In this document: one piece after another, positions 1 to 64,000 of the stretch
Numbering within the stretch: the stretch's first letter is position 1
Layout of the letters: the number at the start of each line of letters is the position of its first letter
Assembly (NCBI GenBank): GCA_037441645.1
Contig: JBBIRU010000010.1
Coordinates: forward strand, 34,544-98,543
DNA from: Bacteroidota bacterium
GTDB taxonomy: Bacteria; Bacteroidota; Bacteroidia; Bacteroidales; GWA2-32-17
DNA length: 64,000 bases
Reading direction: 5' to 3'
The notes under the pieces: model-generated
What the model was told of the DNA's origin: nothing
The model's database searches: none
The model's input: only the letters and a program-made list of their open reading frames with translations
Translations under genes and position numbers: made by a program

Positions 1-2615
1 TCGGCAGCCACTTTTGCTGCATCGTTGATTTGTTTTGCAGCATCTCTGGCAGTTGACATCATCTTCTCGCACTGAGCATTGGCTTCGTTCATAAGTTTAT
101 CAGCCTGTTCCTGGGCTTTCTTTATTGCGTCTGCCTTAGCTTTTCCAACTTCTTCGTTAATCTTATCCACTACCTGGTCTTTCACATTTTCGGCAGCACT
201 TTTGGCCTGGTCTTTCAAATTAAATTTAATTTCGGGCTTTGTTATTAAACCGGTAATTAATCCTTTGATATCAATAAATTCGGGAACTTTTATATTCAAC
301 CCAACATTGCCTGCCTGGGAAGATAAATTGCCCAACACTTCGTTAGCTGCACTTCCCAATTCTGATGTAGGAACTTTAAAATTCATAAAATAATCGGCTA
401 TCTGGTCAATGCCTTGTTTACCTCCGAATTCCATATCGGTTTTACCAATCTTAGTAACGACAGGTTCTATTTCAATATTGCCATTTATTATTTTAAATTT
501 CAGGTTCGTATTCTGAAGAGTCAAGGTTTTGTATTTATCGGTTTTAAGAACCTGCGAAAGTTTATCGAGAACTTCAGAATTGCTTAATGTAAGCGCTTTT
601 GTATTCAGAATTCCTTCGCCATTTATGGTTTTCATTTCGGGTTCCATTTTCTGTGTCAATTTTCCGTTGAAACTCAAACCAACTGAAATTTTTCCGGAAC
701 ATTTTTCTGCAATGGGTGCTATTTTTTGTATTGTTTCAAATGACTGGAAAGTCTTTTTCACGTCAAATTCTTTGATATCCATTCTCATATCAATGTCAGG
801 ATTCGGAGTTCCTTTTGTTGAATAATACCCGCTCATTGACATAGAGCCATCCAGCAGTTCCATATTTAATCCATTCATTTCAACTTTCCCATCGCGAATA
901 ATTACTGATCCTTTGGTATTTTTAATTTCCAGTTTATCGTACAGCATGTTACCAATTGCAGAATTCAACACAAAGTCAATATTTTCGGGCACTTCAAAAG
1001 CTGTTAACGAAGAGGTATCTGTGGTTGTCGCTTCAGTTGCTGCCGACTCCCCACCCATCAACTGATTAATGTTAAGATTTCCAGAAGTAAAATTAAAGAC
1101 GCCTTTTAAAAGCTCATCGCGGAAAACATAAGCCAGGAAATTTTCAATTTTACCGCTCATGGCAAAATCGCTGTTTCCCATCTTTGCATTGAAACTTTTC
1201 AGATCGAAATATTTTGGCGTGACTTCCATGGCTGCTGTTTCAATATTTACAGGCGCCGATAGATCTTTGCTGGTGTAATTTATTCCTGAAAGTTCAATAT
1301 TTCCTACGGCTTTAAAATCCTCGTACTTTTCCTGTTCAATCTGCGACATACGTCCTGCAAAATCCACATCGGCTTTTACCACACCTGCCAGAGAAGCATC
1401 TTCAACCGGCATAAATGATTTTACAGAGGCCAGATCGAGAGTTCCTTTTACCATTCCATCCATATTGGCATCGCTTACAGGCGTAGACACATGCAGACGC
1501 ATATCGAAAGGACTTCCTCCGAGATCGACATGAAATTTTTTAACGTCAATTATTGTATTATCAGGTTGACCGTCTTTGTTATCAACCACTATATCAACAT
1601 TAATATTCTGAACTGATGCCGGAAGTGACGGATACTTGAAACTACCGTTTTCTATCAATAATTTCACACCAAATCCAGGCATAATACTATCGTTGTATGT
1701 TCCTTTCACATTACCGCCGAATCCAATTTTACCGGTAGTTTTCACATTTGCAAAATCATTCATATAAACTGCAGGAACCATAGACAGAAGGTTTCGGAAA
1801 TCGGTCTTCTTTGCTTCAAAAGTAAGGTCCATAACAATGTCATTGGCAGGCATCGCCACAAAACCATTCAATCCTAATTCAAGTTCATTTAATTTCAGGT
1901 TATTATCTTTAAATGTATATTTCGATTTTTCAAGGTCAGCGTCAATACCGGCAGAAATTTCAACTTTTGATTTATTAATGTATTTCACTCCGTCATAAGC
2001 TAATGAAAATGAGTCGATACTGGCTTTAGTTTCGAGCGAAGTAAACACATCGGTTAAATCGCCTTTCAATAAAAACTGCAGGTTTTTTAAATCCATCCAG
2101 AAACCCAGGTCTTTATCATCATAAACAACATTCCCGTTAATTATTTCAAACTTTTTTAATGCCAGCTTAAAATGAGTGGCAGAAGTATCGCTTGTTCCGG
2201 AAGTATCGGTTGAGGGTTTCATAATATCCCAGTTAGCCTTACCGCCTTTCAGAACTTTAATATGAACTTTGGGATTATTTAATTCAATTCCTTTAATCTT
2301 AATCTGGTCGCCAAATACACTGAATAAATCGAGCTCAGTTGAGAGTTTATCGAATGTAACCAGGGTATCTTTTTCAAAATCTTCAACACCAATTATGATA
2401 AGTTTATTCAGATCCAGGGTGATATTTGGAAAATTACTGAAAATTCCCAGGTCGATCTCACCAAAATCAACTTTTGCATTAAGATTATTGTTAATTTCTT
2501 TTTTTGCGTATTCAATAATCTTATCTTTAAATATAAAAGGTACAGCTATTAACAGAATCAATAATACAAAAAGAGTAATAAATAAATACTTCAGGATTTT
2601 TTTAACGGCTTTCAT
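1..2615 (-). CDS. AsmA-family envelope biogenesis protein (C-terminus runs off the window edge)
   Basis: A reverse-strand ATG at 2615-2613 reads MKAVKKILKYLFITLFVLLILLIAVPFIFKDKIIEYAKKEINNNLNAKVDFGEIDL, an N-terminal membrane anchor followed by an AsmA-like body. The stretches I translated by hand are open, and the lack of any tracked ORF over 826-2268 fits one long edge-truncated ORF. It is probably missing from the ORF track because it has no stop in the window. The + strand ORFs at 79-393, 529-825 and 2269-2658 look like antisense artefacts. Confidence 0.65.
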   Translation of the reverse strand, partial: MKAVKKILKYLFITLFVLLILLIAVPFIFKDKIIEYAKKEINNNLNAKVDFGEIDLGIFSNFPNITLDLNKLIIIGVEDFEKDTLVTFDKLSTELDLFSVFGDQIKIKGIELNNPKVHIKVLKGGKANWDIMKPSTDTSGTSDTSATHFKLALKKFEIINGNVVYDDKDLGFWMDLKNLQFLLKGDLTDVFTSLETKASIDSFSLAYDGVKYINKSKVEISAGIDADLEKSKYTFKDNNLKLNELELGLNGFVAMPANDIVMDLTFEAKKTDFRNLLSMVPAVYMNDFANVKTTGKIGFGGNVKGTYNDSIMPGFGVKLLIENGSFKYPSLPASVQNINVDIVVDNKDGQPDNTIIDVKKFHVDLGGSPFDMRLHVSTPVSDANMDGMVKGTLDLASVKSFMPVEDASLAGVVKADVDFAGRMSQIEQEKYEDFKAVGNIELSGINYTSKDLSAPVNIETAAMEVTPKYFDLKSFNAKMGNSDFAMSGKIENFLAYVFRDELLKGVFNFTSGNLNINQLMGGESAATEATTTDTSSLTAFEVPENIDFVLNSAIGNMLYDKLEIKNTKGSVIIRDGKVEMNGLNMELLDGSMSMSGYYSTKGTPNPDIDMRMDIKEFDVKKTFQSFETIQKIAPIAEKCSGKISVGLSFNGKLTQKMEPEMKTINGEGILNTKALTLSNSEVLDKLSQVLKTDKYKTLTLQNTNLKFKIINGNIEIEPVVTKIGKTDMEFGGKQGIDQIADYFMNFKVPTSELGSAANEVLGNLSSQAGNVGLNIKVPEFIDIKGLITGLITKPEIKFNLKDQAKSAAENVKDQVVDKINEEVGKAKADAIKKAQEQADKLMNEANAQCEKMMSTARDAAKQINDAAKVAA

Positions 2616-2925
2616 AGTTTATGTGTATTTAGGATTTGATTTCAAAATTAATATTTAATTGACATTTTAAGTGTAAAAAATGATAATTTAGCAAATCCTT
2701 TTTCAATAAAACTTTAAAAAAAAGATTTTCTATTTTAAAATACATATTGACTTAAATGGTTAATATGAAGCCTGTTCAGGTATTTTCAAAAGAAGATATG
2801 ATAACAGGGCAGCAAAATCCGGAGTTATACTTTATAATAACCGGGATTGTTTTTATTCTTTTTCGGCCTTATATTTTTCATTCTCTGAACAACTCATCGA
2901 AACAACTATTTAATCACATTTTATT

Positions 2926-2933
2926 TACCTTTG
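2926..2933 (+). promoter_or_regulatory. Bacteroidota-type -7 promoter box (TAccTTTG) upstream of trmD
   Basis: tacctttg matches TAnnTTTG and lies 17 nt upstream of the ATG at 2950. No clear -33 TTTG was seen. Confidence 0.4.
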
Positions 2934-2949
2934 CATAAATCCTATTTAA

Positions 2950-3627
2950 ATGCGCTTTGATATTATTACAGTATTGCCGGAATTGCTGCAAAGCCCCTTT
3001 GATCACTCTATAGTTAAACGCGCAAAAGATAACGGAATAGCAGAGATTGAACTGCATAATCTACGCGATTTTACTAACAACAAACACCGCCAGGTTGATG
3101 ATTATCCTTTCAGCGGAAAAGGCGGTATGGTGTTAATGATTGAACCCATTTATAAAGCTATCACTCATTTAAAGTCGCTCAGGGATTACGACGAAATAAT
3201 TTACACTTCGCCGGATGGTGAATTGTTCGATCAGAAAATGGCAAACACACTATCTTTAAAAAAGAACATATTAATTCTCTGCGGCCATTATAAGGGGATA
3301 GATCATCGCATTCGCGAGCATTTAATTACCCGCGAAGTAAGTATAGGAGATTATGTTATGACAGGCGGCGAAATGGCGGCAGCGGTTATGGTCGACAGTA
3401 TTATCCGGCTGATACCAGGCGCTATCGGCGATGAATCTTCCGCTCTCTCCGATTCTTTCCAGGATGATTTGCTTGCCCCTCCCGTATACACGCGCCCTGC
3501 AGAATTCAACGGATGGAAAGTACCTGAGATATTGTTATCGGGAAACGAAAAAGAAATTGACGAATGGAAACATAACATTTCACTTGAAAGAACAAAAAAA
3601 CTGAGACCTGGTTTACTTAAAGAATAA
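2950..3627 (+). CDS. trmD: tRNA (guanine37-N1)-methyltransferase TrmD
   Basis: 225 aa. [13 protein letters not shown] at the N-terminus, and the GHYKGIDHR and [13 protein letters not shown] motifs are typical of TrmD. Confidence 0.95.
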
Positions 3628-3635
3628 TAAATCAT

Positions 3636-6308
3636 TTATATTCTTATACCAATTACTGTAACATCATCAATCTGTTCACCTTTCCCCCTCCATTTATCAA
3701 AAGCATTTTCAAGAATTTCCTTTTGTCCGGACATAGGTTTCTGATTGTTCTGAAGTAATATTTCCTTGAATTGTTTGTACATAAATTTCCTGCTTTTTGG
3801 TCCGCCAAACTGGTCGGCAAAACCATCAGTAAACAAATAAAGACTATCCCCTTTTTCAAGTTGTAAATCATTAACTTTAAAAGGATCCATCAGCAGGTGA
3901 ATGGCTATGGGCATTTTATCGCCTTTTATTTCAATAAGCTCATCATTTCTGAGAAAATAAAGCGGATTATTTGCACCGGCAAACTGAAGTTCAAGGGTTT
4001 CTTTATTTATAGAAATTAACGCCATATCCATTCCATCCTTCTGCTCGCCCATCGTCCCTTTTTGTTTCAAAACATGAATAATTTCCTTGCGCAGACGCTT
4101 TAATATAATACCCGGATTGGTCATGTATTCTTTAACAACAATTTCTCTTAAAAATGAAATACCGAGCATACTCATAAATGCCCCTGGAACACCGTGCCCT
4201 GTACAATCCGAGACTGCAATTATCAAATGGCCTTCAACTTCCGCCCACCAGTAAAAATCGCCACTGACTTTATCTTTTGGCTTATATATTACAAAGTGAT
4301 CAGAAATAACATCTTTAATCAGATCAAGGTTTGGCAGAATAGCGGCCTGAAGCCGTGTGGCATAATCAATACTCTGAGAAACTTCATTATGAATTAATTC
4401 TATTTGTTCTTTTTGGGAAATAACCAAGTCCCGCTGGGCTTCTATTTCATCGCGCTGGGTTGAGATTTCTTCGTTTTGCTGGTTAAGCATGAAGTTTTTT
4501 TCGTCAACCATTTGTTTTTGTTCTTCTATAATACCTTTTTGCTTGCGGGTGATACGAAGTGAACGGAAAATAAGAACTGCAATTATTGCCAGCAATATCA
4601 ATCCCGAAACCACAAACCCGATAACTATTTTTTGTTTTTTGCTTTCAGCTTTTTGCCTGCCCAATTCAATGTTTTTTATTTCCATGGCTTTGCTGTTTGC
4701 AATGCTGTCGGCAGTCGCCTGCTTCTCGTATTGGTACTGGAAGTATTTCTGCTGAACAAGCTTCTGATTATCTTCCTTACTTATACTATCGCGCATTGCT
4801 ATATATTCGCCATAATATTGCCGTGACAATTTATAATTTCCCAGTTTTGAGTATATTTCATCCAAAAGTTTAGCGGCATCTTTTATATCCTGGACATAAC
4901 CCGTTTCTTTTGTAATGTTATATTCCCTTAGTGCACAGGCTAAAGCTTTCTGAGTTTCATTATTTCTCAAATATATTTTTCCAAGGTTATTTAAAGATGC
5001 GGATATGCCGCTTTTTTCGCCAAGTTCTTCATTAATCTTTAAACTTCTGCTGAAATATTCCAGGGCTTCAGAATAGTCGCCTTTATTAGAATAAATGAGT
5101 CCCATGCTGTTTAATGATGCTGAAACACCGCTTTTATCGCCAATTTCTTCACGAATCTTTAAACTTCTGTTATTATATTCAAGAGCTTTTTTTAATAAAG
5201 AATCATTCGCTATGTTGTCGTTTCTCAACATTGCTTCACTGGCCTGGTCCGAGTAAACAATCCCGATATTATTAAGTGTTAATGAGATACCGCTCTTATC
5301 ACCGATTTCCTCCAGTATCTTTAAGCTTTTATTATAATATTCAAGAGCTTTTGGCACATCATCCTGTTCGGAATACAGCATTCCAAAGTTGATTAAGGCA
5401 TTTGAGATGCCTTTTTTATCACCAAGCTCTTCAAGAATTCTTAAACTCCTGTTAAAATATTCCAATGATCTGGGAATATCGCCCTGATTATAATAAATAA
5501 CTCCGATGGTGTTCAAAGAAAATGATATACCGCTTTTATCGCCCAGTTCCTCATCAATTTTTAAACTTTTGTTGTAATATTCCAGAGCCTTTGGAATATC
5601 GCCCTGGTTGTAATAAACGATTCCTATATTGTATAAAGTAGTGGAGATTCTGCCTTTGTTATCAAGTTCGGTACTTATCTTCAGACTCTTGTTGTAATAA
5701 TCTAATGCTTTTTTGTAGTCACCCAGCGTTGCGTATATAAGTCCTGTACTGTTCAACGAATAGGAAATTCCGTTCTTATCTCCGATTTCTTCGCGGGCTT
5801 TTAAACTTTGATTATAGTAATCAAGGGCTTTGGTATAATCACTTTGCCTGTAACATCGGAGTCCGTTTCTGTAAATCGTATTGGCTTTATATTTCAGACA
5901 ACTGTTTTTAAAAATGGCCGACTGATTTAAAGCAAGGTTTTTCTTTGCCAGAGCTTCTATTTGTTTGTCATAAATACTGCTTAGTGAATCATTATTCTCA
6001 GTCTTTGACATTTCATCAAGTATCCGCAACCGGATACTGTCATGCTTTGCAGTTTTAAGAACAAGTTTAAGGGAATCAATAAACTTATCCTGGGCATAAA
6101 CATGAACAGTTGAACAAACGAAAAACAGAAAAATAAAAAATAAAAAATAAAAATTATACTTACACCTATTCCTGAAACTTATAAAAAAAATCACATGGAA
6201 GACATCTCTCCTTAAAGAGTTAAAAGATGCTGCAAGTTGAAAAGAATCATTATACGCGGTTTGCCGGAGTACTTTATTATATTTGAAAGCTTTCATAAAC
6301 TTCGACAA
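3636..6308 (-). CDS. TPR-repeat sensor protein with a transmembrane helix, coiled coil and C-terminal SpoIIE/PP2C-type serine phosphatase domain
   Basis: It has about 10 copies of a 40-aa TPR unit (GDxxKALEYYNKSLKIxEELGDKxGIS), a TM helix (IVIGFVVSGLILLAIIAVLIF), a heptad coiled coil (EEISTQRDEIEAQRDLV) and SpoIIE motifs (SGDFYWW, AVSDCTGHGVPGAFMSMLG, DGMDMAL, LFTDGFADQFGG). The start is uncertain. The track start at 6308 is TTG, an ATG lies at 6296, and a GTG at 6194 would give a cleaner signal peptide ending in VHVYAQ. Confidence 0.85.
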   Translation of the reverse strand: MSKFMKAFKYNKVLRQTAYNDSFQLAASFNSLRRDVFHVIFFISFRNRCKYNFYFLFFIFLFFVCSTVHVYAQDKFIDSLKLVLKTAKHDSIRLRILDEMSKTENNDSLSSIYDKQIEALAKKNLALNQSAIFKNSCLKYKANTIYRNGLRCYRQSDYTKALDYYNQSLKAREEIGDKNGISYSLNSTGLIYATLGDYKKALDYYNKSLKISTELDNKGRISTTLYNIGIVYYNQGDIPKALEYYNKSLKIDEELGDKSGISFSLNTIGVIYYNQGDIPRSLEYFNRSLRILEELGDKKGISNALINFGMLYSEQDDVPKALEYYNKSLKILEEIGDKSGISLTLNNIGIVYSDQASEAMLRNDNIANDSLLKKALEYNNRSLKIREEIGDKSGVSASLNSMGLIYSNKGDYSEALEYFSRSLKINEELGEKSGISASLNNLGKIYLRNNETQKALACALREYNITKETGYVQDIKDAAKLLDEIYSKLGNYKLSRQYYGEYIAMRDSISKEDNQKLVQQKYFQYQYEKQATADSIANSKAMEIKNIELGRQKAESKKQKIVIGFVVSGLILLAIIAVLIFRSLRITRKQKGIIEEQKQMVDEKNFMLNQQNEEISTQRDEIEAQRDLVISQKEQIELIHNEVSQSIDYATRLQAAILPNLDLIKDVISDHFVIYKPKDKVSGDFYWWAEVEGHLIIAVSDCTGHGVPGAFMSMLGISFLREIVVKEYMTNPGIILKRLRKEIIHVLKQKGTMGEQKDGMDMALISINKETLELQFAGANNPLYFLRNDELIEIKGDKMPIAIHLLMDPFKVNDLQLEKGDSLYLFTDGFADQFGGPKSRKFMYKQFKEILLQNNQKPMSGQKEILENAFDKWRGKGEQIDDVTVIGIRI

Positions 6309-6319
6309 AAATAATAAAG

Positions 6320-8788
6320 TTAAATTCTTATTCCTAATACTGTAACGTCATCTATTTGTTCGAGCTTACCTTTCCAATTTTCAAAAGCAGTTTCAAGTAT
6401 TTCTTTCTGCCCAGGCATTGTATTATGACTATTATGAATCAATAATTCTTTAAGTTGCTTATACATAAATTTTTTGCCTTTAGGCCCGCCAAACTGGTCG
6501 GCAAATCCATCGGTAAAAAGATAAATACAATCACCTTTCTCTAAAATTAATTTATGGTTTGTAAAGTCTCTCATTTCCGGATAGATAGCTATGGGCATTT
6601 TATCACCCTTCAGTTCGTCAAGCTGAAAGTCAGAAAGTTGAAAGCTGTTCTCTACAGGTTTTTCACTTTCTACTTTCTCACTTTCCGGCTTTATAAGCTT
6701 TTTAACTATATAAATAGGATTATTCGCTCCTGCCCATTGGCACTCATTTGTATCGGTATTTATTACGAGTAAAGAGATATCCATTCCATCTTTTTGTTCT
6801 CCCTGCACTCCCTTCTGCTGAAGGGCATTTATTATTTCTGTCCGTAAAATATTTAAAACATGGTTTGCTTTATGTACTTCCTGTTTTTGTACTATTTCAT
6901 TCAGAAAACTAATTCCCAGCATAGACATAAATGCACCGGGTACTCCATGGCCTGTGCAATCGGCTACGGCTACTATAAGCCATTGTCTAACTTTTGTTGT
7001 AAAATAGAAATCGCCTGAAACTATGTCTTTCGGTTTGAAAAAAACAAAGTGCTCGCCTAAAACTGAACGGGAGGCATTACTGACAGGTAATACGGCTTCC
7101 TGAATCCGCCTGGCATAAGTTATACTGTCGGTAACTTCTTTATGTATTTCTTCGATCCGCTCTTTTTGTTCAGTTACAAGGTCACGCTGGGCTTCGATTT
7201 CGTCACGCTGGGCTTCGATCTCATCGCGCTGAGTCGATATTTCTTCTTTCTGCTGGAAAATTTCTGTATTTTGTTGAGCCAGTAAGATATTCGCTTTCTT
7301 TTTTTGCAGAAATAAACGGTATAAAAGAATAGAAAAAATAAAAATCAGGATAAACCCGGCTACAAAAGAAATTATTAATATCCGCTGTTTCCTGTTTTCG
7401 GCTGTCTTTGCAACTATGGTTTGCTTATCCAGTTCTTTCTGCTTCGCCATCTTCTCTATTTCCAGTTGTTTCTTTTCCGACTGGTACTTGGTTTCCATTT
7501 CTGTAAGAGCTTTGGTCTTTTCTTCGCTAAACATACTGTCCCTGGTCGCTATGTATATTTCGGCATATGCAAGGGCTTTGGACGTATTCCCAATTCCTTT
7601 GTAAGCATCTTTCAGATGCGAGGCAGCTTCATTTATTCTAAGAGTTGCTTTAATTTCCTGAGCAAGTTTAATTGCTTTTAATCCATAATTTATCGCTTCC
7701 TTATAATGATTTTGTTTTTCGGCTATAGAATTTGACATTGAATCGGCTATGGTTAAATGCAATAAAGAAATATTTCCATAAACCAGGCTTAAACTATTAA
7801 TATCTCCAAGCTCTTCATCTATTTTTAATGATTTTAAATAATATTCAATAGCTTTATCATAATTTTTCTGTGTTGTGCAAATATTACCAAGATTGCCATA
7901 ACATGCAGCTATATCTTCTTTATTTCCAAGCTCTTCTCCAATTTTCAATGCTTTATAACAATATTCTTTTGCTTTATCATAATTCTTTAAATGCTTATAA
8001 CTAATACACAAATTACTATAACATTGCGACATTCCTTTTTTATCACCTATTTCTTCTTTTAATTTCAAAGCCTTTAAATAATAATCAATAGCTTTATCGA
8101 AATTATTCAGTTCTTCCTGTATAATTCCAATATTATTGTAACAGCCAGATATTCCGTTTTTATAATCTGCTGCCTCATATATTTTCAATGTTTTAATAAA
8201 GTATTCTATGGCCTTATCATATTGACTTGTTACCCTGTATATATTTCCAATATTTCCGTAACAGGAAGCCATTTTCTTTTTATCATCCAGTTTTTCAAAA
8301 ATTTTAAAGGATTTAAAATAGTATTCAAGAGCACTTTCGTATCTTCCTTTATCAGAATTAATTATACCAAAATACGAATAACAACTGGCCATTCCGATCT
8401 GAGATTTTTTTTCAAATTTCCTATCCCTGGCTATTTCCGAGTAGATATGAAAAGCTTTGTCAAGTATTACACCAGCGGTATCATCCTCTCCCCTGAAATT
8501 AATAAACTCCCAGCCTATTGCCTGAAGCGCCTTTGCATACAAATATTGCGAATTATGGTCATTCGTTTGTAATTTCGTCAGTTCTATGGCTTTATTATAA
8601 AAGCAGATAGCTGAATCCGGATTTGCCATATTATACTGGCATCCTATTTCATAATTTAATCTTGCCTTTAAGGTATCCTGTTTAGCCTGTCTTAGGCTAA
8701 TACGAAGGCTGTCAATTTCTTTGTTCTGTGAAAACACAAAGAAGTATACATGAAAAAGAAGTATAGTAAAAGTAATTGAAAACTTCAT
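6320..8788 (-). CDS. TPR-repeat / TM / coiled-coil / SpoIIE-PP2C phosphatase, a tandem paralog of 3636-6308
   Basis: Same architecture as its neighbour: a signal peptide (MKFSITFTILLFHVYFFVFSQ), TPR units, a TM helix (ILIISFVAGFILIFIFSILLY), a coiled coil, then SGDFYF, AVADCTGHGVPGAFMSMLG and LFTDGFADQFGGPKG. Confidence 0.85.
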   Translation of the reverse strand: MKFSITFTILLFHVYFFVFSQNKEIDSLRISLRQAKQDTLKARLNYEIGCQYNMANPDSAICFYNKAIELTKLQTNDHNSQYLYAKALQAIGWEFINFRGEDDTAGVILDKAFHIYSEIARDRKFEKKSQIGMASCYSYFGIINSDKGRYESALEYYFKSFKIFEKLDDKKKMASCYGNIGNIYRVTSQYDKAIEYFIKTLKIYEAADYKNGISGCYNNIGIIQEELNNFDKAIDYYLKALKLKEEIGDKKGMSQCYSNLCISYKHLKNYDKAKEYCYKALKIGEELGNKEDIAACYGNLGNICTTQKNYDKAIEYYLKSLKIDEELGDINSLSLVYGNISLLHLTIADSMSNSIAEKQNHYKEAINYGLKAIKLAQEIKATLRINEAASHLKDAYKGIGNTSKALAYAEIYIATRDSMFSEEKTKALTEMETKYQSEKKQLEIEKMAKQKELDKQTIVAKTAENRKQRILIISFVAGFILIFIFSILLYRLFLQKKKANILLAQQNTEIFQQKEEISTQRDEIEAQRDEIEAQRDLVTEQKERIEEIHKEVTDSITYARRIQEAVLPVSNASRSVLGEHFVFFKPKDIVSGDFYFTTKVRQWLIVAVADCTGHGVPGAFMSMLGISFLNEIVQKQEVHKANHVLNILRTEIINALQQKGVQGEQKDGMDISLLVINTDTNECQWAGANNPIYIVKKLIKPESEKVESEKPVENSFQLSDFQLDELKGDKMPIAIYPEMRDFTNHKLILEKGDCIYLFTDGFADQFGGPKGKKFMYKQLKELLIHNSHNTMPGQKEILETAFENWKGKLEQIDDVTVLGIRI
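7181..7243. repeat. 21-bp in-frame tandem repeat inside the coiled-coil region (two near-identical copies plus a degenerate third)
   Basis: gtcacgctgggcttcgatttc (7181-7201), gtcacgctgggcttcgatctc (7202-7222) and atcgcgctgagtcgatatttc (7223-7243). On the minus strand these encode QRDEIEAQRDEIEAQRD. The paralog at about 4428-4469 has one unit fewer. Confidence 0.9.
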
Positions 8789-8962
8789 TTATATACAAAG
8801 GAAATAAATACAAATGTAAAAATGTAAATGATTCCTTCAACCTCTCAGAATTACCTTTCACAAATAAATATAAAATCCCGGTAATTACTTCTAAAATTGG
8901 CTTGTAGAGTTGTAATGATGAAAAGTTAAAATGAACGTTTAGTTTTATTTATGAAAAAATCT

Positions 8963-10750
8963 TTATTTAGATTCCCACAACTTATTATAGCCTAGTTTTT
9001 CTTCTTCTTTTTTCATTTTCATCCAGCTATCTGTTAACGCTTTTATTATTTCATGTGCCCGCGAAGCTTTGACCAGAACATCCGGTTTGAAACTGTAAAG
9101 CTGTCCATCTTTTTTGCCTTTGCCAACTTTCTCTCCGAGAGTTAACAGAGAGAGTCCTTTTCCTGAACTGAAACCATAAGAATATGTGGTAGGAGCATAT
9201 TCTGTTCCGTTAGGAGGCCCGAAAATATTATACGTTAAAGAAGGATCTAGTGTGAAGTTATACTCCCTGCTGTGTTTTGGCGCATCTGCGCCGTCCAGCG
9301 ACATTGTTAAATTCAGATCAATTGTGATAACACCGTCCACTCCGAGCTCCTGCATTAATCTTTTCTGGGGTCCTGTGTATCCTCCGAAAATAGACACAAG
9401 ATTATTTTTATAAATCTTTTTAAGTCCTTTATAAGTCCCTATATATATTTCATCCGTCAACGAATCCTGAACCTCTTTTAGATCCTGGTACGATTTGGCA
9501 TTTAACACAGTTTCAATGGGAACGAGTTCAATATTCATTTTTTCTTTCATTTGTTTTTCAAGATCTTTGTACATGGCATCGTTAATGTTTTGCCAATATT
9601 CTACCGGTAATTCGGGGAATTGAATTTTAAAACAATTCTTATAAGTGGTCCATGTATCGGTAATCCAGTCACCTGAAACCTCTGTTTTATGAACAGTCTG
9701 ATAAGTTTCAGTTGTTTTTGTAAGTTGTGTAGCACGGGTAGTAAATGATATTACAGCCATTTTCCGGGCTTTTACGAAAGGGATTCCATCCATCATATTC
9801 AGTTTCATAACATTTACTCCAGGCAAATAAGGCTCATCCTTTTCGCTTCCGGGCATACGGCCAATCTGAATTCCGTTTTCGTTTTCGGTAATATCATAAC
9901 CATCTTCTTTTCTGGTATCTTTGGCCGGAAACCATTCTGCCTTTTGAATATTTGCTTTTATCGGAGCAGTAGCATAATAACAAGATATATTTCTTACTTC
10001 GCAAACTCCTTCTGTTTTTTCAGGATTCACAGTAAATCGTTCAACTAATATATGGGAATCACCTTTTACATAATCAAATTTATTGTCGTGACCGGAAGCA
10101 AAAGCAAAGGCCGGAATATGTATTTCATTTGCCGAACGAAAATAATTAATGGTATGCCACGAATATTGTGTTAAAGTAGGTTTAGAATATAGGGCAACCA
10201 TAATCTGTGTATTTTCACTGCCTGCCGGATTCTTTAATTTAACTGTCATATCTTTTTTTGTATCTACTTCACTGTTTTTAGGTTCCAGTATCTCCACAGC
10301 AGCCACCGGTTTTACCGTTATCTCCATTTTTTCACCGGTACTTGTTTGAACATTTATAGTTTTGGGCTGATTATCTTTAACTTTAATTGCATATAAACCA
10401 TTGCCCATATATGGCATATCCTGCCCGTTGACTTTTACTGTTCCGTCGATTTCATATGAACCCACTCCTTTAGCTTTATAAAATGTTATTGACACAATAT
10501 TTGCACCTTCTTCCCAGATATCTGAAAGATACAATTCTTCACCCGTTGCAATTTTAAGTGCAGGCGAATAGCAATTACCCCAATATCTGGCCGTAACAGA
10601 AGCATCTTTTAACGAGGATGTTTTCTCGGTTCCAATAGAACTTAAACTCTTTGCTAATTTTTTTAAAAAACTTTGTGCGTTTAATGTATTATAATTATTT
10701 ACAGTTAAAAGAATCAATACTAATACAAAAACACTCATCTGCTTTTTCAT
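8963..10750 (-). CDS. Secreted protein of unknown function
   Basis: The ATG at 10750 gives MKKQMSVFVLVLILLTVNNYNTLNAQ, a signal peptide. The track start at 10759 is TTG. I recognise no family motif. Confidence 0.6.
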   Translation of the reverse strand: MKKQMSVFVLVLILLTVNNYNTLNAQSFLKKLAKSLSSIGTEKTSSLKDASVTARYWGNCYSPALKIATGEELYLSDIWEEGANIVSITFYKAKGVGSYEIDGTVKVNGQDMPYMGNGLYAIKVKDNQPKTINVQTSTGEKMEITVKPVAAVEILEPKNSEVDTKKDMTVKLKNPAGSENTQIMVALYSKPTLTQYSWHTINYFRSANEIHIPAFAFASGHDNKFDYVKGDSHILVERFTVNPEKTEGVCEVRNISCYYATAPIKANIQKAEWFPAKDTRKEDGYDITENENGIQIGRMPGSEKDEPYLPGVNVMKLNMMDGIPFVKARKMAVISFTTRATQLTKTTETYQTVHKTEVSGDWITDTWTTYKNCFKIQFPELPVEYWQNINDAMYKDLEKQMKEKMNIELVPIETVLNAKSYQDLKEVQDSLTDEIYIGTYKGLKKIYKNNLVSIFGGYTGPQKRLMQELGVDGVITIDLNLTMSLDGADAPKHSREYNFTLDPSLTYNIFGPPNGTEYAPTTYSYGFSSGKGLSLLTLGEKVGKGKKDGQLYSFKPDVLVKASRAHEIIKALTDSWMKMKKEEEKLGYNKLWESK

Positions 10751-10940
10751 AGTAGCCAATTTTAGTGATAATTAGGTTTTTAATTAATTAAACACCCAAA
10801 ACTAATACATTGCATCTATATATGTAAATATTTTAACATATAAATTTTTCTAATAACTTAGAGGTTTTCAGAACTAAGAAAGAGAGTACACAAAAACTTT
10901 AAATTCAGATAATTTAAATAAATTTTCGTCTAACTGCTTA

Positions 10941-11894
10941 TTAAATATCTTTTACAGCTATTTTTTTTATTTCAAAGTATCCGTTATTTGTTCCTGTAAC
11001 ATGTTGATAATATAAAGTATCATTCAATATTAAAATTTCATTATTGATAGTATTCCTATCTGAAATAGTTTTGTAATCAACCGGGGTATTGTTTTTATCA
11101 ATATGAGACAGCCCTATGCCCTGCTGACCGCGGTATGAAAGCAATTCCCATGTATCGCCCGACGTGTGATATAAAAATATATTTTTATCTGTTCTGATAA
11201 ATTTAGGGTATCTTTTCTCAGAATGATCCTGGTTCAGAATAGAAACCGGTTTTAATTCCGGTTTTAAAGCAAACAGTTCATTAAACGGCAAACTTCCGAA
11301 AAAAAGATATTTGCTATCCGATTCATTAAAGTCATTATACGCAAATAAAACGGAATTGGTAAAAGGATTGAATATTATTGAAAGCCGCATTATTCCCCAC
11401 CGCTGTTCGTATACCTGATGCCGGAACATCTTCTTTCCGGTTTCAATATCAAAGCATTCTATATGAATAACGGAAGGTATTTTTTTCTCCGTATTTTCAG
11501 AAACCCAGGCAATAAAAAGGTACTTATTAAATATATCGAAAGATAAGTTCAGGCTTGAGATATAAACAGGATGTTCCATGTTAAGGGTATCGATAATCAG
11601 TTCCTCTTTACCTGTAACTGAAATTATAACAATGTTAGTTTTTTGTGTATTTGAATATCTTTCATTACCTGTACAAATTTTAACTGAATATTGTTTTGTT
11701 TTATAATAAGCACAATCGTTTTGTACAGAATCACTGAACCTGTATTCAGGCGCAATCTCATTAAATTTATCTCTTAATAATTGTTCCTCTGCATAAGACA
11801 CTTTTACAGCTTTAAGGTTAATCTGAGGCTTATGCCCGGAAAAAGTGCAGCCAAGAAAGGAAATTGATAATATTAAAAAATAAATCTTATTCAT
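10941..11894 (-). CDS. Lipoprotein of unknown function
   Basis: The internal ATG at 11894 gives MNKIYFLILSISFLGCTFSG, which has a lipobox (LGC). The longer track ORF reaching 12047 is Cys/Arg-rich and overlaps the 3' end of the upstream channel gene, so I treat the extension as spurious. Confidence 0.6.
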   Translation of the reverse strand: MNKIYFLILSISFLGCTFSGHKPQINLKAVKVSYAEEQLLRDKFNEIAPEYRFSDSVQNDCAYYKTKQYSVKICTGNERYSNTQKTNIVIISVTGKEELIIDTLNMEHPVYISSLNLSFDIFNKYLFIAWVSENTEKKIPSVIHIECFDIETGKKMFRHQVYEQRWGIMRLSIIFNPFTNSVLFAYNDFNESDSKYLFFGSLPFNELFALKPELKPVSILNQDHSEKRYPKFIRTDKNIFLYHTSGDTWELLSYRGQQGIGLSHIDKNNTPVDYKTISDRNTINNEILILNDTLYYQHVTGTNNGYFEIKKIAVKDI

Positions 11895-11938
11895 TTCATA
11901 AAATAACAAATCTAAAATATATAAAAAGGAAAAATACC

Positions 11939-13687
11939 TTACCTTAACACCTTTCTTGCAAAAGCAACAGTAAAATAAGCCATCATAAACACGCCTATGA
12001 ATCCTTCTACACCTGCAACAAGGCGCAATATTCCAACAGGAGAGCAATCTCCGTAACCAATGGTTAAATATGTAATTGCACTATAATATGCCATATCCCA
12101 GAATCTTATCCATAAATTTGCATCGGGAGGTGTACAATTAATGGATGTATTCAGAAATAATGTTAACCCAAACTGAATAAAGACAAGTGCAAAAAAAGTT
12201 ACAACAACACTCACCAGCACACGCATAGGTGAAGTGGCATACAATCCCATTTTATCAAAAACCCAGAGTTTAAACCAATAGGCAGGATAATGCCAGATTA
12301 CCGATACCTTATTTTCTTTTATTCCATCCTGAAGTATAGCTTTTGATTCGTTTCTTTTAAATTCGATATAGGCTAAATCTTCATCATCGTATCTCCCGGT
12401 AACATTAAAATTCTGTTTTAGTGTCCGGAACTGTTCGGCTTTCATCCAGAAATCCGATTTCTCCTGTGAATAAATAAGTTTTTTAACTCCATTGGCCCGC
12501 CAGTCCATATAAATTCTTCCAAGTAAACGCATACCTGTCAGGCTCAACACCTTAACTTTAATCTCGAAATCATGCGGAGTCAGGTCAATAATATCACGAA
12601 CAACCGTATCGCTTAAATCGAGAAGACTGGCTTGCTCAACCCTTAAATCAAAATAATTATTAAGCTGACATGATTTTAATGAAAGAGTGTGAAATTTTGA
12701 ATTGTAAAATGAAACAACCCCCTCGCCAAATAAAGCTCTTTCAAAGGAAACATCGGTATTAGGGAACTGGGCTTCATTAAAACTAAAATCGCCGTTTCCT
12801 ATATTTGCATTTTTAAAAGACAGTTTTCCTTCCACCATTTCCGACTCGTCAAAAGAGATATCACCGTCATTAAAAACAGCCCTGTTGAAGTTGATTTTGC
12901 CTTTACCGAATTCAACCGTTCTGAAATCGACTTTACCGGTGCCAAATTCTGCCCGCTCGAATGAAATATCACCTTCGGCAAAGGTGGCGAAATGAAAATC
13001 AATCTTACCATTACCTATAACAGCCACTTTGAACGACACTTCGCCATTTCCGAAATTGGCATTGATAAAGGAAATATCTCCGTTGTTAAAGGAAGTATTG
13101 GCAAACAACACATCGCCATTTCCGAAATAGGCATATTGAAAATCTTTAAAGCCCTGCCCTATGATTGCATTTTTAAAATTCAGTCCGTCGTGTCCGAAAT
13201 TTACATTGCTGAAATTCAGGTTTCCGTTAGTGAAAATACAAGAGTTAAAATTCACTTTCCCTTCATCAAACACAGATGAGGCAAAGGTTACTCCCCCATG
13301 TATAAACGCTGTATTCTGAAAACTGACCGGTTTTTCGCTGAAAGATGCAAAAGAAAAATCGGTTATTTCTACAGAATCAAAGATAGAATTTTTTGCGCTG
13401 AAAGATTTAATTATAACCATATCCTCGGCGGCAAGGTTATTCATTGCACGATATTTTGCCAATGAAAATTCTTCAATATAACAATTGTCAAGATTAACTT
13501 TCTCTTCCTTCTGAATCATTTCATAAATGCGGTTTGCGTCCACATAGCCTAATTCTATATAAAAAAGTTCTTTCTTATTTTTATCAAAGAATGAAATGGC
13601 CGCTGTATGAGAAAGAGTGTTACCTCCCGGGGTTACAAATTCGTTGTCCCTGATTTTAACTTTATAGGATGAAAACTCCGAAATCAT
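11939..13687 (-). CDS. Pentapeptide-repeat domain fused to a 2-TM potassium-channel pore
   Basis: Residues about 100-340 form a continuous pentapeptide/decapeptide repeat (for example ISFINANFGNGEVSFKVAVIGNGKIDFHFATFAEGDISFERAEFGTGKVDFRTVEFGKGKINF). The C-terminus has TM1 (VLVSVVVTFFALVFIQFGLTLF), a pore helix with the selectivity filter YLTIGYGD, and TM2 (LVAGVEGFIGVFMMAYFTVAF). Confidence 0.8.
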   Translation of the reverse strand: MISEFSSYKVKIRDNEFVTPGGNTLSHTAAISFFDKNKKELFYIELGYVDANRIYEMIQKEEKVNLDNCYIEEFSLAKYRAMNNLAAEDMVIIKSFSAKNSIFDSVEITDFSFASFSEKPVSFQNTAFIHGGVTFASSVFDEGKVNFNSCIFTNGNLNFSNVNFGHDGLNFKNAIIGQGFKDFQYAYFGNGDVLFANTSFNNGDISFINANFGNGEVSFKVAVIGNGKIDFHFATFAEGDISFERAEFGTGKVDFRTVEFGKGKINFNRAVFNDGDISFDESEMVEGKLSFKNANIGNGDFSFNEAQFPNTDVSFERALFGEGVVSFYNSKFHTLSLKSCQLNNYFDLRVEQASLLDLSDTVVRDIIDLTPHDFEIKVKVLSLTGMRLLGRIYMDWRANGVKKLIYSQEKSDFWMKAEQFRTLKQNFNVTGRYDDEDLAYIEFKRNESKAILQDGIKENKVSVIWHYPAYWFKLWVFDKMGLYATSPMRVLVSVVVTFFALVFIQFGLTLFLNTSINCTPPDANLWIRFWDMAYYSAITYLTIGYGDCSPVGILRLVAGVEGFIGVFMMAYFTVAFARKVLR

Positions 13688-13734
13688 TTTTTAATTTCTT
13701 ACATGCAAATTTAATATTTTGTCATTCAAAACCT

Positions 13735-16545
13735 TTATCTCCTGCAAATTTGTTTATAATCGCAATATTCACATGTCTTAATGTCAGTGGTTTGAGAAAA
13801 CGCATTCTCCCTGGTAAATATCTGAATTAAAACACTTTTAAGCAAGGTATCGAAATCATTTTTGTAATGATTGCAATTTTCTACGAGTTCATTTTTAATT
13901 TTCAATGAAACATTTTCGTTCACCAACTGGTTTCTTACTGAAATAATTTCAGGTTTCACTTTTTGATTTTCACCCATTGCCAGCGAGTATATAAAAACCT
14001 GTCGCATTCCTGAAAAGTCCTTCCTGCCGTTTTCAATAAAAATCTCTTCCAGGCTACCTGCCTTTGATTCCACGTTTCCGGTTTTAAAATCCTGAATTAT
14101 AACGTTTCCTTCTTTTTCAAGACAACGATCAATAAAACCGTTAAACTCCACATCGTAAATATGACCTTCCATTTCCACAGGTATCCTGTAGTTGACAGGA
14201 ATTTCAAAGCCTTTCAGTAAAAACGGGGTCAGCTGCCTGTCATAATCGAGTATTTTTTTAACATACTTTTTCAAAATCTGAAAATTGACAAGTAACATTC
14301 CCGTAATTTCTCCCATGGATTTTCCGCCGAATACAATCTCATGAAAAGCATTCTCCAGGGCTGGGTTCAAATTCTCTTCCGTATTTAAAGCAGCTACATC
14401 ACTCTCATTTACTAACTTTCCTGTCATTTGCGAATACAAAAGTTCAACGGTTCTGTGAAGAATATTTCCAAACATTATTCCGTCCATTCCTTCAGAAATT
14501 TCTTCGGGGGCCTTTATTCCTGCAACATATCTCAGGTAAAATTTCAAGGGACATTTAATATAACTGCTAAGGGAAGTTGGCGACAGCTGTTTTTCGCCTG
14601 ACAGATACTTATTTAGAATAATATTTATCTGTTCATTATGATTTATGACAATGGGTTTTTCAATAAAGACACCCGCTTTGTCTGACATATCGTATTGGGC
14701 AATATTAAATGTATCATCATAACGTATTTGATATATAAAACGGCTCGGCTCGCCTCTTCCGCCTTCGGGTTGTTTAGTACAATATACCAATGACAGGTTT
14801 TCCGTACGTTGCAAAAAATGATAAAAATGATAGGCAAAGATTGCATCCTGGTGTTCCTGTGTAAGCAATCCAAAACCTTTACGAAGATTATATGGAATTA
14901 ATGACAAGTTAACGGAACTTTTAGGGAGAACACCTTCGTTAACAGATAATAGAACAATGTTTTTAAAATCGAGCAAGCGGGTTTCCAGTATTCCCATTAC
15001 CTGTAGCCCGGCTAAAGGTTCGCCCCGGAAAGCAACAGTAACATTTGAAAGGGTTTGCTTGTAAATCCGGACAAAAGTATCGTGTTTTAAGATTTTTATT
15101 GAAAAGGTTTTAAGTAATTCTCCTAATTTTTTGGTTTCGCGATAAACAGAAAACAAAACCTGTTTTTCGATCAACTGGCGATGGTCTGATCCGGAACTAA
15201 GATGAATGCTCTCCATAATTTCAGAAATCACACCAGTTAAATAATAACAATAATTATCAGGAGTATCAACAGGTGTAAATATTATAGAACGAAGGTCGTC
15301 ACCCAGGAGTTTTTCTGCATTCACCACCGGCTTTATATTTTCCTTTAACATATTTTTAAGATCAGAAGACCAGGAAAATCGCTTTATTAACGGTAAATTC
15401 AGAATCCTGAGAACATCTTTTACCTTAACATAGCTCCCCTTCGGTGATTTCTTAACATTTCGCTGAAATTCCAGCAGGGCATCTGTCATCTGAAGTGACG
15501 GCGATTGCTTTACAGGATACCCCATTGTCACATTTAATTTTGATATCTCCGGAGGCAAGGAATACAAAACAGGTAACAACAACGATTCATCTGCCAATAC
15601 TACGGCAGCCTGTTCCGAATCCGCAGAAGAAGCAAGCAATCCGGGCAATATTTTGGTTTGTCCCACCTGTGTAGGAGAGGCATAAATATGAACTTTGTTA
15701 TTATTAATAATTCCTGATTCAAATAAAAAATTATCAGGAGCAGGAAATTCTTTAATAATAGCCCGGAGAAAATAACCTGCTTCGTGTTCGTTGTTTTTTA
15801 TGTAATAATCATCAAAATCCCAAAAAAATTCTGCTTTATCCATTTGTTTAAGGGACTTAAGAATTTGCCTTTCGGTTTTTGATAAAGCGTTAAAACCTGC
15901 AATAAAAATTTTCCCGTATTCGATATCCCCGGCTTTCATCTTTCTGAATTTTTCAGCAACGTGCCGGTATCTTTTACCATCATAACCGATCTTTTCCGAA
16001 TCCAGTACTTTGTTAAATTCTTCATACACCTGGAACAGCTTTTCCCAAAGCAACAGAAATTTTTGTTGTCCCAGGGCTTTTGTTTTCACATCAATAGCTC
16101 CCCAGAAGGTCTCAATTGCTTTTACCTGCTCATCAGTCCAGTCGTAAAAAGTATTTTCAATCTGTTTTAAATCCGAAAGATTGGAATATAATTTCCGTGC
16201 ATCTGCAAGTTCATTATCTATATCATTAAAATCAGACAAAATAACCTGCCCCCAGAAATAAAATTCATCAAACGATTCATCTATTCCCGTTTTATTTTTA
16301 AAAACTTCGTACAAAACATGGAGCAGGTACAACTGATCGGCGGGAAAAAGATCAGAATGCGCATCAATAAACTCATTTAAAGTAGTAATTTCGGGAACAA
16401 AGGTGGTTTTGGGTGTTAATTCTGAAAGATGTTTTAAAAAATAGACACCTGCTCTTTTACTGGGAAAAATAATGCAGGACTGTGAAAACCGTTCAAAATG
16501 ATTTTCGGTTAAATAAGCAGCAAAAGATTCTAAAAAAGCTTTCAT
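13735..16545 (-). CDS. AddB-like PD-(D/E)XK nuclease subunit of a helicase-nuclease complex
   Basis: 936 aa with no Walker A motif. The C-terminal nuclease motif is IIQDFKTG, and the cysteines (YIKCPLKF ... CEYCDYKQIC) are typical of the AddB/RecB-family Fe-S nuclease domain. It lies directly downstream of a UvrD-type helicase gene. Confidence 0.7.
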   Translation of the reverse strand: MKAFLESFAAYLTENHFERFSQSCIIFPSKRAGVYFLKHLSELTPKTTFVPEITTLNEFIDAHSDLFPADQLYLLHVLYEVFKNKTGIDESFDEFYFWGQVILSDFNDIDNELADARKLYSNLSDLKQIENTFYDWTDEQVKAIETFWGAIDVKTKALGQQKFLLLWEKLFQVYEEFNKVLDSEKIGYDGKRYRHVAEKFRKMKAGDIEYGKIFIAGFNALSKTERQILKSLKQMDKAEFFWDFDDYYIKNNEHEAGYFLRAIIKEFPAPDNFLFESGIINNNKVHIYASPTQVGQTKILPGLLASSADSEQAAVVLADESLLLPVLYSLPPEISKLNVTMGYPVKQSPSLQMTDALLEFQRNVKKSPKGSYVKVKDVLRILNLPLIKRFSWSSDLKNMLKENIKPVVNAEKLLGDDLRSIIFTPVDTPDNYCYYLTGVISEIMESIHLSSGSDHRQLIEKQVLFSVYRETKKLGELLKTFSIKILKHDTFVRIYKQTLSNVTVAFRGEPLAGLQVMGILETRLLDFKNIVLLSVNEGVLPKSSVNLSLIPYNLRKGFGLLTQEHQDAIFAYHFYHFLQRTENLSLVYCTKQPEGGRGEPSRFIYQIRYDDTFNIAQYDMSDKAGVFIEKPIVINHNEQINIILNKYLSGEKQLSPTSLSSYIKCPLKFYLRYVAGIKAPEEISEGMDGIMFGNILHRTVELLYSQMTGKLVNESDVAALNTEENLNPALENAFHEIVFGGKSMGEITGMLLVNFQILKKYVKKILDYDRQLTPFLLKGFEIPVNYRIPVEMEGHIYDVEFNGFIDRCLEKEGNVIIQDFKTGNVESKAGSLEEIFIENGRKDFSGMRQVFIYSLAMGENQKVKPEIISVRNQLVNENVSLKIKNELVENCNHYKNDFDTLLKSVLIQIFTRENAFSQTTDIKTCEYCDYKQICRR

Positions 16546-16562
16546 CAGAGTTCTTCCATTTA

Positions 16563-19500
16563 TTAATCTGAATTTATCTTTTCCGCTTTTAACAAATCAG
16601 TATATAAAAGCCATCCTTCCACTCCGGCATATCCCATCTCTTTCAGCAACTTCATATATCCTTTTACCTGGCTTATATTTTTTCCGGGTTCGATTTGTCC
16701 GGTTTTATAATCTATTACTATCGTTTTTCCGTTTCTGAAAACAATTCTGTCCGGTCGTTTCTGAAGCCCGCCTTTCTGAATAACAATAATCTCGTTTAAA
16801 ACTTTATTTTGCCTGTCGAACCACTCTCCGGCTTCCGGAATTTCAAAAACAGATTGCAATAATTTAGTGATATGTTCTTTTTCTTCATCTGTAAATTTTT
16901 CACGCACGGCAAAACGGCTTAAAGCATCTTCCATTTCATCGGAATACTTTATGGTTGAAAGAATTTCATGAATTAAAAGACCATATTTTATCCTTTCATC
17001 TTTTTCCTTTGTCATGATACCATAAGAGTTATCTGCAACCAGTATTTCAGGATTGTAAATATAGGTTGCAAAAACAGTTGAAACAGTGCTCTTTTCTGAC
17101 CCAGATTCCTTTTCCCTGTAAATTATTTCGCTGGCATTTCCAATTTCAAATTCCTGTTTTTCAGAATCATATAACGACTTCATCTCTGCTGTTTTACCAT
17201 TCACTTCAATTTTTCCGGACGACTGAAGGCTTTTATTTATCAGTTCATTTATGTAAACTACTTTGGCGGGTTCTTTTTGTGGGCAAGCCATCTCTAACAC
17301 AGTTTTTGCACGGGTTGTAGCGACATAGAGTAAATTAATATTATCAACCATTGATCTCAATGTTTCTTCATTATATTCTTCTGAAAAATAGGAATCAGCC
17401 ATATCTTTATTATAAACAACAGGAATTACAGGGAGTTTATTAAACGGAACTTCAATAGTTGTACACCACAATAAAGGAGGATGAATTGCCGGAGTCATTG
17501 GCCATTCGGGAAAAGGAATCAGTACGGCCTCGTATTGCATTCCTTTTGATTTATGAATAGAAACAATTTTCACAGCTTCTTTTTCATCATTCATCGAAAC
17601 CATTTGCCTCGAACCATTTTCGTTCCACCAGTCCAGGAAATTTTGTGCACTTACCATTGGTTTCCCGGAAAAATCCCGGACGCAATCCAGGAAATTCAAT
17701 ATAAAAGGCACCTCATCTTTTAACGATGATATATGAAAAATGGCAATAAAATGTTCGATCATTTCATACAATGGCAGCTCAAGTGCATGAATAAATTCTT
17801 CTGACTGCGTTTCGGGAATAACAAATTTCACATCAGAAACCGTATAATTAAACCAGTCAGCCGGGTTTTGGGTATCGGCAGTAAGATAGTTTTTGTATTC
17901 ATTTAACAGCAATCCACGGTTTACGAGATCATCCGGCTGAACGGAATACCTGATTAAGGCAACAAGAAAATTAACTGCACCCGATACGGTTAACGATAAT
18001 GATTCCCCGGAAACAACCCTGAAATCGCTGCATGGATGTTCTCCCGGTTCATTACGGAAATTATAAAGTGCATTAAAAACATCCGGAATATCCCTGTTTT
18101 CACGCACAAGCACGGCAATATCTTTGATTCCTTTATTCCACCACCGAAATACAGTTGCCGGAAGCCATTCCGATAACACTTTACCGCGAAACTCTTCTTT
18201 ATCGAAAAAACAGATCCTGACATAGCCCTGATCGGAATATTGCTTTTCAGGCTGTTTCTGAAAAGCATCTTTATACAATTCAATAATTTTTACCGTATTC
18301 TCCCCGGTATGTGTTGCGGCAAGTACAGGTAAAACAGAATACAAAGCATTGTTAAATGAAATAATATTGGGTTTACTCCGGAAGTTCTCTTCCAGTGTAA
18401 TTGTTTCAGGCGAAAACATTCCAAAATCATTATTCAGCTGGGAAGCCAGTAATTGCCAGTCGCTGTTTCTCCACCGGTAAATAGATTGCTTAACATCGCC
18501 CACTACAAGGTTTCCAAAACCCTGCGAAAGACTGTTTTCAACCAAAGGTTTAAAATTTCTGTATTGTAACTGGGATGTATCCTGGAATTCATCGATCATA
18601 AAATGATTGTAACGGGTTCCCGCCTTTTCATAGACAAAAGGAGCCCCGTCGTTTCCGATTACCTCGGCCAGGAAACGGGGAATTTCTGCCAATAGAAAAT
18701 ATCCGTTCCTACGGGTATAGTCTTTTGCTTCCCCGGCTATTTCGGACAACAGTCCCAGGTTATAAAGATTTTTCAGTACCAGGCTGGCAGAAAAATATCT
18801 TGCTTTGTTATTTTCAATATATAAAACAATAGACCCTAATTTTTGAATGAAGATATTCTGAGCCTGAGACATTATTTCATTTCGTTTAGGAGAAGATTTG
18901 GATGTCCAATTTTCAGAATCAGATTGAGCATCTATAACACGTTTACCATATTCAAATTCTTTCGGATCGGAATTATATTTCAGTTTGGATATTCTTCTGA
19001 CATATCCTCCCACGCCACTCTTTCCAAAACTAAAATCGTCGGACTGAAATCCGGCTTTTTCAAATTCTTTTAACAAATCTTCTCCCATGTTTTTCAAGGC
19101 AGAAATAAACTCTTTAATAAGCCCGTTAAGTTCATTCCTGTACTGATTCATAAAAACCTTATCAGTCGTCTTTTTAAAAAGTTCTTCCTGGTAATTCATG
19201 AACCTTTCCTTGAATATCTCTTTACTGTTTTTTACCAGTCCGTCTTCCACTTTATAACTCTTTCCCTCATCCATTCTATCATAAATAAACTGCATCAGCC
19301 AATCGGTAACCGGCTGGTCTGCTTCCAGGCTGTCCATCATTTGCTTTACACCTTCTTCCAGGACTTCGTCGTCGTTCAGCAAAAGATCAAAATTGAACTT
19401 AATACCCAGTTCGTATAAAAATGAACGAAATATCTTCTGAAAAAAACTATCAATGGTGGTAACAGAGAAATTCGAATAATCGTGAAGAATCAGGCTGAAC

Positions 19501-19772
19501 GCTATGGATGCATTTTTTCTGATCTTTTCTTCGGAAAGGCCGCATTCTGAAGTCAGAAAATCAAGATGACCGGACTTTTTTCCGTTAGCTAACAAATATA
19601 ATTCTTCCAGGATTCGTTCTTTCATTTCGGCAGTAGCTTTATTGGTAAAAGTTACAGCCAGAATGTTACGGTAAACTACCGGGTTCTTTACTACATAGGA
19701 TAAATATTCCCGTGTCAGCATAAATGTTTTACCCGAACCGGCAGATGCCTTATATATTTTCAGCGAGGACAT
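16563..19772 (-). CDS. AddA/UvrD-family ATP-dependent helicase with C-terminal nuclease domain
   Basis: Walker A ASAGSGKTFMLT, helicase motifs (VTFTNKATAEM, FMIDEFQDTS, VGDVKQSIYRWR, NFRS, VSIHKSKGMQYE, LLYVATTRAK) and a C-terminal RPDRIVF...VIDYKTG nuclease motif. The ATG at 19772 is preferred over the TTG at 19778. Confidence 0.8.
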   Translation of the reverse strand: MSSLKIYKASAGSGKTFMLTREYLSYVVKNPVVYRNILAVTFTNKATAEMKERILEELYLLANGKKSGHLDFLTSECGLSEEKIRKNASIAFSLILHDYSNFSVTTIDSFFQKIFRSFLYELGIKFNFDLLLNDDEVLEEGVKQMMDSLEADQPVTDWLMQFIYDRMDEGKSYKVEDGLVKNSKEIFKERFMNYQEELFKKTTDKVFMNQYRNELNGLIKEFISALKNMGEDLLKEFEKAGFQSDDFSFGKSGVGGYVRRISKLKYNSDPKEFEYGKRVIDAQSDSENWTSKSSPKRNEIMSQAQNIFIQKLGSIVLYIENNKARYFSASLVLKNLYNLGLLSEIAGEAKDYTRRNGYFLLAEIPRFLAEVIGNDGAPFVYEKAGTRYNHFMIDEFQDTSQLQYRNFKPLVENSLSQGFGNLVVGDVKQSIYRWRNSDWQLLASQLNNDFGMFSPETITLEENFRSKPNIISFNNALYSVLPVLAATHTGENTVKIIELYKDAFQKQPEKQYSDQGYVRICFFDKEEFRGKVLSEWLPATVFRWWNKGIKDIAVLVRENRDIPDVFNALYNFRNEPGEHPCSDFRVVSGESLSLTVSGAVNFLVALIRYSVQPDDLVNRGLLLNEYKNYLTADTQNPADWFNYTVSDVKFVIPETQSEEFIHALELPLYEMIEHFIAIFHISSLKDEVPFILNFLDCVRDFSGKPMVSAQNFLDWWNENGSRQMVSMNDEKEAVKIVSIHKSKGMQYEAVLIPFPEWPMTPAIHPPLLWCTTIEVPFNKLPVIPVVYNKDMADSYFSEEYNEETLRSMVDNINLLYVATTRAKTVLEMACPQKEPAKVVYINELINKSLQSSGKIEVNGKTAEMKSLYDSEKQEFEIGNASEIIYREKESGSEKSTVSTVFATYIYNPEILVADNSYGIMTKEKDERIKYGLLIHEILSTIKYSDEMEDALSRFAVREKFTDEEKEHITKLLQSVFEIPEAGEWFDRQNKVLNEIIVIQKGGLQKRPDRIVFRNGKTIVIDYKTGQIEPGKNISQVKGYMKLLKEMGYAGVEGWLLYTDLLKAEKINSD

Positions 19773-19851
19773 TCTCAAAGATAATCAGAAATAATAAATT
19801 TCGATCAGTTAGCGTAAAGCACTTCTGTCAGTTTTTGAAATATAAATAAAA

Positions 19852-21681
19852 TTAAAGCGTATGGTGCTGATTTTGGATACTGTGAAGTTTTTTATAAAGC
19901 CCGTTTAAAGCAAGTAAATCAGAATGTTTTCCCCGTTCGATTATTTCTCCGTTATTGATCACAAGAATTTCATCAGCATTGACAATAGTGGATAACCGGT
20001 GTGCTATAACAATTGAGGTACGGTTACTCATAAGTTTGGTTAAAGCATCCTGTACCAGCCTTTCCGACTCCGTATCGAGCGATGATGTAGCTTCATCAAG
20101 AATTAATATGGGTGGATTCTTTAATACCGCACGGGCAATACTGATTCTTTGCTTTTGTCCGCCTGATAATTTATCGCCACTGTCACCGATATTGGTATAT
20201 AAATGATTCGGATATGCCTTAATAAATTCATATGCATTGGCGACCATAGCAGCCTCGGTTACTTTTTCTTCGGTTGCTTTGGTGCTTCCAAAGGCTATAT
20301 TGTTATAAAAAGTATCATTAAATAAGATAGGTTGTTGTGTAACAATTCCCATTAAATCACGCATATCTTTTATTTTAATATCTCTTATCGAGACTCCATC
20401 GACAAGAATATCTCCATCAGAAACATCGAAAAAACGGGGAATCAAATCGGCAACCGTTGATTTCCCTGCCCCGGAAGGACCTACTAGGGCTATCGTTTTT
20501 CCCTTTTCAATTTTCAGATTCACATTCTTAACAACGTACTCGTTTTCGTATTTAAAAGAAACATTTTTAAATTCGATACAAGAGTTAAACTCTGTAACAC
20601 TTATTGAATCTTCTTTTTCATGGATAACATCATCTGCGAACAGCACTGCTTCTATCCTGTCCAGAGAGGCCATTCCCTTTTGAATATTGTAATATGCCTG
20701 AGAGAAAGCTTTTGCAGGGTTAATAATTTGCGAGAAAATAATAATATATGCTATAAATTCCGTTGCTTTTAAATTGCCCTGATCATTTAAGACCATTGAT
20801 CCGCCAAAATACATCATAATAACCAAAACAATGGTACCCATAAATTCGCTCAATGGCGAGGCTAAATATCTTCTTCTGAAAATTTTAATCATTAACCGGG
20901 TATAGAATCCGTTCATGCTTTCAAAACGATCCTTCATTTTGGCTTCGGCATTAAAGCCTTTAATTATTCTTAATCCTGAAAGAGTTTCTTCAACAACACT
21001 GAGTATTCCCCCCATTCTTCTCTGCCCCTGATTTGATTGTTTTCTTAGTGTTTTTCCAATTCTCCCTATAACAAATCCACTCAATGGCAATAAAATAAGA
21101 ACAAATAAAGTGAGTTCATAACTCATAAATAAAAGTGTAAAGAAGTAGATTAATATTGTTAACGGATCGCGAAAAATCATTTCAATGGAACTCATGATAC
21201 TCCATTCAACTTCCTGCACATCGCTCGACATACGGCTAAGAATATCGCCCTTTCTTTCATTTGAAAAATAGGATAATGGAAGTCTGAGTATTTTAGAATA
21301 CAGTTTATTTCTAATGTCCTTAATTACTCCATTTCTTAAAGGTGCCATGAAATAATTCGCAAGAAAAATACAAAGGTTCTTTAGCAAAGAACTCATAACA
21401 ACTACCAAACAAACAATGACAAGAGCCGCGACCTTTCCATGATCATCAATCTGACTTGTAAGGAAATAATTAAAATAATGTCTGATTGATTCTACATTGA
21501 AAGCAAATGCCATTTTATCTCTAACAGGTTCTTGAATATTAAATAAAACCCCTAAAAAAGGGATTACCATCGTTAGTGAAAAAAGGGCGAAAACAGCACC
21601 TAAAACATTGAAAATTGCATTTAATAGCGCTAGTCCCCAATAAGGTTTAATATAAACAAAAAGTCTGCGGAGCTTTTTCAT
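19852..21681 (-). CDS. ABC transporter, fused permease/ATPase (MsbA-like exporter)
   Basis: Six-TM N-terminal half, Walker A GPSGAGKST, signature LSGGQKQR and Walker B ILILDEATSSLD. Confidence 0.85.
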   Translation of the reverse strand: MKKLRRLFVYIKPYWGLALLNAIFNVLGAVFALFSLTMVIPFLGVLFNIQEPVRDKMAFAFNVESIRHYFNYFLTSQIDDHGKVAALVIVCLVVVMSSLLKNLCIFLANYFMAPLRNGVIKDIRNKLYSKILRLPLSYFSNERKGDILSRMSSDVQEVEWSIMSSIEMIFRDPLTILIYFFTLLFMSYELTLFVLILLPLSGFVIGRIGKTLRKQSNQGQRRMGGILSVVEETLSGLRIIKGFNAEAKMKDRFESMNGFYTRLMIKIFRRRYLASPLSEFMGTIVLVIMMYFGGSMVLNDQGNLKATEFIAYIIIFSQIINPAKAFSQAYYNIQKGMASLDRIEAVLFADDVIHEKEDSISVTEFNSCIEFKNVSFKYENEYVVKNVNLKIEKGKTIALVGPSGAGKSTVADLIPRFFDVSDGDILVDGVSIRDIKIKDMRDLMGIVTQQPILFNDTFYNNIAFGSTKATEEKVTEAAMVANAYEFIKAYPNHLYTNIGDSGDKLSGGQKQRISIARAVLKNPPILILDEATSSLDTESERLVQDALTKLMSNRTSIVIAHRLSTIVNADEILVINNGEIIERGKHSDLLALNGLYKKLHSIQNQHHTL

Positions 21682-21690
21682 GAAATAACA

Positions 21691-23034
21691 TTATATACCT
21701 GTATAGGTAAATGGAGTAATCTTTCTCAATTCTTCTTTTACAAGATCACTAACGGATAAATTATCTATAAATTCTGATATCGACACGGAAGTGATTTTCT
21801 CGTTAACCCTGGTTAATTGTTTTAATGCTTCATAAGCATTGGGATAACCTTCCCTCCTGAGAATCGTCTGGATTCCTTCGGCAACAACCGCCCAGTTATC
21901 TGATAAATCTGCATCAATAACATCCTTATTGACAAGAATTTTATTCAACCCTTTTTCGAGAGATTTTAACGCAATAAGCGTATGGGCAAAGGGCACTCCG
22001 ATATTACGGGAAACGGTTGAGTCGGTCAGATCCCTCTGTAATCTTGAAACCGGTAATTTTGACGAAATAAATTCAAAAGCGGCATTTGCCAATCCCAGGT
22101 TTCCTTCGGCATTTTCAAAATCAATGGGGTTTACTTTATGGGGCATAGCTGACGAACCTATTTCCCCTTCTTTAATCTTTTGTTTAAAATAACCCATCGA
22201 AACATAAGTCCAGATATCGCGGCAAAGGTCTATCAGAATCACATTGATTCTTTTCAGGTTATCAAAAAGCGCTGCAAGGTTATCGTAATGCTCAATCTGG
22301 GTAGTGGTCTGAGACCTTTCCAGTTCAAGAACATGATTTACAAAAGCATTTGCAAATTCTGCCCATCTCACCGAAGGATATGCTGCAAAATGTGCATTAA
22401 AATTTCCGGTAGCTCCTCCAAACTTTGCGGAATAAGGAATTACATATAACAATCCCAGTTGTTTATGAATTCTTTCAACAAATACCATTAGTTCTTTACC
22501 TAAACGGGTAGGTGAAGCCGGTTGCCCGTGAGTACGCGCCAGCATAGGAATATCTTTCCAGTCATCCGCCATATTGATCAGTTTATCAACCAGGCCATCA
22601 ACGGTTGGAAAATACACTTCATTCATGGCATGCTTTAAAGATAATGGTATAGCTGTATTATTTATATCCTGGGAGGTAAGGCCAAAATGAATAAATTCCT
22701 TAAATTCTGTCAAGCCAAGTTTGTCAAATTTCTCTTTTAAAAAATACTCGACAGCTTTAACATCATGATTCGTTATTTTTTCAATACTTTTTATTTTCTC
22801 TGCATCTTTTACAGTAAAATTCCCGTGAATTTCCAGTAATAAATTGAAATTTGAATGATCAAACTTAACCAGTTGAACAAGAGGAATTCTGCAAAGAGAA
22901 ATAAAATATTGAATTTCAACAAAAACCCTGTATTTAATAAGTGCATACTCGCTGAAGTATTTATCAAGCACCTGGGTTTTATCCCTATAACGACCATCAA
23001 CCGGCGATACAGATGTCAATTCAGATAAATTCAT
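21691..23034 (-). CDS. purB: Adenylosuccinate lyase
   Basis: 447 aa. SPVDGRY at the N-terminus, the fumarate-lyase signature GSSAMPHKVNP, and TSQDINNTA. Confidence 0.92.
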   Translation of the reverse strand: MNLSELTSVSPVDGRYRDKTQVLDKYFSEYALIKYRVFVEIQYFISLCRIPLVQLVKFDHSNFNLLLEIHGNFTVKDAEKIKSIEKITNHDVKAVEYFLKEKFDKLGLTEFKEFIHFGLTSQDINNTAIPLSLKHAMNEVYFPTVDGLVDKLINMADDWKDIPMLARTHGQPASPTRLGKELMVFVERIHKQLGLLYVIPYSAKFGGATGNFNAHFAAYPSVRWAEFANAFVNHVLELERSQTTTQIEHYDNLAALFDNLKRINVILIDLCRDIWTYVSMGYFKQKIKEGEIGSSAMPHKVNPIDFENAEGNLGLANAAFEFISSKLPVSRLQRDLTDSTVSRNIGVPFAHTLIALKSLEKGLNKILVNKDVIDADLSDNWAVVAEGIQTILRREGYPNAYEALKQLTRVNEKITSVSISEFIDNLSVSDLVKEELRKITPFTYTGI

Positions 23035-23055
23035 TATTTATTCTTTAAACGAGCA

Positions 23056-23063
23056 CAAAGATA
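23056..23063 (-). promoter_or_regulatory. -7 promoter box (TAtcTTTG on the minus strand) upstream of purB
   Basis: The + strand caaagata is the reverse complement of tatctttg. It lies 21 nt upstream of the purB ATG at 23034. Confidence 0.4.
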
Positions 23064-23164
23064 AACATTTCAAACTTTTATAAAAGATTAGGAAAAATAT
23101 GAGAAATGTAATATTTTTGGTTTTCCATTTACATTAATTTTGAATTAAACCAAATTTTACAAAT

Positions 23165-25279
23165 ATGAAGAAAATTACACTTGTTCTGTTCTTAATCCTT
23201 TTAGGAAATGTTTACTTTGCTTCATCACAAAGCATTGTTGTAACCACTCCGCAGGAAAGAAATGTTGTTCTTGAAGAATTCACGGGAATTCATTGTCAAT
23301 ACTGTCCCGAAGGGCATACCATTGCCCAGGCGTTGCAGGATGCACATCCCGGAAGAGTAGTCCTTGTGAATGTACATCAGGGAGGTTATGCAACACCTTC
23401 GGGCAGCGAACCTGATTTCCGCACTGCTTTTGGCGATGCTCTTGCCACAAATGCCTCTGTATCAGGCTATCCTTCAGGAACCGTTAACAGGCATTTATAT
23501 CCGAATATCGAAGCTACCATGGCATTGGGTCGTGGCAGCTGGAATGCCGCTGCTAACGAAGTATTTGCACAGCAATCACCGGTAAATGTCGGGTTCAATT
23601 CTTCTTATAACAGCGGAACCGGCGAACTTACTGTTAATGTGGAACTATATTATACCCAAAACAGCCCTGCTGCCGATAACTTCATCCAGGTTGCATTTTT
23701 AGAGAATCATCTTATAGGATTTCAGCAGTTAACTACCGGAACAAATAGCGCTTACGATCATAAGCATGTATTGCGTCATTTTATTACCGGCCAGTGGGGA
23801 GATATTGTCAGCACAACTACCCAGGGCACATTGGTTCAAAGAACTTATGTTTATACCGTTCCGGCAACGTATATCAATACAAACTGCACTATTTCAAATT
23901 GTGATGTGGCCGTTTATGTTTCAGAAAATCACAATGAAGTTTATACCGGTGGAGTTGCTGCCGTTGGCTCCAGTTTCAACGGAGGAATGAGTTTATATAC
24001 CGGAAACTTTAATCACCCAGCCGGAGAATTTTTACAGGGAACACAAGGTAATGTATCAACCTTTACTTTCTCTTCCTATTCCTCACTAACAGGAACAGAG
24101 GATTTCACCTATACCCTTACTACCGATGCTCCGGGTGACTGGGCAGGAAATTTCACCGTTGACGGAACAACTTATACTACAACGGCTACTGTGCCTGTTG
24201 CAAACGCAACCCCGGCAAATATTACCGTAAACGTTACGCCCGGGGCAACTGCAGCGGTTGCCAAATATACCCTGACCATGACATCTGTAAATAATCCCGG
24301 GGCCAATCCTCATATTATTGAATTATATGTAATTTCCGGAATTACCGACCTGGTTGTAAATGGCAGCGGCAGCTGGGGCGACGGAGGTTCGTATAACTGG
24401 CAGAGTGTTTATACCGACGGCCTTACTTTTGCCGGAAACACATCATTTGCCGCTGTTAATGCAAATGTAATGTTAAAAGCAGCAAACGGCAATGCATTAG
24501 GTGGTGTCGGCCATATGTATCTGAATATCGGCTGGACATTTCCCTCTTTCCAGGATGATGAAGCCACCGCCCTTATGAACTTTATGAATAACGGGGGTAA
24601 TGTTATGGTATGCGGCCAGGATATCGGATGGGACATTAAATCAGGTTCCGGATATGGTACTACAATTACCTCGAATTTATACACCAATTATATGCATGCT
24701 ACTTACAATGCTGACGGCGGAACCGGAAACAATTCACTGAACCCGGTCGCAACCGATTTAATTTTCGGAGGAACAGGCACCTCGCCTATTATTGATGTAT
24801 ATAACGGTAATCTTTACCCCGACCAGATAACCCCGATAACCGGGGCCGTATCTACTTTCAAATACGGCACTTCGGCCAATAACGGCGGTATCCGTTATAC
24901 CAACGGAACCTATAAAATGGTTTATATTGCACCGGGAATGGAACATTTAAGCAATATCACCACTAAAAATAACATTTTAAAACAAACACACGATTGGTTT
25001 CATGGCCTTTTAAGTGCTGAAAGCGCTAAAGCCAATCCATCTGATATTATTATTTATCCTAATCCGGCTTCCGATAAATTATATATTGATGCTTTCACTT
25101 ACAACCCTTCAGACCTTTCTGTTCAGATAGCAGATATTACAGGAAAAACAGTTCTGGAATCAGGCACATTATCGCAAAACCAATCCATTAATATTTCCAG
25201 TCTGGAAAGCGGATTTTACTTTGTAAAAATCTCCGGAAAAAACTCACAGGAAGTAAGAAAAATTGAAATTATAAAATAG
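23165..25279 (+). CDS. T9SS-secreted protein with an N-terminal Omp28-like/thioredoxin-like domain
   Basis: Signal peptide, then VVLEEFTGIHCQYCPEGH (an Omp28-related CxxC region). The C-terminal roughly 80 aa (IIIYPNPASDKLYID...GFYFVKISGKNSQEVRKIEIIK) match the Por/T9SS C-terminal sorting domain pattern. Confidence 0.7.
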   Translation: MKKITLVLFLILLGNVYFASSQSIVVTTPQERNVVLEEFTGIHCQYCPEGHTIAQALQDAHPGRVVLVNVHQGGYATPSGSEPDFRTAFGDALATNASVSGYPSGTVNRHLYPNIEATMALGRGSWNAAANEVFAQQSPVNVGFNSSYNSGTGELTVNVELYYTQNSPAADNFIQVAFLENHLIGFQQLTTGTNSAYDHKHVLRHFITGQWGDIVSTTTQGTLVQRTYVYTVPATYINTNCTISNCDVAVYVSENHNEVYTGGVAAVGSSFNGGMSLYTGNFNHPAGEFLQGTQGNVSTFTFSSYSSLTGTEDFTYTLTTDAPGDWAGNFTVDGTTYTTTATVPVANATPANITVNVTPGATAAVAKYTLTMTSVNNPGANPHIIELYVISGITDLVVNGSGSWGDGGSYNWQSVYTDGLTFAGNTSFAAVNANVMLKAANGNALGGVGHMYLNIGWTFPSFQDDEATALMNFMNNGGNVMVCGQDIGWDIKSGSGYGTTITSNLYTNYMHATYNADGGTGNNSLNPVATDLIFGGTGTSPIIDVYNGNLYPDQITPITGAVSTFKYGTSANNGGIRYTNGTYKMVYIAPGMEHLSNITTKNNILKQTHDWFHGLLSAESAKANPSDIIIYPNPASDKLYIDAFTYNPSDLSVQIADITGKTVLESGTLSQNQSINISSLESGFYFVKISGKNSQEVRKIEIIK

Positions 25280-25291
25280 TACTGGCTGAAT

Positions 25292-25332
25292 AAAAAACCA
25301 AAGGCTGCGAATTTCGCAGCCTTTGGTTTTTT
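25292..25332. terminator. Bidirectional rho-independent terminator between convergent genes
   Basis: aaaaaaccaaaggctgcgaa / t / ttcgcagcctttggtttttt is a near-perfect 20-bp palindrome with a GC-rich core, an A-run on the left and a T-run on the right. Confidence 0.85.
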
Positions 25333-25342
25333 TAAAACGATT

Positions 25343-27103
25343 TTAGTAAAGATAAATATCGTAAGGCATTCTGGCCAATACTCCATTCAGGCCGGTCAGA
25401 TTCTGCATTGTTTTAAAATATTTGTAAGCGGGTCCGAGTTCTTTCTGCAAATAGGTTGTTGATGCATTTTCTTTCATTTCTTTCATAATCTGGTCAAAAA
25501 ACGGAAGTTTTTCCGGCATCTCAATAATTCTGACCTGATCGGCTCCTACTTTTTCTTTGGCAATTTCAATAGCTCTTACCAAACCACCAAACTCATCAAT
25601 CAAACCGATTTTTTTTGCATTATCGCCACTCCACACACGGCCCTGCCCTATGCTGTCGACATTAGCTTTCTCAATACCTCTTCCATCGGCAACATGCCCA
25701 AGAAACACATCGTAAATTTCTTCAACACCTTGCTGAATGACAGCTTTTTCTCCCCTGGTCATGGGCCTGAACATAGAGCCGATACCTGCGCTTGCATTGG
25801 TTTTAACTCCATCAAAAGTAATTCCCAGTTTGTCGTTAAAAAGTTTCTGTGCATTCATCATCAGGCCAAAAACCCCGATGGAGCCGGTTATGGTAGTATG
25901 ATCGGCAACAATAACACTGGCCGGGCAGGAAATATAATATCCTCCGGAGGCAGCAACATCACCCATACTTACAATAACAGGCTTTACTTTTTTTGTAAGC
26001 ATTACTTCTCTCCAAATAACTTCTGAAGCTAACGCACTACCACCCGGACTGTTAACTCTTAACACAATGGCTTTTATCGAACTGTCCTCACGGGCTTTTC
26101 TTATTGTCTCAGATAATCCTTCTGATCCTATAGAGGCATCATCGCCCTGGCCCATTCCAATTTCACCGGTGGCGTAAATCAACGCTATTTTACTTTTTTT
26201 ACCTTTTTTGGTATTTACTGCCACTTTCCTATAGTTCTTCATTTCTACAAAACCCAGTTTTTTTCCTTTTGGAAGAGATACCAGGGAATGCAACTCATCT
26301 ATAATTTCGTCATAATATTTTAAGCCGTCTACCAGTCCCAGTTGCTGCGACATTATTGCATTCTTAACAAGCATACTGTCAGCCATTAAATTAAGACTAT
26401 CGATGCTTATCTTCCTTTCTTCGGAAATTCCTTTTAACAGGTAATTCCAGATTGAGCCTACATAAGTCAATGTCTGTTCTTTATTTTCAGAACTCATTTT
26501 ATCGAGAATAAAAGGCTCAACGGCGCTTTTGAATTTTCCATGACGGATTACTTCAGGTTCTACTCCTAATTTCTCAAGAGCTCCTTTAAAAAACATAACT
26601 TCCGATTCAAGTCCTTTAAATTCAACTGTTCCCTGTGGATTTAAATAAATTTTATCAGCAGCAGTCGATAAATAATATGCACCCTGTGTATAGTAATCAT
26701 TATAAGCAATAATAAATTTTCCTGATTTCCGGAAATCCAGAAGAGCATCACGTATCTCTTCAATTGTTGCAGGACTTGATTGCAGATCGGGAATATCCAT
26801 AAATATTCCTTTGATATTCTGGTCTTCTTTTGCTTTTCTTATATTTCTTAAAATGTCATTCAATCCCAGGTTAATATTTGCTTTAAACGAACCAAAATTC
26901 ATATTTTCAAAAGGATTATCCGACGTACGTTCGGTTATCGGGTAATCCAGCCTGATATGTAAAATTGATGAAGGTTCAATTTTAACTTCATCTTCCTTGC
27001 CGGAAATTGAAGCAACAATCATTAAAAAGACAAAAAAGAGGATAACATTAACTACTATTATTCCCAAGATTGTCGCAAAAAAATATTTAAAAAATTCTTT
27101 CAT
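25343..27103 (-). CDS. sppA: Signal peptide peptidase SppA (67K type)
   Basis: 586 aa with an N-terminal TM helix and two ClpP/S49 repeats (NSPGGSALASE, GDVAASGGYYIS). Confidence 0.88.
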   Translation of the reverse strand: MKEFFKYFFATILGIIVVNVILFFVFLMIVASISGKEDEVKIEPSSILHIRLDYPITERTSDNPFENMNFGSFKANINLGLNDILRNIRKAKEDQNIKGIFMDIPDLQSSPATIEEIRDALLDFRKSGKFIIAYNDYYTQGAYYLSTAADKIYLNPQGTVEFKGLESEVMFFKGALEKLGVEPEVIRHGKFKSAVEPFILDKMSSENKEQTLTYVGSIWNYLLKGISEERKISIDSLNLMADSMLVKNAIMSQQLGLVDGLKYYDEIIDELHSLVSLPKGKKLGFVEMKNYRKVAVNTKKGKKSKIALIYATGEIGMGQGDDASIGSEGLSETIRKAREDSSIKAIVLRVNSPGGSALASEVIWREVMLTKKVKPVIVSMGDVAASGGYYISCPASVIVADHTTITGSIGVFGLMMNAQKLFNDKLGITFDGVKTNASAGIGSMFRPMTRGEKAVIQQGVEEIYDVFLGHVADGRGIEKANVDSIGQGRVWSGDNAKKIGLIDEFGGLVRAIEIAKEKVGADQVRIIEMPEKLPFFDQIMKEMKENASTTYLQKELGPAYKYFKTMQNLTGLNGVLARMPYDIYLY

Positions 27104-27193
27104 AAATGGTTTTTATTAAGTGTTTATTTTAAGATATCTATTCAAAGACGAAATTGCATAATTAAAAGTTACAACAAAAATTTAAAAATGAAA

Positions 27194-27925
27194 TTAAAAT
27201 AATTTAAGAATTTTTCCGGAAAAGTGATTCCCGGTATCCGGGTTAAGTGATATAAAATACAAGCCGGAATCCAGGCTTTTCATATCTATAACAGGTTCTG
27301 GTTCCGTTATTCTTTTATTAAACAACAAAGCTCCGCTTTGAGAATAGAATGAAACAACAGCAGGTAATTCAACAGGTAAAAAATTTATTTTTAAAACAGA
27401 CTCATCCATTGAGTAATAAAATTTAGCCTGTGAATGTGCTGTATTATCTGAAACCCCAGAAACCGGACATGAAACATCATTTTGCTGAATGGATTCAACC
27501 GGAACCTGTTTCATAAAACGATTCGGACAGATAGCGATATATTGAGGAGCATAAGTAACTCCATAATCGTTAACAACTGAATTATTATATTGAGTACTGA
27601 AAGAAGGAAAAGTAGCAGGAAACTGATTATAAAAAGCATGAATTGCCGAATCGGAAACCCCGTTTATTTCTATACTCCAAACCCATACAGAATCACCATT
27701 ATATCCATGTTCCTGCCAGAAATTCTCAAGAATGGAAGTATTAACCTGGCAGGTTCCGCAATTAGTAATAAAAAAATCAAGAATCACTGTTTTTCCAAAA
27801 TCAAGCTCTGTGTACAGGTTTCTGGTAACACCGTCAATATCTGTTAATGTAAAATCGGGTGCTGGGTTCTGTGCCCGGCTATTAAAAAGAAATGAAAAAA
27901 AATATATTAATATCAGATATTTCAT
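27194..27925 (-). CDS. TlpA/redoxin-like thiol-disulfide oxidoreductase with a T9SS C-terminal sorting domain
   Basis: Signal peptide, APDFTLTDIDG...GKTVILDFFITNCGTCQ (redoxin CxxC), and a C-terminal GLYFISLNPDTGNHFSGKILKLF T9SS-type tail. Confidence 0.7.
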   Translation of the reverse strand: MKYLILIYFFSFLFNSRAQNPAPDFTLTDIDGVTRNLYTELDFGKTVILDFFITNCGTCQVNTSILENFWQEHGYNGDSVWVWSIEINGVSDSAIHAFYNQFPATFPSFSTQYNNSVVNDYGVTYAPQYIAICPNRFMKQVPVESIQQNDVSCPVSGVSDNTAHSQAKFYYSMDESVLKINFLPVELPAVVSFYSQSGALLFNKRITEPEPVIDMKSLDSGLYFISLNPDTGNHFSGKILKLF

Positions 27926-28002
27926 AATTCGAAATTAATACTTTTCTTTTTAAAAAATTTATTATTTTTGAACACAAAATTTTTATTTCAAACTTATTGT
28001 TT

Positions 28003-28827
28003 ATGAGAATAAAACATATTAAACTGCTATTAATAAGCGGTATTACGGTCATAATGTTTTCTTGCAATGATTCAACTCCTCCCGTTGAAAATGTTTTGGA
28101 AGATTCTACTTCCATGGAAAACGAAACCGAACTAATTAAAAATACGGTTAAAATTCCTTCGCCCATTGAGCTTTACACTTTTATGTATGATGCCAATGCA
28201 AAGTTTGGTAAGGAAAACCTTAATTCAGTTGATAACCGTAGTAAATACAATACTAATCAGAAAAAAGCCTTAAACCTTGGGGTTTATGCCTCTGATTTAG
28301 GTTATTGCACTGTTTTTAAACAAAATAAAGAAACCTTTTCCTATTTTTCTGTAACAAAGAAAATGGCCGATGAAATGGGGCTCACAGAAGGATTTGATGA
28401 GAAAATTGTTAAGCGAATTGATCAAAACATGAGTAACAGCGATTCATTGTACCAGATCAGTAACGATTCATACAGTACAGCTGTTCGTTTCCTGGAACAA
28501 CAGGGACAAGGAAATTTACTTCCCCTGATGATAACAGGTGCCTGGGTTGAGAGTGTTAACATTGCCATAAAATCTGTAGAAAAATTCAACTCCGACAATG
28601 AAATTGTTTTGAGAATTGCAGACCAGGGTTTACTTCTTGAAAATTTACTCGAAATGTATACTTCTCTCGACGAAGCTGATAAACAAACCGATATTTACAA
28701 TAAACTTCTTGATTTGCAGCAATCTTTCGATAAACTATATGACAACACTGATGTTATAATTACCAAACACCAGTTCGACGAAATATCATCAAAAATAAAA
28801 TTAATCAGGGCAGAAATTATTGGTTAA
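28003..28827 (+). CDS. Lipoprotein of unknown function
   Basis: The ATG at 28003 gives MRIKHIKLLLISGITVIMFSCNDS, which has a lipobox. The track start at 27997 is TTG. The mature part looks helical and I recognise no motif. Confidence 0.55.
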   Translation: MRIKHIKLLLISGITVIMFSCNDSTPPVENVLEDSTSMENETELIKNTVKIPSPIELYTFMYDANAKFGKENLNSVDNRSKYNTNQKKALNLGVYASDLGYCTVFKQNKETFSYFSVTKKMADEMGLTEGFDEKIVKRIDQNMSNSDSLYQISNDSYSTAVRFLEQQGQGNLLPLMITGAWVESVNIAIKSVEKFNSDNEIVLRIADQGLLLENLLEMYTSLDEADKQTDIYNKLLDLQQSFDKLYDNTDVIITKHQFDEISSKIKLIRAEIIG

Positions 28828-28843
28828 TAAAAAAGATTAAGTC

Positions 28844-29500
28844 ATGAAATCAGAAAAAATAATAAGAAAAGGCATAGTAACCTTTGCAATAACAATATCC
28901 GGAATTTTTTCATTTTTAAATTCCGGTGCACAATGTGAAAAAAAAGATTTTTGCAGCGATGACTGGCGGGACGATTATGATTTCAGAAGCCAGTCTTCTT
29001 TTGCTAAACTATCGCCGGGAGATACATCGAGTGTTTCTGTAGTTCTTTATGGGAATCAGAAATACCGTATTTTCGTTTGTGCTGACGAAAAGCTCGGTGG
29101 CGTTACATGGAAAATTGTTAATCCTGAAAGAAAAACCAAACGTACCATACAAAGTATCAAAAAAGATACATTGGTCATCTATAAAACAAATGAAAACGGT
29201 GATTATATAACTGATGACCTCGGAAACCCGATTGTTAAAAGTAAAAATGTAAATATTGATACATTATGGGCAACCGAAAGGATTTCTGTCGATAAGGTAA
29301 TGTTTGACAGCAAAAAAAGTTCCGATAAACCTTATTTAGATGTTGTTCCCAAGAAAAGTGAAAGATATATTGTAAGAGTTACTGTCCCTGGAGGAGATCC
29401 AAATATAGCAGGGTGTGTAAATGTTTATGTGGGAAGAATTCCTGTAGGTTCAAAAAGCTTTAACAGGGGTGGAAACAATAAATCGGGCGATACTTATTAA
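28844..29500 (+). CDS. Secreted protein of unknown function
   Basis: 218 aa with an N-terminal hydrophobic signal (VTFAITISGIFSFLNSGAQC). It starts 16 nt after the previous gene and is followed by a strong terminator. Confidence 0.55.
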   Translation: MKSEKIIRKGIVTFAITISGIFSFLNSGAQCEKKDFCSDDWRDDYDFRSQSSFAKLSPGDTSSVSVVLYGNQKYRIFVCADEKLGGVTWKIVNPERKTKRTIQSIKKDTLVIYKTNENGDYITDDLGNPIVKSKNVNIDTLWATERISVDKVMFDSKKSSDKPYLDVVPKKSERYIVRVTVPGGDPNIAGCVNVYVGRIPVGSKSFNRGGNNKSGDTY

Positions 29501-29513
29501 GTATTAAAAAAAT

Positions 29514-29549
29514 TAAAAAAACCTCAAAGAAAAACTTTGAGGTTTTTTT
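29514..29549 (+). terminator. Rho-independent terminator
   Basis: aaaaaaacctcaaag-aaaaa-ctttgaggttttttt has a 9-bp stem (acctcaaag/ctttgaggt) flanked by A and T runs. Confidence 0.8.
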
Positions 29550-29606
29550 ATCTTAATTTTATACACTTTTTACATAATTCTGTAACTTTTTTGAATCTAT
29601 AGTATC

Positions 29607-29614
29607 TACTTTTG
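29607..29614 (+). promoter_or_regulatory. -7 promoter box (TActTTTG) for the PqqD/ATP-grasp operon
   Basis: tacttttg lies 26 nt upstream of the ATG at 29641 and just downstream of the terminator. Confidence 0.4.
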
Positions 29615-29640
29615 TACGAGCAAAATTAAAATCATAATTT

Positions 29641-29895
29641 ATGAACCTTAAAAAGAAAATTGCTGTTAGCGAAACCGGTTTTATTTTCGACCCCACAACA
29701 GGCGATTCATTTTCATTAAATCCTGTTGCCGCTGAAATTCTTACATTATTAAAAGAAGGAAAAAAAGAAGATGAAATAAAAAAATATTTTCTGAAGGAGT
29801 ACGATGTCGATGAACCCACTTTTGACCGCAGTTATCTTGATTTTGTGGCGATGCTCCGGCTCTATAATATGATAGAAGAAAATGAAAAAAACTAA
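29641..29895 (+). CDS. PqqD-family small protein (RiPP-recognition-element-like)
   Basis: 84 aa. GFIFDPTTGDSFSLNPVAAEILTLLKEGKKEDEIKKYFLKEYDVDEPTFDRSYLDFVAMLRLYNMI follows the PqqD pattern: a beta-strand, LNxxAxxIxxLL, a charged helix, Y-V, then DhxxFhxxL. The C-terminal tail is acidic (EENEKN). Confidence 0.7.
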   Translation: MNLKKKIAVSETGFIFDPTTGDSFSLNPVAAEILTLLKEGKKEDEIKKYFLKEYDVDEPTFDRSYLDFVAMLRLYNMIEENEKN

Positions 29896-30928
29896 AATAA
29901 CAGTTGCCGTTTCAGGCTTAAATAATACCGATAATCCCGGACCGGGAGTACCCGTAATCAGGGCTCTTCGTGAATCCGATATTTTCGATGTCAGAATAAT
30001 CGGGCTGGCTTACGAAAATCTGGAACCGGGTATTTACATGCACGATGTGGTAGATAAAGTTTACCAGGTACCCTATCCTTCCATCGGGAGTGATAAATTA
30101 CTGCAACGGTTAGCCTATATTCATTCCGTTGAAAATCTGAATGTACTCATTCCCAACTTTGACGCGGAATTATACTCTTTCATTTCTTTTGAGAATAAAC
30201 TTAACAAGATGGGAATCGCTACGTGGTTACCAACCATGGAACAATTCGAGGAAAGGCATAAAACAAAGCTTCCGGAATACGGTAAAAAATACGAGGTACT
30301 TGTTCCCAGGAGCAAACCAATAACAAATGTCACCGAAATTGCCGGACTGGCAAATGAATTCAGTTATCCCCTGCTTGTCAAAGGAAAATTTTATGACGCT
30401 TATGTTGCTTTTAATCCCGAACAGGTTGCTTTGTATTTTAATAAAATTGCAACAAAGTGGGGAGTTCCCATTATTATACAGGAATTTATCAGGGGAACTG
30501 AGGTAAATGTAATTGCTCTCGGCGACGGAAAAGGAAATACCGTAGGCGCTGTTCCCATGCGCAAACAATATATCACCGATAAAGGGAAAGCCTGGGGTGG
30601 AATAACTCTCGATGACCAGGATATGCTCAAGCTGACACACAAAATCATAAAAAAAACAAAGTGGCGTGGAGGAATGGAGCTTGAACTCATTAAAACAATT
30701 GACAGTAAATATTATCTTATCGAAATCAATCCAAGAATTCCTGCATGGGTTTACCTGGCTGTAGGGGCCGGACAAAATCTTCCCGAAGCGCTGGTAAAAC
30801 TGGCTATGGGTAAAAAAGTTAAGCCCTTTACCTCGTACGAAACAGGTAAAATGTTTATCCGTTATTCCTGGGATATGATTGTTGACTTAAAGGAATTCGA
30901 AAAACTATCCACCTTCGGTGAACTTTAA
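29882..30928 (+). CDS. ATP-grasp family ligase
   Basis: 348 aa. YPLLVKGKFYDAY (ATP-binding Lys), IIQEFIRGTE (hinge) and YLIEINPRIPAW (Mg/ATP E-x-N). The start overlaps the PqqD-like ORF by 14 nt. Confidence 0.8.
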   Translation: MKKTKITVAVSGLNNTDNPGPGVPVIRALRESDIFDVRIIGLAYENLEPGIYMHDVVDKVYQVPYPSIGSDKLLQRLAYIHSVENLNVLIPNFDAELYSFISFENKLNKMGIATWLPTMEQFEERHKTKLPEYGKKYEVLVPRSKPITNVTEIAGLANEFSYPLLVKGKFYDAYVAFNPEQVALYFNKIATKWGVPIIIQEFIRGTEVNVIALGDGKGNTVGAVPMRKQYITDKGKAWGGITLDDQDMLKLTHKIIKKTKWRGGMELELIKTIDSKYYLIEINPRIPAWVYLAVGAGQNLPEALVKLAMGKKVKPFTSYETGKMFIRYSWDMIVDLKEFEKLSTFGEL

Positions 30929-30969
30929 CCATTCATTATAACATTAAGACTAAAAAAAATAAACATACA

Positions 30970-32331
30970 ATGGAAAAGAAACGCTTTGAAAGACCGATTA
31001 TCAAAAAACTTCAGACCGGAATGCCCAATAAATTCGGAATGAAAACCGAATATGAACCCATTACTGAGATTGACGGAGTATCTGTAAAGGATTTAATTTC
31101 CAAACATGGAAGCCCGCTGTATATTATTTCTGAAAATACCATCCGCGATACTTATCATGAGGCTCACAGGGCTTTCAGTACGCGCTATCCCAAAGTTCAG
31201 TTTGCATGGTCGTATAAAACCAACTACATGAATGCTGTATGTAATGTTTTTCATACAGAGGGTTCGTGGGCAGAAGTAGTTTCGGGTTTTGAATACGATA
31301 AAGCCATCACAAATAAAGTTCCCGGGTCTAAAATTTTATTCAACGGGCCTGATAAAAGCGTGGAGGATCTTAAAAAAGCCATAAAAAACGGTTCGTATAT
31401 TCATATTGATCATTTTGATGAACTTTATACCATTATTGAGCTAACCAACAAAATGACCGAAAGGCCTAAAGTTGCCATCAGGGTGAACATGGATACCGGT
31501 ATTTATCCGCAATGGACACGCTTCGGGTTTAACTACGAAAACGGTGAAGCATGGGAAGCCATTAACCGCATTATTATTACTAAAAAGATTGATCTGGTTG
31601 GATTGCATTGCCATATCGGAACTTATATTTTAGCTCCCTGGGCTTATGGTACCGCAGCTGCAAAACTGGCTGATCTCGCTTCTGCCATAGATAAAAAATT
31701 CAAGCAACAGATAAAATATATTGATATGGGAGGCGGTTTTGCTTCCAAAAATACATTAAAAGGCGCATATCTTCCCGGCTCCGACACCTGCCCTACTTTC
31801 GATCAGTATGCAGATGCCATAACAACTGCTTTAATCAACAGCCAGATCAGTCCCGAACATTTGCCGGTTCTTATCCTGGAAACCGGGCGGGCCTTGATCG
31901 ATGATGCAGGGTTCCTGGCAGGAACCGTACTGGCAAACAAACGGCTCCCCGAGGGAAAACTGGCAACCATTATCGACATTGGTGTTAACCTGCTGTTCAC
32001 CTCTTTCTGGTACGATCATAAAATTACCCCTGCCCAGCCCTTCAGCCATCATACCGAAGATGCCATTATTTATGGTCCACTTTGTATGAACATTGATGTG
32101 ATCCGTGAATCTGTTCAGCTGCCCCCGATGAAAAAAGGGGACAATATTGTTATCAGCCGCATCGGGGCTTATAACATGACACAATGGATGCAGTTCATCA
32201 CACTTCGCCCAAATATTGTTATGATAGATAAAAACAGTAAGGTTCATGTAATCCGCGGAAACGAAACAGCCGGAATGATTTCAGAAAATGAAAACGTTCC
32301 CGCCCACCTTGCTAAATTTGACTTAAATTAG
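30970..32331 (+). CDS. Fold-type III PLP-dependent decarboxylase (Orn/DAP/Arg decarboxylase family), substrate unknown
   Basis: WSYKTNY (PLP lysine), HCHIGT, DMGGGF, ETGRAL, GPLCMNID (catalytic Cys region, diverged from CESGD) and GAYNM. Confidence 0.8.
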   Translation: MEKKRFERPIIKKLQTGMPNKFGMKTEYEPITEIDGVSVKDLISKHGSPLYIISENTIRDTYHEAHRAFSTRYPKVQFAWSYKTNYMNAVCNVFHTEGSWAEVVSGFEYDKAITNKVPGSKILFNGPDKSVEDLKKAIKNGSYIHIDHFDELYTIIELTNKMTERPKVAIRVNMDTGIYPQWTRFGFNYENGEAWEAINRIIITKKIDLVGLHCHIGTYILAPWAYGTAAAKLADLASAIDKKFKQQIKYIDMGGGFASKNTLKGAYLPGSDTCPTFDQYADAITTALINSQISPEHLPVLILETGRALIDDAGFLAGTVLANKRLPEGKLATIIDIGVNLLFTSFWYDHKITPAQPFSHHTEDAIIYGPLCMNIDVIRESVQLPPMKKGDNIVISRIGAYNMTQWMQFITLRPNIVMIDKNSKVHVIRGNETAGMISENENVPAHLAKFDLN

Positions 32332-32334
32332 TTT

Positions 32335-34533
32335 GTGAAAATCAGGCAAACAATAACTATAATATTAAAGGGGGCAGTATTCAGCTATCCCCAGATTTTT
32401 TTTTCACAAAGTAAAATTTTTGCCGCTTTTTTAATACTCATTACCTTTCTCGACCCTTTTATAGGTATCGGCGGATTGGTATGTATTCTGGCTGCCAATA
32501 CTGCCGCTTATTTCATCGGGTTGAACGAACATAAAATTTCAAGCGGTCTTTATGGTTTCAATGCCCTCCTTGCCGGGCTGGGAATTGCTTCCTTTTTTGA
32601 ACCGACATGGGAATTATACACGGTAATCGTTTTTTCCGGACTGTTTTCATTATTTGTTACAGTAGTATTCGAAGGAATTATCGGAAAGTATTACCTGCCC
32701 TTTTTAAGCATCCCCTTCCTTGTATCCTTATGGACGGTACTTCTTGCATCGGGTGAATTTAATGCCATCGGTATTTCGGAAAGAGGTGTTTACTTCCTGA
32801 ACGATTTATACAGCCTGGGAGGAACAACGCTTGTTAATTTCTATCACACCTGTAACGGGATAGCCATTCCTCTTTCGTTAAAATCATATTTCTTATCGCT
32901 CGGGGCTATTTTTTTCCAGGATAATGTTCTTGCAGGAATTCTTATATCTGCCGGGCTGCTTATATTCTCAAGAATAGCGTTCACCCTGTCACTCCTGGGA
33001 TATTATTCCGCTTTTTTCTTTTATTTGTTAATAGGAAGCGATATAACACAGGCTACATACTCTCATATCGGGTTTAACTTTATTCTTACCTCCATCGCGA
33101 TTGGCGGATTTTTCATGATCCCTTCAAGAAATTCGTACCTGTGGGCAATCCTTATAATCCCCATTACCTCGCTTATTACCATTGGGGCAGGCAGGATATT
33201 GGGAACCTGGTTCCTTTCGGTTTACTCATTACCTTTTAATATAGTTGTGCTGGTCTTTATATATACTCTCCGGTTCAGGGTACGTTTTCATAAATTTCTG
33301 ACCGAAGTGCCTGTTCAACAATTCATGCCCGAAAGAAACCTGTATAATTACGTTGTATCCGTTAACCGGTTCAGTAAAAGCTTCTCTACTTTTCCCATAA
33401 AACTACCTTTCTGGGGTGAATGGTTTGTGGAGCAAGGGCACAACGGGGAAATAACGCATAAAGAAGAATGGCAGCATGCCTGGGATTTCACCATTCATAA
33501 CAACGAAAATAAAACCTATAATACCCAGGGGGTTTCGGTTGAGAATTATTTATGCTACAATAAGGCAGTGGTAGCTCCCGCCTACGGAACAGTTGAAGAA
33601 GTTATTGATGGCATTCACGACAACAACATAAAGGAGGTTAACCTGAACAGCAACTGGGGAAATACCGTTGTAATAAAACATGCCGATTTCCTGTACTCCA
33701 AACTCTGCCACCTGAAACCGGGCAGCATTAAAGTTCAGAAAGGCGATTATGTAAAACCCGGACAAATTATTGCGGCTGTAGGAAACAGCGGACGTTCGCC
33801 CGAACCACATTTACATTTTCAACTCCAGGCCACTCCTTTTATCGGCTCAAAAACACTGAATTACCCCATCAGTCACTTTATTTCGAAAAAAAACAACCAG
33901 CTACTGTTTGAGTCTTTCGGAACTCCGAAACAAAGTACAGTAGTTTCGAATATTGAAATAAATCCCCTGATTAAAAAAGCATTTACCTTTATTCCCGGAC
34001 AAAAATTTTCCATTTCGGTAAATGAAAACGGGAAAGAAAAAAATATTAAATGGGAAGTTGTTACCGATATTTATAACAGTACATACATTTACTGCCACGA
34101 ATCGAAATCAGCTGCATACCTGTTTAACGACGGAACCATTCACTTCTTTAAGCACTTTGCAGGCGACAAATCATCTCTTTTATATTATTTTTATTTAGGA
34201 TGTTATAAAATAGCCCTGGGTTTCTATAAAAACCTGGAACTGGAAGATGAGTACTCTTTGTCCGAAATCTTCAGTTTACCTTCCCTGGTTTTACAGGACT
34301 TTGCAGCACCTTTTTTCCTGTTCATGAAAACGAGCTATAAAACCCGGTATTCGTATATAGATGACATGATAAACCCATTGCACATTACTATAAATTCCAC
34401 GGCAAAAACAATGATCACAAACAATGAAACCAACCGGATCGATTTCACACTTGAGATAGGCTCATCCGGGCTTGGAATATTTGAAGTAAATTCTAAAAAA
34501 AGAAAAATAAGAGCAGTCATTGTTGAATCTTAA
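32335..34533 (+). CDS. Polytopic membrane protein: urea-transporter-like (UT) domain fused to an M23/LytM-type metallopeptidase domain and an uncharacterised C-terminal domain
   Basis: A GTG start lies 3 nt after the upstream stop. The N-terminal roughly 320 aa have about 10 hydrophobic helices, with KGAVFSYPQIFFSQ and SSGLYGFNALLAGLG resembling UT-family signatures. The middle region has THKEEWQHAWDF ... GNSGRSPEPHLHFQL (M23 HxH motif). The last roughly 240 aa show no recognisable motif. Confidence 0.65.
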   Translation: MKIRQTITIILKGAVFSYPQIFFSQSKIFAAFLILITFLDPFIGIGGLVCILAANTAAYFIGLNEHKISSGLYGFNALLAGLGIASFFEPTWELYTVIVFSGLFSLFVTVVFEGIIGKYYLPFLSIPFLVSLWTVLLASGEFNAIGISERGVYFLNDLYSLGGTTLVNFYHTCNGIAIPLSLKSYFLSLGAIFFQDNVLAGILISAGLLIFSRIAFTLSLLGYYSAFFFYLLIGSDITQATYSHIGFNFILTSIAIGGFFMIPSRNSYLWAILIIPITSLITIGAGRILGTWFLSVYSLPFNIVVLVFIYTLRFRVRFHKFLTEVPVQQFMPERNLYNYVVSVNRFSKSFSTFPIKLPFWGEWFVEQGHNGEITHKEEWQHAWDFTIHNNENKTYNTQGVSVENYLCYNKAVVAPAYGTVEEVIDGIHDNNIKEVNLNSNWGNTVVIKHADFLYSKLCHLKPGSIKVQKGDYVKPGQIIAAVGNSGRSPEPHLHFQLQATPFIGSKTLNYPISHFISKKNNQLLFESFGTPKQSTVVSNIEINPLIKKAFTFIPGQKFSISVNENGKEKNIKWEVVTDIYNSTYIYCHESKSAAYLFNDGTIHFFKHFAGDKSSLLYYFYLGCYKIALGFYKNLELEDEYSLSEIFSLPSLVLQDFAAPFFLFMKTSYKTRYSYIDDMINPLHITINSTAKTMITNNETNRIDFTLEIGSSGLGIFEVNSKKRKIRAVIVES

Positions 34534-34543
34534 ATAAGAATAT

Positions 34544-35158
34544 ATGAAACAGATAACATTAATTTTTGTGTCCCTTTTATTTCCGGCACTCCTTTTAGCA
34601 CAGGAAAATGTGGATAATGTTTTAAAAGCATTCAGCCAGAGTTATACCAACGAAACCAAAGGCGATTATACCAATGCCATTAAAGATATAGTTGCCGTTT
34701 ATTCGGCCGATTCGTATGAACAGAATGTACGTCTGGGCTGGTTAAGTTACGAAGCCGGAAAATTTACTGAATCGGTTGCCTATTACGAAAAAGCGCTGGC
34801 TTTAAAACCCATGAGCGAAGAAGCCCGCATGGGCATTGTGTATCCTGCCTCGGCTCTCGGCAACTGGGACCAGGTTTTAAACCAGTATTTAAAAATACTC
34901 GAAAATAATCCCGGAAACACAACGGTAAATTACAGGATTGGCAACATTTATTACGAAAGAAAAGATTATGCTAAAGCTTTCACCTATTTCGAAAAGGTGG
35001 TAAATCTGTATCCTTTCGGTTACGATGCTTTGCTCATGTATGCCTGGACAAACCTTAAACTGGGTAAAAACCGCGAGGCCAATGTACTGTTTAATAAAAT
35101 CCTGATGCTCTCACCTAACGATACTTCTGCACTGGAAGGGTTGGGATTGATCAAGTAA
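34544..35158 (+). CDS. Secreted TPR-repeat protein
   Basis: Signal peptide MKQITLIFVSLLFPALLLAQ, with TPR-like units (AVAYYEKALALKP, YAKAFTYFEKVVNLYP). It starts 10 nt after the previous gene. Confidence 0.7.
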   Translation: MKQITLIFVSLLFPALLLAQENVDNVLKAFSQSYTNETKGDYTNAIKDIVAVYSADSYEQNVRLGWLSYEAGKFTESVAYYEKALALKPMSEEARMGIVYPASALGNWDQVLNQYLKILENNPGNTTVNYRIGNIYYERKDYAKAFTYFEKVVNLYPFGYDALLMYAWTNLKLGKNREANVLFNKILMLSPNDTSALEGLGLIK

Positions 35159-35202
35159 TGTTTTCATATTTATCTCTACCGTTTTAAGTTATTAAAAAAA
35201 TA

Positions 35203-35442
35203 CACTTTTGTCCGACTAAAATATTTTACATATCACGAATCAACCTGTTTTCCATATTTACAAATATTTCGCCGCCTACGGGGCTTTATTTTGAATCTTT
35301 TATTTTTCTACAAATATGTCGCCTCTACGAGGCTTAAAAAAGTGCTATAGGCACGATATATTTGTAACGCAAGTGGTTACAAAAAATAGAAAAAGTGCCG
35401 TAGGTACGACATATAATTATAAAAATTAGTCGGACAAAAGTG
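35203..35442. mobile_element. MITE-like nested palindromic repeat element (non-coding)
   Basis: Perfect 17-bp terminal inverted repeats: cacttttgtccgactaa (35203-35219) and ttagtcggacaaaagtg (35426-35442). Inside are two direct copies of tacaaatatNtcgcc..tacg.ggc (35259-35284, 35309-35333), followed by two copies in inverse orientation (35342-35366, 35395-35420). The outer flanks are A-run and T-run. Confidence 0.6.
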
Positions 35443-35483
35443 ATTTTTTTATTAATTTGGTCAGATGGAATGCCCTGATAATC

Positions 35484-35501
35484 TTCCGATAGCTATCGGA
35501 A
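35484..35501. repeat. Perfect 18-bp palindrome in the intergenic region
   Basis: ttccgatagctatcggaa. It is followed by aaccggtt (35500-35507) and tgataat-tt-attatca (35510-35525). Confidence 0.8.
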
Positions 35502-35703
35502 CCGGTTGGTGATAATTTATTATCATGGGTATTTCATATTATATGGAGCAAGATAATTTATTTGTTAAATTGTTACTAAATTACACAAACCTGTTTATAA
35601 CACACTATGTTCTTTGTTTCAATGATCTTCTTCATTTTTTTCGGTTTCATATTTTTGGCTTTTAAAGAGGAAAGAGTATAAGAAACACAGGGAAAGTCAT
35701 TGG

Positions 35704-36960
35704 TCATTTTATTACAAATCTCGCAGTTCTTCTGCTCAACTGGCGTACAAAAATCTGGCGGCTTCCTGTTACCCGCTTTATGGCTTCATCGGTATAATGA
35801 CGAACGGTTACCAGTTCGAGATTCTGATTATACAGAATCTGAAACGAAGAGTTCAGTTCCCCGATAAAATAATGAATTTTACTTTCGTCATTATCGGCAA
35901 CAATAGAAAAACTAATGGCCGAATTCTGCATCATGTTTGCCTTGATCCTGTATTTTGCAAGTTTTGCAAAAATAAGACTCATATTGTCCTCAGCAATAAA
36001 TGAGAAATCCTTGGGAGAAATGGATATCAATACCTGGTTGGTTTTGATAATGTATACCGGCGGAATAATCAGATTTTCGTGCACATCATGAATCACCGTC
36101 CCTTCTTCTTTATGTGCCAGGAATGGTTTTACATATAAAGGAATATTTTTGTTCTGTATAGGCTTGATTGTTTTCGGGTGAATAACCTGTGCGCCATAAT
36201 AAGCCAGTTCTATGGCTTCATGATACGAAATTTCTTTCAGTTTAACAGCATCGGGCATCAGCCGCGGATCGGCATTTAAAATCCCGGGAACATCTTTCCA
36301 TATGGTAACACTTTCAGCATCGAGAAAATACGCAAGCAGGGCTGCCGTATAGTCAGAGCCTTCCCGTCCGAGCGTGGTCGATTTCCCGTTCGCAGAACAA
36401 CCTATAAAACCCTGGGTTATATATTTACTTCCTTTTTGTTTGCCGAACGCTTCGTTTATAAGTTTTGTCGAAAGATCAAAATCAACCCTGGCGTCGCGGA
36501 ATGTTTCATCGGTGCGCAGGCATGTACGCATATCTACCCATTGAATATCGATACCCTGGGATTGTAAATAAGCAAAAACTATTCTGGAAGAAATTATTTC
36601 GCCCAGTGAAACAATTTTATCGTACTCGTAATCTTTTTCAAAAGAAGTTCCGGCAGCAATTAATTTTTCAGCATCATTAAACAGGTTCTCCAGGTCGGAA
36701 TAAACAGGGTTGTCGGAACCGGAAAAAAGCTCTGACACAAGATGATAATGAAAATCCTTAACTGTTTTAAGCATATCCTGCTTGTCGGGCATGCTCTTAA
36801 AATAGGAATTATGAACTTTTTCAAGGGCATTGGTCATTTTGCCCATAGCCGAAACCACAATTACCAGGTTCTGATCCTGTGTATCTGACACTATTTTTGC
36901 CAGGTTTCTTACACCTTCTGCATCTTTTATGGATGCGCCGCCAAATTTATATACTATCAT
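35704..36960 (-). CDS. lysC: Aspartate kinase
   Basis: 418 aa. MIVYKFGGASIKD, VVVSAMGKMTN, GREGSDYTAA, and C-terminal ACT-like repeats. Confidence 0.9.
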   Translation of the reverse strand: MIVYKFGGASIKDAEGVRNLAKIVSDTQDQNLVIVVSAMGKMTNALEKVHNSYFKSMPDKQDMLKTVKDFHYHLVSELFSGSDNPVYSDLENLFNDAEKLIAAGTSFEKDYEYDKIVSLGEIISSRIVFAYLQSQGIDIQWVDMRTCLRTDETFRDARVDFDLSTKLINEAFGKQKGSKYITQGFIGCSANGKSTTLGREGSDYTAALLAYFLDAESVTIWKDVPGILNADPRLMPDAVKLKEISYHEAIELAYYGAQVIHPKTIKPIQNKNIPLYVKPFLAHKEEGTVIHDVHENLIIPPVYIIKTNQVLISISPKDFSFIAEDNMSLIFAKLAKYRIKANMMQNSAISFSIVADNDESKIHYFIGELNSSFQILYNQNLELVTVRHYTDEAIKRVTGSRQIFVRQLSRRTARFVIK

Positions 36961-36977
36961 ATCATTAATAAATCACG

Positions 36978-36985
36978 CAAAAATA
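36978..36985 (-). promoter_or_regulatory. -7 promoter box (TAttTTTG on the minus strand) upstream of lysC
   Basis: The + strand caaaaata is the reverse complement of tatttttg. It lies 17 nt upstream of the ATG at 36960. Confidence 0.4.
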
Positions 36986-37102
36986 TATATTTCTTTCATT
37001 TATGATAGTTTAATTTTTTAATATTCTTCCAATAATAAAGGCTAGAGCCAGGCAATAATGGCATGTAAAAGAGGATGTCTGCCCTGGTTTTAAAAGATAC
37101 TT

Positions 37103-37942
37103 TTATTCCCTGATAAGTTTCACTTTTCCGATAGCGCCGTCAATTTCGAGGTGTAAAGCATAATCTGCCTTTCCGAATGTGCTGTTAATATATTTGTTAC
37201 CTCTTTTAATAAAACCGTCTGCTTCTACCCCGCCCAACAGGCCGTTAACTTCTGCTTTAACATCCACTTCTTTCGGAAGATGTACTTCTATCTCTCCCAC
37301 TCCCCCGGCAATTTTTGCTTCCAGGTTATTTTTCCAGGTTCCGGTTAAATCAACTGTGGCTTTACCTGCCCCCACACTTATTTCCAGCTTGGGAACAGAG
37401 GTGTTTTTTAAGTTAATATTTACCTGCCCGGCCCCGAGTGCAAAATTGAAATCCAGGAGATTAAAATTTTCGAGATTAATATCACCTTTGCAGGCGCCTG
37501 CCTGTATTTCCATAGAGTATTTTTTTTCGGGATTCAGGCCGATGAACCAGCGACAGGTATCATTGTCGTTAAAATTTATATTATCAATCCTGTTTCTTGG
37601 TTCTATTGTTATATTTCCTGTGTCACCCTCTTCCGTATATAATATTTCAGGCTTCCATTCTTTGTTCGAAAATTTAAATTCTCCTTTCATAAATTCCTTT
37701 TCGGAAGACGAAACACGGATTCTGCCCGCCGGAAAAACAATTTTTGTAAAAATATGGGTGGCTTTACCGTATTCAATGGATTGCAGGAATAAGTTTGAAG
37801 TTTTACCCGTTGTATCGTTCAGGAGACTGTCGTCTTTCAGATCATTCTTAAAGTTTACTTTAACATCCGGCGACGGGATGCAACTGTGAAACAGTATTGC
37901 CGACAGAGCCACAATACATAAAAGATAATGGTTAGTTTTCAT
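37103..37942 (-). CDS. Lipoprotein with a toastrack-like (DUF4097/LiaF-C-like) beta-repeat domain
   Basis: Lipobox LFHSCIPS. The C-terminal half has repeated G-x-G strands (ALGAGQVNINL, SVGAGKATVDL, AGGVGEIEVHLP, DGAIGKVKL). The antisense ORF at 37179-37889 is Ser/Pro/Leu-rich and judged spurious. Confidence 0.5.
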   Translation of the reverse strand: MKTNHYLLCIVALSAILFHSCIPSPDVKVNFKNDLKDDSLLNDTTGKTSNLFLQSIEYGKATHIFTKIVFPAGRIRVSSSEKEFMKGEFKFSNKEWKPEILYTEEGDTGNITIEPRNRIDNINFNDNDTCRWFIGLNPEKKYSMEIQAGACKGDINLENFNLLDFNFALGAGQVNINLKNTSVPKLEISVGAGKATVDLTGTWKNNLEAKIAGGVGEIEVHLPKEVDVKAEVNGLLGGVEADGFIKRGNKYINSTFGKADYALHLEIDGAIGKVKLIRE

Positions 37943-38040
37943 AATAAGTATTTTAAAAATTCTTCCTAAAGACGATTACACGCCAATAAAGTTACAATTT
38001 TTAAAGTAAAAACTGTTTATGTCAATTCATTTCCAATCAT

Positions 38041-38048
38041 TACTTTTG
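38041..38048 (+). promoter_or_regulatory. -7 promoter box (TActTTTG)
   Basis: tacttttg lies 14 nt upstream of the ATG at 38063. Confidence 0.4.
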
Positions 38049-38062
38049 TAACCGTAAACTGC

Positions 38063-39166
38063 ATGGCTTCAAAAAATAAAATAACACCCTATAATAAATG
38101 GTTTAAAGACACTAACCCTGATTCTTTAATCATAGCCGGGCCATGCAGCGCCGAAACTGAAAAGCAGGTTCTGGCAACGGCTCATGAAATTGATTCCATT
38201 GGTAAAGTAACCGTTTTCAGAGCCGGTGTATGGAAACCCCGCACCCGCCCCGGAAGTTTTGAGGGAGCCGGGAACAAAGCATTAAAATGGTTGCAGAAAG
38301 TTCAGAAGGAAACTCATCTGAAAGTTGCCGTTGAAGTAGCCACACCCGAACATGTAAGAAGATGTATTGAAAGCGGTATTGATGTCTTATGGATTGGAGC
38401 CAGAACAACTTCTAACCCTTTTTCGATGCAGCAGGTAGCCGAGTCATTAACAAATTACAATAAGCCCGTACTTGTAAAAAACCCCATCAACCCTGACCTG
38501 GATCTTTGGATCGGGGCAATTGAACGCCTGCAGCAGCAAGGTGTTAAAAAGATCGGGGCCATTCACAGGGGATTCTATCCTTTTGAAAAGACCTCGCTAC
38601 GGAATATTCCCAAGTGGGAACTGGCCATTGAACTGAAAACACGAATGCCAAATCTTCCTGTAATATGCGATCCGAGCCATATTGCCGGCGACACCCGCCA
38701 CATTGAAGAAATTGCCCAGAAAGCCCTCGACCTGGCCTTTGACGGATTAATGATAGAAAGCCATATCTGCCCCAAAGAAGCTCTCAGCGATAAAAACCAA
38801 CAGCTTACCCCTGCAAAACTAAACATGTTGCTATCAAAACTACAGTTCAGGCAATTACTGGTTAACGACCACGATTTTATTGATCATCTCGACAGCCTGC
38901 GCGGAAAAATAGACTCCATTGACATGCAACTCCTGGAACTCCTGCTTCAGCGCATGAAAGTGGTGGAAGAACTGGGAATTTACAAATCGAATAACAACGT
39001 TTCCATTTTTCAGTTACGAAGGTGGAAACAGATTATTGAAACCCGCCTTGAATATGGCGTAAAATTAGGTTTAAGCAGGGATTTTATCAGAAAAATATTA
39101 CACCTGATTCATGATGAATCGATAAAAACCCAGGCAGAAGAAGTATATAAAATAAAGAATAAGTAA
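38063..39166 (+). CDS. Bifunctional 3-deoxy-7-phosphoheptulonate (DAHP) synthase / chorismate mutase
   Basis: The N-terminal roughly 270 aa are type I-beta DAHP synthase-like (IIAGPCSAE, FRAGVWKPRT, WIGARTT, DPSH). The C-terminal roughly 90 aa (LRGKIDSIDMQLLELLLQRMKVVEELGIYK) are AroQ-type chorismate mutase. Confidence 0.8.
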   Translation: MASKNKITPYNKWFKDTNPDSLIIAGPCSAETEKQVLATAHEIDSIGKVTVFRAGVWKPRTRPGSFEGAGNKALKWLQKVQKETHLKVAVEVATPEHVRRCIESGIDVLWIGARTTSNPFSMQQVAESLTNYNKPVLVKNPINPDLDLWIGAIERLQQQGVKKIGAIHRGFYPFEKTSLRNIPKWELAIELKTRMPNLPVICDPSHIAGDTRHIEEIAQKALDLAFDGLMIESHICPKEALSDKNQQLTPAKLNMLLSKLQFRQLLVNDHDFIDHLDSLRGKIDSIDMQLLELLLQRMKVVEELGIYKSNNNVSIFQLRRWKQIIETRLEYGVKLGLSRDFIRKILHLIHDESIKTQAEEVYKIKNK

Positions 39167-39210
39167 GCTTCTGATTGTAAGAAACTACTTATTATACGTC
39201 CGGTTAAAAT

Positions 39211-39465
39211 TTATTTAATTTCTTTTACAGTAAATTCAAAACTCTCCATTATAGGATTGGTAAGCATCTTTTTACAGGCATCCTCTATATTTGTTTCCGC
39301 CTCTTTTTTAGTTTTAGCTTCCAGTTCGATGGTAATATGTTTGCCAATTCTTACATCGTTTACAGTTTTATAACCAATGTTATTCATGCTTTGAAGAACA
39401 GCCTTTCCCTGGGGATCGAGAAGAGCTTTTAATGGCATTACATTTATTTCGGCAAGAAATTTCAT
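39211..39465 (-). CDS. purS: Phosphoribosylformylglycinamidine synthase subunit PurS
   Basis: 84 aa from the ATG at 39465. MKFLAEINVMPLKALLDPQGKAV...VRIGKHITIELEA fits PurS. The track start at 39474 is TTG. Confidence 0.85.
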   Translation of the reverse strand: MKFLAEINVMPLKALLDPQGKAVLQSMNNIGYKTVNDVRIGKHITIELEAKTKKEAETNIEDACKKMLTNPIMESFEFTVKEIK

Positions 39466-39786
39466 ATATATCAAATTGATTTACAGATTAATAAATAAAT
39501 TCATTGAAAACGTTAAAGATAAATATTTAAAGAAACTTTGCTTAGAATTAAGTTTAAATTTTATTGATTTTTATAAACAGGCATCCCATTATTCTTTGAA
39601 AAAGAGAAACTAAATACTCCGCATCGGCGAATGGAATCAGGAGAAAAGGTGTAAGAGGGATAAGGGACATAAAGGATATAGTGTAAAACAGGGAACTTAC
39701 ATGTACCCATTCCTTTTTCTTCTATTTTCTTTATGCCTATTTTTATGCTCTTAAAATGTATAAATTTACCATGTTTTCAGAATAAT

Positions 39787-40905
39787 ATGAAAAATCCGCT
39801 TTCAAACCAAAAATACAAGCAAAGAAAAATTCACAAAGAATACCCTATCCGCGGAGAATATTTCCGCGATCAGACTGCCATTCTGCATTCCATGGAATTC
39901 CGCAGACTGAAACATAAAACACAGGTTTTCTTTGCTCCTGAAAACGACCATGTATGTACCCGGATAGAACATGTATTGCATGTTGCAACTATTGCAGCTT
40001 CTATTTGCAAGGGCTTGAATAAATATGGCTGGGAGCTTGATCCGGAGCTGGCTTATGCTATCGGGCTCGGACATGATTTAGGCCATGCGCCATTCGGGCA
40101 TACCGGCGAAGATGCCTTATGCGAAATATTAGGCTCTCCGAAAGCATTTATTCATGAAATTCACAGCTATAAAGTGGCGGAGCATTTATCGCAGGATGGA
40201 AACGGCATGAATCTTACCTATGCTGTACTGGACGGAATAATTTGCCACTGTGGTGAAAGGTTTGAACAATCACTGTCGCCATCGCCTCTTGAAAAGAACC
40301 TCGATTCCATTGCCTCCCGGGCAGAGATTCCGAATACTTTCGAGGGCTGCATTATTCGTTTTGCTGATAAAATCGCCTACCTGGGCCGTGATCTGGAAGA
40401 TGCTTTTATGGTAGAAAATTTTATTGACGTTAAAAATATTCCTCCTCATATTGAGAAAAAACTAGGAAATAAAAACGGAGATATTATAAATCACCTGGTA
40501 CTCGATCTGATAGAAAATTCCAAAAACTTAAATGAGATAAAATTCTCCGATGAATACTACGAATTGATGAAAAATTTAAAAACCTTTAACTATTCGCACA
40601 TTTACAATCATCCGCTAATGCTCGAATACAGAGTATATTGCAAAGAAATTATTAAAACATTGTTTCATCATTTCCACGATTTAATCGGGAAGATCGGAAA
40701 TGACTTCCGGAAGTATGCTTCTCAAAACCTGAAAATCGACAGAACCTTTGGAATTTACTTTGAAAGAATGCAGAATTATATGGTAAAAGCCGGGTGCTCT
40801 ACTGAACAAATCATTTCGTATTATATTGCCGGGATGACAGACCAGTATGCCATGGATGCCATGAAGCAGATATGTATTCCAAAACCCATTACATTTATTA
40901 AGTAA
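39787..40905 (+). CDS. dGTPase-like HD-domain triphosphohydrolase
   Basis: FRRLKHKTQVF, RIEHVLHVA and GLGHDLGHAPFGHTGE are dNTP triphosphohydrolase HD motifs. The ATG at 39787 (MKNPLSNQ) is preferred over 39733. Confidence 0.8.
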   Translation: MKNPLSNQKYKQRKIHKEYPIRGEYFRDQTAILHSMEFRRLKHKTQVFFAPENDHVCTRIEHVLHVATIAASICKGLNKYGWELDPELAYAIGLGHDLGHAPFGHTGEDALCEILGSPKAFIHEIHSYKVAEHLSQDGNGMNLTYAVLDGIICHCGERFEQSLSPSPLEKNLDSIASRAEIPNTFEGCIIRFADKIAYLGRDLEDAFMVENFIDVKNIPPHIEKKLGNKNGDIINHLVLDLIENSKNLNEIKFSDEYYELMKNLKTFNYSHIYNHPLMLEYRVYCKEIIKTLFHHFHDLIGKIGNDFRKYASQNLKIDRTFGIYFERMQNYMVKAGCSTEQIISYYIAGMTDQYAMDAMKQICIPKPITFIK

Positions 40906-41592
40906 TCAGAATTCAGCGATTACCGTTTTATTGCCTTTTACTTTCTGATTAAGCTGTACATTTACTTTTGCATGCGGGGGAAGAAAAATATCTACCCGTG
41001 ATCCGAATTTAATTATTCCGACCTGCTCTCCCTGTTTATATTCCTTACCGGCTGTAACATAAGAAACGATTCTGCGGGCCAGTTTCCCTGCTATCTGTCG
41101 CATAAGAATTTCAATATTACCAGAAGTTTTAAAAACGGTTGTAAATCGTTCATTTTCTTCAGATGCTTTCGGTTTCCATGCCACAAAATTGTTTCCTGGA
41201 TGATATTTAAGATACTCCACCAAACCTGTAACCGGCGCCCAGTTAACATGAACATTCAGAGGCGACATAAAAATAGAGACCTGGGTACGATAATCATTAA
41301 AGTATTCTTTCTCGAATGTTTGCTCAATAACAACGACTTTTCCATCAGCAGGGGCTATAATTTTATTATTGTCTATCTCAATAATTCTTTTCGGAACCCT
41401 GAAAAACAAAATAATAAGAATAAATAAAACACCTGAGATGACTGTAAACAACAGGGAAAAAATAAAATGGTTTTCAATAAAATAATGAATACAGAAGTTT
41501 GAAATAATAAATAAAACCCCCACTGTAAGGATTATCTGGAATCCTTCTTTATGAATCAATGCATTGGACGGGCCTTTGGTTCTGTTATTCAT
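40906..41592 (-). CDS. psd: Phosphatidylserine decarboxylase (short form proenzyme)
   Basis: 228 aa with N-terminal TM helices. KFGSRVDIFLP contains the G-S self-cleavage site. Confidence 0.85.
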   Translation of the reverse strand: MNNRTKGPSNALIHKEGFQIILTVGVLFIISNFCIHYFIENHFIFSLLFTVISGVLFILIILFFRVPKRIIEIDNNKIIAPADGKVVVIEQTFEKEYFNDYRTQVSIFMSPLNVHVNWAPVTGLVEYLKYHPGNNFVAWKPKASEENERFTTVFKTSGNIEILMRQIAGKLARRIVSYVTAGKEYKQGEQVGIIKFGSRVDIFLPPHAKVNVQLNQKVKGNKTVIAEF

Positions 41593-41612
41593 TAACGTTT
41601 TAACAAATTAAT

Positions 41613-42518
41613 TTAAAAACAACTTTGCAAATATACAAAAGCAATCGGAGCTGCAATCAATACGCTGTCAAATCGGTCTAACACACCACCATGGCCAGGC
41701 AATAAATTTCCGGAATCTTTTATATTGAGACTTCTTTTATATAATGATTCAACCAGATCGCCATAAGTTGAAGTTATTACAACTATTGCACCTAAAACCA
41801 TCCAGTTATACCACGATAAATGAGAAAACAACAGGGGAAGAAAAAAAGAAAGTCCAATAGTAAAAACAGTACCACCAATGGCGCCTTCCCAAGATTTTTT
41901 TGGTGAAACCCGCTCAAAAAGGCGATGTTTTCCGATCCACACTCCAAAAATATAGGCAAAAGTATCATATAACCATATTTGTATAAAAAAACCAAGTAAT
42001 AAATAAGGTGTATATACAATAGTCTTACCCGGATTTAAAATACTCATCAGGTCAACTGCATTATTAACAATATCGGTTGTTTCATCCATTTTAGAAGGAT
42101 CAAGAACATCAATCCCGTTATGAAAAACAAAATAATTCAACAACGAAAAAGGAACTGCTATATAGATAATTCCTAAAAATGTAAAAGCAACACTGGTAAA
42201 TGGATATTTATGAAACAAATACAATTCATTAATCAGAAAAAAGACAAGAATGGGAATAAAAATAATGAAGAATTTAAGGTCAATAAAATCTACAGCATAC
42301 AAGAAATTGAAGGTGAATAACAGCCATCCTGTAAAGATCCCTAACCATTTCTGTGGCTGAGCTTTTGCAATAGTCGACAAATTATAAAATTCCAGCTGGG
42401 ATAAAATTAATATGATACTGAAAATCAAATAAAATGTAATACTGCCAAGAATAATTGCTCCTACTAAAACCAACAGGAATACAATTCCGGTAAATGTCCG
42501 TGTGGTTAAATTATTCAA
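41613..42518 (-). CDS. cdsA: Phosphatidate cytidylyltransferase
   Basis: Polytopic, with the signature SLYKRSLNIKDSGNLLPGHGGVLDRFDS. The only in-frame start near the N-terminus is TTG at 42518. Confidence 0.9.
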   Translation of the reverse strand: MNNLTTRTFTGIVFLLVLVGAIILGSITFYLIFSIILILSQLEFYNLSTIAKAQPQKWLGIFTGWLLFTFNFLYAVDFIDLKFFIIFIPILVFFLINELYLFHKYPFTSVAFTFLGIIYIAVPFSLLNYFVFHNGIDVLDPSKMDETTDIVNNAVDLMSILNPGKTIVYTPYLLLGFFIQIWLYDTFAYIFGVWIGKHRLFERVSPKKSWEGAIGGTVFTIGLSFFLPLLFSHLSWYNWMVLGAIVVITSTYGDLVESLYKRSLNIKDSGNLLPGHGGVLDRFDSVLIAAPIAFVYLQSCF

Positions 42519-42717
42519 TATTCAGTCCTTTTAAGATGGAACGTGCGTTACCAAGTTCGTTCATATCAACAAACAGTTCGTATTCACCAACAAACACATT
42601 GTCTTCATTCTTATTTTCAAGAATAGACTTGATTTTTTCTTTTTTCAGAATTGACTTAGCTTTTTTACATATTTTTTCATCAGGTGATGAAAAAACCAAT
42701 ACCCAGTTTTCTTCCAT
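42511..42717 (-). CDS. Small DUF2007-like protein
   Basis: 68 aa. WVLVFSSPDEKICKKAKSILKKEKI...ELFVDMNELGNARSIL resembles the putative signal-transducing DUF2007 fold. It is wedged between ftsH and cdsA and overlaps cdsA by 8 nt. Confidence 0.55.
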   Translation of the reverse strand: MEENWVLVFSSPDEKICKKAKSILKKEKIKSILENKNEDNVFVGEYELFVDMNELGNARSILKGLNIE

Positions 42718-42720
42718 AAA

Positions 42721-44727
42721 TTAAAAATTTACTTCACTCTTTTTGTCAGTATTATCCGGCTTGTTTGTATCACCAATTGTATTATGATTCTCCGAAACCG
42801 GATTCTCAGCATCTCCTGATTTATTTTCCTTATTGTCAATGCGTTCATCGATTACGAATAGCCGTTTTCCGAAAATCTCCTCGAGGTCGTCGCTGAAAAT
42901 CACTTCTTTTTCAAGTAATAAATTTCCCAATTTCTCCAGACCATCTTTATGATCCAGTAAAAGTTGTTTTGCTCTCTGATATTGTTCTTCTACTATTCTT
43001 TTAGCTTCGGTATCTATTACCTCGGAAGTTTTCTCACTATAAGGTTTGACAAAGGAATAATCATTTTGACCCGATGAATCGTAATAACTGATATTTCCAA
43101 CTACTTCGCTCATTCCGTAAAAGGCCACAAGGGCATAAGCTTGTTTGGTAACTCTTTCCAGGTCGTTTAATGCACCTGTGGATACTTTATTAAAGGTAAT
43201 TTCTTCTGATGCCCTGCCTCCCAGAGTAGCACATAATTCATCCATAATCTGTTCGCGGGTAGTAATTTGTCTTTCTTCGGGCAAATACCAGGCAGCTCCC
43301 AACGATTTACCCCGCGGAATAATGGTAACTTTTACCAAGGGATTGGCAAATTCCAATAGCCAGCTTACAGTGGCATGCCCGGCTTCATGATAGGCAATGG
43401 TCTTTTTCTCTTTGAAAGTTATTATTTTGGTTCTTTTCTCCAAACCTCCGATAATCCTGTCGATGGCATCAAGAAAGTCCTGCTTTGAAACCACTTTTTT
43501 ATCCGTGCGGGCAGCTATCAGTGCCGCTTCGTTACATACATTGGCTATATCGGCGCCGCTAAATCCGGGAGTTTGTTTTGACAGAAATTCAATATCCAGT
43601 TCCGGATCTTTTTTCAAAGGTTTTAAATGCACCTTAAAGATTTCGCTTCTTTCGTTCAGATCGGGCAATTCAACATGAATCTGCCGGTCGAAACGGCCGG
43701 CACGCACCAGAGCCCTGTCAAGAATTTCAGCACGATTAGTAGCGGCTAAAATAATAACACCGGAATTTGAATCAAATCCATCCATTTCGGTAAGTAGCTG
43801 ATTGAGAGTATTTTCTCTTTCGTCATTTGAACCAAAATTGGAATTCTTGCCCCTGGCTCTTCCAATGGCATCAATTTCGTCAATAAAAACGATACAGGGG
43901 GCTTTTTCTTTAGCTTGTTTAAAAAGGTCCCTGACCCTCGAAGCTCCTACTCCCACAAACATTTCAACAAAATCTGATCCCGAAAGAGAAAAGAACGGAA
44001 CGTTAGCTTCACCGGCCACTGCCTTTGCCAGTAATGTTTTACCGGTTCCCGGAGGACCTACTAATAATGCACCCTTAGGAATCTTACCTCCCAATTCGGT
44101 ATATTTTTTCGGATTCTTTAAAAAATCAACTATTTCGCGGATTTCAATTTTCGCTTCTTCCAATCCGGCAACGTCCTTAAAATCAATTTTTATAGTCGAT
44201 TCCTTATCAAATATTTTTGCCCTTGATTTGCCAATACTGAATATCTGGCTTCCTCCTGCACCACCCGACATTCTGCGAAAAATAAATATCCAGATAGCAA
44301 TGATTATTACTAATGGCAGAAGCCAGCTTAATAAATCCCCAAAAACATCCTTACGATTCTCATAATCAGGTTTTAATTTTTCGGGTAAATCTTTCTGAAT
44401 TTCGGTCAGTTGGTTTTCAAAAACCTCAGGAGAGCCTATGTTAAAAGAATACTGAGGGCCTTTTTTTGAAAGTGCATTATATTTCTCATCACTTAATTTT
44501 TCCTTTTTAATATAGACTTCAACCTTTTCATTATTAACTATAAGTACACGTGCAACGTCGCCTGCTTTTACCATTTCCTCGAACTTGGTTCTGTCGATAA
44601 CTTTTACCGAACTTCCAAAATCATAAAAATTAAGCCCTATAAAAATTACTAAAATCAGACCATAAACCCAATATATATTAAATTTAGGTTTCAATTTTTG
44701 ATTTTTCTTTAAATTATTATCTTCCAT
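42721..44727 (-). CDS. ftsH: ATP-dependent zinc metalloprotease FtsH
   Basis: Walker [14 protein letters not shown], Walker [33 protein letters not shown], and zinc site HEAGHA. The ATG at 44727 is preferred over the GTG at 44730. Confidence 0.95.
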
Positions 44728-44745
44728 CACTTTCTAACAAATTAA

Positions 44746-45144
44746 TTAATCCATAACTTCAATATTGTGTTTCGATATTTTTGCATCTGCCCACAATCCT
44801 TCCAGGTTATAATATTCTCTGTATTGGGTTTGCATAATATGGACAACTACGGAAACATAATCTAAAAGCACCCATTGAGCATTACTGATTCCTTCTTTTG
44901 AAAATGGTTTTTCAGATAAAAATACTTTAACGTTTTCTTCTATTCCACGGGTAATAGATTGCACATGAACTCCTGAATCGGCATTACAAATAACAAAATA
45001 ATCGCTTACCCTGCTGGATAACTTACGCAAATCTATGGAAATAATGTCCTTACCTCTTTTTTCTTTAGCAGCATCTATTATTATATCCAGCAATGATACC
45101 TTCTTAACAACTTTCTTGGTTTTTCTTGTTTTCTTTTCAGTCAT
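44746..45144 (-). CDS. rsfS: Ribosome silencing factor RsfS
   Basis: 132 aa. DYFVICNADS and WVLLDYVSVVVHIMQTQYREYYNLEGLW are the iojap/RsfS pattern. Confidence 0.88.
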   Translation of the reverse strand: MTEKKTRKTKKVVKKVSLLDIIIDAAKEKRGKDIISIDLRKLSSRVSDYFVICNADSGVHVQSITRGIEENVKVFLSEKPFSKEGISNAQWVLLDYVSVVVHIMQTQYREYYNLEGLWADAKISKHNIEVMD

Positions 45145-45162
45145 ATTACCCTTAAATTATTG

Positions 45163-45170
45163 CAAAGGTA
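45163..45170 (-). promoter_or_regulatory. -7 promoter box (TAccTTTG on the minus strand) upstream of rsfS
   Basis: The + strand caaaggta is the reverse complement of tacctttg. It lies 18 nt upstream of the ATG at 45144. Confidence 0.4.
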
Positions 45171-45346
45171 ATTATTAATTCGGGATTTTTACAAAACATT
45201 CAAATGCCCGCTACAAAGATGAATTAAAGATAAAATTCATTCATCATTTTCGGTGTTTTTTAATAATTATTTACATAACTTTATGCCTTCATTTCAAAAA
45301 AATAACAAATTAATAGTATCAGTTTAACTTTCAAAACAAAACAATA

Positions 45347-47191
45347 ATGAGTGACAATAAAAAAGTTGTTGAATTAGATGCTGCTGTAGTTAAGTTTGTT
45401 GGCGATTCGGGCGATGGAATGCAACTTTCCGGTACCCTGTTTGCCGATACGGCAGCTTATGATGGAAATGACCTTACTACTTTTCCGGATTATCCTGCCG
45501 AAATAAGGGCTCCGCAAAATACCATAGCTGGTGTTTCCGGGTTTCAGATTCATTTCGGAAGTAAAAAAATTCTAACCTTCGGAGATCTTTGCGATACCCT
45601 GGTAGCGCTAAATCCTGCTTCACTGAAGTCAAATATGAAATGGACCAAAAAAGAAACCATTATCATTACCGACTCGGAAGCATATGATGATGCCGCCCTA
45701 GAGAAGTCAGGATACAAATCAAATCCCCTTACCGATGGCAGTATTGCAAGTTATAAAATCATTTCTGCTCCGTTCACTACCTTAATTAAAGAGTGTGTAA
45801 AAAGTCTCAATATTGATGTAAAGACTACCTATAAGAGCAGAAATATGTTTGCATTAGGTATTGCTTTAAGGCTATACGGGAAAAAACTCGATTTTTCATT
45901 TCATTACCTGGAAAAGAAATTTGCAAAGAAACCACAAATTATTGATATGAATAAAATGGTTCTTCAGGCCGGGTATGATTATGCGTCTAATTACCCTGAA
46001 CTGGAAAAAACATTTTCAGTTCCTTCTGCCCGCATGCAAAAAGGCCGTTACCGTAACATTACCGGGAACGTTGCTACAGCCTGGGGATTGTTAGCTGCTT
46101 CCGAAAGATCAGAAAGACCGTTATTTCTGGGTTCCTATCCTATTACCCCGGCCACTGAAATATTAATGGAACTGGCAAAGCATAAATCGCTCGGAGCAAG
46201 AGTTTTTCAGGCCGAAGATGAAATAGCCGGGATATGTTCAGCCATTGGCGCCAGTTTCACAGGATCTATGGCTTGTACCACTACTTCAGGCCCGGGGCTT
46301 TCATTAAAAACGGAAGCATTAGGATTAGCTGTTATTACTGAATTACCTTTGGTTATTGTAGATGTTCAAAGAGGAGGACCTTCAACAGGTTTACCAACCA
46401 AATCGGAACAGGCTGATTTATTCCAGGCTTTGTACGGAAGAAACGGCGAAGCTCCCCTTGTTGTTATGGCTGCCTCTTCACCTGTTGATTGTTTCTACAG
46501 CGCTTTTGAAGCATCAAAAATCAGCCTGGAACACATGACCCCCGTTATATTATTAACCGACGGATCATTGGGAAACGGGTCTGAACTTTTTAAAGTTCCT
46601 GACGTCAACACCATGGCAAAAATAAAACCTCCGATGGCAAAAGCTAATGATAAAACATATAAACCATATAAACGGAACGAAAAAACACTGGCACGTGAAT
46701 GGGCTATTCCGGGAACTGAAGGATTACGTCACAGGGTTGGTGGTTTAGAGAAAGAAGATGGCATTGGTACGGTTTCTATGGATCCTGAAAACCATGCACT
46801 AATGGTAGGATTAAGGGCCGAAAAAGTACAACGTGTAGCTGATTTTATTGAACCACAGGAAGTATTTGGAGAAAAGGAAGGCGATTTACTCGTTGTCAGC
46901 TGGGGTGGAACCAAAGGTGTTATCAGGGAATCTGTTATTGAGATGCAGAAAGAAGGTAAAAAAGTAAGCCATGCCCACTTCAGGTATATACTTCCTTTGC
47001 CTAAGAACACTGCTGAAGTTTTTGGAAAATTCAAAAAAATTATTGTTTGCGAATTAAATAGTGGACAATTTGTTAGCTATTTACGTTCTACCTTCCCTCA
47101 ATTCACTTATCAACAGGCAAATAAAGTTCAGTCTTTGCCTTTTATGATTGATGAAATAAAAGAAAAATATTATAATTTACTGGAGGCATAA
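45347..47191 (+). CDS. korA: 2-oxoglutarate/2-oxoacid:ferredoxin oxidoreductase, alpha subunit
   Basis: 614 aa. FVGDSGDGMQLSG, GSYPITPATE and GPGLSLK motifs. Paired with the beta subunit 4 nt downstream. Confidence 0.85.
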   Translation: MSDNKKVVELDAAVVKFVGDSGDGMQLSGTLFADTAAYDGNDLTTFPDYPAEIRAPQNTIAGVSGFQIHFGSKKILTFGDLCDTLVALNPASLKSNMKWTKKETIIITDSEAYDDAALEKSGYKSNPLTDGSIASYKIISAPFTTLIKECVKSLNIDVKTTYKSRNMFALGIALRLYGKKLDFSFHYLEKKFAKKPQIIDMNKMVLQAGYDYASNYPELEKTFSVPSARMQKGRYRNITGNVATAWGLLAASERSERPLFLGSYPITPATEILMELAKHKSLGARVFQAEDEIAGICSAIGASFTGSMACTTTSGPGLSLKTEALGLAVITELPLVIVDVQRGGPSTGLPTKSEQADLFQALYGRNGEAPLVVMAASSPVDCFYSAFEASKISLEHMTPVILLTDGSLGNGSELFKVPDVNTMAKIKPPMAKANDKTYKPYKRNEKTLAREWAIPGTEGLRHRVGGLEKEDGIGTVSMDPENHALMVGLRAEKVQRVADFIEPQEVFGEKEGDLLVVSWGGTKGVIRESVIEMQKEGKKVSHAHFRYILPLPKNTAEVFGKFKKIIVCELNSGQFVSYLRSTFPQFTYQQANKVQSLPFMIDEIKEKYYNLLEA

Positions 47192-47195
47192 AAAC

Positions 47196-48236
47196 ATGGA
47201 ACAAATATTAAATACAATTGAAAGAAGTAACGTTGCGCTTACCAAAGAAGATTTCGTAAGCGACCAGATGGTAAAATGGTGTCCCGGATGTGGCGCCCAT
47301 GCAATCCTGGCTTCTATTGCCAATGTGTTTCCTAAAATCGGTTACCGTAAAGAAAACTTTATGATGGTTTCCGGTATCGGATGTTCTTCAAGGTTTCCAT
47401 ATTATGTAAATACCTATGGATTTCATGGTATTCACGGACGTGCCTATCCTATTGCATCCGGTGTTAAAATATCAAACCCTAAATTAAGTGTCTGGGTAGC
47501 CACCGGCGATGGAGATTCCATGGCTATTGGCGGAAACCACATGATTCATACTATCCGGAGAAATATTGATATTAATGTTATGCTTTTCAATAATATGATT
47601 TATGGCTTAACTAAGGGCCAGTATTCTCCTACTACACCTATGGGCGCTGTAACAAAAACCTCTCCCCAGGGAACTATTGAGCATCCGTTTAATGCAGGTG
47701 AACTGGTATTAGGCGCCCAGGGAACTTTTTTTGCCCGCGTACCCGACAATAACATTAAAATAATGACTGACGTTATGTTTGAAGCAGCCCGCCACGACGG
47801 AACATCAATCATTGAAATTCTTCAGAACTGTGTTATTTACAACGACAAAATTCATGCATTAATTACAGGTAAAGATACAAGGGATGATAATCAGATCGTT
47901 CTCAGGAACGGCGAACCCATGATTTTCGGCACAAACCGAGATAAAGGAATCCGCATGAAAGAAGGCCGCCTGGAAGTTGTAAAAATAGGCGAAAACGGAA
48001 TTACTGAAGACGATCTCCTGGTTCACGATCAGTTCCAGCAGGATTCCGGTATCCACCTGATGCTGGCTAAAATGTCTCCTCCCAATTTCCCTGTTGCCAT
48101 GGGTGTTATCCGTTCAGCCATGTATCCGACTTACGATGATATGGTAGAAGCCCAGATTGATTATGCCCATAAAAATTCAAAAATTCTTACGGTTAACGAT
48201 CTTTTGAATAGCGGAGATGTATTTGATGTAGAATAA
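47196..48236 (+). CDS. korB: 2-oxoglutarate/2-oxoacid:ferredoxin oxidoreductase, beta subunit (TPP-binding)
   Basis: WCPGCG, GIGCSSR and GDGDSMAIGGNH (TPP motif). Confidence 0.88.
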   Translation: MEQILNTIERSNVALTKEDFVSDQMVKWCPGCGAHAILASIANVFPKIGYRKENFMMVSGIGCSSRFPYYVNTYGFHGIHGRAYPIASGVKISNPKLSVWVATGDGDSMAIGGNHMIHTIRRNIDINVMLFNNMIYGLTKGQYSPTTPMGAVTKTSPQGTIEHPFNAGELVLGAQGTFFARVPDNNIKIMTDVMFEAARHDGTSIIEILQNCVIYNDKIHALITGKDTRDDNQIVLRNGEPMIFGTNRDKGIRMKEGRLEVVKIGENGITEDDLLVHDQFQQDSGIHLMLAKMSPPNFPVAMGVIRSAMYPTYDDMVEAQIDYAHKNSKILTVNDLLNSGDVFDVE

Positions 48237-48251
48237 TAATTGTTAATTCAT

Positions 48252-48291
48252 AAAAAAAGAGGCTGTTTCAAAAGGGCAGCCTCTTTTTTTT
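48252..48291 (+). terminator. Rho-independent terminator after korB
   Basis: aaaaaaagaggctg-tttcaaaaggg-cagcctctttttttt has an 8-bp GC-rich stem followed by a T8 run. Confidence 0.8.
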
Positions 48292-48495
48292 ATCACTATA
48301 TCAACAAATACTATATTATTAAAATCATGTACAAATTGTTGAAGTCCGTAAATTTGTGCTGAGTAAAATCAAAGTAAAACTATTGGCAACCTGCTCCGCT
48401 ACACCAAAAAACATTCCATAATTCATATTTATTCTTTGGACTAATATGAATTAAAGATTGGTATAATAAAAACAGCCTGCTTAAATCCGCTTTAT

Positions 48496-49047
48496 TTACC
48501 ATACCCATTTATTATAGGATATAATCTTTGATGCAGGCTTCCTGATTTTCTTTCTCATTAAATAATTTTCAGATGGATAACCTAAAGTTATTACCAAACC
48601 TATTCTTTTCGATTTCGGAACCTGTAAAAGTTCCATTATCCTGTTCTCATCAAACCAGCCTATCATACATGTTCCCAAACCAAGCTCTGTGGCCTGCAAA
48701 CAGAAATGTTCTGCAGTTATACCAAGATCTGTCCATTCAAAGTCTTTATGTTTGATTTTACCGGCCATCCTTGTTATAAAAGCCGGGCGTTCAATAACAA
48801 TTACCAGGAGAACAGGCGCCTGTCGTGCAAATTTATTAACCGGAATTCCTTTACTTACTGTAGCATCAGCTACTTTAAAGCGCAGTTCCGGCTCATCAAC
48901 AACAATAAACTTCCAGGGCTGGGAATTACTGGCCGAAGGAGCAAAACGGGCAGCTTCAAGGCACTTTTCGATATCAGGTTTGGAAACGGGTCTAGAAGAA
49001 TATTTACGGACACTTTGTCTTTTCGATACAAGATCAGGAAAATCCAT
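48496..49047 (-). CDS. Nitroreductase family protein
   Basis: 183 aa. KRQSVRKYSSRPV and RFAPSASNSQPWKFIVV are classic nitroreductase N-terminal motifs. The + strand ORFs at 48689-49075 and 48706-49059 are antisense artefacts. Confidence 0.85.
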   Translation of the reverse strand: MDFPDLVSKRQSVRKYSSRPVSKPDIEKCLEAARFAPSASNSQPWKFIVVDEPELRFKVADATVSKGIPVNKFARQAPVLLVIVIERPAFITRMAGKIKHKDFEWTDLGITAEHFCLQATELGLGTCMIGWFDENRIMELLQVPKSKRIGLVITLGYPSENYLMRKKIRKPASKIISYNKWVW

Positions 49048-49055
49048 ACCAATAC

Positions 49056-49736
49056 TTAATCGCGCATATCGTTAATCTCAACTTTCGGATACTTGGTTTT
49101 ATCAAATGTAAACATGGTGTCGTCCATATCTTTGTTGGTATCCATTTTAAGAACTTCTATATAATAATCGGTACCGTCCTTGCCAAATCTTTTCATGCTG
49201 AATATCTGCATCTTATCTTTATCAATCTTTAAGGTAATTCTCGAAAATTCCTTTTTCAGATCAATGGGATACAGATCGATCTCATACAAAGACCTGTTTT
49301 TTTCAAATTTTTCATTAATAAATCTTACTTTATATCCTTTCTCGTAAATGGTAAACATTTTTGCAGGGTTTAAACTATTGTCATCATTCGGATCGGGCGT
49401 TGTAATATTAACTTCATTTGGATCTTTCATATAGGTCCATTGTGTTTTGCCATCATTAAAAATGGTAGAAACTGCCAGGTCTACTTTATATTTATTTCCC
49501 TTAATATAAATTTTACCTTTTTTAGAGTCATTGATTTTTTCCTGCTTGTTTTCTAAAATAATAGCAAATTCAGCTTCTATCGTTTTATATGCTTTTGTTT
49601 TTGCAGAAACCTGGTCGAGTATATTTTTTGCTTTTGGATCAACGGCCTGGTACGTCTCTGTTTTCTGGGTCTGTCCGATCAACATGGCAGATGCAAAAAG
49701 AATAAGGCTAAAAGATAAAATTACTTTTTTAGTCAT
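49056..49736 (-). CDS. lolA: LolA-like outer-membrane lipoprotein carrier protein
   Basis: 226 aa with a signal peptide. AKNILDQVSAKTKAYKTIEAEF is a LolA-like beginning. The position directly downstream of ftsK is typical for Bacteroidota. Confidence 0.6.
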   Translation of the reverse strand: MTKKVILSFSLILFASAMLIGQTQKTETYQAVDPKAKNILDQVSAKTKAYKTIEAEFAIILENKQEKINDSKKGKIYIKGNKYKVDLAVSTIFNDGKTQWTYMKDPNEVNITTPDPNDDNSLNPAKMFTIYEKGYKVRFINEKFEKNRSLYEIDLYPIDLKKEFSRITLKIDKDKMQIFSMKRFGKDGTDYYIEVLKMDTNKDMDDTMFTFDKTKYPKVEINDMRD

Positions 49737-49747
49737 GGTAAATAATT

Positions 49748-52195
49748 TTAAAAGGAATTAAGGGAATTCAAATATTGTTCCAAAGAATTCAGGTCGGTAT
49801 ATAACACCTGCCGGGCTTTACTTCCTTCGTACGGGCCAACGATTCCGGCAGATTCCAGTTGATCGATTATTCTGCCTGCACGCGTATATCCAATGGAGAA
49901 TTTACGCTGAATAAGAGATGTACTTCCCTGCTGGCTCATAACAATTAATTTAGCTGCATCTGCAAAAAGTTCATCGCGTTTATTAGGATCAAATCCCTCG
50001 GCCGAGAACCCTTCATTTTCTTCAGGGATTTCAGGTAAATAATGAGAGTGGGCAGGCCCCTGCTGATCGCCGATGAAATCGGTTAACTTTGTTATTTCAG
50101 GAGTATCTATAAATGCACACTGAACACGAACCAGGTCTCCGCCTAAAGAAATAAGAAGGTCGCCCCTGCCAATCAACTGGTTCGCACCCGGAGAATCGAG
50201 AATAGTTCTTGAATCAATCATGGAAGAAACCCGGAAGGCAATACGTGAGGGAAAATTAGCCTTGATAGAACCTGTAATAATGTTGGTTGAAGGACGTTGT
50301 GTTGCTATTATTAAATGTATTCCAATAGCGCGGGCAAGCTGGGCAAGGCGGGCAATAGGATCTTCTATTTCACGGCCTGCTGTTTGAATCAGGTCGGCAA
50401 ATTCGTCAACCACTACCACAATATATGGCATAAACCTGTGTCCTTTGTTCGGATTCAGATGGCGCTTGATATATTTCTCGTTATATTCCTTTATGGTTCT
50501 TACTCCGGCATCTTTCAGCAGATCGTACCGGGCATCCATCTCTATAGTCAATGACCGTAAAGTGTTTTTAACCTTCTGTACATCGGTAATAATTGCTTCT
50601 TCCGAATCGGGTAATTTGGCGAGGAAATGCTTTTCTATTTTTGAGTAAACAGACAGTTCAACTTTTTTAGGGTCAATTAAAACAAATTTTATTTCTGCCG
50701 GATGTTTTCTATAAAGCAGTGAAGTTAAAATGGCATTTAATCCAACCGATTTTCCCTGCCCTGTTGCCCCGGCCACAAGCAAGTGCGGGGAACGTGTAAG
50801 GTCGAAAACAAAAACTTCATTTTGTATTGTTTTTCCCATAGCAATGGGCAGATCGAACTTTGCATCCTGAAATTTAGCAGAACTTATAACAGAGCGCATA
50901 GATACCACTTCGGGATTCTGATTCGGAACTTCTATACCAATCGTTCCTTTTCCCGGAATAGGGGCAATTATTCTGATACCTAAGGCAGCAAGGCTTAAAG
51001 CAATATCATCTTCAAGGTTCCTGATTTTCGAAATTTTCACCCCGGGAGCAGGAACAATTTCATATAATGTTACTGTTGGTCCGATGGTAGCTTTAATTTT
51101 ATCAATCTGGATTCCGTAGTTCTTAAGAGTATCAATAATTTTATTTTTATTGGCTATCAGTTCCTGTTCGCTGACTTCAGAATTTGAAGAACGATGGTCT
51201 TCCAAAATATCTATAGGTGGAAATTTATATTTTGAGAGTTCGAGCCGCGGGTCAAAATCGCCCTGTATATTTTCGAGGGTCTGTTCTGTTACATTCACCT
51301 CCGGTTCATCTTCTTTACGCTCTACCGTCAAGGTAATACCACCGGGATTTTCAGAATTTATTTCTTTTACGAATTTTTCCGGCAATTCTTCTTCAGTTTC
51401 CGGCTTATTGTATTCATCTTCTATCGTACGAACAGTAAATTCAGGAACTTCCGTGTCTTCTTCAGCTATTTCCGGTTCATTGTTATCCTTACCTTCTTCT
51501 GGTTCTTCTTTCTCTGTTTCGGTATCAGTAATGGGTTCAATATTTTTTACGGGCAATAACGTTTCTTTTGATTTTGCAAGAATCCGTTTAAACCAGAGTA
51601 ATGCATCCCTGAAAACAAAAATCACAAAAGTAAAAGCAGTAATGCCTAAAATAAAAAATGTACCGATTTTCCCGGTAGCTGCATTCAGCCATTTACTTAT
51701 AAAGTAACCTGTAGCACCGCCCAGAAAAAACCAATCGGTTCCAAATAAATAACCTAAAGCAACAGAAAACCATAATGTTAAAAATATCAGGTATTTTACG
51801 GTTTTTGAAAAGGGTAAAAGTTTTATTTTTAATAATCTAAAAGATACTAAAATAATAATGAGAAGAATGGAAATGGACGAAATGCCAAACCAGTTATGAA
51901 TAAAGAGATTTGCAAAAAAGGCACCTGTCTTCCCTGCCCAGTTGTCTACAATAATATTTTCATCAGATATAAGCGAAAACCAGCTAATACTTAATTTGCT
52001 CTGATCGGTTTGCCAGGTAAAAAGGTAGGAAATAAAGGCAAAAAGTAAAAACGCAGAGAAAAACAATAACAGAACTGCCAATACGGCTTTAAATCGTTCG
52101 TCTTTAAAAAAAGCAATGGTTTTAACAAAAAAATTGCCATTCTTCTTATCAGATTTTGAAGATTTTTCTTCTGTTTTCTTTTTTTTATCTCCCAT
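49748..52195 (-). CDS. ftsK: DNA translocase FtsK
   Basis: N-terminal TM helices, an acidic linker, motor-domain Walker A GATGQGKS, Walker B VVVDEFADL, and a C-terminal gamma winged helix (SLIQRKFSIGYTRAGRIIDQLE). Confidence 0.95.
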   Translation of the reverse strand: MGDKKKKTEEKSSKSDKKNGNFFVKTIAFFKDERFKAVLAVLLLFFSAFLLFAFISYLFTWQTDQSKLSISWFSLISDENIIVDNWAGKTGAFFANLFIHNWFGISSISILLIIILVSFRLLKIKLLPFSKTVKYLIFLTLWFSVALGYLFGTDWFFLGGATGYFISKWLNAATGKIGTFFILGITAFTFVIFVFRDALLWFKRILAKSKETLLPVKNIEPITDTETEKEEPEEGKDNNEPEIAEEDTEVPEFTVRTIEDEYNKPETEEELPEKFVKEINSENPGGITLTVERKEDEPEVNVTEQTLENIQGDFDPRLELSKYKFPPIDILEDHRSSNSEVSEQELIANKNKIIDTLKNYGIQIDKIKATIGPTVTLYEIVPAPGVKISKIRNLEDDIALSLAALGIRIIAPIPGKGTIGIEVPNQNPEVVSMRSVISSAKFQDAKFDLPIAMGKTIQNEVFVFDLTRSPHLLVAGATGQGKSVGLNAILTSLLYRKHPAEIKFVLIDPKKVELSVYSKIEKHFLAKLPDSEEAIITDVQKVKNTLRSLTIEMDARYDLLKDAGVRTIKEYNEKYIKRHLNPNKGHRFMPYIVVVVDEFADLIQTAGREIEDPIARLAQLARAIGIHLIIATQRPSTNIITGSIKANFPSRIAFRVSSMIDSRTILDSPGANQLIGRGDLLISLGGDLVRVQCAFIDTPEITKLTDFIGDQQGPAHSHYLPEIPEENEGFSAEGFDPNKRDELFADAAKLIVMSQQGSTSLIQRKFSIGYTRAGRIIDQLESAGIVGPYEGSKARQVLYTDLNSLEQYLNSLNSF

Positions 52196-52239
52196 TAGGA
52201 AAATATATCGAAATTATTAGCGAATGTGCTTAAATAAAG

Positions 52240-52272
52240 AAAAAAAATCCCCTGAGACAGAGGATTTTTTTT
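52240..52272 (-). terminator. Hairpin terminator (bidirectional form) between the 52297-52977 gene and ftsK
   Basis: aaaaaaaatcccctg-aga-cagaggatttttttt has an 8-bp stem with one mismatch, flanked by A and T runs. Confidence 0.6.
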
Positions 52273-52296
52273 AACTGTTTTATGAACAACTCTGAT

Positions 52297-52977
52297 TTAC
52301 TCTCCACCACCGCCAAACATTTTTTTGAATTCGGCCATCGACATTTCTTTATAATCAGTGGGAACAGTAAACATTACATCTTTAACTTTTTCTTTTTTTA
52401 CTTCTTTGGCAGTAATAAGCATTTTTATATCTCCCTCCTGACCGGCTACCTGGGTATATTCAAGCATTACTCCCTGAACATCCTTAAACTGGGTTTGCCA
52501 GTTCGAATTGGGAATATCCAGTTCATCAGCAATAAAAATAGTAGCTGTTTTTCCATCCTGCGTAAAGTCGGCTTTTTTACAATTATATCCTGCAATTTGT
52601 TTTGTTTCCGTACCCAGCGTAATAGTACCCTGAGGAATTTCGGCCTGACTTTTTTCTGTTTCTTCCTTAGTTGATTTCAAAGCCATCTTCTGCCCCATCA
52701 TGTCAATGAGTACAACCTGTTCCTTTGTTGAGATATCGCCGATGATAATGGCAGAACCCATGGGAGTCTTCTGCTCCATGCGGGTTTTATTACCTTTAAA
52801 ATACATTTGAATTTCGGTAGGTAACTGTGCCGATACAGAAGCATCAATATCTCCCTGGGGAGCTACGGTATAAAAAATATGGCCTTCAAAGGGTTTATTC
52901 CCTTTATCTTTTTGTGCAAAACTTTGTATTGTCACTAAGGAAATAACAAAAACAAATAAATAATTAATTAGTTTCAT
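52297..52977 (-). CDS. Secreted protein of unknown function (possibly DUF4412-like)
   Basis: Signal peptide MKLINYLFVFVISLVTIQSFAQ. It shares the blocks G-x-I-x-Y, FKxN, IAGYxCKK and GVxLEY with the neighbouring gene. Confidence 0.5.
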   Translation of the reverse strand: MKLINYLFVFVISLVTIQSFAQKDKGNKPFEGHIFYTVAPQGDIDASVSAQLPTEIQMYFKGNKTRMEQKTPMGSAIIIGDISTKEQVVLIDMMGQKMALKSTKEETEKSQAEIPQGTITLGTETKQIAGYNCKKADFTQDGKTATIFIADELDIPNSNWQTQFKDVQGVMLEYTQVAGQEGDIKMLITAKEVKKEKVKDVMFTVPTDYKEMSMAEFKKMFGGGGE

Positions 52978-53004
52978 GTAGATTGAAAATTTTAGTTTTT
53001 ACAT

Positions 53005-53700
53005 TTACATTAAATTACTGATCACTTCCTGCATTTTTTCCTTGGGTACTTTAGAAAAGCCTTCCGGAACATTAAATTCATCGTCAGGAATTTCTTCTTT
53101 AATAACCTTCTTAGCTGTGAGTCGCATGGGAATTTTCTGAAAGGACATCTGGAATTCCAGGAGAACCCCGTTTATCATACTAAACGGATTGTTACAATTA
53201 GGATTTTCTAATTTAATTTCGTCAGTATAATATACAGAAAATGAAGGTTTAGCTGAATCACCGATAAAAATATTTGAACATTTACATAAATAACCCGCAA
53301 TGGTTTTACTAGAATCTGATGCTTCAACACGAATTCCCGGCATTTCATCAAATCCGAAAGGCGGGCCATCCATGGTGGTTTCATAATAATACTTCTCATT
53401 CATTATTTTAAGAATGGCATCTCTTTTATTATTTCCCCGATCGGCAATTCCTGCCATCTGGAAAATCCCCATCCATCCTTCGATTTTCTGAATAGAGAGA
53501 TTATCTTTAAACTTTAACGACATGGTAGTAGGAAGAAGACTGATGAGAGGGTTGTCTTTTTCGTCCTGAAGATAAAGAATATCGTATTCTATAGTTCCTT
53601 CGTCAAGCTTCCCCGAAAATCCGGAAAAATTACATGAATATGTGAATATTAGTAAAGTAATAAAAATAAAACTAAAAAACCGGATGACGGGAAATTGCAT
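53005..53700 (-). CDS. Exported protein of unknown function, a distant paralog of 52297-52977
   Basis: N-terminal hydrophobic segment with a Cys (FTYSCNFSG). It shares the blocks GTIEYDILY, LKFKDN, IAGYLCKC and GVLLEFQ. Confidence 0.5.
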   Translation of the reverse strand: MQFPVIRFFSFIFITLLIFTYSCNFSGFSGKLDEGTIEYDILYLQDEKDNPLISLLPTTMSLKFKDNLSIQKIEGWMGIFQMAGIADRGNNKRDAILKIMNEKYYYETTMDGPPFGFDEMPGIRVEASDSSKTIAGYLCKCSNIFIGDSAKPSFSVYYTDEIKLENPNCNNPFSMINGVLLEFQMSFQKIPMRLTAKKVIKEEIPDDEFNVPEGFSKVPKEKMQEVISNLM

Positions 53701-53785
53701 TACTTTTTATCTTCTTTAAAAGACAAAAATAAAAAATTAATTTTAATGGCAGACAAAAAAGTAAATAATTTCCCAACGATTAAAA

Positions 53786-55177
53786 TCAATAGCCCAAATT
53801 TTTCAACATGGAAACGGCACTCTGTTCTTTTGCAAACAACTTGGTTGAATAATCTCCGTTTTCATCCCTGTTAATAATAATATGCTTAGGTGCAGGGATT
53901 AAGCAGTGCTGAATTCCTCCATATCCACCTAACGCTTCCTGGTATGCACCGGTATGAAAAAAGCCAATATACAAGGGTCTTTCTTTGTCAAATTTTGGTA
54001 AAAATATAGCGTTCACATGGGCTTCTTCACTATAATAATCCTGGCTGTCGCAGGTGAGCCCTCCTAAAAATACTCTTTCATAAGGAAGATCCCAGTTATT
54101 TATTGCCAATAAAATAAATCTTTGATTCATTGCCCATATATCCGGAAGAGTTGTCATAAAAGAACTGTCAATTATATCCCATTGCTCGCGATCGTTTTGC
54201 TTTTTCTGATCTAATACGGAATAAAGAACTGCCCCGCTTTCGCCCACTGTATATGATCCGAATTCAGTAAAAATATGAGGTTCGGGTACTTCGCCCTGTT
54301 CACAAAGACGTTTAATCTGGCTCACTATTTCTTCTGTGATGTACTCATATTCGTAATCAAATGCAAGGGAGTTTTTAATAGGAAAACCACCCCCGATATT
54401 TAAACTATCCAGTTCCGGGCAAATTTTCTTCAGCTCAACATATACAGAAACACATTTCGTAAGTTCATTCCAGTAATAAGAAGTATCTTTTATACCTGTA
54501 TTGATAAAGAAATGTAACATCTTTAACTCGAACTTCTTATTATTTTTTATCCGGGAATTATAGTAATCGATTATCTCGTTATACCTGAAGCCCAGACGGG
54601 AAGTATAAAACTGGAAACTGGGCTCTTCCTCGGCAGCTATTCTTATACCCAGTTTAGATTTTACCTTAATATTCTTTTCATAAAAGGCAAGCTCATCTTT
54701 ATTGTCCAATACCGGTATGGTATTATGAAATCCGCTGTTAACCAGTTCGCAGATGTATTGAATGTACAACGGTTTTTTAAAGCCATTACATACAATAAAC
54801 GTATCAGTTGTTATTTGCCCGTTCTCATACAAACGATCAATAATAGGAATATCAAAAGCCGACGAAGTTTCAATATGAATATCATTTTTCAGGGCCTCTT
54901 CAAGAACAAATGAAAAATGTGAACTTTTGGTGCAATAACAAAAAAAGTATTCTCCCTGGTAATCTGATTTCGCAATCGCCACATTAAAAAATCGCTTGGC
55001 TTTCTGAATTTGCTCGGAAATCTTCGGAAGATATGATATTTTTAATGGCGTCCCGTATTGTTTAATAATATCCATTAACGGAAGATCGTGGAAGTACAAT
55101 TCTTCATCTATTACATTAAATTCATCCTGCGGAAAATCAAAAGTTTGTTCAATCAGATCAAGATAACGTGTTTTCAT
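53786..55177 (-). CDS. Fold-type III PLP-dependent decarboxylase, arginine decarboxylase-like
   Basis: 463 aa. YGTPLKISYLPKI, CYCTKSSHF (PLP Lys region), NIGGGFP, FTEFGSY and GGLTCDSQD. Substrate assignment is by resemblance to the short Bacteroidota arginine decarboxylases. Confidence 0.6.
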   Translation of the reverse strand: MKTRYLDLIEQTFDFPQDEFNVIDEELYFHDLPLMDIIKQYGTPLKISYLPKISEQIQKAKRFFNVAIAKSDYQGEYFFCYCTKSSHFSFVLEEALKNDIHIETSSAFDIPIIDRLYENGQITTDTFIVCNGFKKPLYIQYICELVNSGFHNTIPVLDNKDELAFYEKNIKVKSKLGIRIAAEEEPSFQFYTSRLGFRYNEIIDYYNSRIKNNKKFELKMLHFFINTGIKDTSYYWNELTKCVSVYVELKKICPELDSLNIGGGFPIKNSLAFDYEYEYITEEIVSQIKRLCEQGEVPEPHIFTEFGSYTVGESGAVLYSVLDQKKQNDREQWDIIDSSFMTTLPDIWAMNQRFILLAINNWDLPYERVFLGGLTCDSQDYYSEEAHVNAIFLPKFDKERPLYIGFFHTGAYQEALGGYGGIQHCLIPAPKHIIINRDENGDYSTKLFAKEQSAVSMLKNLGY

Positions 55178-55364
55178 TTATAAAATGTAAGTAAGTTAGA
55201 TTATAAAATAAAAATCAATCCGGATAACCCGGATTTTACAATTTTTGCAAAAGTAATAAAAATAGAATATGAATTTAAATTTTCATGAAAATATTACCAG
55301 CTTAACAGTCAACATAATACCTATATTGTTTGGAATAAATACAAAGCATTGAAAAATTATTAAT

Positions 55365-55372
55365 TATTTTTG
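55365..55372 (+). promoter_or_regulatory. -7 promoter box (TAttTTTG) upstream of arcC
   Basis: tatttttg lies 25 nt upstream of the ATG at 55398. Confidence 0.4.
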
Positions 55373-55397
55373 CCGCTTAATTTTAATTCACGGACTA

Positions 55398-56342
55398 ATG
55401 AAAAAGTTAGCAGTTGTAGCATTTGGTGGTAACGCCTTATTAAGGGCTGGTCAAAAAGGAACCATCAGCGAACAGGAGAAAAATGCATATGAGACCTGTG
55501 AAAATTTAGTCACATTGCTTAAAAATGATTATAACCTGATTATAACCCATGGAAATGGGCCGCAGGTTGGAAACATACTTCTTCAGAATATTGCCGGTGC
55601 AAGAAATTTTGGTATCCCGGAAATGCCCCTCGATATCTGCGGAGCATACAGCCAGGGTTTTATCGGATATATTATCGAACAACAACTGCGCAACGTCCTG
55701 GAAAGAAAAGGAATCGACGGGGATATCATTACTCTTATCACACAAGTATTGGTTGATAAAGATGATCCTGCCTTTAAAAATCCCACAAAACCCATTGGCC
55801 CTTATTATTCAATGGAAGAAGCTGAAAAGCTGATGGCCGAAACCAAATCGAAATATGTAGAAGATCCTCAGGGACGCGGATGGAGAAAAGTTGTTGCGTC
55901 ACCCAAACCTTACAGAATCGGAAACAGAAAATCCATTGGAAACCTGGCACGCGCAGGTAACATTGTTATCGCTGTAGGTGGTGGTGGTATACCTGTTTAT
56001 TATAAAGAACCAAATACTCTTGAAGGAATAGATGCGGTAATTGATAAAGATCTGGCTTCATCCCTGCTGGCAACACAGGTAAGCGCCGACGAATTTTACA
56101 TTTTAACAGATATTCCTAAAGTTTGTATTAATTTTAAAAAGCCCGATGAAGTTAAACTCGACAGGATGACCATTGCCGAAGCTGAGAGATATATGGCCGA
56201 AGGCCAGTTTGCCGAAGGCAGCATGGCGCCCAAAGTAAAAGCATGTGTGAAATTTGTTAAAAATGGCGGACGTACGGCCATCATTACAGAAGCTTCAAAA
56301 CTTCAGGATCCGGATGCAGGAACTAAAATTGTACTCAATTAA
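55398..56342 (+). CDS. arcC: Carbamate kinase
   Basis: 314 aa. [19 protein letters not shown] and GGGGIPV motifs. Confidence 0.9.
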
Positions 56343-56365
56343 TAATATTTAAAACAGGAGGTTAT

Positions 56366-57367
56366 ATGGCTTTCAATCTGAGAAACAGAAGTTTTTTAAA
56401 ACTGCTTGATTTTACTCCGCAGGAAATAAAGTTTTTACTGGACTTATCGGCAGACCTGAAAAAAGCAAAATATGCAGGTACCGAACAACAAAAATTAAAA
56501 GGAAAAAACATTGCTTTGATTTTCGAGAAAGATTCGACCCGTACCCGTTGTGCATTTGAGGTTGCCGCGTACGACCAGGGAGCCCATGTCACCTACCTTG
56601 GACCAAGTGGTTCACAGATCGGCAAAAAAGAATCGATGAAAGATACAGCACGCGTTTTAGGACGCATGTATGATGGAATTGAATATCGTGGTTATGGCCA
56701 GGATATTGTTGAAGAACTGGCAAAATATTCAGGTGTTCCTGTATGGAACGGCCTTACCAACGAATTCCATCCTACCCAGATTCTTGCCGATTTATTAACT
56801 ATGACGGAGCATTCCGATAAACCTCTTCATCAGATTTCTTTCTGCTATTTAGGCGATGCCAGGAATAATATGGGTAACTCATTATTAATAGGTGCTGCAA
56901 AAATGGGAATGGACTTCAGGGCTGCCGCCCCTAAAAAGTGTCAACCCAGCGATGAACTTGTAAAAAAAGCCAAAAATATTGCTAAAGAAACCGGTGCTAA
57001 AATCACTATTACCGATGATGTTGCCAAAGCAGTAAAAGGTGTGGATTTCTTATATACCGACGTATGGGTTTCGATGGGTGAAGCCGATTCGGTATGGGCC
57101 GAAAGAATTAAGCTTTTACAACCGTACCAGGTAAATACAAAAGTTCTGAAACTTACGGGAAATCCAGAAGTAAAATTCCTTCATTGTCTTCCGGCCTTTC
57201 ACAATCGCGAAACTAAGGTTGGGGAAGAAATTTATCAGAAATATAAACTTGACGGAATGGAAGTTACCGATGACGTATTTGAATCCTCCCATTCCATTGT
57301 ATTTGACGAAGCCGAAAATCGTATACATACCATCAAAGCGGTAATGGTAGCAACCCTCGGCTGTTAA
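56366..57367 (+). CDS. argF: Ornithine carbamoyltransferase (a related transcarbamylase specificity is not excluded)
   Basis: 333 aa. [25 protein letters not shown] and HCLPAFH. Preceded by AGGAGG at 56356-56361. Confidence 0.85.
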
Positions 57368-57385
57368 TAACAGCTAAAAATGTTA

Positions 57386-57430
57386 AAAATCAAACAATGT
57401 TTTTAATTGATATTGTTTGATTTTCTTGTT
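57386..57430 (+). terminator. AT-rich hairpin, a possible terminator after argF
   Basis: aaaatcaaacaat (57386-57398) pairs with attgtttgatttt (57412-57424) across a 13-nt loop and is followed by cttgttttt. The stem is AT-rich, so this is weak. Confidence 0.35.
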
Positions 57431-57501
57431 TTTAAATGTTTGGCACAAATGAATGTGCAGAACTTTTTAAAATCTGAACATAATTTTGATCTTAAAAGAA
57501 G

Positions 57502-57509
57502 TATTTTTG
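57502..57509 (+). promoter_or_regulatory. -7 promoter box (TAttTTTG) upstream of plsY
   Basis: tatttttg lies 19 nt upstream of the ATG at 57529. Confidence 0.4.
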
Positions 57510-57528
57510 GCAATTAAAAAATAAGAAT

Positions 57529-58161
57529 ATGATTTACCTCATATCTTTTATTATCCTCTCCTACCTGATTGGTTCAGTACCAACCGCAGTATGGATTGGA
57601 AAGATTTTCTACGGCAAAGATGTTCGCGATTATGGTAGTGGAAATGCAGGTGCCACTAATACTTTCCGGGTATTAGGTGTAAAAGCCGGCATCCCGGTTT
57701 TTATAATTGATGCGCTCAAAGGTTGGGTTCCCGCTTTTTTTGCACAACAGTTATCTTACCTGTTACCTTTTACTACCGATGAACTTTTATTCCCCATTAT
57801 TATTGGTATTGTAGCAGTAATTGGACACATCTTCCCTCTGTTTGCACAATTCAGAGGAGGAAAAGGAGTGGCAACCATTTTAGGTGTTGCCGTTGCTATT
57901 GAACCTTTAGGAGCCAGTATCTGTGCCGGAATATTTTTAATATTCTTACTGTTAACAAAATATGTTTCATTAGGATCATTAATTGCAGGTATTTGTTTCC
58001 CCCTGCTTTTAAATCTGATTATCGGCACTCAGTCAACTACCCTGGTTATTTTCTCCATTCTGGCTACCGTTATGCTTTTTGTAACACATAAGAAGAACCT
58101 GAAAAGATTATTTGCAGGCACGGAAAACAAAACATACATTATTAAGAAGAAACAATTCTGA
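57529..58161 (+). CDS. plsY: Glycerol-3-phosphate acyltransferase PlsY
   Basis: 210 aa, polytopic. GSGNAGATN and FRGGKGVAT motifs. Confidence 0.9.
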   Translation: MIYLISFIILSYLIGSVPTAVWIGKIFYGKDVRDYGSGNAGATNTFRVLGVKAGIPVFIIDALKGWVPAFFAQQLSYLLPFTTDELLFPIIIGIVAVIGHIFPLFAQFRGGKGVATILGVAVAIEPLGASICAGIFLIFLLLTKYVSLGSLIAGICFPLLLNLIIGTQSTTLVIFSILATVMLFVTHKKNLKRLFAGTENKTYIIKKKQF

Positions 58162-58162
58162 G

Positions 58163-59032
58163 TTACTTTTTCACAATCTCTTCCAGAGCGCTTTTCATAT
58201 CCGGGTATTTAAAAATAAATCCTTTTTCGATAAGTTTTGCCGGGATCACATGCTGTCCATCCATCAATACTTTTGCGCCTTCACCAAAGAGTAATGTAAG
58301 AAACCACGAAGGAATGTTAAAAAATGCTGAAGTCTTTAACGCCCGCGCAAGTTCTATTGTAAACTCACGGTTTGTAGTGTTTTCGGGTGCAACAACATTA
58401 TATACTCCATGCGAAATAGATTTGTTAAGAATACCGGAAACTACCCCGGTAAGATCGTCAATGTGAATAAAACTGAATTTTTGTTTTCCGTTACCTATTT
58501 TGCCTCCCAGCCCTTTTCTGAATACCGGTAATATTTTTTTTAGCATACCTCCATCTTTTCCAAGCACAATACCGAGCCGAAGAAGGCTCACTGAAACTCC
58601 AAATTCCATAGCTACATTGGCACAATGTTCCCAGTCTTTTATCACTTTGCTTAAATAATCGTAAGCAATAAAGTTACTTTCCTCGTGGTGGCTGTGTATA
58701 TTATCATAAATCCCGATTGCCGATGCGTTAATCAGTATTTCGGGCCGCTTATCGCACAGCCTGATGGCATCAACAATTTTCCGGGTAGTATTTATCCTGC
58801 TGGTATATATTTCCCGCTTGTGTTTTCTTGTCCACCGTTTCGAAATAGATGCCCCGGATAAATTAATAACAGCATAAGCATTATTAATCTTTTCTGAAAA
58901 TTGTTCCGGCGATAAAGCAATATCCGATCTTCCGATTTCAATAATCTGAAAATCATATTTTGTCAGGTAATTAACAAGATTACTTCCAATAAAGCCGTTC
59001 GCCCCGGAAATAACAATTTTCATATTAAGCAT
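58163..59032 (-). CDS. NAD-dependent epimerase-like protein (YfcH/TIGR01777-type)
   Basis: Rossmann motif ISGANGFIGSNL. The C-terminal GQHVIPAKLIEKGFIFKYPDMKSALEEI is typical of the YfcH family. The start is either 59032 (8-nt overlap with cdaA) or 59023. Confidence 0.7.
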   Translation of the reverse strand: MLNMKIVISGANGFIGSNLVNYLTKYDFQIIEIGRSDIALSPEQFSEKINNAYAVINLSGASISKRWTRKHKREIYTSRINTTRKIVDAIRLCDKRPEILINASAIGIYDNIHSHHEESNFIAYDYLSKVIKDWEHCANVAMEFGVSVSLLRLGIVLGKDGGMLKKILPVFRKGLGGKIGNGKQKFSFIHIDDLTGVVSGILNKSISHGVYNVVAPENTTNREFTIELARALKTSAFFNIPSWFLTLLFGEGAKVLMDGQHVIPAKLIEKGFIFKYPDMKSALEEIVKK

Positions 59033-59810
59033 TGAATTCTTTATCCAGAATTTCTGATAATTGAACTATTGAAATATCATATTCGAGAATACCATCAATG
59101 GCATAGGAAATTGTGCCGGTTTCTTCAGAAACAACAATAATAAAAGAATCGGTAGCTTCCGACATACCCAGCGCCGCCCTGTGGCGTGTACCAAAATGCG
59201 GGGGAAGATCAATCCGGTCGGAAACAGGTAAAATACAACGTGCAGATTGTATTTTATTATTAAAAATAATCACAGCTCCGTCGTGCAGGGGACTGTCTTT
59301 GGAAAAAACCGATTCCAGTATCCGGCTCGAAATATGGGCATCAAGCACATCGCCAATATGCGAATAATTGTCAAGGCTCATTTTTTTTGCAATTACAATA
59401 AGTGCACCTGTCTTCTTTTTCGACATGTTCTCAACAGCCACAATTATTGATCTGGTATTTAAACCAATGGAAGGTTTAAATTTTAAGCTGAATAAACGGG
59501 AAAAACGAAGCCTGTAATTTTCTGTAAAATATTTTGAACCTATCAGCAAAAGAAACCTTCTTACTTCCTGCTGAAATACAATAATAAGCGCTATTGCCCC
59601 TACTCCCATAACCTGGCCCAAAATAGCGCTGAGCATTTGCATTTTCAGTGCTTTTACAACTACCCAAACAACATAAATTATGGCAATTCCCACAAAAATA
59701 TTCATGGCAATAGATCCTTTTATCAGCATGTAAACCTTATAAAGCAAAAATGCTACAAGAAGAATATCCAGGATATCAAAAAAGGAAATATTTATAAAAA
59801 CAGGAATCAA
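59025..59810 (-). CDS. cdaA: Diadenylate cyclase CdaA (c-di-AMP synthase)
   Basis: Three N-terminal TM helices, then DAC-domain motifs TGALIVI, HDGAVII and GTRHRAALG. The only plausible start is TTG at 59810. Confidence 0.88.
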   Translation of the reverse strand: MIPVFINISFFDILDILLVAFLLYKVYMLIKGSIAMNIFVGIAIIYVVWVVVKALKMQMLSAILGQVMGVGAIALIIVFQQEVRRFLLLIGSKYFTENYRLRFSRLFSLKFKPSIGLNTRSIIVAVENMSKKKTGALIVIAKKMSLDNYSHIGDVLDAHISSRILESVFSKDSPLHDGAVIIFNNKIQSARCILPVSDRIDLPPHFGTRHRAALGMSEATDSFIIVVSEETGTISYAIDGILEYDISIVQLSEILDKEFNA

Positions 59811-59917
59811 GTTGATTTACGGTTTAGAATTTACTGTTTGTATTACCATATAACTAATGGCTATTGGCAAATGGTTATTTTATGTTTTGGGTTTCAGAAT
59901 GTAAAAGTACAAAAAAA

Positions 59918-60778
59918 TCAGGAATTTTTATAAAAAGTCATGATACGGATGGCTTCCATCACCGGTTTTACATCGTGAACACGCAAAATATCAGCACCAT
60001 TAAGCATGGCTATAACCTGCACTACCTGGGTTCCGTTCAGCGATTCATCAGGATTGGTACCTAGTAATTTATATATCATCGACTTTCTTGATACTCCCAC
60101 TAAAACCGGACATTCAAGCATATAAAAAGAATGTAATTCCTTCAACAGTTTATAGTTATGTTCCGTTTTTTTTCCAAATCCAAACCCGGGATCAATAATT
60201 AAATCCTTACACCCTTTTGACCTTAAATAATTGACTTTCGGGGAAAAATAACTTAAAATTTCATTTGTTACATTTTCATAAACCGGTTGTTTTTGCATGT
60301 CAGGCGGTGTTCCTTTCATGTGCATCATCACATAAGGAACATTCAGGCCAATCACTGTATCAAACATATTTCTATCCAGATCGCCGGCAGATATATCATT
60401 AATCATGTAAAAACCAAATTCTTCAACTGCCATTTTTGCCACTGCCGAACGAAAAGTATCAATAGAAAACCAGGTTTCGGGAAATTCTTTCGACAAAACA
60501 TTCAATACGGGTTTTAACCTGTTTATTTCTTCTTCTTCAGAAACAGGAACAGAACCCGGACGGGTCGAAACAGCCCCAATATCAATTATGGAAGCTCCCT
60601 CTGAAATCATTTTCCGTACCTGCTCAACCATTTCTGTTTTCGAACTGTAATGTCCGCCGTCATAAAACGAATCGGGAGTTATGTTCAGAATTCCCATCAC
60701 CAGCGGTTGATTAAATTCAAGCAGATGGCCCCTGAACCGTATGGTTTTATTTTTACAAAAAAATGTATCTTTACCCAT
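59918..60778 (-). CDS. folP: Dihydropteroate synthase
   Basis: GILNITPDSFYDGG, DIGAVSTRPG, DPGFGFGK and VGVSRKS. The ATG at 60778 is preferred over the TTG at 60784. Confidence 0.92.
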   Translation of the reverse strand: MGKDTFFCKNKTIRFRGHLLEFNQPLVMGILNITPDSFYDGGHYSSKTEMVEQVRKMISEGASIIDIGAVSTRPGSVPVSEEEEINRLKPVLNVLSKEFPETWFSIDTFRSAVAKMAVEEFGFYMINDISAGDLDRNMFDTVIGLNVPYVMMHMKGTPPDMQKQPVYENVTNEILSYFSPKVNYLRSKGCKDLIIDPGFGFGKKTEHNYKLLKELHSFYMLECPVLVGVSRKSMIYKLLGTNPDESLNGTQVVQVIAMLNGADILRVHDVKPVMEAIRIMTFYKNS

Positions 60779-60796
60779 ATTCAAAATGAAATTTTA

Positions 60797-60804
60797 CAAA
60801 GTTA
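60797..60804 (-). promoter_or_regulatory. -7 promoter box (TAacTTTG on the minus strand) upstream of folP
   Basis: The + strand caaagtta is the reverse complement of taactttg. It lies 18 nt upstream of the ATG at 60778. Confidence 0.4.
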
Positions 60805-60824
60805 ATTAAACACACCGGGTTTTT

Positions 60825-61508
60825 ATGCATTTTATAGTTCTTGAAGGGCTCGATGGCGCAGGGAAATCAACCCAGGTAAATCTGATCAAGGAATTCCTGG
60901 AAAAGAAAAATATTCAGACACGGTTTCTTCATTTTCCCAGGACCGATTCGCCTTTTTATGGTGAGATGATTGCCCGCTTCCTGAGGGGAGAGTTTGGAAA
61001 TCTCGACAGTGTTAATCCCTATATTGTTGCCATGCTCTATGCCGGCGACAGGAAAGACGCTACGGATATCATTCAGCAATGGCTTAACAAAGAGTACGTT
61101 GTTATAGCCGATCGTTATGTTTATTCGAATATCGCATACCAGTGCGCCAAACTTCATTCAAAAGGCGAGAAAGAAAAACTCTCGAAATGGATACTTGAAT
61201 TTGAATTTGAGTATTATAAAATTCCAAAGCCTTCCATCAATCTTTTTTTAGATGTACCCTTTGTTTTTACCAGGAACAAGCTTACACAGGCACGCACCGG
61301 CGAAGAAAGAGATTATCTTAAAGGAGTATCAGATATTCACGAAGAAAATCTTTTATTCCAGGAGCAGGTAAGACAGGAATATCTCAGTTTATGCCAGACA
61401 GAAAAGAATTTTACCAGGATTGACTGTAGCAACTCCACATCAGAGATGTTACCCCCGGAAGATATCTTTAAGAAAATTAAAGAATTACTCGAAAAAAAAC
61501 TTAAATAA
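60825..61508 (+). CDS. tmk: dTMP (thymidylate) kinase
   Basis: MHFIVLEGLDGAGKSTQ P-loop, and a DRY motif region (IADRYVYSNIAYQ). Confidence 0.85.
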   Translation: MHFIVLEGLDGAGKSTQVNLIKEFLEKKNIQTRFLHFPRTDSPFYGEMIARFLRGEFGNLDSVNPYIVAMLYAGDRKDATDIIQQWLNKEYVVIADRYVYSNIAYQCAKLHSKGEKEKLSKWILEFEFEYYKIPKPSINLFLDVPFVFTRNKLTQARTGEERDYLKGVSDIHEENLLFQEQVRQEYLSLCQTEKNFTRIDCSNSTSEMLPPEDIFKKIKELLEKKLK

Positions 61509-61588
61509 TTTTAAAAACATCTTTAACTCTCCTTTTACATTGTATTTAGTATTATAATTCATTATTTTTATCCGCAAATATTATTCTT

Positions 61589-62731
61589 ATGAGCATTGTA
61601 CGACTTATCAGCCGGATTTTAGTAGGATTGTTATTTATGTTTTCGGGATTCATCAAGGGAGTTGATCCCTGGGGTTCTGCCTATAAATTCAAAGAATATT
61701 TCGAAGCGCTGGGAATGGAAGCCCTTGCCCCGTATGCATTGCAGATTTCGATCCTGTTAATTGCCGGGGAATTCATTGTAGGATTTTGTATAATGTTTGG
61801 ATTTAAACTGCGACTCGCTTCCTGGGCATCGCTTTTCCTGATGCTCATTTTCCTGCCCCTCACCCTCTGGCTGGCTGTTTCGAACAAAGTGTCGGATTGC
61901 GGCTGTTTTGGCGATGCTATTAAACTTACCAACTGGCAAACATTTTACAAAAATGTAATCATTATGATTCCAACCCTCCTGATTTTTATACAACGCAACC
62001 GATTCAAATCCATTTTCAGTTGCGGAAAGCAATGGTTATTCTCGGGAATCGGCGCATTTATTATCTGCGGAATCATGTACTATTCATACGCACACCTTCC
62101 TCTCATTGATTTCCTTCCCTATAAAAAAGGAGCCAGCCTTACTGCCCTGATGACAGTTCCCGAAGGCGCACCGAAAGATGAATTCGAACAGTTCATTAAA
62201 TTAAAAGATACAACCTCCGGTAAAGAAATTGAAGTTACTGTTACAGCTTATACCAATGACTCCACGTACTGGGGAACAGGAACAAAGTACAAATACCTGA
62301 GTATTTCCGAAGCACGTCTTGTTAAGGAAGGCGCCAAACCTGCTATTCATGACTTTACTATCAATGATTCCAAAGGAGAAAACCTTCTTGATTCTGTTCT
62401 TCATTTTAAAAAATATGCATTTCTGTTTATTGCAAAAAAAGTTGAAGAAGCTGACAAAGAAAACATAAAGAGGGTAAATGAACTTGCCCGTTTTGCAACA
62501 GAAAAGAATTATATTTTTATGGGCATCACTGCTTCTCTGAAAGAACAGTCAAATGCATTTATTGTGGAAACACAGGCGCCCTATATTTTCTATACCTGCG
62601 ACGAAACAGCCCTGAAAACCATGATCCGTTCAAACCCGGGTCTTATTGTACTTAAGAACGGTGTTGTGGTTGAAAAATATCATTATAACGACATTCCCAC
62701 AGTAGAAGAATTTAAAAAGAATTTTGAGTAG
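61589..62731 (+). CDS. DoxX-like membrane protein with a C-terminal soluble domain
   Basis: The N-terminal four TM helices (ILVGLLFMFSGFIKGVDPWG...) are DoxX-like, with CGCFG after TM3. The C-terminal roughly 190 aa are soluble. Its position upstream of tpiA is as in Bacteroides. Confidence 0.55.
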   Translation: MSIVRLISRILVGLLFMFSGFIKGVDPWGSAYKFKEYFEALGMEALAPYALQISILLIAGEFIVGFCIMFGFKLRLASWASLFLMLIFLPLTLWLAVSNKVSDCGCFGDAIKLTNWQTFYKNVIIMIPTLLIFIQRNRFKSIFSCGKQWLFSGIGAFIICGIMYYSYAHLPLIDFLPYKKGASLTALMTVPEGAPKDEFEQFIKLKDTTSGKEIEVTVTAYTNDSTYWGTGTKYKYLSISEARLVKEGAKPAIHDFTINDSKGENLLDSVLHFKKYAFLFIAKKVEEADKENIKRVNELARFATEKNYIFMGITASLKEQSNAFIVETQAPYIFYTCDETALKTMIRSNPGLIVLKNGVVVEKYHYNDIPTVEEFKKNFE

Positions 62732-62825
62732 AAAAAAATGCCATTACATTTCTAAGGCACAAAAATCACTAAAGAAAATACAGTCATGAAATTTCCAAAC
62801 TTTACTCATTAAAACTAAAAAGGAT

Positions 62826-63584
62826 ATGAGAACACGCATAGCAGCAGGAAACTGGAAAATGAACACTTCCTTACAGGAGGGAATACAGTTGGCAAAAAAA
62901 ATAGAACACGTTGTTACAAATTTTCCTTTGGAAAATAAAATTATCATACTGGGAACCCCTTTCACACACATTTCACCCGTAGCCGGGGAAATAAGGAACA
63001 GGAAAATTTCGGTGGCAGCCCAGAATTGCGCAGCCTGGGAAAAAGGAGCCTATACAGGCGAAGTTTCTGCTGAAATGATTGCTTCAACCGGTGCACGATA
63101 TGTTATAATAGGGCACTCCGAACGCCGCCAGTATTTTAAAGAAGATAGCAATACCTTATATACAAAAGTCAGGCTTTGCCTCAGCCATTCATTGATACCA
63201 ATATTCTGCTGCGGGGAAATACTGCAGGAACGGGAATCGGAAAACCAGTATAATGTGGTAAAAAAACAACTGGAAGAAGGTCTTTTCGGACTCAGCCCGG
63301 AAGATTTTGGTAAAGTTGTTATCGCTTACGAACCGGTGTGGGCTATTGGCACAGGTAAGACCGCCACACCCATCCAGGCACAGGATATGCACGCGTATAT
63401 AAGAAAATTAATTACCAGCAAGTACGGTTTAATGTTTTCTTCGGAAACCTCCATTCTCTACGGCGGAAGCTGCAATGCACGCAACGCCTATGAACTATTC
63501 TCCCAGCCCGATGTGGATGGAGGACTGGTAGGCGGCGCTTCGCTCAATGCCGATGAATTTATTGAAATAATCAAGGCTTTGTAA
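62826..63584 (+). CDS. tpiA: Triosephosphate isomerase
   Basis: AGNWKMN, IGHSERR, AYEPVWAIGTG and GGASL. Confidence 0.95.
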   Translation: MRTRIAAGNWKMNTSLQEGIQLAKKIEHVVTNFPLENKIIILGTPFTHISPVAGEIRNRKISVAAQNCAAWEKGAYTGEVSAEMIASTGARYVIIGHSERRQYFKEDSNTLYTKVRLCLSHSLIPIFCCGEILQERESENQYNVVKKQLEEGLFGLSPEDFGKVVIAYEPVWAIGTGKTATPIQAQDMHAYIRKLITSKYGLMFSSETSILYGGSCNARNAYELFSQPDVDGGLVGGASLNADEFIEIIKAL

Positions 63585-63641
63585 TTACACCACTATTTAT
63601 CCATACTTCAGGCTCGCACCGGCAGGGTCGTTTTTTCAATG

Positions 63642-63681
63642 TAACAAAGTCAAAATGTTACAAAACATTTTGACTTTGTTA
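63642..63681. repeat. Perfect 18-bp inverted repeat with a 4-nt loop
   Basis: taacaaagtcaaaatgtt (63642-63659), acaa, aacattttgactttgtta (63664-63681). It lies 10 nt upstream of a TAnnTTTG box. Confidence 0.9.
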
Positions 63682-63690
63682 GAGAATGTT

Positions 63691-63698
63691 TATTTTTG
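63691..63698 (+). promoter_or_regulatory. -7 promoter box (TAttTTTG)
   Basis: tatttttg lies 17 nt upstream of the ATG at 63716. Confidence 0.4.
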
Positions 63699-63715
63699 CA
63701 CAAAACATTACCACT

Positions 63716-64000
63716 ATGAAAAATAAAAAATTTTTATTATTAGCTTTGTTATTAGTTCAGCTAGTAACATTTGGACAAGTCCAGTTATCCAAAGATTTCA
63801 AGGTCACTGTAGGAACTCCCTATCCTGTTGTCGATGCGGCCAATAAGGACTATTTCTCTGACGGAAAAGGCCATGTCATTTCAGTAAAAACCGATGGCGA
63901 AAAGGTTACCTTACAAAGATATGACATCGGAACCATGAAGGAATTAAGCCGGAAAGAATATGAAGATTTTCCCCCGTACAACAAGATCCAGGACATACTG
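63716..64000 (+). CDS. Secreted protein of unknown function (N-terminal fragment, continues beyond the window)
   Basis: MKNKKFLLLALLLVQLVTFGQ is a signal peptide. The frame stays open to the window end (95 codons). Confidence 0.55.
   Translation, partial: MKNKKFLLLALLLVQLVTFGQVQLSKDFKVTVGTPYPVVDAANKDYFSDGKGHVISVKTDGEKVTLQRYDIGTMKELSRKEYEDFPPYNKIQDIL

Follow-up and report, generated by a model that had tools for sequence, protein, structure and literature searches.

Organization of the locus

The stretch of Bacteroidota bacterium DNA analysed in this study (64,000 nucleotides, hereafter the window) contains five open reading frames on the forward strand, which encode a PqqD-family protein, an ATP-grasp ligase, a PLP decarboxylase, a membrane protein that joins a UT to an M23 domain, and a secreted TPR protein (Table 1). 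When their coordinates were recomputed, the junctions of -14, +41, +3 and +10 nt given in an earlier note on this DNA were matched exactly, and in profile-HMM searches all five proteins scored beyond the Pfam gathering score of the families named there. The terminator that had been described upstream was found again and separates the operon from the genes before it. A TAnnTTTG box was also correctly reported before the first gene, but the motif occurs in the window at chance frequency (94 matches vs. 90 expected), so only the position of TACTTTTG argues for a role as a promoter. On the downstream side the palindromic element is likewise present but spans about 273 bp rather than 240. Its 25-nt terminal inverted repeats have arms that are 92% complementary and unique within the window, its interior holds four units of about 25 nt in direct and inverted orientation, and the Logan contig terminates in or close to it.

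Table 1. Features of the operon and its boundaries, in window coordinates.
Feature	Position	Strand	Basis or description
Bidirectional intrinsic terminator	29514..29550	.	16-bp stem, 5-nt loop, T-runs on both strands
Candidate Bacteroidota -7 promoter box TACTTTTG	29607..29614	+	27 nt before first ATG
PqqD-family protein, 84 aa	29641..29895	+	Pfam PqqD
ATP-grasp ligase, 348 aa	29882..30928	+	Pfam ATPgrasp_Ter, ATP-grasp_3
PLP decarboxylase, 453 aa	30970..32331	+	Orn_Arg_deC_N and C-domain; FslC match
UT/M23 membrane protein, 732 aa, GTG start	32335..34533	+	Pfam UT, Peptidase_M23
UT domain, residues 1 to about 312	32335..33270	+	Pfam UT, 195.6 bits
M23 metallopeptidase domain, residues about 360-500	33412..33834	+	Pfam Peptidase_M23, 60.7 bits
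β-rich C-terminal domain, residues 501-732	33835..34530	+	AF2 pLDDT about 90
10-nt UT/M23-TPR junction, site of the sixth gene in relatives	34534..34543	+	Locus comparison
Secreted TPR protein, 204 aa	34544..35158	+	Signal peptide; Pfam TPR_2 (73.9 bits) and others
Palindromic repeat element, downstream bound of operon	35186..35458	.	Not part of the system

Conservation of the module

The module, counted by its ATP-grasp ligase, occurs in at least 514 species genomes, which belong to Bacteroidota, Ignavibacteriota and Chlorobiota. The fetched loci yielded 78 PqqD, 78 ATP-grasp, 70 decarboxylase, 58 UT/M23, 58 outer-membrane protein (OMP) and 54 TPR genes, the last all in FCB loci. All six occur in the same order in 51 of these loci, with median junctions of -14, +38, +20, -13 and -13 nt, while the flanking genes vary. 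Because the same order recurs in so many loci, the arrangement is far beyond chance, and the genes are shown to be real and co-inherited. The families named in the earlier note do occur together in other genomes, and its reading as a single transcription unit is supported, the unit being conserved. It had also named no characterised counterpart, and none was found here: no match of an operon protein reached the cut-off in NCBIfam, PADLOC returned no matching characterised system, and no paper in the literature searched describes this module. The operon is a real, widely conserved and uncharacterised module.

The description as a five-gene operon is right for the window, but these genes are the remnant of the six-gene module of relatives. 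There the sixth gene encodes a TPR plus β-barrel OMP of 377-539 aa and lies between the UT/M23 and TPR genes; it follows the UT/M23 gene in 57 loci. No homologue of it was found in the window, and the 10-nt junction at its site is also present in an independent assembly and in the closest relative (L132). The OMP gene has been lost in this lineage, and the window holds a lineage-specific five-gene form.

The PqqD-family protein and the ATP-grasp ligase

The 84-aa protein clearly scores as PqqD (44.4 bits, GA 23.4), the family named in the earlier note. It is thus a peptide-binding chaperone of the PqqD family (RRE-type), and its translation is coupled to that of the ATP-grasp ligase, with a median overlap of -14 nt between the two genes across its 78 loci. 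Natural fusions (each one 50%-identity cluster representative) of PqqD with ATP-grasp (P0336) and of ATP-grasp with decarboxylase (P0292) link the three proteins. The acidic tail of the PqqD protein is variable among relatives and has no conserved LysW-like C-terminus, which speaks against the LysW-like carrier once suggested. A phosphopantetheine-type carrier arm is absent from the protein, and none of its lysines is conserved across variants.

The clear HMM match, and a weak resemblance to chaperones of lasso peptides and other RiPPs, would suit a RiPP cluster of the classical type with its precursor gene at another site. The PqqD protein would then be the leader-binding RRE and M23 the leader peptidase, while the ATP-grasp enzyme would form a lactam or isopeptide in a peptide that the decarboxylase tailors before export; an RRE, a protease and an ATP-dependent amide-forming enzyme are also the logic of lasso peptides. 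However, blastp-short clustering of about 80 loci, which short peptides could have slipped through, detected no conserved small ORF within 2.5 kb of the operons. No precursor encoded in cis was found, and the window leaves no space for one (upstream spacer of 90 nt, gaps within the operon of at most 41 nt). RiPP enzymes are typically much less conserved than these, PLP-dependent alpha-decarboxylation requires a free alpha-amine that in-chain residues do not have, and a peptide could not pass the UT pore. A RiPP cluster is considered distinctly unlikely.

The 348-aa protein matches ATPgrasp_Ter (39.8 bits) and also ATP-grasp_3, carries the hallmark N-terminal motif GL-x-x-[TS]DNPxPG and an invariant E281-x-N283-x-R285, and is 66-89% identical across orders. 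To judge from its sequence, it is an ATP-grasp ligase of an uncharacterised family. Some relatives have PylC-like_N matches, and tandem double ATP-grasp relatives exist. The fold neighbours of its AF2 model (pLDDT 86) are led by the uncharacterised protein 2pn1, followed by biotin carboxylases, PurD and L-amino-acid ligases. By sequence, the nearest PDB matches of its profile are to the carbamate-phosphorylating half of CPS (E 6e-9), whereas BtrJ-type ligases are not among the nearest neighbours by sequence or fold.

These neighbours raise the idea that the enzyme activates bicarbonate or carbamate as CPS and biotin carboxylase do, yielding a small carbamoyl compound or substituted urea for which the UT pore would be the route. 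CPS carries a motif like the E-I-N-P-R of this ligase, the tandem ATP-grasp of the sister system described below recalls CPS, and most UT pore residues are kept. However, the likeness to CPS and biotin carboxylase, at 15-19% identity, is weak and of a kind shared across the fold, and such ureido chemistry would leave the PqqD protein, the amino-acid decarboxylase and the M23 or SIR2 domain unexplained, which makes it very improbable.

The decarboxylase

The 453-aa protein matches Orn_Arg_deC_N (100.7 bits) and its C-domain (47.9 bits). Its best PDB match is FslC (7kh2, E 5e-58), an N-citrylornithine decarboxylase and by far the closest characterised relative. The best DAP decarboxylase reaches 9e-40, and the score against the lysA model (211) stays under the cut-off of 298. 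The alignment with FslC is full length and places GPLCMNID against GPSCMQHD. The loop does point to a non-DAP substrate, as had been suspected; it matches the Cys-Met loop of FslC and FigC. FigC, SbnH, AcsE, MccE and BtrK form a clade acting on conjugated amino acids (PMC7857480). The closeness to FslC and the shared Cys-Met loop place this alanine-racemase-fold decarboxylase, by sequence, with enzymes for conjugated rather than free amino acids. The BtrJ/BtrK analogy for the enzyme pair was well chosen, and CtaD/CtaF from closthioamide biosynthesis adds another precedent; in the closthioamide and butirosin pathways the ATP-grasp enzyme and the AR-fold decarboxylase cooperate, in repeated rounds, on tethered Asp or Glu (PMC7183216).

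The relationship to FslC, together with the PylC-like_N matches, could point instead to a siderophore-like or polyamine-amide pathway of FslA/FslC logic, in which the ligase joins a free organic acid to Orn, Lys or DAP at the omega-amine, decarboxylation then yields an N-acyl-diamine, and envelope proteins export or re-import it. The outer-membrane barrel and TPR proteins do suggest trans-envelope traffic. However, the conserved genes include no TonB-dependent receptor, MFS or ABC exporter, a charged chelator would not pass the UT pore, and neither the PqqD chaperone, strictly coupled and sometimes fused to the ligase, nor the cytoplasmic peptidase or sirtuin is explained. A small-molecule pathway of this kind seems unlikely.

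The membrane protein and its envelope partners

The UT domain of the 732-aa protein aligns with dvUT and human UTs and keeps the pore residues F75, S125, F247 and S298, while the Gln/Glu position of its periplasmic urea site (Pb) is held by Ala191. In the M23 domain, H375, D384, H459, H492 and H494 are invariant among 30 sequences, with an ambiguous N-terminal zinc ligand (H375, or H381 in an H-x-x-D arrangement). No hydrophobic 19-mer, and hence no further transmembrane segment, was found past residue 320. The protein is thus shown to be a channel of the UT fold that has its M23 catalytic set intact and gains no transmembrane segment. For its β-rich C-terminal domain, a profile of 20 sequences matched neither a Pfam family nor any PDB sequence.

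The N- and C-termini of UTs are intracellular (PMC11589576). The net charge of the protein (N-terminus +1.7, loop joining the halves -1.4, after the last helix +3.5) follows the positive-inside pattern, and together with the lack of an extra transmembrane segment this predicts that M23 is cytoplasmic, not periplasmic. An envelope or peptidoglycan target is therefore unlikely. The earlier note had named an envelope target among its options. In such a reading a periplasmic M23 domain would remodel peptidoglycan together with the TPR protein, and a cell-wall precursor would be supplied or modified by the enzymes in the cytoplasm. Characterised M23 enzymes are indeed extracytoplasmic peptidoglycan hydrolases or their activators, the TPR and OMP partners are periplasmic or outer-membrane proteins, and the ATP-grasp and DAP-decarboxylase families are both linked to cell-wall chemistry. 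However, the topology and charge pattern of the UT protein disfavour a periplasmic M23, as does the NAD-dependent sirtuin found at its place in the sister system, which cannot act in the periplasm. The envelope reading is extremely improbable. The TPR protein and, in most genomes, the TPR/β-barrel OMP may form the periplasmic side of the apparatus.

A sister system with a sirtuin

A deep sister system, absent from the earlier note, occurs in Methylomirabilota, Nitrospinota and Anaerolineae. Its operon encodes TPR, PqqD, double ATP-grasp, decarboxylase (GPLCMQVD) and UT-SIR2 proteins; this set is present in every locus long enough to reveal it, and a secreted TPR lipoprotein accompanies the system in 18/18 loci. 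Against a CobB-type deacylase model the SIR2 domain scores 190.6 bits (positions 5-247 of 252). A CobB-type sirtuin replaces M23 in an otherwise equivalent operon. Because SIR2 requires NAD, it must be cytoplasmic, and its exchange for M23 suggests that the shared step is deacylation of a lysine-like amine.

Proposed function

The interpretation given in the earlier note, of a modified peptide or carrier-bound metabolite whose processing, export or envelope target falls to the membrane and TPR proteins, is partly supported. The reading favoured here, offered tentatively as a possibility, is ligation followed by decarboxylation on a PqqD-held substrate, then isopeptide-type acyl removal at the channel. 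A peptide or protein encoded outside the operon would be held by the PqqD-like protein, and the ATP-grasp enzyme would join an amino acid to it by its side chain through an acyl-phosphate, giving an isopeptide-type amide by the same chemistry as BtrJ, CtaD and FslA/PylC-type ligases. The FslC-like enzyme would strip the alpha-carboxylate of the attached residue to leave an omega-aminoacyl or aminoalkyl amide, and the cycle may repeat. M23 and the novel β-domain, on the cytoplasmic face of the UT protein, would then cleave the acyl or isopeptide group at the pore mouth.

Several observations sit uneasily with this reading. The operons have no conserved small ORF nearby, the PqqD tail is variable, and the phosphopantetheine carrier used by the Btr and Cta systems is lacking. 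The neighbours of the ligase are CPS, biotin carboxylases and an uncharacterised protein rather than BtrJ-type enzymes. A sirtuin moves the acyl group to ADP-ribose whereas M23 frees the acid, so the small molecule released via the pore would differ between the two variants. The pore is also too narrow for peptides, and Ala stands at the periplasmic urea site.

Reversible protein modification is an alternative, though a fairly unlikely one. On a target held by PqqD, the ATP-grasp and decarboxylase would mark a lysine-like amine with an unusual group derived from an aminoacyl residue, and M23 or the sirtuin would erase this mark; the mark would control, or be controlled by, the UT-type channel, with the periplasmic TPR and OMP proteins sending an envelope or nutrient signal via the UT domain. 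We know of no precedent for a decarboxylated aminoacyl mark on proteins, the PqqD protein has no conserved lysine to carry one, and a dedicated outer-membrane barrel ill fits a purely cytoplasmic regulatory cycle. However, the M23 to CobB-type exchange is simplest if both enzymes serve to leave a deacylated amine and not to set a small molecule free, and a conserved macromolecular target would fit the very high conservation of the ligase and decarboxylase (across orders, median 68%). One relative is a UT, SIR2 and GNAT fusion, which places an acyl writer and eraser together. Regulatory genes also lie close by, with a HisK and a sigma54-dependent response regulator adjoining sister operons in 9-10 loci and an AraC-type gene upstream of FCB operons in 18.

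Gene content of the operon

All five ORFs described in the earlier note were recovered from the sequence, with junctions of -14, +41, +3 and +10 nt, and every one of their products reached the curated Pfam cut-offs of the family to which it had been assigned. The short first ORF scored as PqqD (PF05402; 44.4 bits vs GA 23.4, profile positions 4-67 of 67), and the second matched PF15632 (ATPgrasp_Ter, 39.8 bits) and PF02655 (ATP-grasp_3, 29.3 bits). The third matched Orn_Arg_deC_N and Orn_DAP_Arg_deC (100.7 and 47.9 bits), the fourth combined UT (PF03253; 195.6 bits, profile positions 7-290 of 292) with Peptidase_M23 (60.7 bits), and the last matched several Pfam TPR models. None of the five proteins was matched by an NCBIfam model at or above cut-off, so the curated naming library of NCBI holds no family for them. 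Full-text literature searches gave no description of the operon, in agreement with the view that it has no characterised counterpart. The UT+M23 architecture has already been catalogued as a bacterial domain combination without functional context (PMC12998343); the PqqD/ATP-grasp/decarboxylase operon context was not described there.

Features of the operon and its surroundings (positions within the window)
Feature	Position	Strand	Detail
Redoxin/AhpC-like gene	27194-27925	-	
Secreted/lipoprotein-like gene	27997-28827	+	276 aa
Secreted/lipoprotein-like gene	28844-29500	+	218 aa
Terminator	29514-29550		16-bp stem
TAnnTTTG box	29607-29614		TACTTTTG
PqqD gene	29641-29895	+	84 aa
ATP-grasp gene	29882-30928	+	348 aa
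ATP-grasp C-terminal tail	30872-30925	+	residues 331-348
Decarboxylase gene	30970-32331	+	453 aa
Decarboxylase N-terminal extension	30970-31065	+	residues 1-32
UT/M23 gene	32335-34533	+	732 aa, GTG start
TPR gene	34544-35158	+	204 aa
Palindromic element	35186-35458		about 273 bp
Aspartokinase-like gene	35704-36960	-	418 aa
Toast-rack/LiaF-like gene	37103-37942	-	

Conservation of the module and loss of a sixth gene

Close relatives of the ATP-grasp protein were found in at least 514 genomes in a scan of one genome per species. The best 80 of these relatives were 66-89% identical and, judging from record titles, belong to Bacteroidales, Marinilabiliales, Cyclobacteriaceae (Algoriphagus, Cyclobacterium), Flavobacteriales, Ignavibacteria and Chlorobiota. 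When the loci of relatives were compared using tblastn and all-against-all ORF clustering, the five families did occur together: the same gene order recurred, and just six genes were conserved between variable flanks. PqqD and ATP-grasp genes were each present in 78 loci, the decarboxylase gene in 70, the UT/M23 gene and the sixth gene in 58 each and the TPR gene in 54, with the complete six-gene set in 51 loci.

The sixth gene lies between the UT/M23 and TPR genes and encodes a product of 377-539 aa. This protein combines a signal peptide and a TPR region at its N-terminus with a barrel-like C-terminus that ends in a typical outer-membrane β-signal, e.g. GGIKWKF. Outside the TPR region, no Pfam or PDB match was found among 30 members, and assignment to the Slam/DUF560 proteins of type XI secretion was rejected because DUF560 was not matched. 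The window holds no homologue of this gene, and in nucleotide comparisons with the nearest relatives the similarity is interrupted precisely over it. Misassembly was excluded as the cause, since an independent assembly of the same organism has an identical 10-nt junction between the UT/M23 and TPR genes, and in the closest relative, whose proteins are 83-91% identical, the UT/M23 gene is also directly followed by the TPR gene. The five-gene form in the window is therefore derived from a six-gene module and is stably inherited. If the function proposed below is right, the lineage is a natural five-gene minimal version that either can do without the outer-membrane component or obtains it from another part of the genome.

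The module is also divisible in another way. Three loci of the M23-bearing (FCB) type (L004, L037, L063) have the PqqD/ATP-grasp/decarboxylase trio with no UT/M23, outer-membrane or TPR gene nearby, and a fourth locus, L021, retains only a UT remnant (residues 2-89). Because the trio is found apart from the other genes, the two halves of the module are separable.

The PqqD, ATP-grasp and decarboxylase proteins

The overlap between the PqqD and ATP-grasp genes is conserved (median -14 nt), and the ATP-grasp and decarboxylase genes are adjacent in every locus. With a cut-off of E ≤ 1e-30, an exhaustive ATP-grasp profile search gave 283 cluster representatives; the top 150 include about 25 tandem double ATP-grasp proteins, together with a single PqqD + ATP-grasp fusion (P0336) and a single ATP-grasp + decarboxylase fusion (P0292), both representatives of 50%-identity clusters. 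The two fusions and the conserved overlap speak for a functional unit made up of all three proteins.

The ATP-grasp protein keeps the metal/phosphate motif E-x-N-x-R, with E281, N283 and R285 invariant. Its AF2 model (pLDDT 86) matched many ATP-grasp structures in Foldseek with a probability of 1.0. The nearest sequences were the CPS large chain and 2pn1, and the nearest folds were 2pn1, biotin carboxylases, PurD and L-amino-acid ligases at 14-19% identity. The protein lies outside every characterised family. Two terminal segments are conserved in the FCB variant only. One is the C-terminal tail FEKLSTxGEL of the ATP-grasp protein, which is of low confidence in the model, and the other is an extension of the decarboxylase, ME..ERPIIKKL.TGMPNKFG, that precedes the canonical fold. 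Each of the two may act as a docking peptide for the PqqD protein.

The decarboxylase has FslC/FigC, an N-citrylornithine decarboxylase, as its closest solved relative by a wide margin (E 5e-58, full length), with the best DAP decarboxylase at 9e-40 and BtrK at 2.5e-19. The earlier note had pointed out that its GPLCMNID loop differs from that of DAP decarboxylases. This difference is real: the loop aligns with GPSCMQHD of FslC, is kept across orthologues, and its Cys-Met pair is conserved in the FCB variant and in the sister variant described below alike. In FigC, Met stands beside the catalytic Cys in place of an acidic residue whose role is to bind free basic substrates by their side-chain amine, and the enzyme clusters with SbnH, AcsE, MccE and BtrK, which are decarboxylases of conjugated amino acids (PMC7857480). 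The position of FigC His357 is Ile in the window protein. A housekeeping LysA was rejected on the basis of both the TIGR01048 score (211.1 against a cut-off of 297.9) and the loop, which reads C-M-N-I-D instead of C-E-S-G-D. The protein is also no FslC orthologue, as the NCBIfam FslC model NF041039 scored 227.1 against a cut-off of 500. An FslC-like small-molecule pathway would fit the end-to-end alignment and the Cys-Met loop; no NIS synthetase was found among the conserved genes of the module, and we consider such a pathway quite unlikely.

A further possibility is a RiPP whose precursor is encoded in trans, which would give the PqqD-fold protein a familiar role. All RiPP-specific NCBIfam PqqD models scored far under their cut-offs. 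No conserved same-strand ORF of 12-75 aa was found within 2.5 kb of about 80 operons, although it should be noted that clustering may miss short peptides, and the window has no coding room for a precursor upstream of or inside the operon. The one recurrent upstream mini-ORF on the minus strand is located at the 3′ end of an AraC-type gene and has no tRNA identity. A RiPP of this kind is thus rated very unlikely. The PqqD protein was also considered as a LysW-like carrier and rejected, since it has no conserved C-terminal tail. Its tail is acidic and varies in length and last residue over 79 orthologues, which makes a fixed ligation site of the LysW kind unlikely. No phosphopantetheinylated carrier was found among the conserved genes, the sole small conserved protein having the PqqD fold.

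The channel-fused M23 protein

The UT domain of the membrane protein aligns with dvUT (E 5e-19), and the GFN signature of both UT repeats is kept across 30 orthologues. When the urea recognition motif, Q(Pa)-T(5a)-T(5b)-Q(Pb) with aromatics in 3a and 3b, was mapped, F75 and F247 were invariant and Q20 mostly kept, with Ser for Thr at 125 and 298 and Ala191 in place of the Gln/Glu of the periplasmic-side (Pb) site. By these residues the pore appears UT-like, not canonical. The UT part of the AF2 model fits solved UT structures poorly (rmsd about 18 Å). Ureido chemistry would be in keeping with a UT-like pore and is rated highly improbable. No urease or urea-metabolism genes were linked to the operons examined, and a link to purine or urea catabolism was rejected because the xanthine-dehydrogenase genes near the sister loci L133 and L134 do not recur.

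In the M23 domain, H375, D384, H459 and H492-x-H494 are invariant in 30 orthologues and H381 is nearly so; the spacing of the N-terminal ligand pair is atypical compared with H-x-x-x-D. The β-rich domain at the C-terminus was modelled with a pLDDT of about 90. It had no sequence match in Pfam or PDB, and when the complete model was submitted to Foldseek, matches were confined to the UT and M23 parts. UT proteins have intracellular termini and a long extracellular loop that links their two halves (PMC11589576). In the family of the window protein the net charge is +1.7 at the N-terminus, -1.4 in the inter-half loop and +3.5 in the stretch past the last helix, and no hydrophobic segment was found beyond residue 320. 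Taken together, the topology, the charge pattern and the lack of a later transmembrane segment predict that the M23 and β-rich domains are cytoplasmic.

A sister system with a sirtuin in place of M23

A metagenome search with a double ATP-grasp relative found a sister system in high-GC loci (0.69-0.78) assigned by source names to Methylomirabilota/Rokubacteria, Anaerolineae and Nitrospinota. Its operon encodes a secreted TPR lipoprotein, PqqD, a tandem ATP-grasp protein, a decarboxylase (loop GPLCMQVD) and a UT-SIR2 fusion. The TPR protein was present in 18/18 loci, and UT-SIR2 lies 3' of the decarboxylase gene in every locus of sufficient length. The SIR2 domain matched models of CobB-type NAD-dependent protein deacylases along the whole length of the models (190.6 bits). 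In one locus (P0455, 715 aa, L133:8001-10148) UT, SIR2 and a GNAT acetyltransferase are fused in an operon with TPR, PqqD, ATP-grasp, second ATP-grasp (368 aa) and decarboxylase genes; an acyl-transferring and an acyl-removing domain are both attached to a channel in this protein. Upstream of the sister operon (loci L082-L098, L108, L134), divergent HisK and σ54-dependent response regulator genes were found in 9-10 cases, which suggests dedicated NtrC-type regulation. A third variant, about 42% identical (L107), has at least PqqD, ATP-grasp and decarboxylase genes in that order; the genes upstream of it gave no further information.

An NAD-dependent enzyme at the C-terminus of UT lends independent support to the cytoplasmic location. 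The earlier note had assigned processing, export or an envelope target to the membrane protein together with the TPR protein. A periplasmic M23 peptidase would suit an envelope target such as peptidoglycan; UT topology, a positive-inside signal with no extra transmembrane segment and the sirtuin swap all disfavour this location, and we regard a peptidoglycan role there as extremely improbable. That M23 and a lysine deacylase can take each other's place suggests that the channel-associated step strips an acyl group off a lysine-like amine, that is, cleaves an isopeptide-type amide. A role in anti-phage defence was rejected on the basis of the CobB-type SIR2 and of a search with PADLOC models, in which the enzymes and the UT/M23 protein had no match, the TPR match was marginal and the SIR2 matches were negligible.

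Comparison with known systems and proposed function

In butirosin and closthioamide synthesis, the ATP-grasp and AR-fold decarboxylase pairs BtrJ/BtrK and CtaD/CtaF cooperate iteratively on tethered Glu or Asp, and the decarboxylases work on the tethered amino acid only (PMC7183216). The module resembles BtrI/BtrJ/BtrK and CtaE/CtaD/CtaF in having an ATP-grasp protein and an Orn/DAP/Arg-fold decarboxylase alongside a protein of about 85 aa. However, this small protein has a PqqD/RRE fold and no PCP/ACP occurs among the conserved genes, the decarboxylase is far nearer FslC than BtrK, and in place of a downstream transacylase there are a UT-fused peptidase and envelope proteins. With FslA/FslC (FigA/FigC), SbnH and AcsE the module would share ligation followed by decarboxylation of the conjugated amino acid, and with FslC in particular a Cys-Met loop where ODC and DAPDC have Cys-Asp/Glu. 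Unlike in the rhizoferrin pathway, the ligase is an ATP-grasp protein rather than an NIS synthetase and no siderophore transporter is present; the PqqD, M23 and UT components have no counterpart in the FslA/FslC, SbnH and AcsE pathways. Lacking a phosphopantetheine carrier and an NIS synthetase, and with scores below the cut-offs, the module misses the defining feature of both the Btr/Cta and the Fsl systems. By analogy it nevertheless appears to work most like the BtrJ/BtrK and CtaD/CtaF cassettes and the FslA/FslC logic, and the kind of chemistry would be ligation and then decarboxylation upon a held substrate.

PQQ, mycofactocin and lasso peptide synthesis also pair a small PqqD-fold chaperone with a modifying enzyme and have a peptidase in the operon, but there is no precursor gene here and the partner is an ATP-grasp protein instead of a radical-SAM, YcaO or lasso cyclase enzyme. 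Unlike in graspetides of the microviridin type, no precursor with a Thr/Ser/Lys-Asp/Glu core lies next to the ATP-grasp gene, and the graspetide survey described no neighbourhood with a decarboxylase, UT or M23. PCATs and ClbP-type prodrug-activating membrane peptidases likewise combine a peptidase physically with a route through the membrane, which allows cleavage to be coupled to passage. The parallel is an analogy only: the conduit here is a passive UT-fold channel rather than an ABC exporter, and the peptidase is M23 instead of C39 or S12. A UT pore passes very small neutral solutes only. The protein shares its fold and most pore-lining residues with dvUT, UT-A and UT-B, and it differs from them in Ala at the periplasmic site, Ser at both pore Thr positions and a fused enzyme that is predicted to be cytoplasmic. 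The module falls outside RiPP clusters, LysW systems, LysA, Slam and defence systems.

The account we tentatively prefer is one in which the PqqD protein would hold a peptide or protein substrate whose gene is elsewhere. The ATP-grasp protein would join an amino acid to it through the side chain of that amino acid, the FslC-like enzyme would decarboxylate the appended residue, and the channel-fused M23 (the sirtuin in sister lineages) would take the resulting group off again at the membrane. The apparatus would be completed by the periplasmic TPR protein, usually with the TPR-barrel outer-membrane protein. Of this account, the existence of the genes, their co-inheritance, the fusions, the family and motif assignments and the domain swap are shown, whereas the chemistry of the linkage, the substrate, the topology, the part played by the pore and the choice between a product and a write-and-erase cycle are inferred. 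The account is weakest on what goes through the pore: a sirtuin and a hydrolase free different small molecules, which favours a write-and-erase cycle over product release through the pore; as a full explanation in its own right, a protein modification cycle of this kind is still judged unlikely.

A more specific proposal is possible, if rather doubtful: a previously unrecognised class of envelope apparatus present in at least six bacterial phyla, in which an eraser enzyme in the cytoplasm, be it an M23 isopeptidase or a sirtuin of the CobB type, is built into a membrane protein with the urea-channel fold. The PqqD, ATP-grasp and decarboxylase proteins would be its dedicated writers. On a protein or peptide they would install a new decarboxylated-aminoacyl mark, for instance beta-alanyl, GABA-yl or aminoalkyl, at a lysine-like amine, and this mark would be linked either to the working of the channel or to signalling via periplasmic TPR partners. 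That a channel-plus-eraser apparatus forms a category of its own is a suggestion to be held with similar reserve. If these proposals are true, chemistry seen so far in only two antibiotic pathways and citryl-siderophores would also operate, in thousands of environmental bacteria, on a substrate chaperoned by PqqD. The module would also give the first functional context for enzyme-fused bacterial UT-fold proteins and the first predicted cytoplasmic M23 peptidase, one functionally replaceable by a sirtuin. It would be compact and testable, with Algoriphagus and Cyclobacterium as cultured carriers, and the identity of the substrate could disclose a new metabolite or a new protein modification.

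Bounding elements and flanking genes

The terminator that the earlier note placed upstream of the operon is present. The TAnnTTTG box is also there, 27 nt 5' of the ATG, but its motif is not above chance in this AT-rich window (94 matches observed vs 90 expected), so that a promoter role would follow from its position only. A scan with Rfam by E-value found no credible riboswitch or leader RNA. The palindromic element reported downstream was found as well. At its ends it carries inverted repeats of 25 nt (AAAAAATACACTTTTGTCCGACTAA and its complement); between them lie four units of about 25 nt, each containing a small GC hairpin, of which two are in forward and two in reverse orientation. In this layout the element looks like a MITE- or REP-like repeat. 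Its terminal arms occur once within the window. An independent Logan contig stops about 80 nt past the TPR stop codon, in or near the element; an element present in several genomic copies would be expected to have this effect.

The two secreted or lipoprotein-like proteins encoded directly 5' of the terminator had no significant Pfam match, and their genes are kept only in the closest relatives (L001, L002, L132), which places them outside the module. Among FCB operons, 18 loci have an AraC-type gene on the upstream side and 7 an ECF sigma factor gene. The aspartokinase-like gene is convergent to the operon and would be suggestive beside an enzyme of the DAP-decarboxylase family; it is not a conserved neighbour, being near the operon in 1/80 relatives. 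The remaining flanks are unrelated, and consist of the redoxin/AhpC-like protein, which has a weak type IX secretion C-terminal sorting domain, and the toast-rack/LiaF-like protein.

Follow-up and report, generated by a model that had tools for sequence, protein, structure and literature searches.

A leader-like tag on a PLP decarboxylase as the probable ligand of a lasso-type RiPP recognition element in a conserved Bacteroidota operon

The 84-aa protein encoded at 29641–29895 of the window (the whole 64-kb stretch of Bacteroidota DNA that was analysed) is a discrete RiPP recognition element (RRE) of the PqqD family, and its ligand is probably not a free precursor peptide but a leader-like N-terminal tag of the PLP decarboxylase, the product of the second gene downstream—that is, an RRE that would dock the decarboxylase to the ATP-grasp ligase encoded between them. 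The computational basis for this reading consists of the fold of the RRE, its conserved cleft, the conserved operon, the lack of a small ORF, the motif in the tag, and the covariation of the RRE with that motif. A preliminary description of this DNA had left three options, namely a precursor encoded elsewhere, a small protein that is itself the substrate or carrier, or a chaperone for a non-ribosomal substrate; none of them names the decarboxylase tag, with the chaperone coming closest. The features concerned are as follows.

29514–29550, + strand: bidirectional terminator-like hairpin, with a 16-bp stem and T/A runs on both sides (terminator scan)
29607–29614, + strand: candidate promoter element TACTTTTG, a pattern match to TAnnTTTG, 27 nt 5′ of the RRE start codon
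29641–29895, + strand: RRE gene, 84 aa
29830–29832, + strand: codon of RRE residue 64 (Ser in the window), located by alignments
29882–29895, + strand: 14-nt overlap of the RRE and ATP-grasp genes
29882–30928, + strand: ATP-grasp ligase, 348 aa, with about 70% identity between orders
30970–32331, + strand: PLP decarboxylase, 453 aa, alanine-racemase fold
30970–31038, + strand: leader-like tag of the decarboxylase, residues 1–23, MEKKRFERPIIKKLQTGMPNKFG, from an alignment of 75 orthologues
30985–31002, + strand: core motif of the tag, F6-E-R-P9-I-I11, an instance of [F/Y]xxPx[I]
32335–34533, + strand: UT-M23 membrane protein, 732 aa, with a urea-transporter-family domain (residues 17–311) and an M23 metallopeptidase domain (residues 409–498)
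34544–35158, + strand: TPR protein of 204 aa that begins with a hydrophobic, signal-like segment; the conserved part of the operon ends with this gene

The RRE gene lies immediately 5′ of the ATP-grasp gene in 85 of the 86 first-round loci, the 86th ending at a contig edge, and directly precedes it in 164 of 167 sources overall; the arrangement is therefore not a matter of chance. Roughly 85% of the 86 loci have no more than about 25 nt of gap or overlap between the two genes. In the window, the coordinates agree with the earlier statement that the ORF ends in MIEENEKN and overlaps the ATP-grasp gene by 14 nt from the ATG at 29882, with the shared bases encoding ENEKN and the stop codon of the RRE as well as the initial MKKTK of the ATP-grasp, and the two genes are translationally coupled. 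In a few loci, the RRE and ATP-grasp genes are separated by another gene: a 277–286-aa membrane protein in L029 and L033 (the L029 copy matching DUF4405), and an unrelated 115-aa protein in L024. On the 5′ side, the hairpin at 29514–29550 terminates the upstream gene (28844–29500) and bounds the operon. The candidate element TACTTTTG corresponds to TAnnTTTG, which we take to be the Bacteroidetes −7 promoter consensus, and a TTTG at 29590 is nearer than what is presumably the usual −33 spacing. A sigma-70 promoter scan returned 24 sites as against 21.8 expected, and hence no enrichment.

The gene order—RRE, ATP-grasp ligase, FigC-like decarboxylase, UT-M23 fusion, and TPR protein—was found in more than 560 species genomes, spread over Bacteroidota, Ignavibacteriota, Chlorobiota-related lineages, and Marinimicrobia. 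In the UT-M23 protein, the HLH motif of the M23 domain is conserved, and a C-terminal region of about 230 aa has no domain match. A full-text literature search returned no description of the operon, nor of an RRE binding an enzyme tag. Overall, the operon is widespread and highly conserved in environmental and gut-related bacteria of the Bacteroidota group, and is apparently undescribed.

The proposal that the small PqqD-like protein is an RRE was borne out by a match to Pfam PqqD (PF05402) above its cut-off (E = 2.1e-11; 44.4 bits against 23.4; profile positions 4–67 of 67) and by a structural model of the lasso B1 type. The AF2 model (pLDDT 81.8) shows a β3-α3 winged helix, with strands at residues 14–17 and 22–25 in addition to a short N-terminal strand, helices at residues 28–38, 43–53, and 58–74, and the last three residues disordered. 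The only significant PDB matches of this model in Foldseek were lasso B1 proteins, with a TM score of 0.81 and 30% identity to TbiB1, which was solved with its leader, and TM scores of 0.78–0.82 over TbiB1 and TfuB1; in the comparison with PqqD and LysW that had been suggested, the fold is thus that of a winged-helix RRE, and no LysW chain occurs among the best 50 matches. Searched against the PDB, the RRE family profile retrieved TbiB1 (E = 1.6e-12), TfuB1 (1.1e-7), and PbaB1 (1.1e-3).

More detailed comparison with the solved complexes concerns the leader cleft between β3 and α3. The cleft residues of PbaB1 and LppB are kept in the RRE (F24, L26, I33, Y54, V56, F68, L72, and L/M77, the last being M77 in the window) and form its most conserved columns, with N27, the counterpart of LppB N33, being invariant and F68 being the Phe that divides the cleft. 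Residue 64, four residues before Phe68, aligns with an Asp in both TbiB1 and TfuB1 and with Gln79 in PbaB1, and LppB Asp70 was matched to it by the Phe-minus-4 spacing. In the solved complexes, LppB Asp70 and PbaB1 Gln79 hydrogen-bond the leader Tyr/Trp (PMC13381572). As judged from homology and the predicted structure, the gene product is a genuine module for peptide recognition, that is, an RRE of the lasso B1 type. It does not qualify as a curated lasso PqqD (NF033530, 28.4 bits against a cut-off of 70; NF033536, 16.8 against 80). The HPr-rel-A system PqqD chaperone (TIGR04353) was rejected as well (29.4 bits against a cut-off of 35), with no HPr-kinase-like genes in the loci. JGI names some of the RRE orthologues after this last model.

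RiPP clusters normally encode the precursor beside the RRE. The preliminary description had reported that the 140 nt upstream contain no ATG-initiated small ORF and that the operon junctions leave no room for one, and both points held: the forward strand of 29501–29640 has no ATG, the sole ORF there is a 21-codon TTG ORF (29537–29602) whose start lies within the hairpin that terminates the upstream gene, and the junctions measure −14, 41, 3, and 10 nt and therefore cannot hold an ORF. A conserved small ORF next to homologous operons, which had been named as the observation that would speak against a carrier, was sought in 86 loci by clustering all ORFs of at least 30 aa and then the intergenic ORFs of 8–70 aa; none of at least 8 aa was found, and the recurrent small-ORF clusters were all shadows of a conserved gene or of an upstream AraC-type regulator. 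Furthermore, a search with a profile of the decarboxylase tag, run over the 64-kb window and 166 loci, detected no free-standing second copy. No leader belonging to a short precursor encoded in the cluster was thus found, and the only conserved leader-type motif is the N-terminus of the 453-aa decarboxylase.

These results bear on a canonical RiPP pathway, in which the RRE would hold a free, unlinked precursor with a YxxPxL-type leader for modification by the ATP-grasp, the decarboxylase, and the M23 peptidase. In favour of such a pathway, the RRE has an intact, lasso-like cleft, other protein-modifying ATP-grasps have unlinked substrates, as RimK does with ribosomal protein S6, and the search covered the window and the loci. 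Such a pathway is nonetheless rather improbable, given the absence of a conserved small ORF in or around the 86 operons, the empty result of the tag profile in the window and the 166 loci, and the distribution of the operon, which is present in more than 560 species genomes and has a ligase of about 70% identity, unlike the patchy and fast-evolving RiPP clusters; in addition, the perfect coupling of RRE residue 64 with decarboxylase residue 6, described below, would need to be a coincidence or an indirect effect. A graspetide system was rejected too, there being no precursor ORF and the ATP-grasp matching only ATPgrasp_Ter, ATP-grasp_3, and PRK12767-type models, not those of the MdnB/C type.

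The decarboxylase tag, by comparison, has the form of a lasso leader. Residues 1–18 of the decarboxylase (about 18 aa) protrude past the N-termini of FigC and M. jannaschii LysA, and the motif [F/Y]ERPxI within them matches the lasso-leader motif [Y/W]xxPx[LVI]. Discrete lasso-type RREs bind the motif [Y/W]xxPx[L/V/I/F/A] (PMC13381572). In its canonical form, this motif opens with Tyr or Trp, and the aromatic residue is Phe in about 40% of the decarboxylase family. Among the 75 orthologues, [F/Y]6 and P9 are present in all 75, I11 in 74, E7 in 73, and R8 in 71, with K3, [K/R]13, K21, and G23 invariant and G17 nearly so. A scan of the four operon proteins for the motif gave only four conserved matches, of which the three outside the tag fall within core ATP-grasp motifs or a transmembrane helix.

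A coupling between RRE residue 64 and decarboxylase residue 6 was set as a prediction from the solved complexes and then tested. Matches numbered more than 560 in genomes and more than 560 in metagenomes, and 80 of each were taken in. All 92 pairs with Tyr6 have Asp or Asn at position 64, and all 59 with Phe6 have Tyr, Ser, Ala, or Thr there, for a total of 151 of 151. The 64/6 pair ranked first among 17,030 pairs (z 9.8) and first among 25,160 (z 15.7), with tag columns making up 3 of the top 10, 5 of the top 20, and 9 of the top 50 inter-protein pairs (expected 0.4, 0.9, and 2.2, respectively). Of the 1,327 variable columns of the decarboxylase, ATP-grasp, and UT-M23 proteins, decarboxylase column 6 is the only one that separates the Asp/Asn64 class, even when two exceptions are allowed. 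By parsimony on the ATP-grasp tree, the coincident switches number 3 (74 taxa) to 6 (151 taxa), a small count that depends on a neighbour-joining tree. The change also runs in a chemically sensible direction, with Asp/Asn facing the hydroxyl-bearing Tyr, and neutral residues facing Phe.

RRE column 64 also follows clades, with z values of up to 9–11 against other columns, including imperfect covariation with the ATP-grasp and UT-M23. This imperfect covariation, together with the translational coupling of the two genes, would suit an RRE-like protein that serves as a structural or regulatory subunit of the ATP-grasp and has lost peptide binding, the covariation then reflecting ancestry or an indirect constraint. 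We consider such a subunit quite improbable, since the most conserved residues of the RRE are exactly those of the cleft, since only one of the 1,327 columns tracks residue 64 perfectly and that column is the motif aromatic, and since the paired change (Asp/Asn with Tyr; neutral residues with Phe) is chemically reasonable.

The proposed docking would join two enzymes, the decarboxylase and the ATP-grasp ligase. The closest solved relative of the decarboxylase is the N-citrylornithine decarboxylase FigC/FslC (E = 5.4e-58), and the specificity residues are FigC-like, with T344 in place of the DAPDC Arg and C372-M373 in place of Cys-Glu/Asp, all of them invariant; they are predicted to suit an amino acid conjugated through its side chain. 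The enzyme is not FslC/FigC itself: it scored 227 bits against a cut-off of 500 for NF041039, the citrate-binding residues His357, Arg387, and Asn389 are replaced by Ile375, Gln405, and Met407 (the first two invariant, and Met407 present in 81% of orthologues), and the operon lacks an NIS synthetase. Nor is it the meso-diaminopimelate decarboxylase LysA (TIGR01048, 211 bits against a cut-off of 297.9; DAPDC specificity residues absent), and a role in DAP or peptidoglycan-peptide metabolism was rejected on the absence of the same specificity residues, the adjacent aspartokinase-like gene not being conserved at other loci. Among its best 50 Foldseek matches, the ATP-grasp resembles biotin carboxylases, PurD, PurK, the L-amino-acid ligases BL00235 and RizA, and 2pn1, which has no assigned function, and not LysX or RimK; its profile matches include only the three models named above, with no LysX or RimK model among its NCBIfam matches. 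The implied order of ATP-grasp conjugation followed by FigC-like decarboxylation, linked to a UT-M23 protein, matches no characterised pathway that we found.

The type of ligase is also relevant to the idea that the small protein serves, like LysW, as carrier or substrate, with its acidic C-terminus as the ATP-grasp attachment site. LysW is a small zinc ribbon with paired Cys motifs, in which the conserved acidic C-terminus, with the acceptor Glu as its last residue, is the site of attachment by the ATP-grasp. The RRE tail is acidic in the window and E/D-rich in many orthologues, its last three residues are disordered in the model, and BtrI/BtrJ/BtrK offer a precedent of a small carrier with an ATP-grasp and a related decarboxylase. 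The carrier reading, which we regard as extremely improbable, was nevertheless not borne out, because the tail varies in length (0–11 residues), in net acidity (zero or negative in 31 of 85), and in its last residue (E in 23 of 85, or 27%, and otherwise N, D, K, A, S, R, G, F, Q, V, or T); because the tail codons for ENEKN double as those for MKKTK of the ATP-grasp; because the fold is that of a winged-helix RRE without any Cys in its 84 aa, and not a zinc ribbon; and because the ATP-grasp is not of the LysX/RimK type. What had been described as an acidic C-terminal tail is therefore a property of the window protein that is not conserved across the family. The conserved Glu11, in the SETG turn, was also dropped as a candidate attachment site, as nothing singles it out; an acidic turn at this place is ordinary for PqqD-family proteins, judging from the Pfam consensus.

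A further alternative shares the tag as ligand and differs in what follows: the RRE would present the N-terminus of the decarboxylase as a substrate, on which the ATP-grasp would add or cross-link something (for instance at K3, E7, or K21) or which the M23 peptidase would cut (for instance before G23). A full-length PLP enzyme would thereby mature in a RiPP-like manner. All of the evidence for tag binding applies equally to this alternative, and the invariance of K21, [F/Y]22, and G23, together with the near-invariant G17, lies past the docking motif and goes unexplained by pure docking. In linear polyphosphorylated peptide (LPP) leaders, the stretch that follows the RRE motif probably makes contact with the modifying enzymes (PMC13381572). 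The operon, moreover, encodes an amide ligase that uses ATP as well as a peptidase whose HLH motif is intact, so that it would hold a functional trio as in lasso B1/B2/C, made from unrelated enzymes. Modification of the enzyme is nevertheless unlikely: the ATP-grasp resembles small-molecule ligases and not RimK/LysX or graspetide ligases, the decarboxylase has its own fully conserved pocket that would suit a conjugated small substrate and therefore leaves an obvious small-molecule role for the ligase, K21–G23 may simply be part of the decarboxylase fold, and no lasso-like acceptor is conserved. The spacing from Leu(−12) to Gly1 in lasso precursors resembles that from I11 to G23 in the tag. A lasso-like ring on the decarboxylase was rejected because there is no conserved acidic acceptor 7–9 residues after G23, position 29 being Glu/Asp in only 41 of 75.

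In the docking model that we prefer, with geometry taken by homology from the solved B1-leader complexes, the RRE would bind decarboxylase residues ~3–17, [F/Y]6-E-R-P9-x-I11-x-[K/R]-[L/I]..G17. The aromatic residue 6 would enter a first hydrophobic pocket (V29, I33, F50, Y54, V56, and residue 64), Pro9 would pack between V29/I33 and F68, Ile11 would enter a second pocket (F24, L26, F68, L72, and M77), and residues 12–15 would lengthen the sheet along strand β3. Given the translational coupling of the RRE with the ATP-grasp, we infer that the RRE acts as the docking subunit of the ligase, tethering the decarboxylase to it. An amino acid conjugated through its side chain by the ATP-grasp could then be handed directly to a decarboxylase built for conjugated substrates, by analogy with the conjugate-then-decarboxylate chemistry of FigA/FigC, SbnH, MccE, and BtrJ/BtrK; later steps of processing or export would fall to the membrane UT-M23 protein and the secreted TPR proteins. 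In this model, we infer the physical binding, the complex of RRE and ligase, the channelling, and the chemistry of the product.

The model can be set beside several known systems. The lasso B1 RREs (TbiB1, TfuB1/FusB1, and PbaB1) share the fold, clear homology, and the cleft residues, bind YxxPxL or WxxPxL leaders, whose motif the candidate ligand also carries, and pair with the motif aromatic through the same position as RRE residue 64. Lasso clusters, however, have a B2 protease, an Asn-synthetase-type cyclase, and a short precursor, none of which is present here; no B2 transglutaminase-like protease or Asn-synthetase-like cyclase occurs among the conserved genes of the 86 loci. In their place are the ATP-grasp, the PLP decarboxylase, and the UT-M23 protein, with the motif on the N-terminus of a 453-aa enzyme. 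The RRE LppB, from the LPP pathway, is a non-lasso RRE of the B1 type with a YxxP leader and precursors of 35–200 aa (PMC13381572). The likeness thus lies in the reuse, outside lasso biosynthesis, of a B1-type RRE together with a YxxP leader, and in precursors that can be protein-sized; LppA, however, is a dedicated cluster-encoded precursor and substrate, whereas here the bearer of the motif is a catalytic enzyme of the pathway. PqqD, in the PqqD-PqqA-PqqE system, is likewise a small stand-alone protein of the same Pfam family, which delivers a bound peptide to its partner enzyme, but similarity of the RRE to true PqqD is weak (E 0.06–0.13), and neither a radical-SAM enzyme nor a PqqA-like ORF accompanies it.

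With respect to the enzymes, in the FigC system, too, a ligase acts before a decarboxylase of the alanine-racemase fold, whose substrate is an amino acid already conjugated through its side chain, and that decarboxylase likewise has Thr for the DAPDC Arg and Met after the catalytic Cys. Here, the ligase is an ATP-grasp instead of an NIS synthetase, and the citrate-binding residues are replaced; in FigC itself, the aligned core is preceded by just 12 native residues, which leaves no room for the decarboxylase tag. In butirosin biosynthesis, BtrI, BtrJ, and BtrK combine a small protein of about 87 aa, an ATP-grasp ligase, and a clade-2 PLP decarboxylase, but BtrI is an acyl carrier protein that holds the substrate covalently, whereas the small protein here is an RRE without a conserved attachment site. 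LysW/LysX resemble the present pair in having a small protein encoded beside an ATP-grasp and, in the window, an acidic C-terminus; the two differ in fold, in the conservation of that C-terminus, and in the type of ATP-grasp.

To our knowledge, RRE-leader recognition has so far been known only as a means of bringing short precursors to RiPP enzymes. In the mining of RiPP clusters, the RRE is the chief handle that does not depend on class, and an RRE without a precursor is usually treated as an unsolved cluster. On balance, we lean towards a reading in which RRE-leader recognition serves here as a protein-protein docking code, either assembling a ligase-decarboxylase machine or directing the modification of the enzyme itself, and in which the operon makes a conjugated amine. 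If so, some "orphan" RREs would be adaptors, for which the hunt for a missing peptide is the wrong question, and the leader/RRE pair would be a portable natural docking system for wiring enzymes together, useful for pathway engineering. The operon would also gain a testable starting point, with a defined peptide, a binding partner, and a single-residue switch (Tyr with Asp/Asn versus Phe with Tyr/Ser).

The RRE (RiPP recognition element) gene, its operon, and the surrounding region of the window comprise the following features, and diverged metagenomic contigs keep the gene order of the operon identical.

23165-25279 (+): Omp28-domain protein with a type IX secretion C-terminal sorting domain
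25343-27103 (-): peptidase S49 family (SppA-type) protein
27194-27925 (-): redoxin-family protein
29514-29550: strong hairpin terminator of the gene preceding the RRE gene, in the first part of the 140-nt upstream stretch
29607-29614: TAnnTTTG pattern match, a candidate promoter element that we take to be a putative Bacteroidetes -7 element
29641-29895 (+): PqqD-family RRE, 84 aa (Pfam, PDB profile, and structure matches)
29882-30928: ATP-grasp ligase, 348 aa (family and structure matches)
30970-32331: PLP decarboxylase of alanine-racemase fold, 453 aa; nearest solved relative the N-citrylornithine decarboxylase FigC (E=5.4e-58)
32335-34533: membrane protein (UT-M23), 732 aa, urea-transporter-family domain with a fused M23 metallopeptidase domain
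34544-35158: TPR protein, 204 aa, with a signal-like N-terminus
35704-36960 (-): amino-acid-kinase-family gene, aspartokinase-like, converging on the operon end

The preliminary description of this locus was accurate in all particulars: the 84-aa ORF ending in MIEENEKN is present, its 3′ end covers the ATG of the ATP-grasp ORF in a 14-nt overlap, the 140 nt 5′ of the RRE gene are without an ATG, and the other operon junctions measure 41, 3, and 10 nt. The upstream terminator has a perfect 16-bp stem with A-runs and T-runs at its sides, and looks like a terminator on either strand. The Omp28, S49, and redoxin genes fit a Bacteroidota origin and are not conserved as neighbors in homologous operon loci. 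The aspartokinase-like gene was considered as a link to the diaminopimelate (DAP) pathway and rejected, despite the DAP-decarboxylase-like gene in the operon, its adjacency not being seen in other loci; its position looks coincidental.

The ATP-grasp protein gave at least 566 confirmed matches in the genome collection, and the 80 retrieved loci from which lineages were read belong to Bacteroidales, Rikenellaceae and Marinilabiliales-type genera; Cytophagales (Algoriphagus, Cognataquiflexum); Flavobacteriales; Ignavibacteria; Chlorobi/Kapaibacteria-type MAGs; and one Marinimicrobia MAG. ATP-grasp identity across these lineages is ~70%, a conservation that, judged from sequence, looks like housekeeping-type constraint, unlike that of a typical RiPP cluster. 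The RRE gene lies directly 5′ of the ATP-grasp gene in 85 of 86 first-round loci, the remaining locus ending with its contig. In L029 (L029:6148-7008) and L033 (L033:6175-7008), a gene for a 277-286-aa membrane protein, matching DUF4405 in the L029 copy, is inserted between the two and breaks the translational coupling, which is thus common, not obligatory. Most operons (55 loci) have an extra gene between the UT-M23 and TPR genes, whose product, a secreted protein of ~450 aa, has a signal-like N-terminus and a single weak TPR match (e.g., L001:15051-16364 and L002:14754-15569); in the window, as in L065, there is only a 10-nt gap (34533-34544) and no room for this gene, which is therefore dispensable or lost in the window's lineage. 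Directly 5′ of the RRE gene in ~30 loci (e.g., L009:6041-6619) is a gene, not present in the window, for a ~190-aa AraC-family regulator (HTH_18) whose N-terminus is rich in Cys (..NMVCHCC..), possibly a dedicated operon regulator and a hint to the signal controlling the pathway.

The 84-aa product is a true RRE. It matches Pfam PqqD at 44.4 bits (threshold 23.4, E=2.1e-11), and its AF2 model (pLDDT 81.8) is a winged helix of three strands and three helices, for which the only significant PDB matches were lasso B1 proteins solved with leaders, namely TbiB1 (TM 0.81, 30% identity) and TfuB1. The public names of its orthologues P0011, P0012, P0015, and P0022 disagree, and include 'PqqD family protein of HPr-rel-A system', 'cell division protein YceG', and 'hypothetical protein'; the first is probably an over-annotation, because the HPr-rel-A model scores 29.4, under its cut-off of 35, and no HPr-kinase-like genes were found near the RRE gene.

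The fold comparison proposed in the preliminary description thus came out for an RRE of lasso B1 type and against a LysW-type fold, and the accompanying suggestion that the acidic C-terminus is an attachment site for the ATP-grasp ligase did not hold. LysW is a zinc ribbon, a structure impossible for the RRE protein because it has no cysteine. Across 85 orthologues, the tail past the last helix ranges from 0 to 11 residues, lacks net acidic charge in 31, and ends in E (23), N (12), D (12), or otherwise K, A, S, R, G, F, Q, V, or T. In the window, one set of bases codes for both ..ENEKN* of the RRE and MKKTK of the ATP-grasp protein, so that the richness of the tail in E, N, and K would mostly result from reading a purine-rich start region in a second frame. 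The ATP-grasp model (pLDDT 87.7) is nearest to 2pn1, biotin carboxylases, PurD, and the L-amino-acid ligases BL00235 and RizA, with no LysX, RimK, or graspetide ligase among its top 50 structure matches. Taken together, the tail, codon overlap, fold, cysteine, and ligase-type results leave a LysW-type carrier unsupported, and the acidic tail is incidental. Two invariant ATP-grasp segments, GLNNTDNPGPG (aa 11-22, 29912-29947) and ITDKGKAWGG (aa 231-241, 30572-30604), lie in the least confident regions of this generally confident model (10-residue-block pLDDT 64 and 59); as loops that are flexible but do not vary, they may bind a substrate or a partner.

The absence of an adjacent precursor holds across the family. 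When all ORFs of at least 30 aa, and then intergenic ORFs of 8-70 aa, were clustered in 86 loci, no conserved small precursor ORF was found, including beside homologous operons, where its presence had been named as counting against a carrier; the recurrent small ORFs were only frame shadows of conserved operon genes or of the AraC-type upstream regulator (~30 loci), and wherever the RRE and ATP-grasp genes are apart, an unrelated inserted gene fills the gap.

What the RRE may bind was sought in its cleft. Conservation in the RRE peaks in the sheet (I7-N27) and, on helix 3, at D67-F68..L72, and profile alignments to TbiB1, TfuB1, and PbaB1, read against the PbaB1-leader and LppB-leader structures (PMC13381572), identify these as the residues of the leader cleft. 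F68 corresponds to the cleft-dividing Phe (PbaB1 F83, LppB F74) and N27 to LppB N33; V29, I33, F50, Y54, and V56 line up with the first pocket, and F24, L26, L72, and M77 with the second. Lasso-type RREs bind the motif [Y/W]xxPx[L/V/I/F/A] (PMC13381572). A motif of this type, [F/Y]6-E-R-P9-x-I11, occurs in the decarboxylase, whose N-terminus is ~18 residues longer than those of FigC and MjLysA, the extension being the best-conserved portion of its first 33 residues. All 75 orthologues keep K3, [F/Y]6, P9, [K/R]13, K21, and G23, and nearly all keep E7 (73/75), R8 (71/75), I11 (74/75), and G17 (72/75). Only three other conserved motif matches exist in the four operon proteins, in ATP-grasp core nucleotide-binding strands and one transmembrane helix. 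Within aa 17-23 (window 31018-31038), G17, K21, [F/Y]22, and G23 are invariant or nearly so and the next ten residues variable; docking by itself would not account for such conservation, and these residues could contact the ATP-grasp or M23 domain or be part of the decarboxylase fold.

The leader Tyr bound by LppB is hydrogen-bonded by Asp70, which stands four positions ahead of the divider Phe; PbaB1 has Gln79 at this position, serving Trp (PMC13381572). By alignment, TbiB1 and TfuB1 have Asp there, and the equivalent in the window's RRE is residue 64, which was predicted, before the test, to follow whether decarboxylase residue 6 is Phe or Tyr. The pairing was found with zero exceptions both in a first set of 74 loci and in a larger set with 80 metagenome loci added: Tyr6 occurs with Asp/Asn64 in 26/26 and 92/92 cases (80 Asp, 12 Asn), and Phe6 with Tyr, Ser, Thr, or Ala64 in 48/48 and 59/59 (40 Tyr, 15 Ser, 2 Ala, 2 Thr), the window having Ser64 and Phe6. 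The pair ranked first of 17,030 RRE-by-decarboxylase column pairs (z 9.8) in the first set and first of 25,160 (z 15.7; runner-up 11.3) in the larger. Furthermore, among 1,327 variable columns of the decarboxylase, ATP-grasp, and UT-M23 proteins, decarboxylase column 6 was the sole separator of the Asp/Asn class, even with two exceptions allowed. The tag (aa 1-23) makes up 4% of variable decarboxylase columns, yet supplies 3/10, 5/20, and 9/50 of the top inter-protein pairs. The direction is chemically sensible, with a hydrogen-bond acceptor or donor paired with the Tyr hydroxyl and neutral residues paired with Phe. Fitch parsimony on ATP-grasp neighbor-joining trees gave 3 (74 taxa) and 6 (151 taxa) changes per character, always coincident; independent co-switches are modest in number, and RRE column 64 is partly clade-linked.

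On this comparative evidence, the operon has no precursor ORF because the decarboxylase most likely carries the recognized 'leader' as a fusion. On comparative and structural-by-homology grounds, we somewhat favor docking of the tag to the RRE for the purpose of enzyme assembly. The same binding could instead serve modification of the decarboxylase itself, which we consider improbable. An unlinked precursor, a structural subunit that does not bind, and the carrier share the remaining likelihood. A tag profile search of the whole 64-kb window and 166 loci returned decarboxylase N-termini only. In the literature searched, neither the operon nor an RRE that reads a leader carried by an enzyme was described.

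Besides the proposed docking partners, the operon encodes the UT-M23 protein, whose M23 domain retains the HLH motif. Because this domain comes after the last transmembrane segment of the urea-transporter-type domain, both ends of which are presumably cytoplasmic, it probably faces the cytoplasm. Its first zinc-ligand region (window 33433-33486, UT-M23 aa ~367-384) is atypical: the Pfam M23 match begins only at aa 409, and upstream is a conserved T-H-K...A-W-D-F segment, not the HxxxD spacing standard for the first M23 motif. The second motif (PHLHF) is standard.

For the decarboxylase, identification as LysA (curated score 211 bits vs 297.9) or FslC (227 bits vs 500) was rejected, and its specificity residues were mapped onto the FigC structure paper (PMC7857480). 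With FigC it shares Thr (T344) at the place of the DAP decarboxylase Arg that binds the distal carboxylate and, next to the catalytic Cys on its C-terminal side, Met (M373), a position held by Asp or Glu in enzymes that act on free basic substrates (PMC7857480). Unlike in FigC, the citrate-binding His357, Arg387, and Asn389 are replaced by Ile375, Gln405, and Met407. None of the 75 orthologues departs from T344, Y348, C372, M373, I375, and Q405; W347 is kept in 74/75 and M407 in 81%. The clade of FigC, SbnH, AcsE, MccE, and BtrK decarboxylates amino acids already side-chain-conjugated (PMC7857480). Given such substrates, the simplest chemistry for the operon would be that the ATP-grasp ligase makes a side-chain-conjugated amino acid, from which the decarboxylase would then take off the alpha-carboxylate.

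Follow-up and report, generated by a model that had tools for sequence, protein, structure and literature searches.

A protein joining a UT-family channel domain, an M23 metallopeptidase domain and an uncharacterised C-terminal domain, encoded in a conserved operon of Bacteroidota and two further phyla

UT channels are passive urea pores. M23 metallopeptidases are extracellular cell-wall cutters, and a longer spacing between the histidine and the aspartate of their first zinc motif occurs in LasA-type M23A enzymes. M23 peptidases and VanX-type enzymes have a common active-site architecture. The combination of UT and M23 domains was noted in a 2026 survey, where no function was given (PMC12998343). 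A literature search found no other paper on this architecture and nothing on the operon analysed here. In the present work, one such protein was analysed in a window of 64,000 nucleotides from a Bacteroidota bacterium. The gene and the parts of its product are as follows.

32335-34533, + strand: UT-M23-CTD gene, GTG start, 732 aa plus stop
32335-33273, + strand: UT-family channel domain (Pfam UT), residues 1-313, two five-helix inverted repeats
33274-33414, + strand: juxtamembrane linker, predicted cytoplasmic, residues 314-360, K/R-rich, with a helix at 332-351
33415-33849, + strand: M23 metallopeptidase domain (Pfam, Foldseek), residues 361-505
33457-33459, 33484-33486, 33709-33711, 33808-33810 and 33814-33816, + strand: predicted catalytic codons H375, D384, H459, H492 and H494
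33850-34530, + strand: C-terminal domain (CTD), residues 506-732 (about 228 aa), mostly beta strand with few short helices

The start codon lies 3 bp past the stop codon of a decarboxylase gene, and the translation includes FSYPQIFFSQ, SGLYGFNALLAGLG, THKEEWQHAWDF and SPEPHLHFQLQ. The Pfam search matched UT (PF03253) to residues 17-311 (E 1.3e-57, 195.6 bits, cut-off 25) and Peptidase_M23 (PF01551) to residues 409-498 (E 1.6e-16, 60.7 bits, cut-off 28.7). No Pfam match was obtained for the C-terminal domain even at E ≤ 10. The preliminary description of this DNA, made from its letters alone, had read a UT-like domain, an M23 domain and a C-terminal domain of no recognisable family in one chain, and the searches agreed with it on all three. 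The distribution survey found the three-module architecture in more than 100 proteins with 45-83% identity, and no fewer than 562 species genomes from three phyla, Bacteroidota, Ignavibacteriota and Balneolota, encode it. The homologues of identical architecture are about 720-750 aa long and come from hundreds of independent assemblies. When the M23 and C-terminal domains were used together as a query, 553 cluster representatives matched at E ≤ 1e-30, and none of the best 150 of them carried a foreign N-terminus. Shorter matches were considered as stand-alone M23-CTD proteins or other fusions and rejected; their first residues fall within the last UT helix or immediately behind it, and they are colinear and look like fragments. 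A sequencing frameshift or a misassembly joining two genes would be the trivial explanation of the fusion. It is refuted by the single uninterrupted frame at 32335-34533 and by the recurrence of the same architecture across assemblies and phyla; no support for it was found, and its probability is negligible. Therefore, UT-M23-CTD is a genuine three-module protein, as the preliminary description had supposed.

The UT domain covers positions 7-290 of the 292 in the Pfam profile. Both GFN motifs (F75/N76 and F247/N248) and the signature motifs LPxLSxPF and SLPFN are present. The urea transporter dvUT (3K3F/3ME1) was matched by phmmer at E 4e-18 over residues 20-338 in a colinear manner. The pore residues L84/T130/L247/T294 of dvUT correspond to L79/S125/L251/S298, F190 and F80 to F194 and F75, and Q24 to Q20. 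The selectivity-filter residues described in PMC4357013 map to Q20, F75, L79, L124, S125, A191, I192, F194, L251, Y297 and S298, and these positions are largely conserved among the homologues. The replacement of threonine by serine at both central filter sites is a conservative change. The Yut equivalog model TIGR03441 (NCBIfam) scored 119.7 bits against a cut-off of 274.6, and the domain is by its profile scores a subfamily distinct from Yut. The conservation of the pore-lining residues, as in functional UTs, would suit a regulated channel or sensor. In such a protein, the UT domain would conduct urea or small amides as an ordinary channel, and the M23 and C-terminal domains in the cytoplasm would gate it or sense the flux, or the solute would regulate the peptidase; the operon enzymes would be linked to it metabolically only. 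Other UT fusions, with EF-hand and ankyrin modules, look regulatory as well (PMC12998343). Against this explanation, neither urease nor other urea-metabolism genes showed a conserved link in the ±10 kb neighbourhoods of the cluster loci.

Topology was predicted for the M23 side from UT homology and positive-inside charge bias. Lysine and arginine residues are concentrated in the N-terminal segment (mean 2.9), behind the last helix (mean 3.6) and in loops 62-71 and 117-125; the loop between the two repeats carries a net negative charge. Both dvUT and UT-B have their T5a-Pb loop on the periplasmic side (PMC4357013). The PE(K/R)NLY motif of the linker is common to the C-terminal tail of dvUT, and no hydrophobic helix was found past residue 313. 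From the homology to solved UTs and the charge bias, we infer that both UT termini are cytoplasmic and that the M23 and C-terminal domains hang under the membrane, which makes UT-M23-CTD a predicted inner-membrane protein with a cytoplasmic peptidase. The source label ‘urea transporter/murein DD-endopeptidase MepM/murein hydrolase activator NlpD’ would imply that a UT-like membrane domain holds a murein endopeptidase or amidase activator in the periplasm, and sub-threshold NCBIfam matches to Pgp3, MepM, ShyA, DipM, NlpD and EnvC over the C-terminal half of the M23 domain point the same way. The best of these scores are far under their cut-offs (44.6 against 300 bits and 34.4 against 341 bits), however, and there is no additional transmembrane helix behind the UT domain. 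The predicted cytoplasmic position also argues against a murein hydrolase. This explanation is very unlikely, and the automatic MepM/NlpD label is probably misleading.

The M23 domain was compared with solved enzymes through Foldseek, and DipM, ShyA, Csd2, EnpA and lysostaphin were matched with E values of 1e-6 to 1e-5 and a probability of 1.0, over alignments of 150-175 columns. In solved M23 enzymes, the aligned counterparts of H492/H494 and H459 lie in the PHLHF and xHL motifs. Five residues, H375 (in THK), D384, H459, H492 and H494, are invariant in 101 of 101 diverse representatives, and so are T374, W441-G442-N443 and S485-G486. The preliminary description had noted that the first zinc motif is not in the canonical HxxxD spacing, and had proposed the histidine of THK or of QHAWD as the ligand. 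The first point holds, as no HxxxD is present in the domain. The aspartate of lysostaphin aligns to position 404, which is asparagine in this protein, and there is no histidine four residues ahead of it. The second point holds for THK only; H381 of QHAWD is kept in 34 of the 101 representatives and was rejected as a zinc ligand. With H375 invariant and H381 not, the first motif was assigned as H-x8-D (H375 and D384), and a 24-residue insertion follows D384. An alignment with LasA covers the C-terminal half only, with an approximate LasA query sequence, and a PDB profile search with the N-terminal half of the domain gave nothing beyond generic M23 matches. Judged by conservation in the representatives, the predicted catalytic set is intact though re-spaced: H375-x8-D384, H459 and H492-x-H494. 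Since all five residues are invariant, the M23 domain is likely to be catalytically competent, and the earlier doubt on this point was not borne out. The same invariance speaks against a regulated channel or sensor, because purely regulatory LytM-type domains, such as EnvC and NlpD, usually lose their zinc ligands.

The AF2 model of the C-terminal domain has a pLDDT of 92.7. In the Foldseek search against PDB, it weakly resembled LolA-type and lipocalin-type half-barrels (best E 2.5e-3, TM about 0.3); a weak likeness to ligand-binding half-barrels would again suit a sensor. No conserved catalytic residues were found in this domain among the 101 representatives. A Cys-His-Asp triad (C587, H607 and D638) looked conserved in close homologues and was rejected, as C587 is kept in 58 of 101 and position 607 is mostly Asp, Ser or Asn in diverse members.

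The neighbouring genes share the strand of UT-M23-CTD, and the following features complete the locus.

29514-29550, + strand: terminator-like hairpin with a 16-bp stem, which closes the upstream 218-aa gene and marks the 5' boundary of the operon
29560-29586, + strand: tandem direct repeat whose half-sites, AATTTTATACA and AATTCTGTAAC, start 21 bp apart
29641-29895, + strand: PqqD-family (RiPP-recognition-element type) protein, 84 aa, first operon gene (Pfam PqqD, E 2.1e-11)
29882-30928, + strand: ATP-grasp amide ligase, 348 aa, carbamoyl-phosphate-synthase-like PRK12767 type
30970-32331, + strand: fold-III PLP-dependent decarboxylase, 453 aa (Pfam Orn_Arg_deC_N and Orn_DAP_Arg_deC)
34544-35158, + strand: secreted TPR protein, 204 aa, with an N-terminal signal peptide, last conserved operon gene

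The ligase and decarboxylase that the preliminary description had placed in the operon are thus present. The gene order is conserved as PqqD-like, ATP-grasp, FslC-like decarboxylase, UT-M23-CTD, usually a 455-aa TPR/barrel protein, and the small secreted TPR protein, with median gaps of -17, 36, 14, -6 and -13 bp in the 80 loci examined. The PqqD-like gene is conserved in 57 loci, the ligase gene in 63 and the small TPR gene in 66. The operon that contains UT-M23-CTD is tight, and its conservation extends over three phyla. A regulated channel or sensor would not explain why the gene is so strictly tied to those of the chaperone, ligase and decarboxylase, and on all the evidence above we regard it as unlikely. 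The tandem repeat lies about 55-80 bp upstream of the first operon gene. In 13 of 52 loci, its motif is present in the 250 bp ahead of the PqqD-like gene, against 0.3% of background 250-bp windows, and it is probably an operator for the AraC-type regulator that adjoins the cluster in other genomes. An Rfam search around the cluster, covering the window and three loci, returned no riboswitch or other RNA, and PADLOC gave no anti-phage match save generic TPR.

The PqqD-like protein also has weak NCBIfam matches to PqqD-type chaperones. A PDB profile search with the ATP-grasp ligase returned only generic carbamoyl-phosphate synthetase matches. The decarboxylase scored 227 bits with the FslC model of NCBIfam, under its cut-off of 500, and its nearest solved relative is the N-citrylornithine decarboxylase FslC (PDB 7KH2, E 5.4e-58). 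The small TPR protein has a faint TPR_Slam match and a sub-threshold PgaA match. The 455-aa protein, the usual operon member elsewhere, starts with a signal peptide and TPR repeats, is rich in beta strands towards its C-terminus, where it ends in W-K-[F/L], and is probably an outer-membrane barrel protein; its C-terminal part matched no sequence family, and a PDB profile search gave only generic TPR. Its gene is absent from the window and from the closest relative.

We also considered that these enzymes remodel cytoplasmic cell-wall precursors, as vancomycin-resistance cassettes do. The ATP-grasp enzyme would add an amino acid to the peptidoglycan stem peptide, the DAP-decarboxylase-like enzyme would act on the free D-centre of peptide-bound meso-DAP, and the M23 domain would trim precursors containing D-amino acids. 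All three enzyme families include members of stem-peptide chemistry: the ligase weakly matches a pseudomurein-type Ddl model (E 1.7e-6), the decarboxylase matches lysA at 211 bits, and the relatives of the M23 domain are endopeptidases of murein. Genes judged by sequence to be PBP2-like (621 aa) and RodA-like (419 aa) also lie upstream of the cluster in 7-8 loci, but this link is limited to a few related genomes. FslC (E 5e-58) is clearly a nearer relative of the decarboxylase than the best-matching DAP decarboxylase (E 9e-40). Moreover, such remodelling would give no role to the PqqD-type chaperone, the UT channel or the TPR/barrel proteins, and it appears quite improbable.

We propose instead, with a probability of roughly 0.4, that the operon and UT-M23-CTD cleave and release a small product that is built on a peptide or carrier and exits via the UT pore. 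At first, the PqqD-like chaperone would present the peptide or carrier. Second, the ATP-grasp enzyme would attach an amino acid to it via the amino-acid side chain. Third, the decarboxylase would strip the free alpha-carboxylate of the tethered amino acid; this step is proposed because its closest relatives act likewise on side-chain-tethered amino acids. The substrates of these relatives are N-citrylornithine, Glu bound to BtrI (an acyl carrier protein) and diaminopimelate. Fourth, the M23 domain would cut the product or the leader at the cytoplasmic mouth of the channel. Finally, a small neutral amide or amine would leave through the UT pore toward the TPR and barrel proteins. As the UT pore takes only very small planar solutes, any product exported through it must be tiny or thread-like. 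The combined processing-and-transport or sensing role suggested by the preliminary description would likewise be compatible with the anatomy of the protein.

As in RiPP-type clusters, the gene of an RRE/PqqD-family protein overlaps that of a modifying enzyme, here the ATP-grasp ligase, by 14 bp. A RiPP-type precursor peptide was sought by clustering ORFs of 18-75 aa within 1.5 kb on each side and by inspecting the upstream 450 bp; no conserved short ORF appeared there or in the intergenic gaps, and all that the search picked up, apart from a DNA motif, were shadow ORFs of the AraC-type gene. The PqqD-like protein was also considered as a LysW-type carrier and rejected; it has an acidic C-terminal tail, but the terminal residues are not conserved. 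Three further points count against the proposed cleavage and release. The ligase and the decarboxylase show 61-89% identity across phyla, which is more like core metabolism than typical enzymes of peptide natural products. The AF2 model of the UT domain fits solved UTs poorly (TM about 0.4, Foldseek). The outer-membrane partner of 455 aa, as noted, is missing here and in the closest relative.

A more far-reaching form of the proposal is a previously unrecognised pathway spanning the envelope, in which a small amine or amide would be built by the RRE-guided ATP-grasp enzyme and the decarboxylase, cut free by the M23 domain and passed directly through the UT pore to the TPR/barrel proteins. We hold this form to be possible but doubtful. 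Its product might be a thin, unbranched amide chain assembled on the peptide or carrier, and it would comprise a cytoplasmic M23 step in Bacteroidota, Ignavibacteriota and Balneolota.

The locus joins in one chain a UT pore and an apparently active M23 peptidase that is predicted to face the cytoplasm, places them in one operon with peptide-chaperone, ligase and decarboxylase genes, and does so over the species and phyla given above. If the proposed cleavage and release is true, the UT fold gains a new job as the exit route for a biosynthetic product, and M23 peptidases gain a new cellular compartment and a new spacing of the zinc motif. It would also mean that environmental Bacteroidota have a strongly conserved, as yet unrecognised metabolite or envelope component. 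If the pathway spans the envelope, the urea-channel fold would be a dedicated product exporter and the M23 domain an intracellular maturation protease.

The comparison with known systems can be summarised by module. The protein resembles UT (SLC14) channels, such as Desulfovibrio vulgaris dvUT (PDB 3K3F) and Yut, in its full-length two-repeat domain, both GFN motifs, the LP-box signatures and equivalents for most of the filter residues given above. It differs from them in the serines (S125 and S298) in place of the filter threonines of dvUT, in the replacement of E187 by Ala and of L293 by Tyr, in a 420-residue extension that is predicted to be cytoplasmic, and in having no link to urease genes. 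With the M23/LytM endopeptidases (lysostaphin, LytM, ShyA, DipM and EnpA) it shares the fold, the GxSGxSxxPHLHF motif with its HxH, the catalytic histidine in xHL, and an invariant Asp and His as predicted zinc ligands. In contrast to their HxxxD, it has H-x8-D and the insertion behind the aspartate, and its predicted location is cytoplasmic whereas theirs is extracytoplasmic. The carrier pathways of BtrI/BtrJ/BtrK (butirosin), LysW/LysX/LysK and FslA/FslC (rhizoferrin) likewise bring together a small partner, an ATP-grasp enzyme, a fold-III PLP decarboxylase and a releasing metallohydrolase, and the nearest solved structures to the decarboxylase include FslC and BtrK. However, their partner is an ACP or LysW, while here it is of PqqD/RRE type with a C-terminus that is not conserved; the ligase here is not an NIS synthetase, and the hydrolase is an M23 domain fused to a channel. 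The TPR and barrel plan of PgaA, BcsC and PelB (synthase-dependent secretion) and of Slam is like that of the 455-aa partner of other genomes; the C-terminal part of this partner, a putative barrel, matches no sequence family. The peptidase-containing ABC transporters (PCATs), in which a C39 protease is fused to an exporter, offer a functional parallel only, namely a cytoplasmic peptidase and a membrane conduit in one chain within a peptide-modification operon. There are no C39 or ABC domains and no ATPase here, and a peptide is far too wide for the UT pore. UT-M23-CTD would parallel the ‘cleave and export’ logic of PCATs with other folds, by analogy and not by homology.

The preliminary description, made from the sequence alone, had read one gene of the window as a fusion of a urea-transporter-like (UT) channel domain, an M23 metallopeptidase domain, and a C-terminal domain (CTD). 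It had proposed domain annotation, topology and structure prediction, alignment with lysostaphin, and a survey of distribution as checks. HMM annotation agreed with the three modules.

32335..34533, + strand, GTG start: UT-M23-CTD in the ORF list, 732 aa
residues 17-311: UT domain, Pfam E 1.3e-57, well over the curated threshold
residues 409-498: Peptidase_M23 domain, Pfam E 1.6e-16, well over the curated threshold
final 228 residues: no Pfam match, even at E ≤ 10

All strings quoted in that description are present in the translation. The annotated start is right, since homologues begin at the same position (MKIK...) and it lies 3 bp past the end of the gene before it. A frameshift joining two genes had been named as a possible origin of the fusion. 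Full-length relatives of 716-753 aa with 45-83% identity number more than 100 among 5.8 billion proteins, and all of them have precomputed UT and M23 matches. When one genome per species was scanned, a relative was present in at least 562 genomes, and the best 80 belong to Bacteroidota (Bacteroidales, Cyclobacteriaceae, Saprospiraceae, and Chitinophagales), Ignavibacteriota, and Balneolota. With residues 321-732 as a query, 553 of 1.84 billion cluster representatives were found at E ≤ 1e-30. Among the best 150 of these, 99 start no further than 40 residues into the UT domain, while the others are colinear, begin within or just past it, and look like truncated gene calls. No other N-terminal domain was found among these 150, and the M23+CTD module appears to occur only joined to this UT domain. 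Because the full-length architecture recurs in hundreds of like proteins and the shorter relatives are colinear, an artefact by frameshift or chimera is contradicted by the data and was excluded.

Residues 20-338 were aligned by phmmer with the Desulfovibrio vulgaris urea channel, dvUT (3K3F/3ME1, E 4e-18), and also with mammalian UT-A and UT-B. The pore was mapped from the phmmer alignment and the published filter residues (PMC4357013).

Filter residues of dvUT and the aligned positions of UT-M23-CTD
central (Sm): dvUT L84 / T130 / L247 / T294; UT-M23-CTD L79 / S125 / L251 / S298
outer (So): dvUT E187 / V188 / F190 / L293; UT-M23-CTD A191 / I192 / F194 / Y297
inner (Si): dvUT Q24 / V25 / F80 / L129; UT-M23-CTD Q20 / I21 / F75 / L124

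Both central threonines of dvUT are thus serines here. In 73 homologues, the mapped positions and the two GFN motifs show little or no variation. Pore and GFN positions are mostly retained in 101 diverse representatives (N248 in 101, F194 in 98, and N76 in 95), and position 125 is S or T in 94 of them. Since these positions are conserved, the pore looks like a working UT pore. A rival reading, that the protein is a regulated urea or amide channel, would share this pore. Against the characterised Yut transporter the protein scores 119.7 bits, under the cut-off of 274.6, and it is not a Yut orthologue. The AF2 model of the UT domain is a poor fit to solved UT structures (TM about 0.4, rmsd about 18 Å), and the UT assignment therefore rests on sequence rather than on the model.

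Foldseek matched the M23 domain with DipM, ShyA, Csd1/Csd2, EnpA, and lysostaphin (E 1e-6 to 1e-5, 150-175 columns). Alignments with solved M23 enzymes, by sequence or by profile, span only its C-terminal half, where H459 (xHL) and H492/H494 (PHLHF) lie opposite the catalytic and zinc histidines. As had been noticed earlier, the canonical HxxxD is not found in the domain. The lysostaphin Asp falls opposite position 404 in hhalign, which is N in UT-M23-CTD and D in 87/101 representatives, and there is no His four residues upstream. Two histidines had been offered for the first zinc motif, H375 in THK and H381 in QHAWD. H381 was rejected as a ligand because it is kept in 34/101 representatives (elsewhere Y, K, or F), whereas T374, H375, and D384 are conserved in 101/101, as are W441-G442-N443, H459, S485-G486, H492, and H494. 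As conservation separates the two histidines, the first zinc motif was assigned to H375-x8-D384, with a 24-residue insertion (387-410) after it. The pattern of degenerate regulatory LytM domains is the opposite of an intact, invariant catalytic set. In contrast, the five-residue set (H375, D384, H459, H492, and H494) is whole in UT-M23-CTD and invariant across three phyla. Because of this, the M23 domain is predicted to be most likely an active metallopeptidase, and the earlier doubt over its catalytic competence was not upheld.

In dvUT and UT-B, the loop between the inverted UT repeats is periplasmic (PMC4357013), so that both UT termini would lie on the cytoplasmic side. Among 73 homologues, K+R cluster at the N-terminus (mean 2.9) and in residues 314-335 right after the last helix (mean 3.6), and are also concentrated in loops 62-71 and 117-125. 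They are practically absent from loops 38-40, 88-91, and 234-244, and the inter-repeat loop 142-179 is net acidic (1.6 K+R against 3.3 D+E). The model has no hydrophobic helix beyond residue 313. From the repeat topology, the charge distribution, and the absence of a further helix, the M23 domain and the CTD are predicted to be cytoplasmic. The alternative of a periplasmic murein hydrolase is contradicted by these data. The CTD, modelled by itself from the 73-sequence alignment, gave pLDDT 92.7 and is largely beta strand with a few short helices. A Cys/His/Asp triad suggested by close homologues was rejected, as its residues vary in diverse representatives. The CTD is read as having a binding or scaffolding role, not a catalytic one, and as belonging to a family without prior description.

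The gene had also been placed in an operon with a ligase and a decarboxylase, and both recurred among the 80 loci fetched. The cluster was defined by tblastn and ORF clustering, with its genes on the same strand.

Genes of the cluster in 80 loci
PqqD-like: about 85 aa, 57 loci; first operon gene, window 29641-29895, Pfam E 2.1e-11
ATP-grasp: about 349 aa, 62 loci
PLP decarboxylase: about 452 aa, 69 loci
UT-M23-CTD: about 734 aa, 75-80 loci
455-aa protein: about 455 aa, 66 loci
small TPR protein: about 208 aa, 66 loci

Genes are missing chiefly where contigs end, and the median intergenic gaps are -17, 36, 14, -6, and -13 bp. The operon of the window is preceded by a strong terminator-like hairpin (29514-29550), and no convincing same-strand terminator was found within it. 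The PqqD fold is a binder of peptide substrates in peptide-maturation systems. The ATP-grasp protein is a distant carbamoyl-phosphate-synthase-like enzyme. The decarboxylase is nearest to FslC, an N-citrylornithine decarboxylase (7KH2, E 5.4e-58), by a wide margin over diaminopimelate decarboxylases (9e-40 or weaker); the Glu-ACP decarboxylase BtrK is among the relatives ranked below FslC. These enzymes all decarboxylate an amino-acid head group that is attached through its side chain to a larger partner. Van-like remodelling of cell-wall precursors is a rival reading of the operon.

The small TPR protein has a signal peptide, as does the 455-aa protein, in which N-terminal TPR repeats are followed by a polar, beta-rich C-terminal part that is rich in aromatic residues, contains no long hydrophobic run and ends in W-K-[F/L] (F in 31 and L in 25 of 66); the 455-aa protein is likely an outer-membrane barrel. 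Its gene lies between the UT-M23 and small TPR genes in 66/66 loci reaching that far (9370-10806 in locus L001, 12172-13503 in locus L008). It is missing in the window, where the gap is 10 bp (34534-34543) and no copy occurs elsewhere in the 64 kb, and in L081, a contig with 83% identity. In protein P0208 (1305 aa, representative library), from a high-GC relative, UT-M23-CTD and a protein of the 455-aa TPR/barrel type are called as a single ORF with a signal-peptide-like stretch inside, probably a read-through gene call; it confirms their adjacency beyond low-GC lineages. The system spans the cytoplasm, inner membrane, periplasm, and probably the outer membrane.

Several features accompany the cluster. 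Upstream of the PqqD-like gene (window 29560-29586), AATTTTATACA and AATTCTGTAAC form a tandem direct repeat whose copies start 21 bp apart; a like repeat precedes the cluster in 13 of 52 loci, compared with 0.3% of background windows, and it is a probable operator for an AraC-type regulator. Such a regulator, of about 197 aa with an HMA-like N-terminal domain that carries an M-x-C-x-C-C motif, is beside the cluster in 24 loci and not in the window. Four loci (L022 9036-9953, L029 9031-9939, L048 7339-8295, and L056 9032-9979) have an inserted gene, coding for about 305-318 aa, that separates the decarboxylase gene from the UT-M23 gene. The one in L022 has a match to the IF-2B family (PF01008, eIF-2B / methylthioribose-1-phosphate isomerase type), the others are homologous to it by eye, and the insertion may hint at recycling of SAM or polyamine by-products. 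In L008, a SAM-II riboswitch (4520-4579, 74 bits) precedes a SAM synthetase gene a few kb ahead of the cluster and is probably unconnected with the cluster. Downstream of the TPR gene, window 35186-35458 resembles a small element of the MITE or REP kind, with 25-nt inverted-repeat arms (92% complementary) around about 206 bp holding two pairs of 25-26-nt direct repeats. Two genes just upstream of the operon (27997-29500) code for proteins that lack a significant Pfam/NCBIfam match, one of 276 aa with a lipoprotein-type signal and one of 218 aa that is secreted. Their position is conserved in L001; in L081, only a 218-aa-sized gene is complete, and the contig ends just upstream of it. They are probably outside the operon because the strong terminator lies in between. 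A thioredoxin-fold (Redoxin/AhpC-TSA) protein with a weak type-IX secretion C-terminal sorting domain (27194-27925, - strand) and the adjoining signal peptide peptidase SppA (25343-27103, - strand) fit the Bacteroidota origin.

The UT+M23 architecture itself is already known, since a survey of UT evolution from 2026 counts M23 domains among the modules that occur C-terminal to bacterial UT domains, with UniProt A0A399T3G1 as an example and without analysis of function, topology, or context (PMC12998343), and source labels read 'urea transporter' or 'urea transporter/murein DD-endopeptidase MepM/murein hydrolase activator NlpD'. No literature on the operon was found. New here are the H-x8-D motif assigned from conservation, the predicted cytoplasmic location of M23 and CTD, their apparently exclusive coupling to UT, and the conserved six-gene, envelope-spanning operon. 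It is a real, widespread system assembled from known parts, in a combination unexpected for both the UT and M23 families and open to direct testing.

The best-supported reading, with a probability of about 0.4, assigns to the fusion protein the membrane step in a pathway making a small product on a peptide or carrier; we infer all of its five steps. The PqqD-like chaperone would present the substrate, the ATP-grasp enzyme would make a side-chain amide, and the decarboxylase would take off the alpha-carboxylate. The cytoplasmic M23 domain would then cut the product or leader free beside the pore, and a small neutral amide or amine would exit via the UT pore towards the TPR and barrel proteins. 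Four points count against this pathway: no precursor ORF was found near the cluster, the conservation of ligase and decarboxylase is unusually high (61-89% identity), the UT pore is narrow, and the 455-aa gene is lacking in the window and L081. By analogy, the proposed pathway may be likened to peptidase-containing ABC exporters, LysW/LysX/LysK, and BtrI/J/K/G, and FslC and BtrK themselves are among the decarboxylase relatives found.
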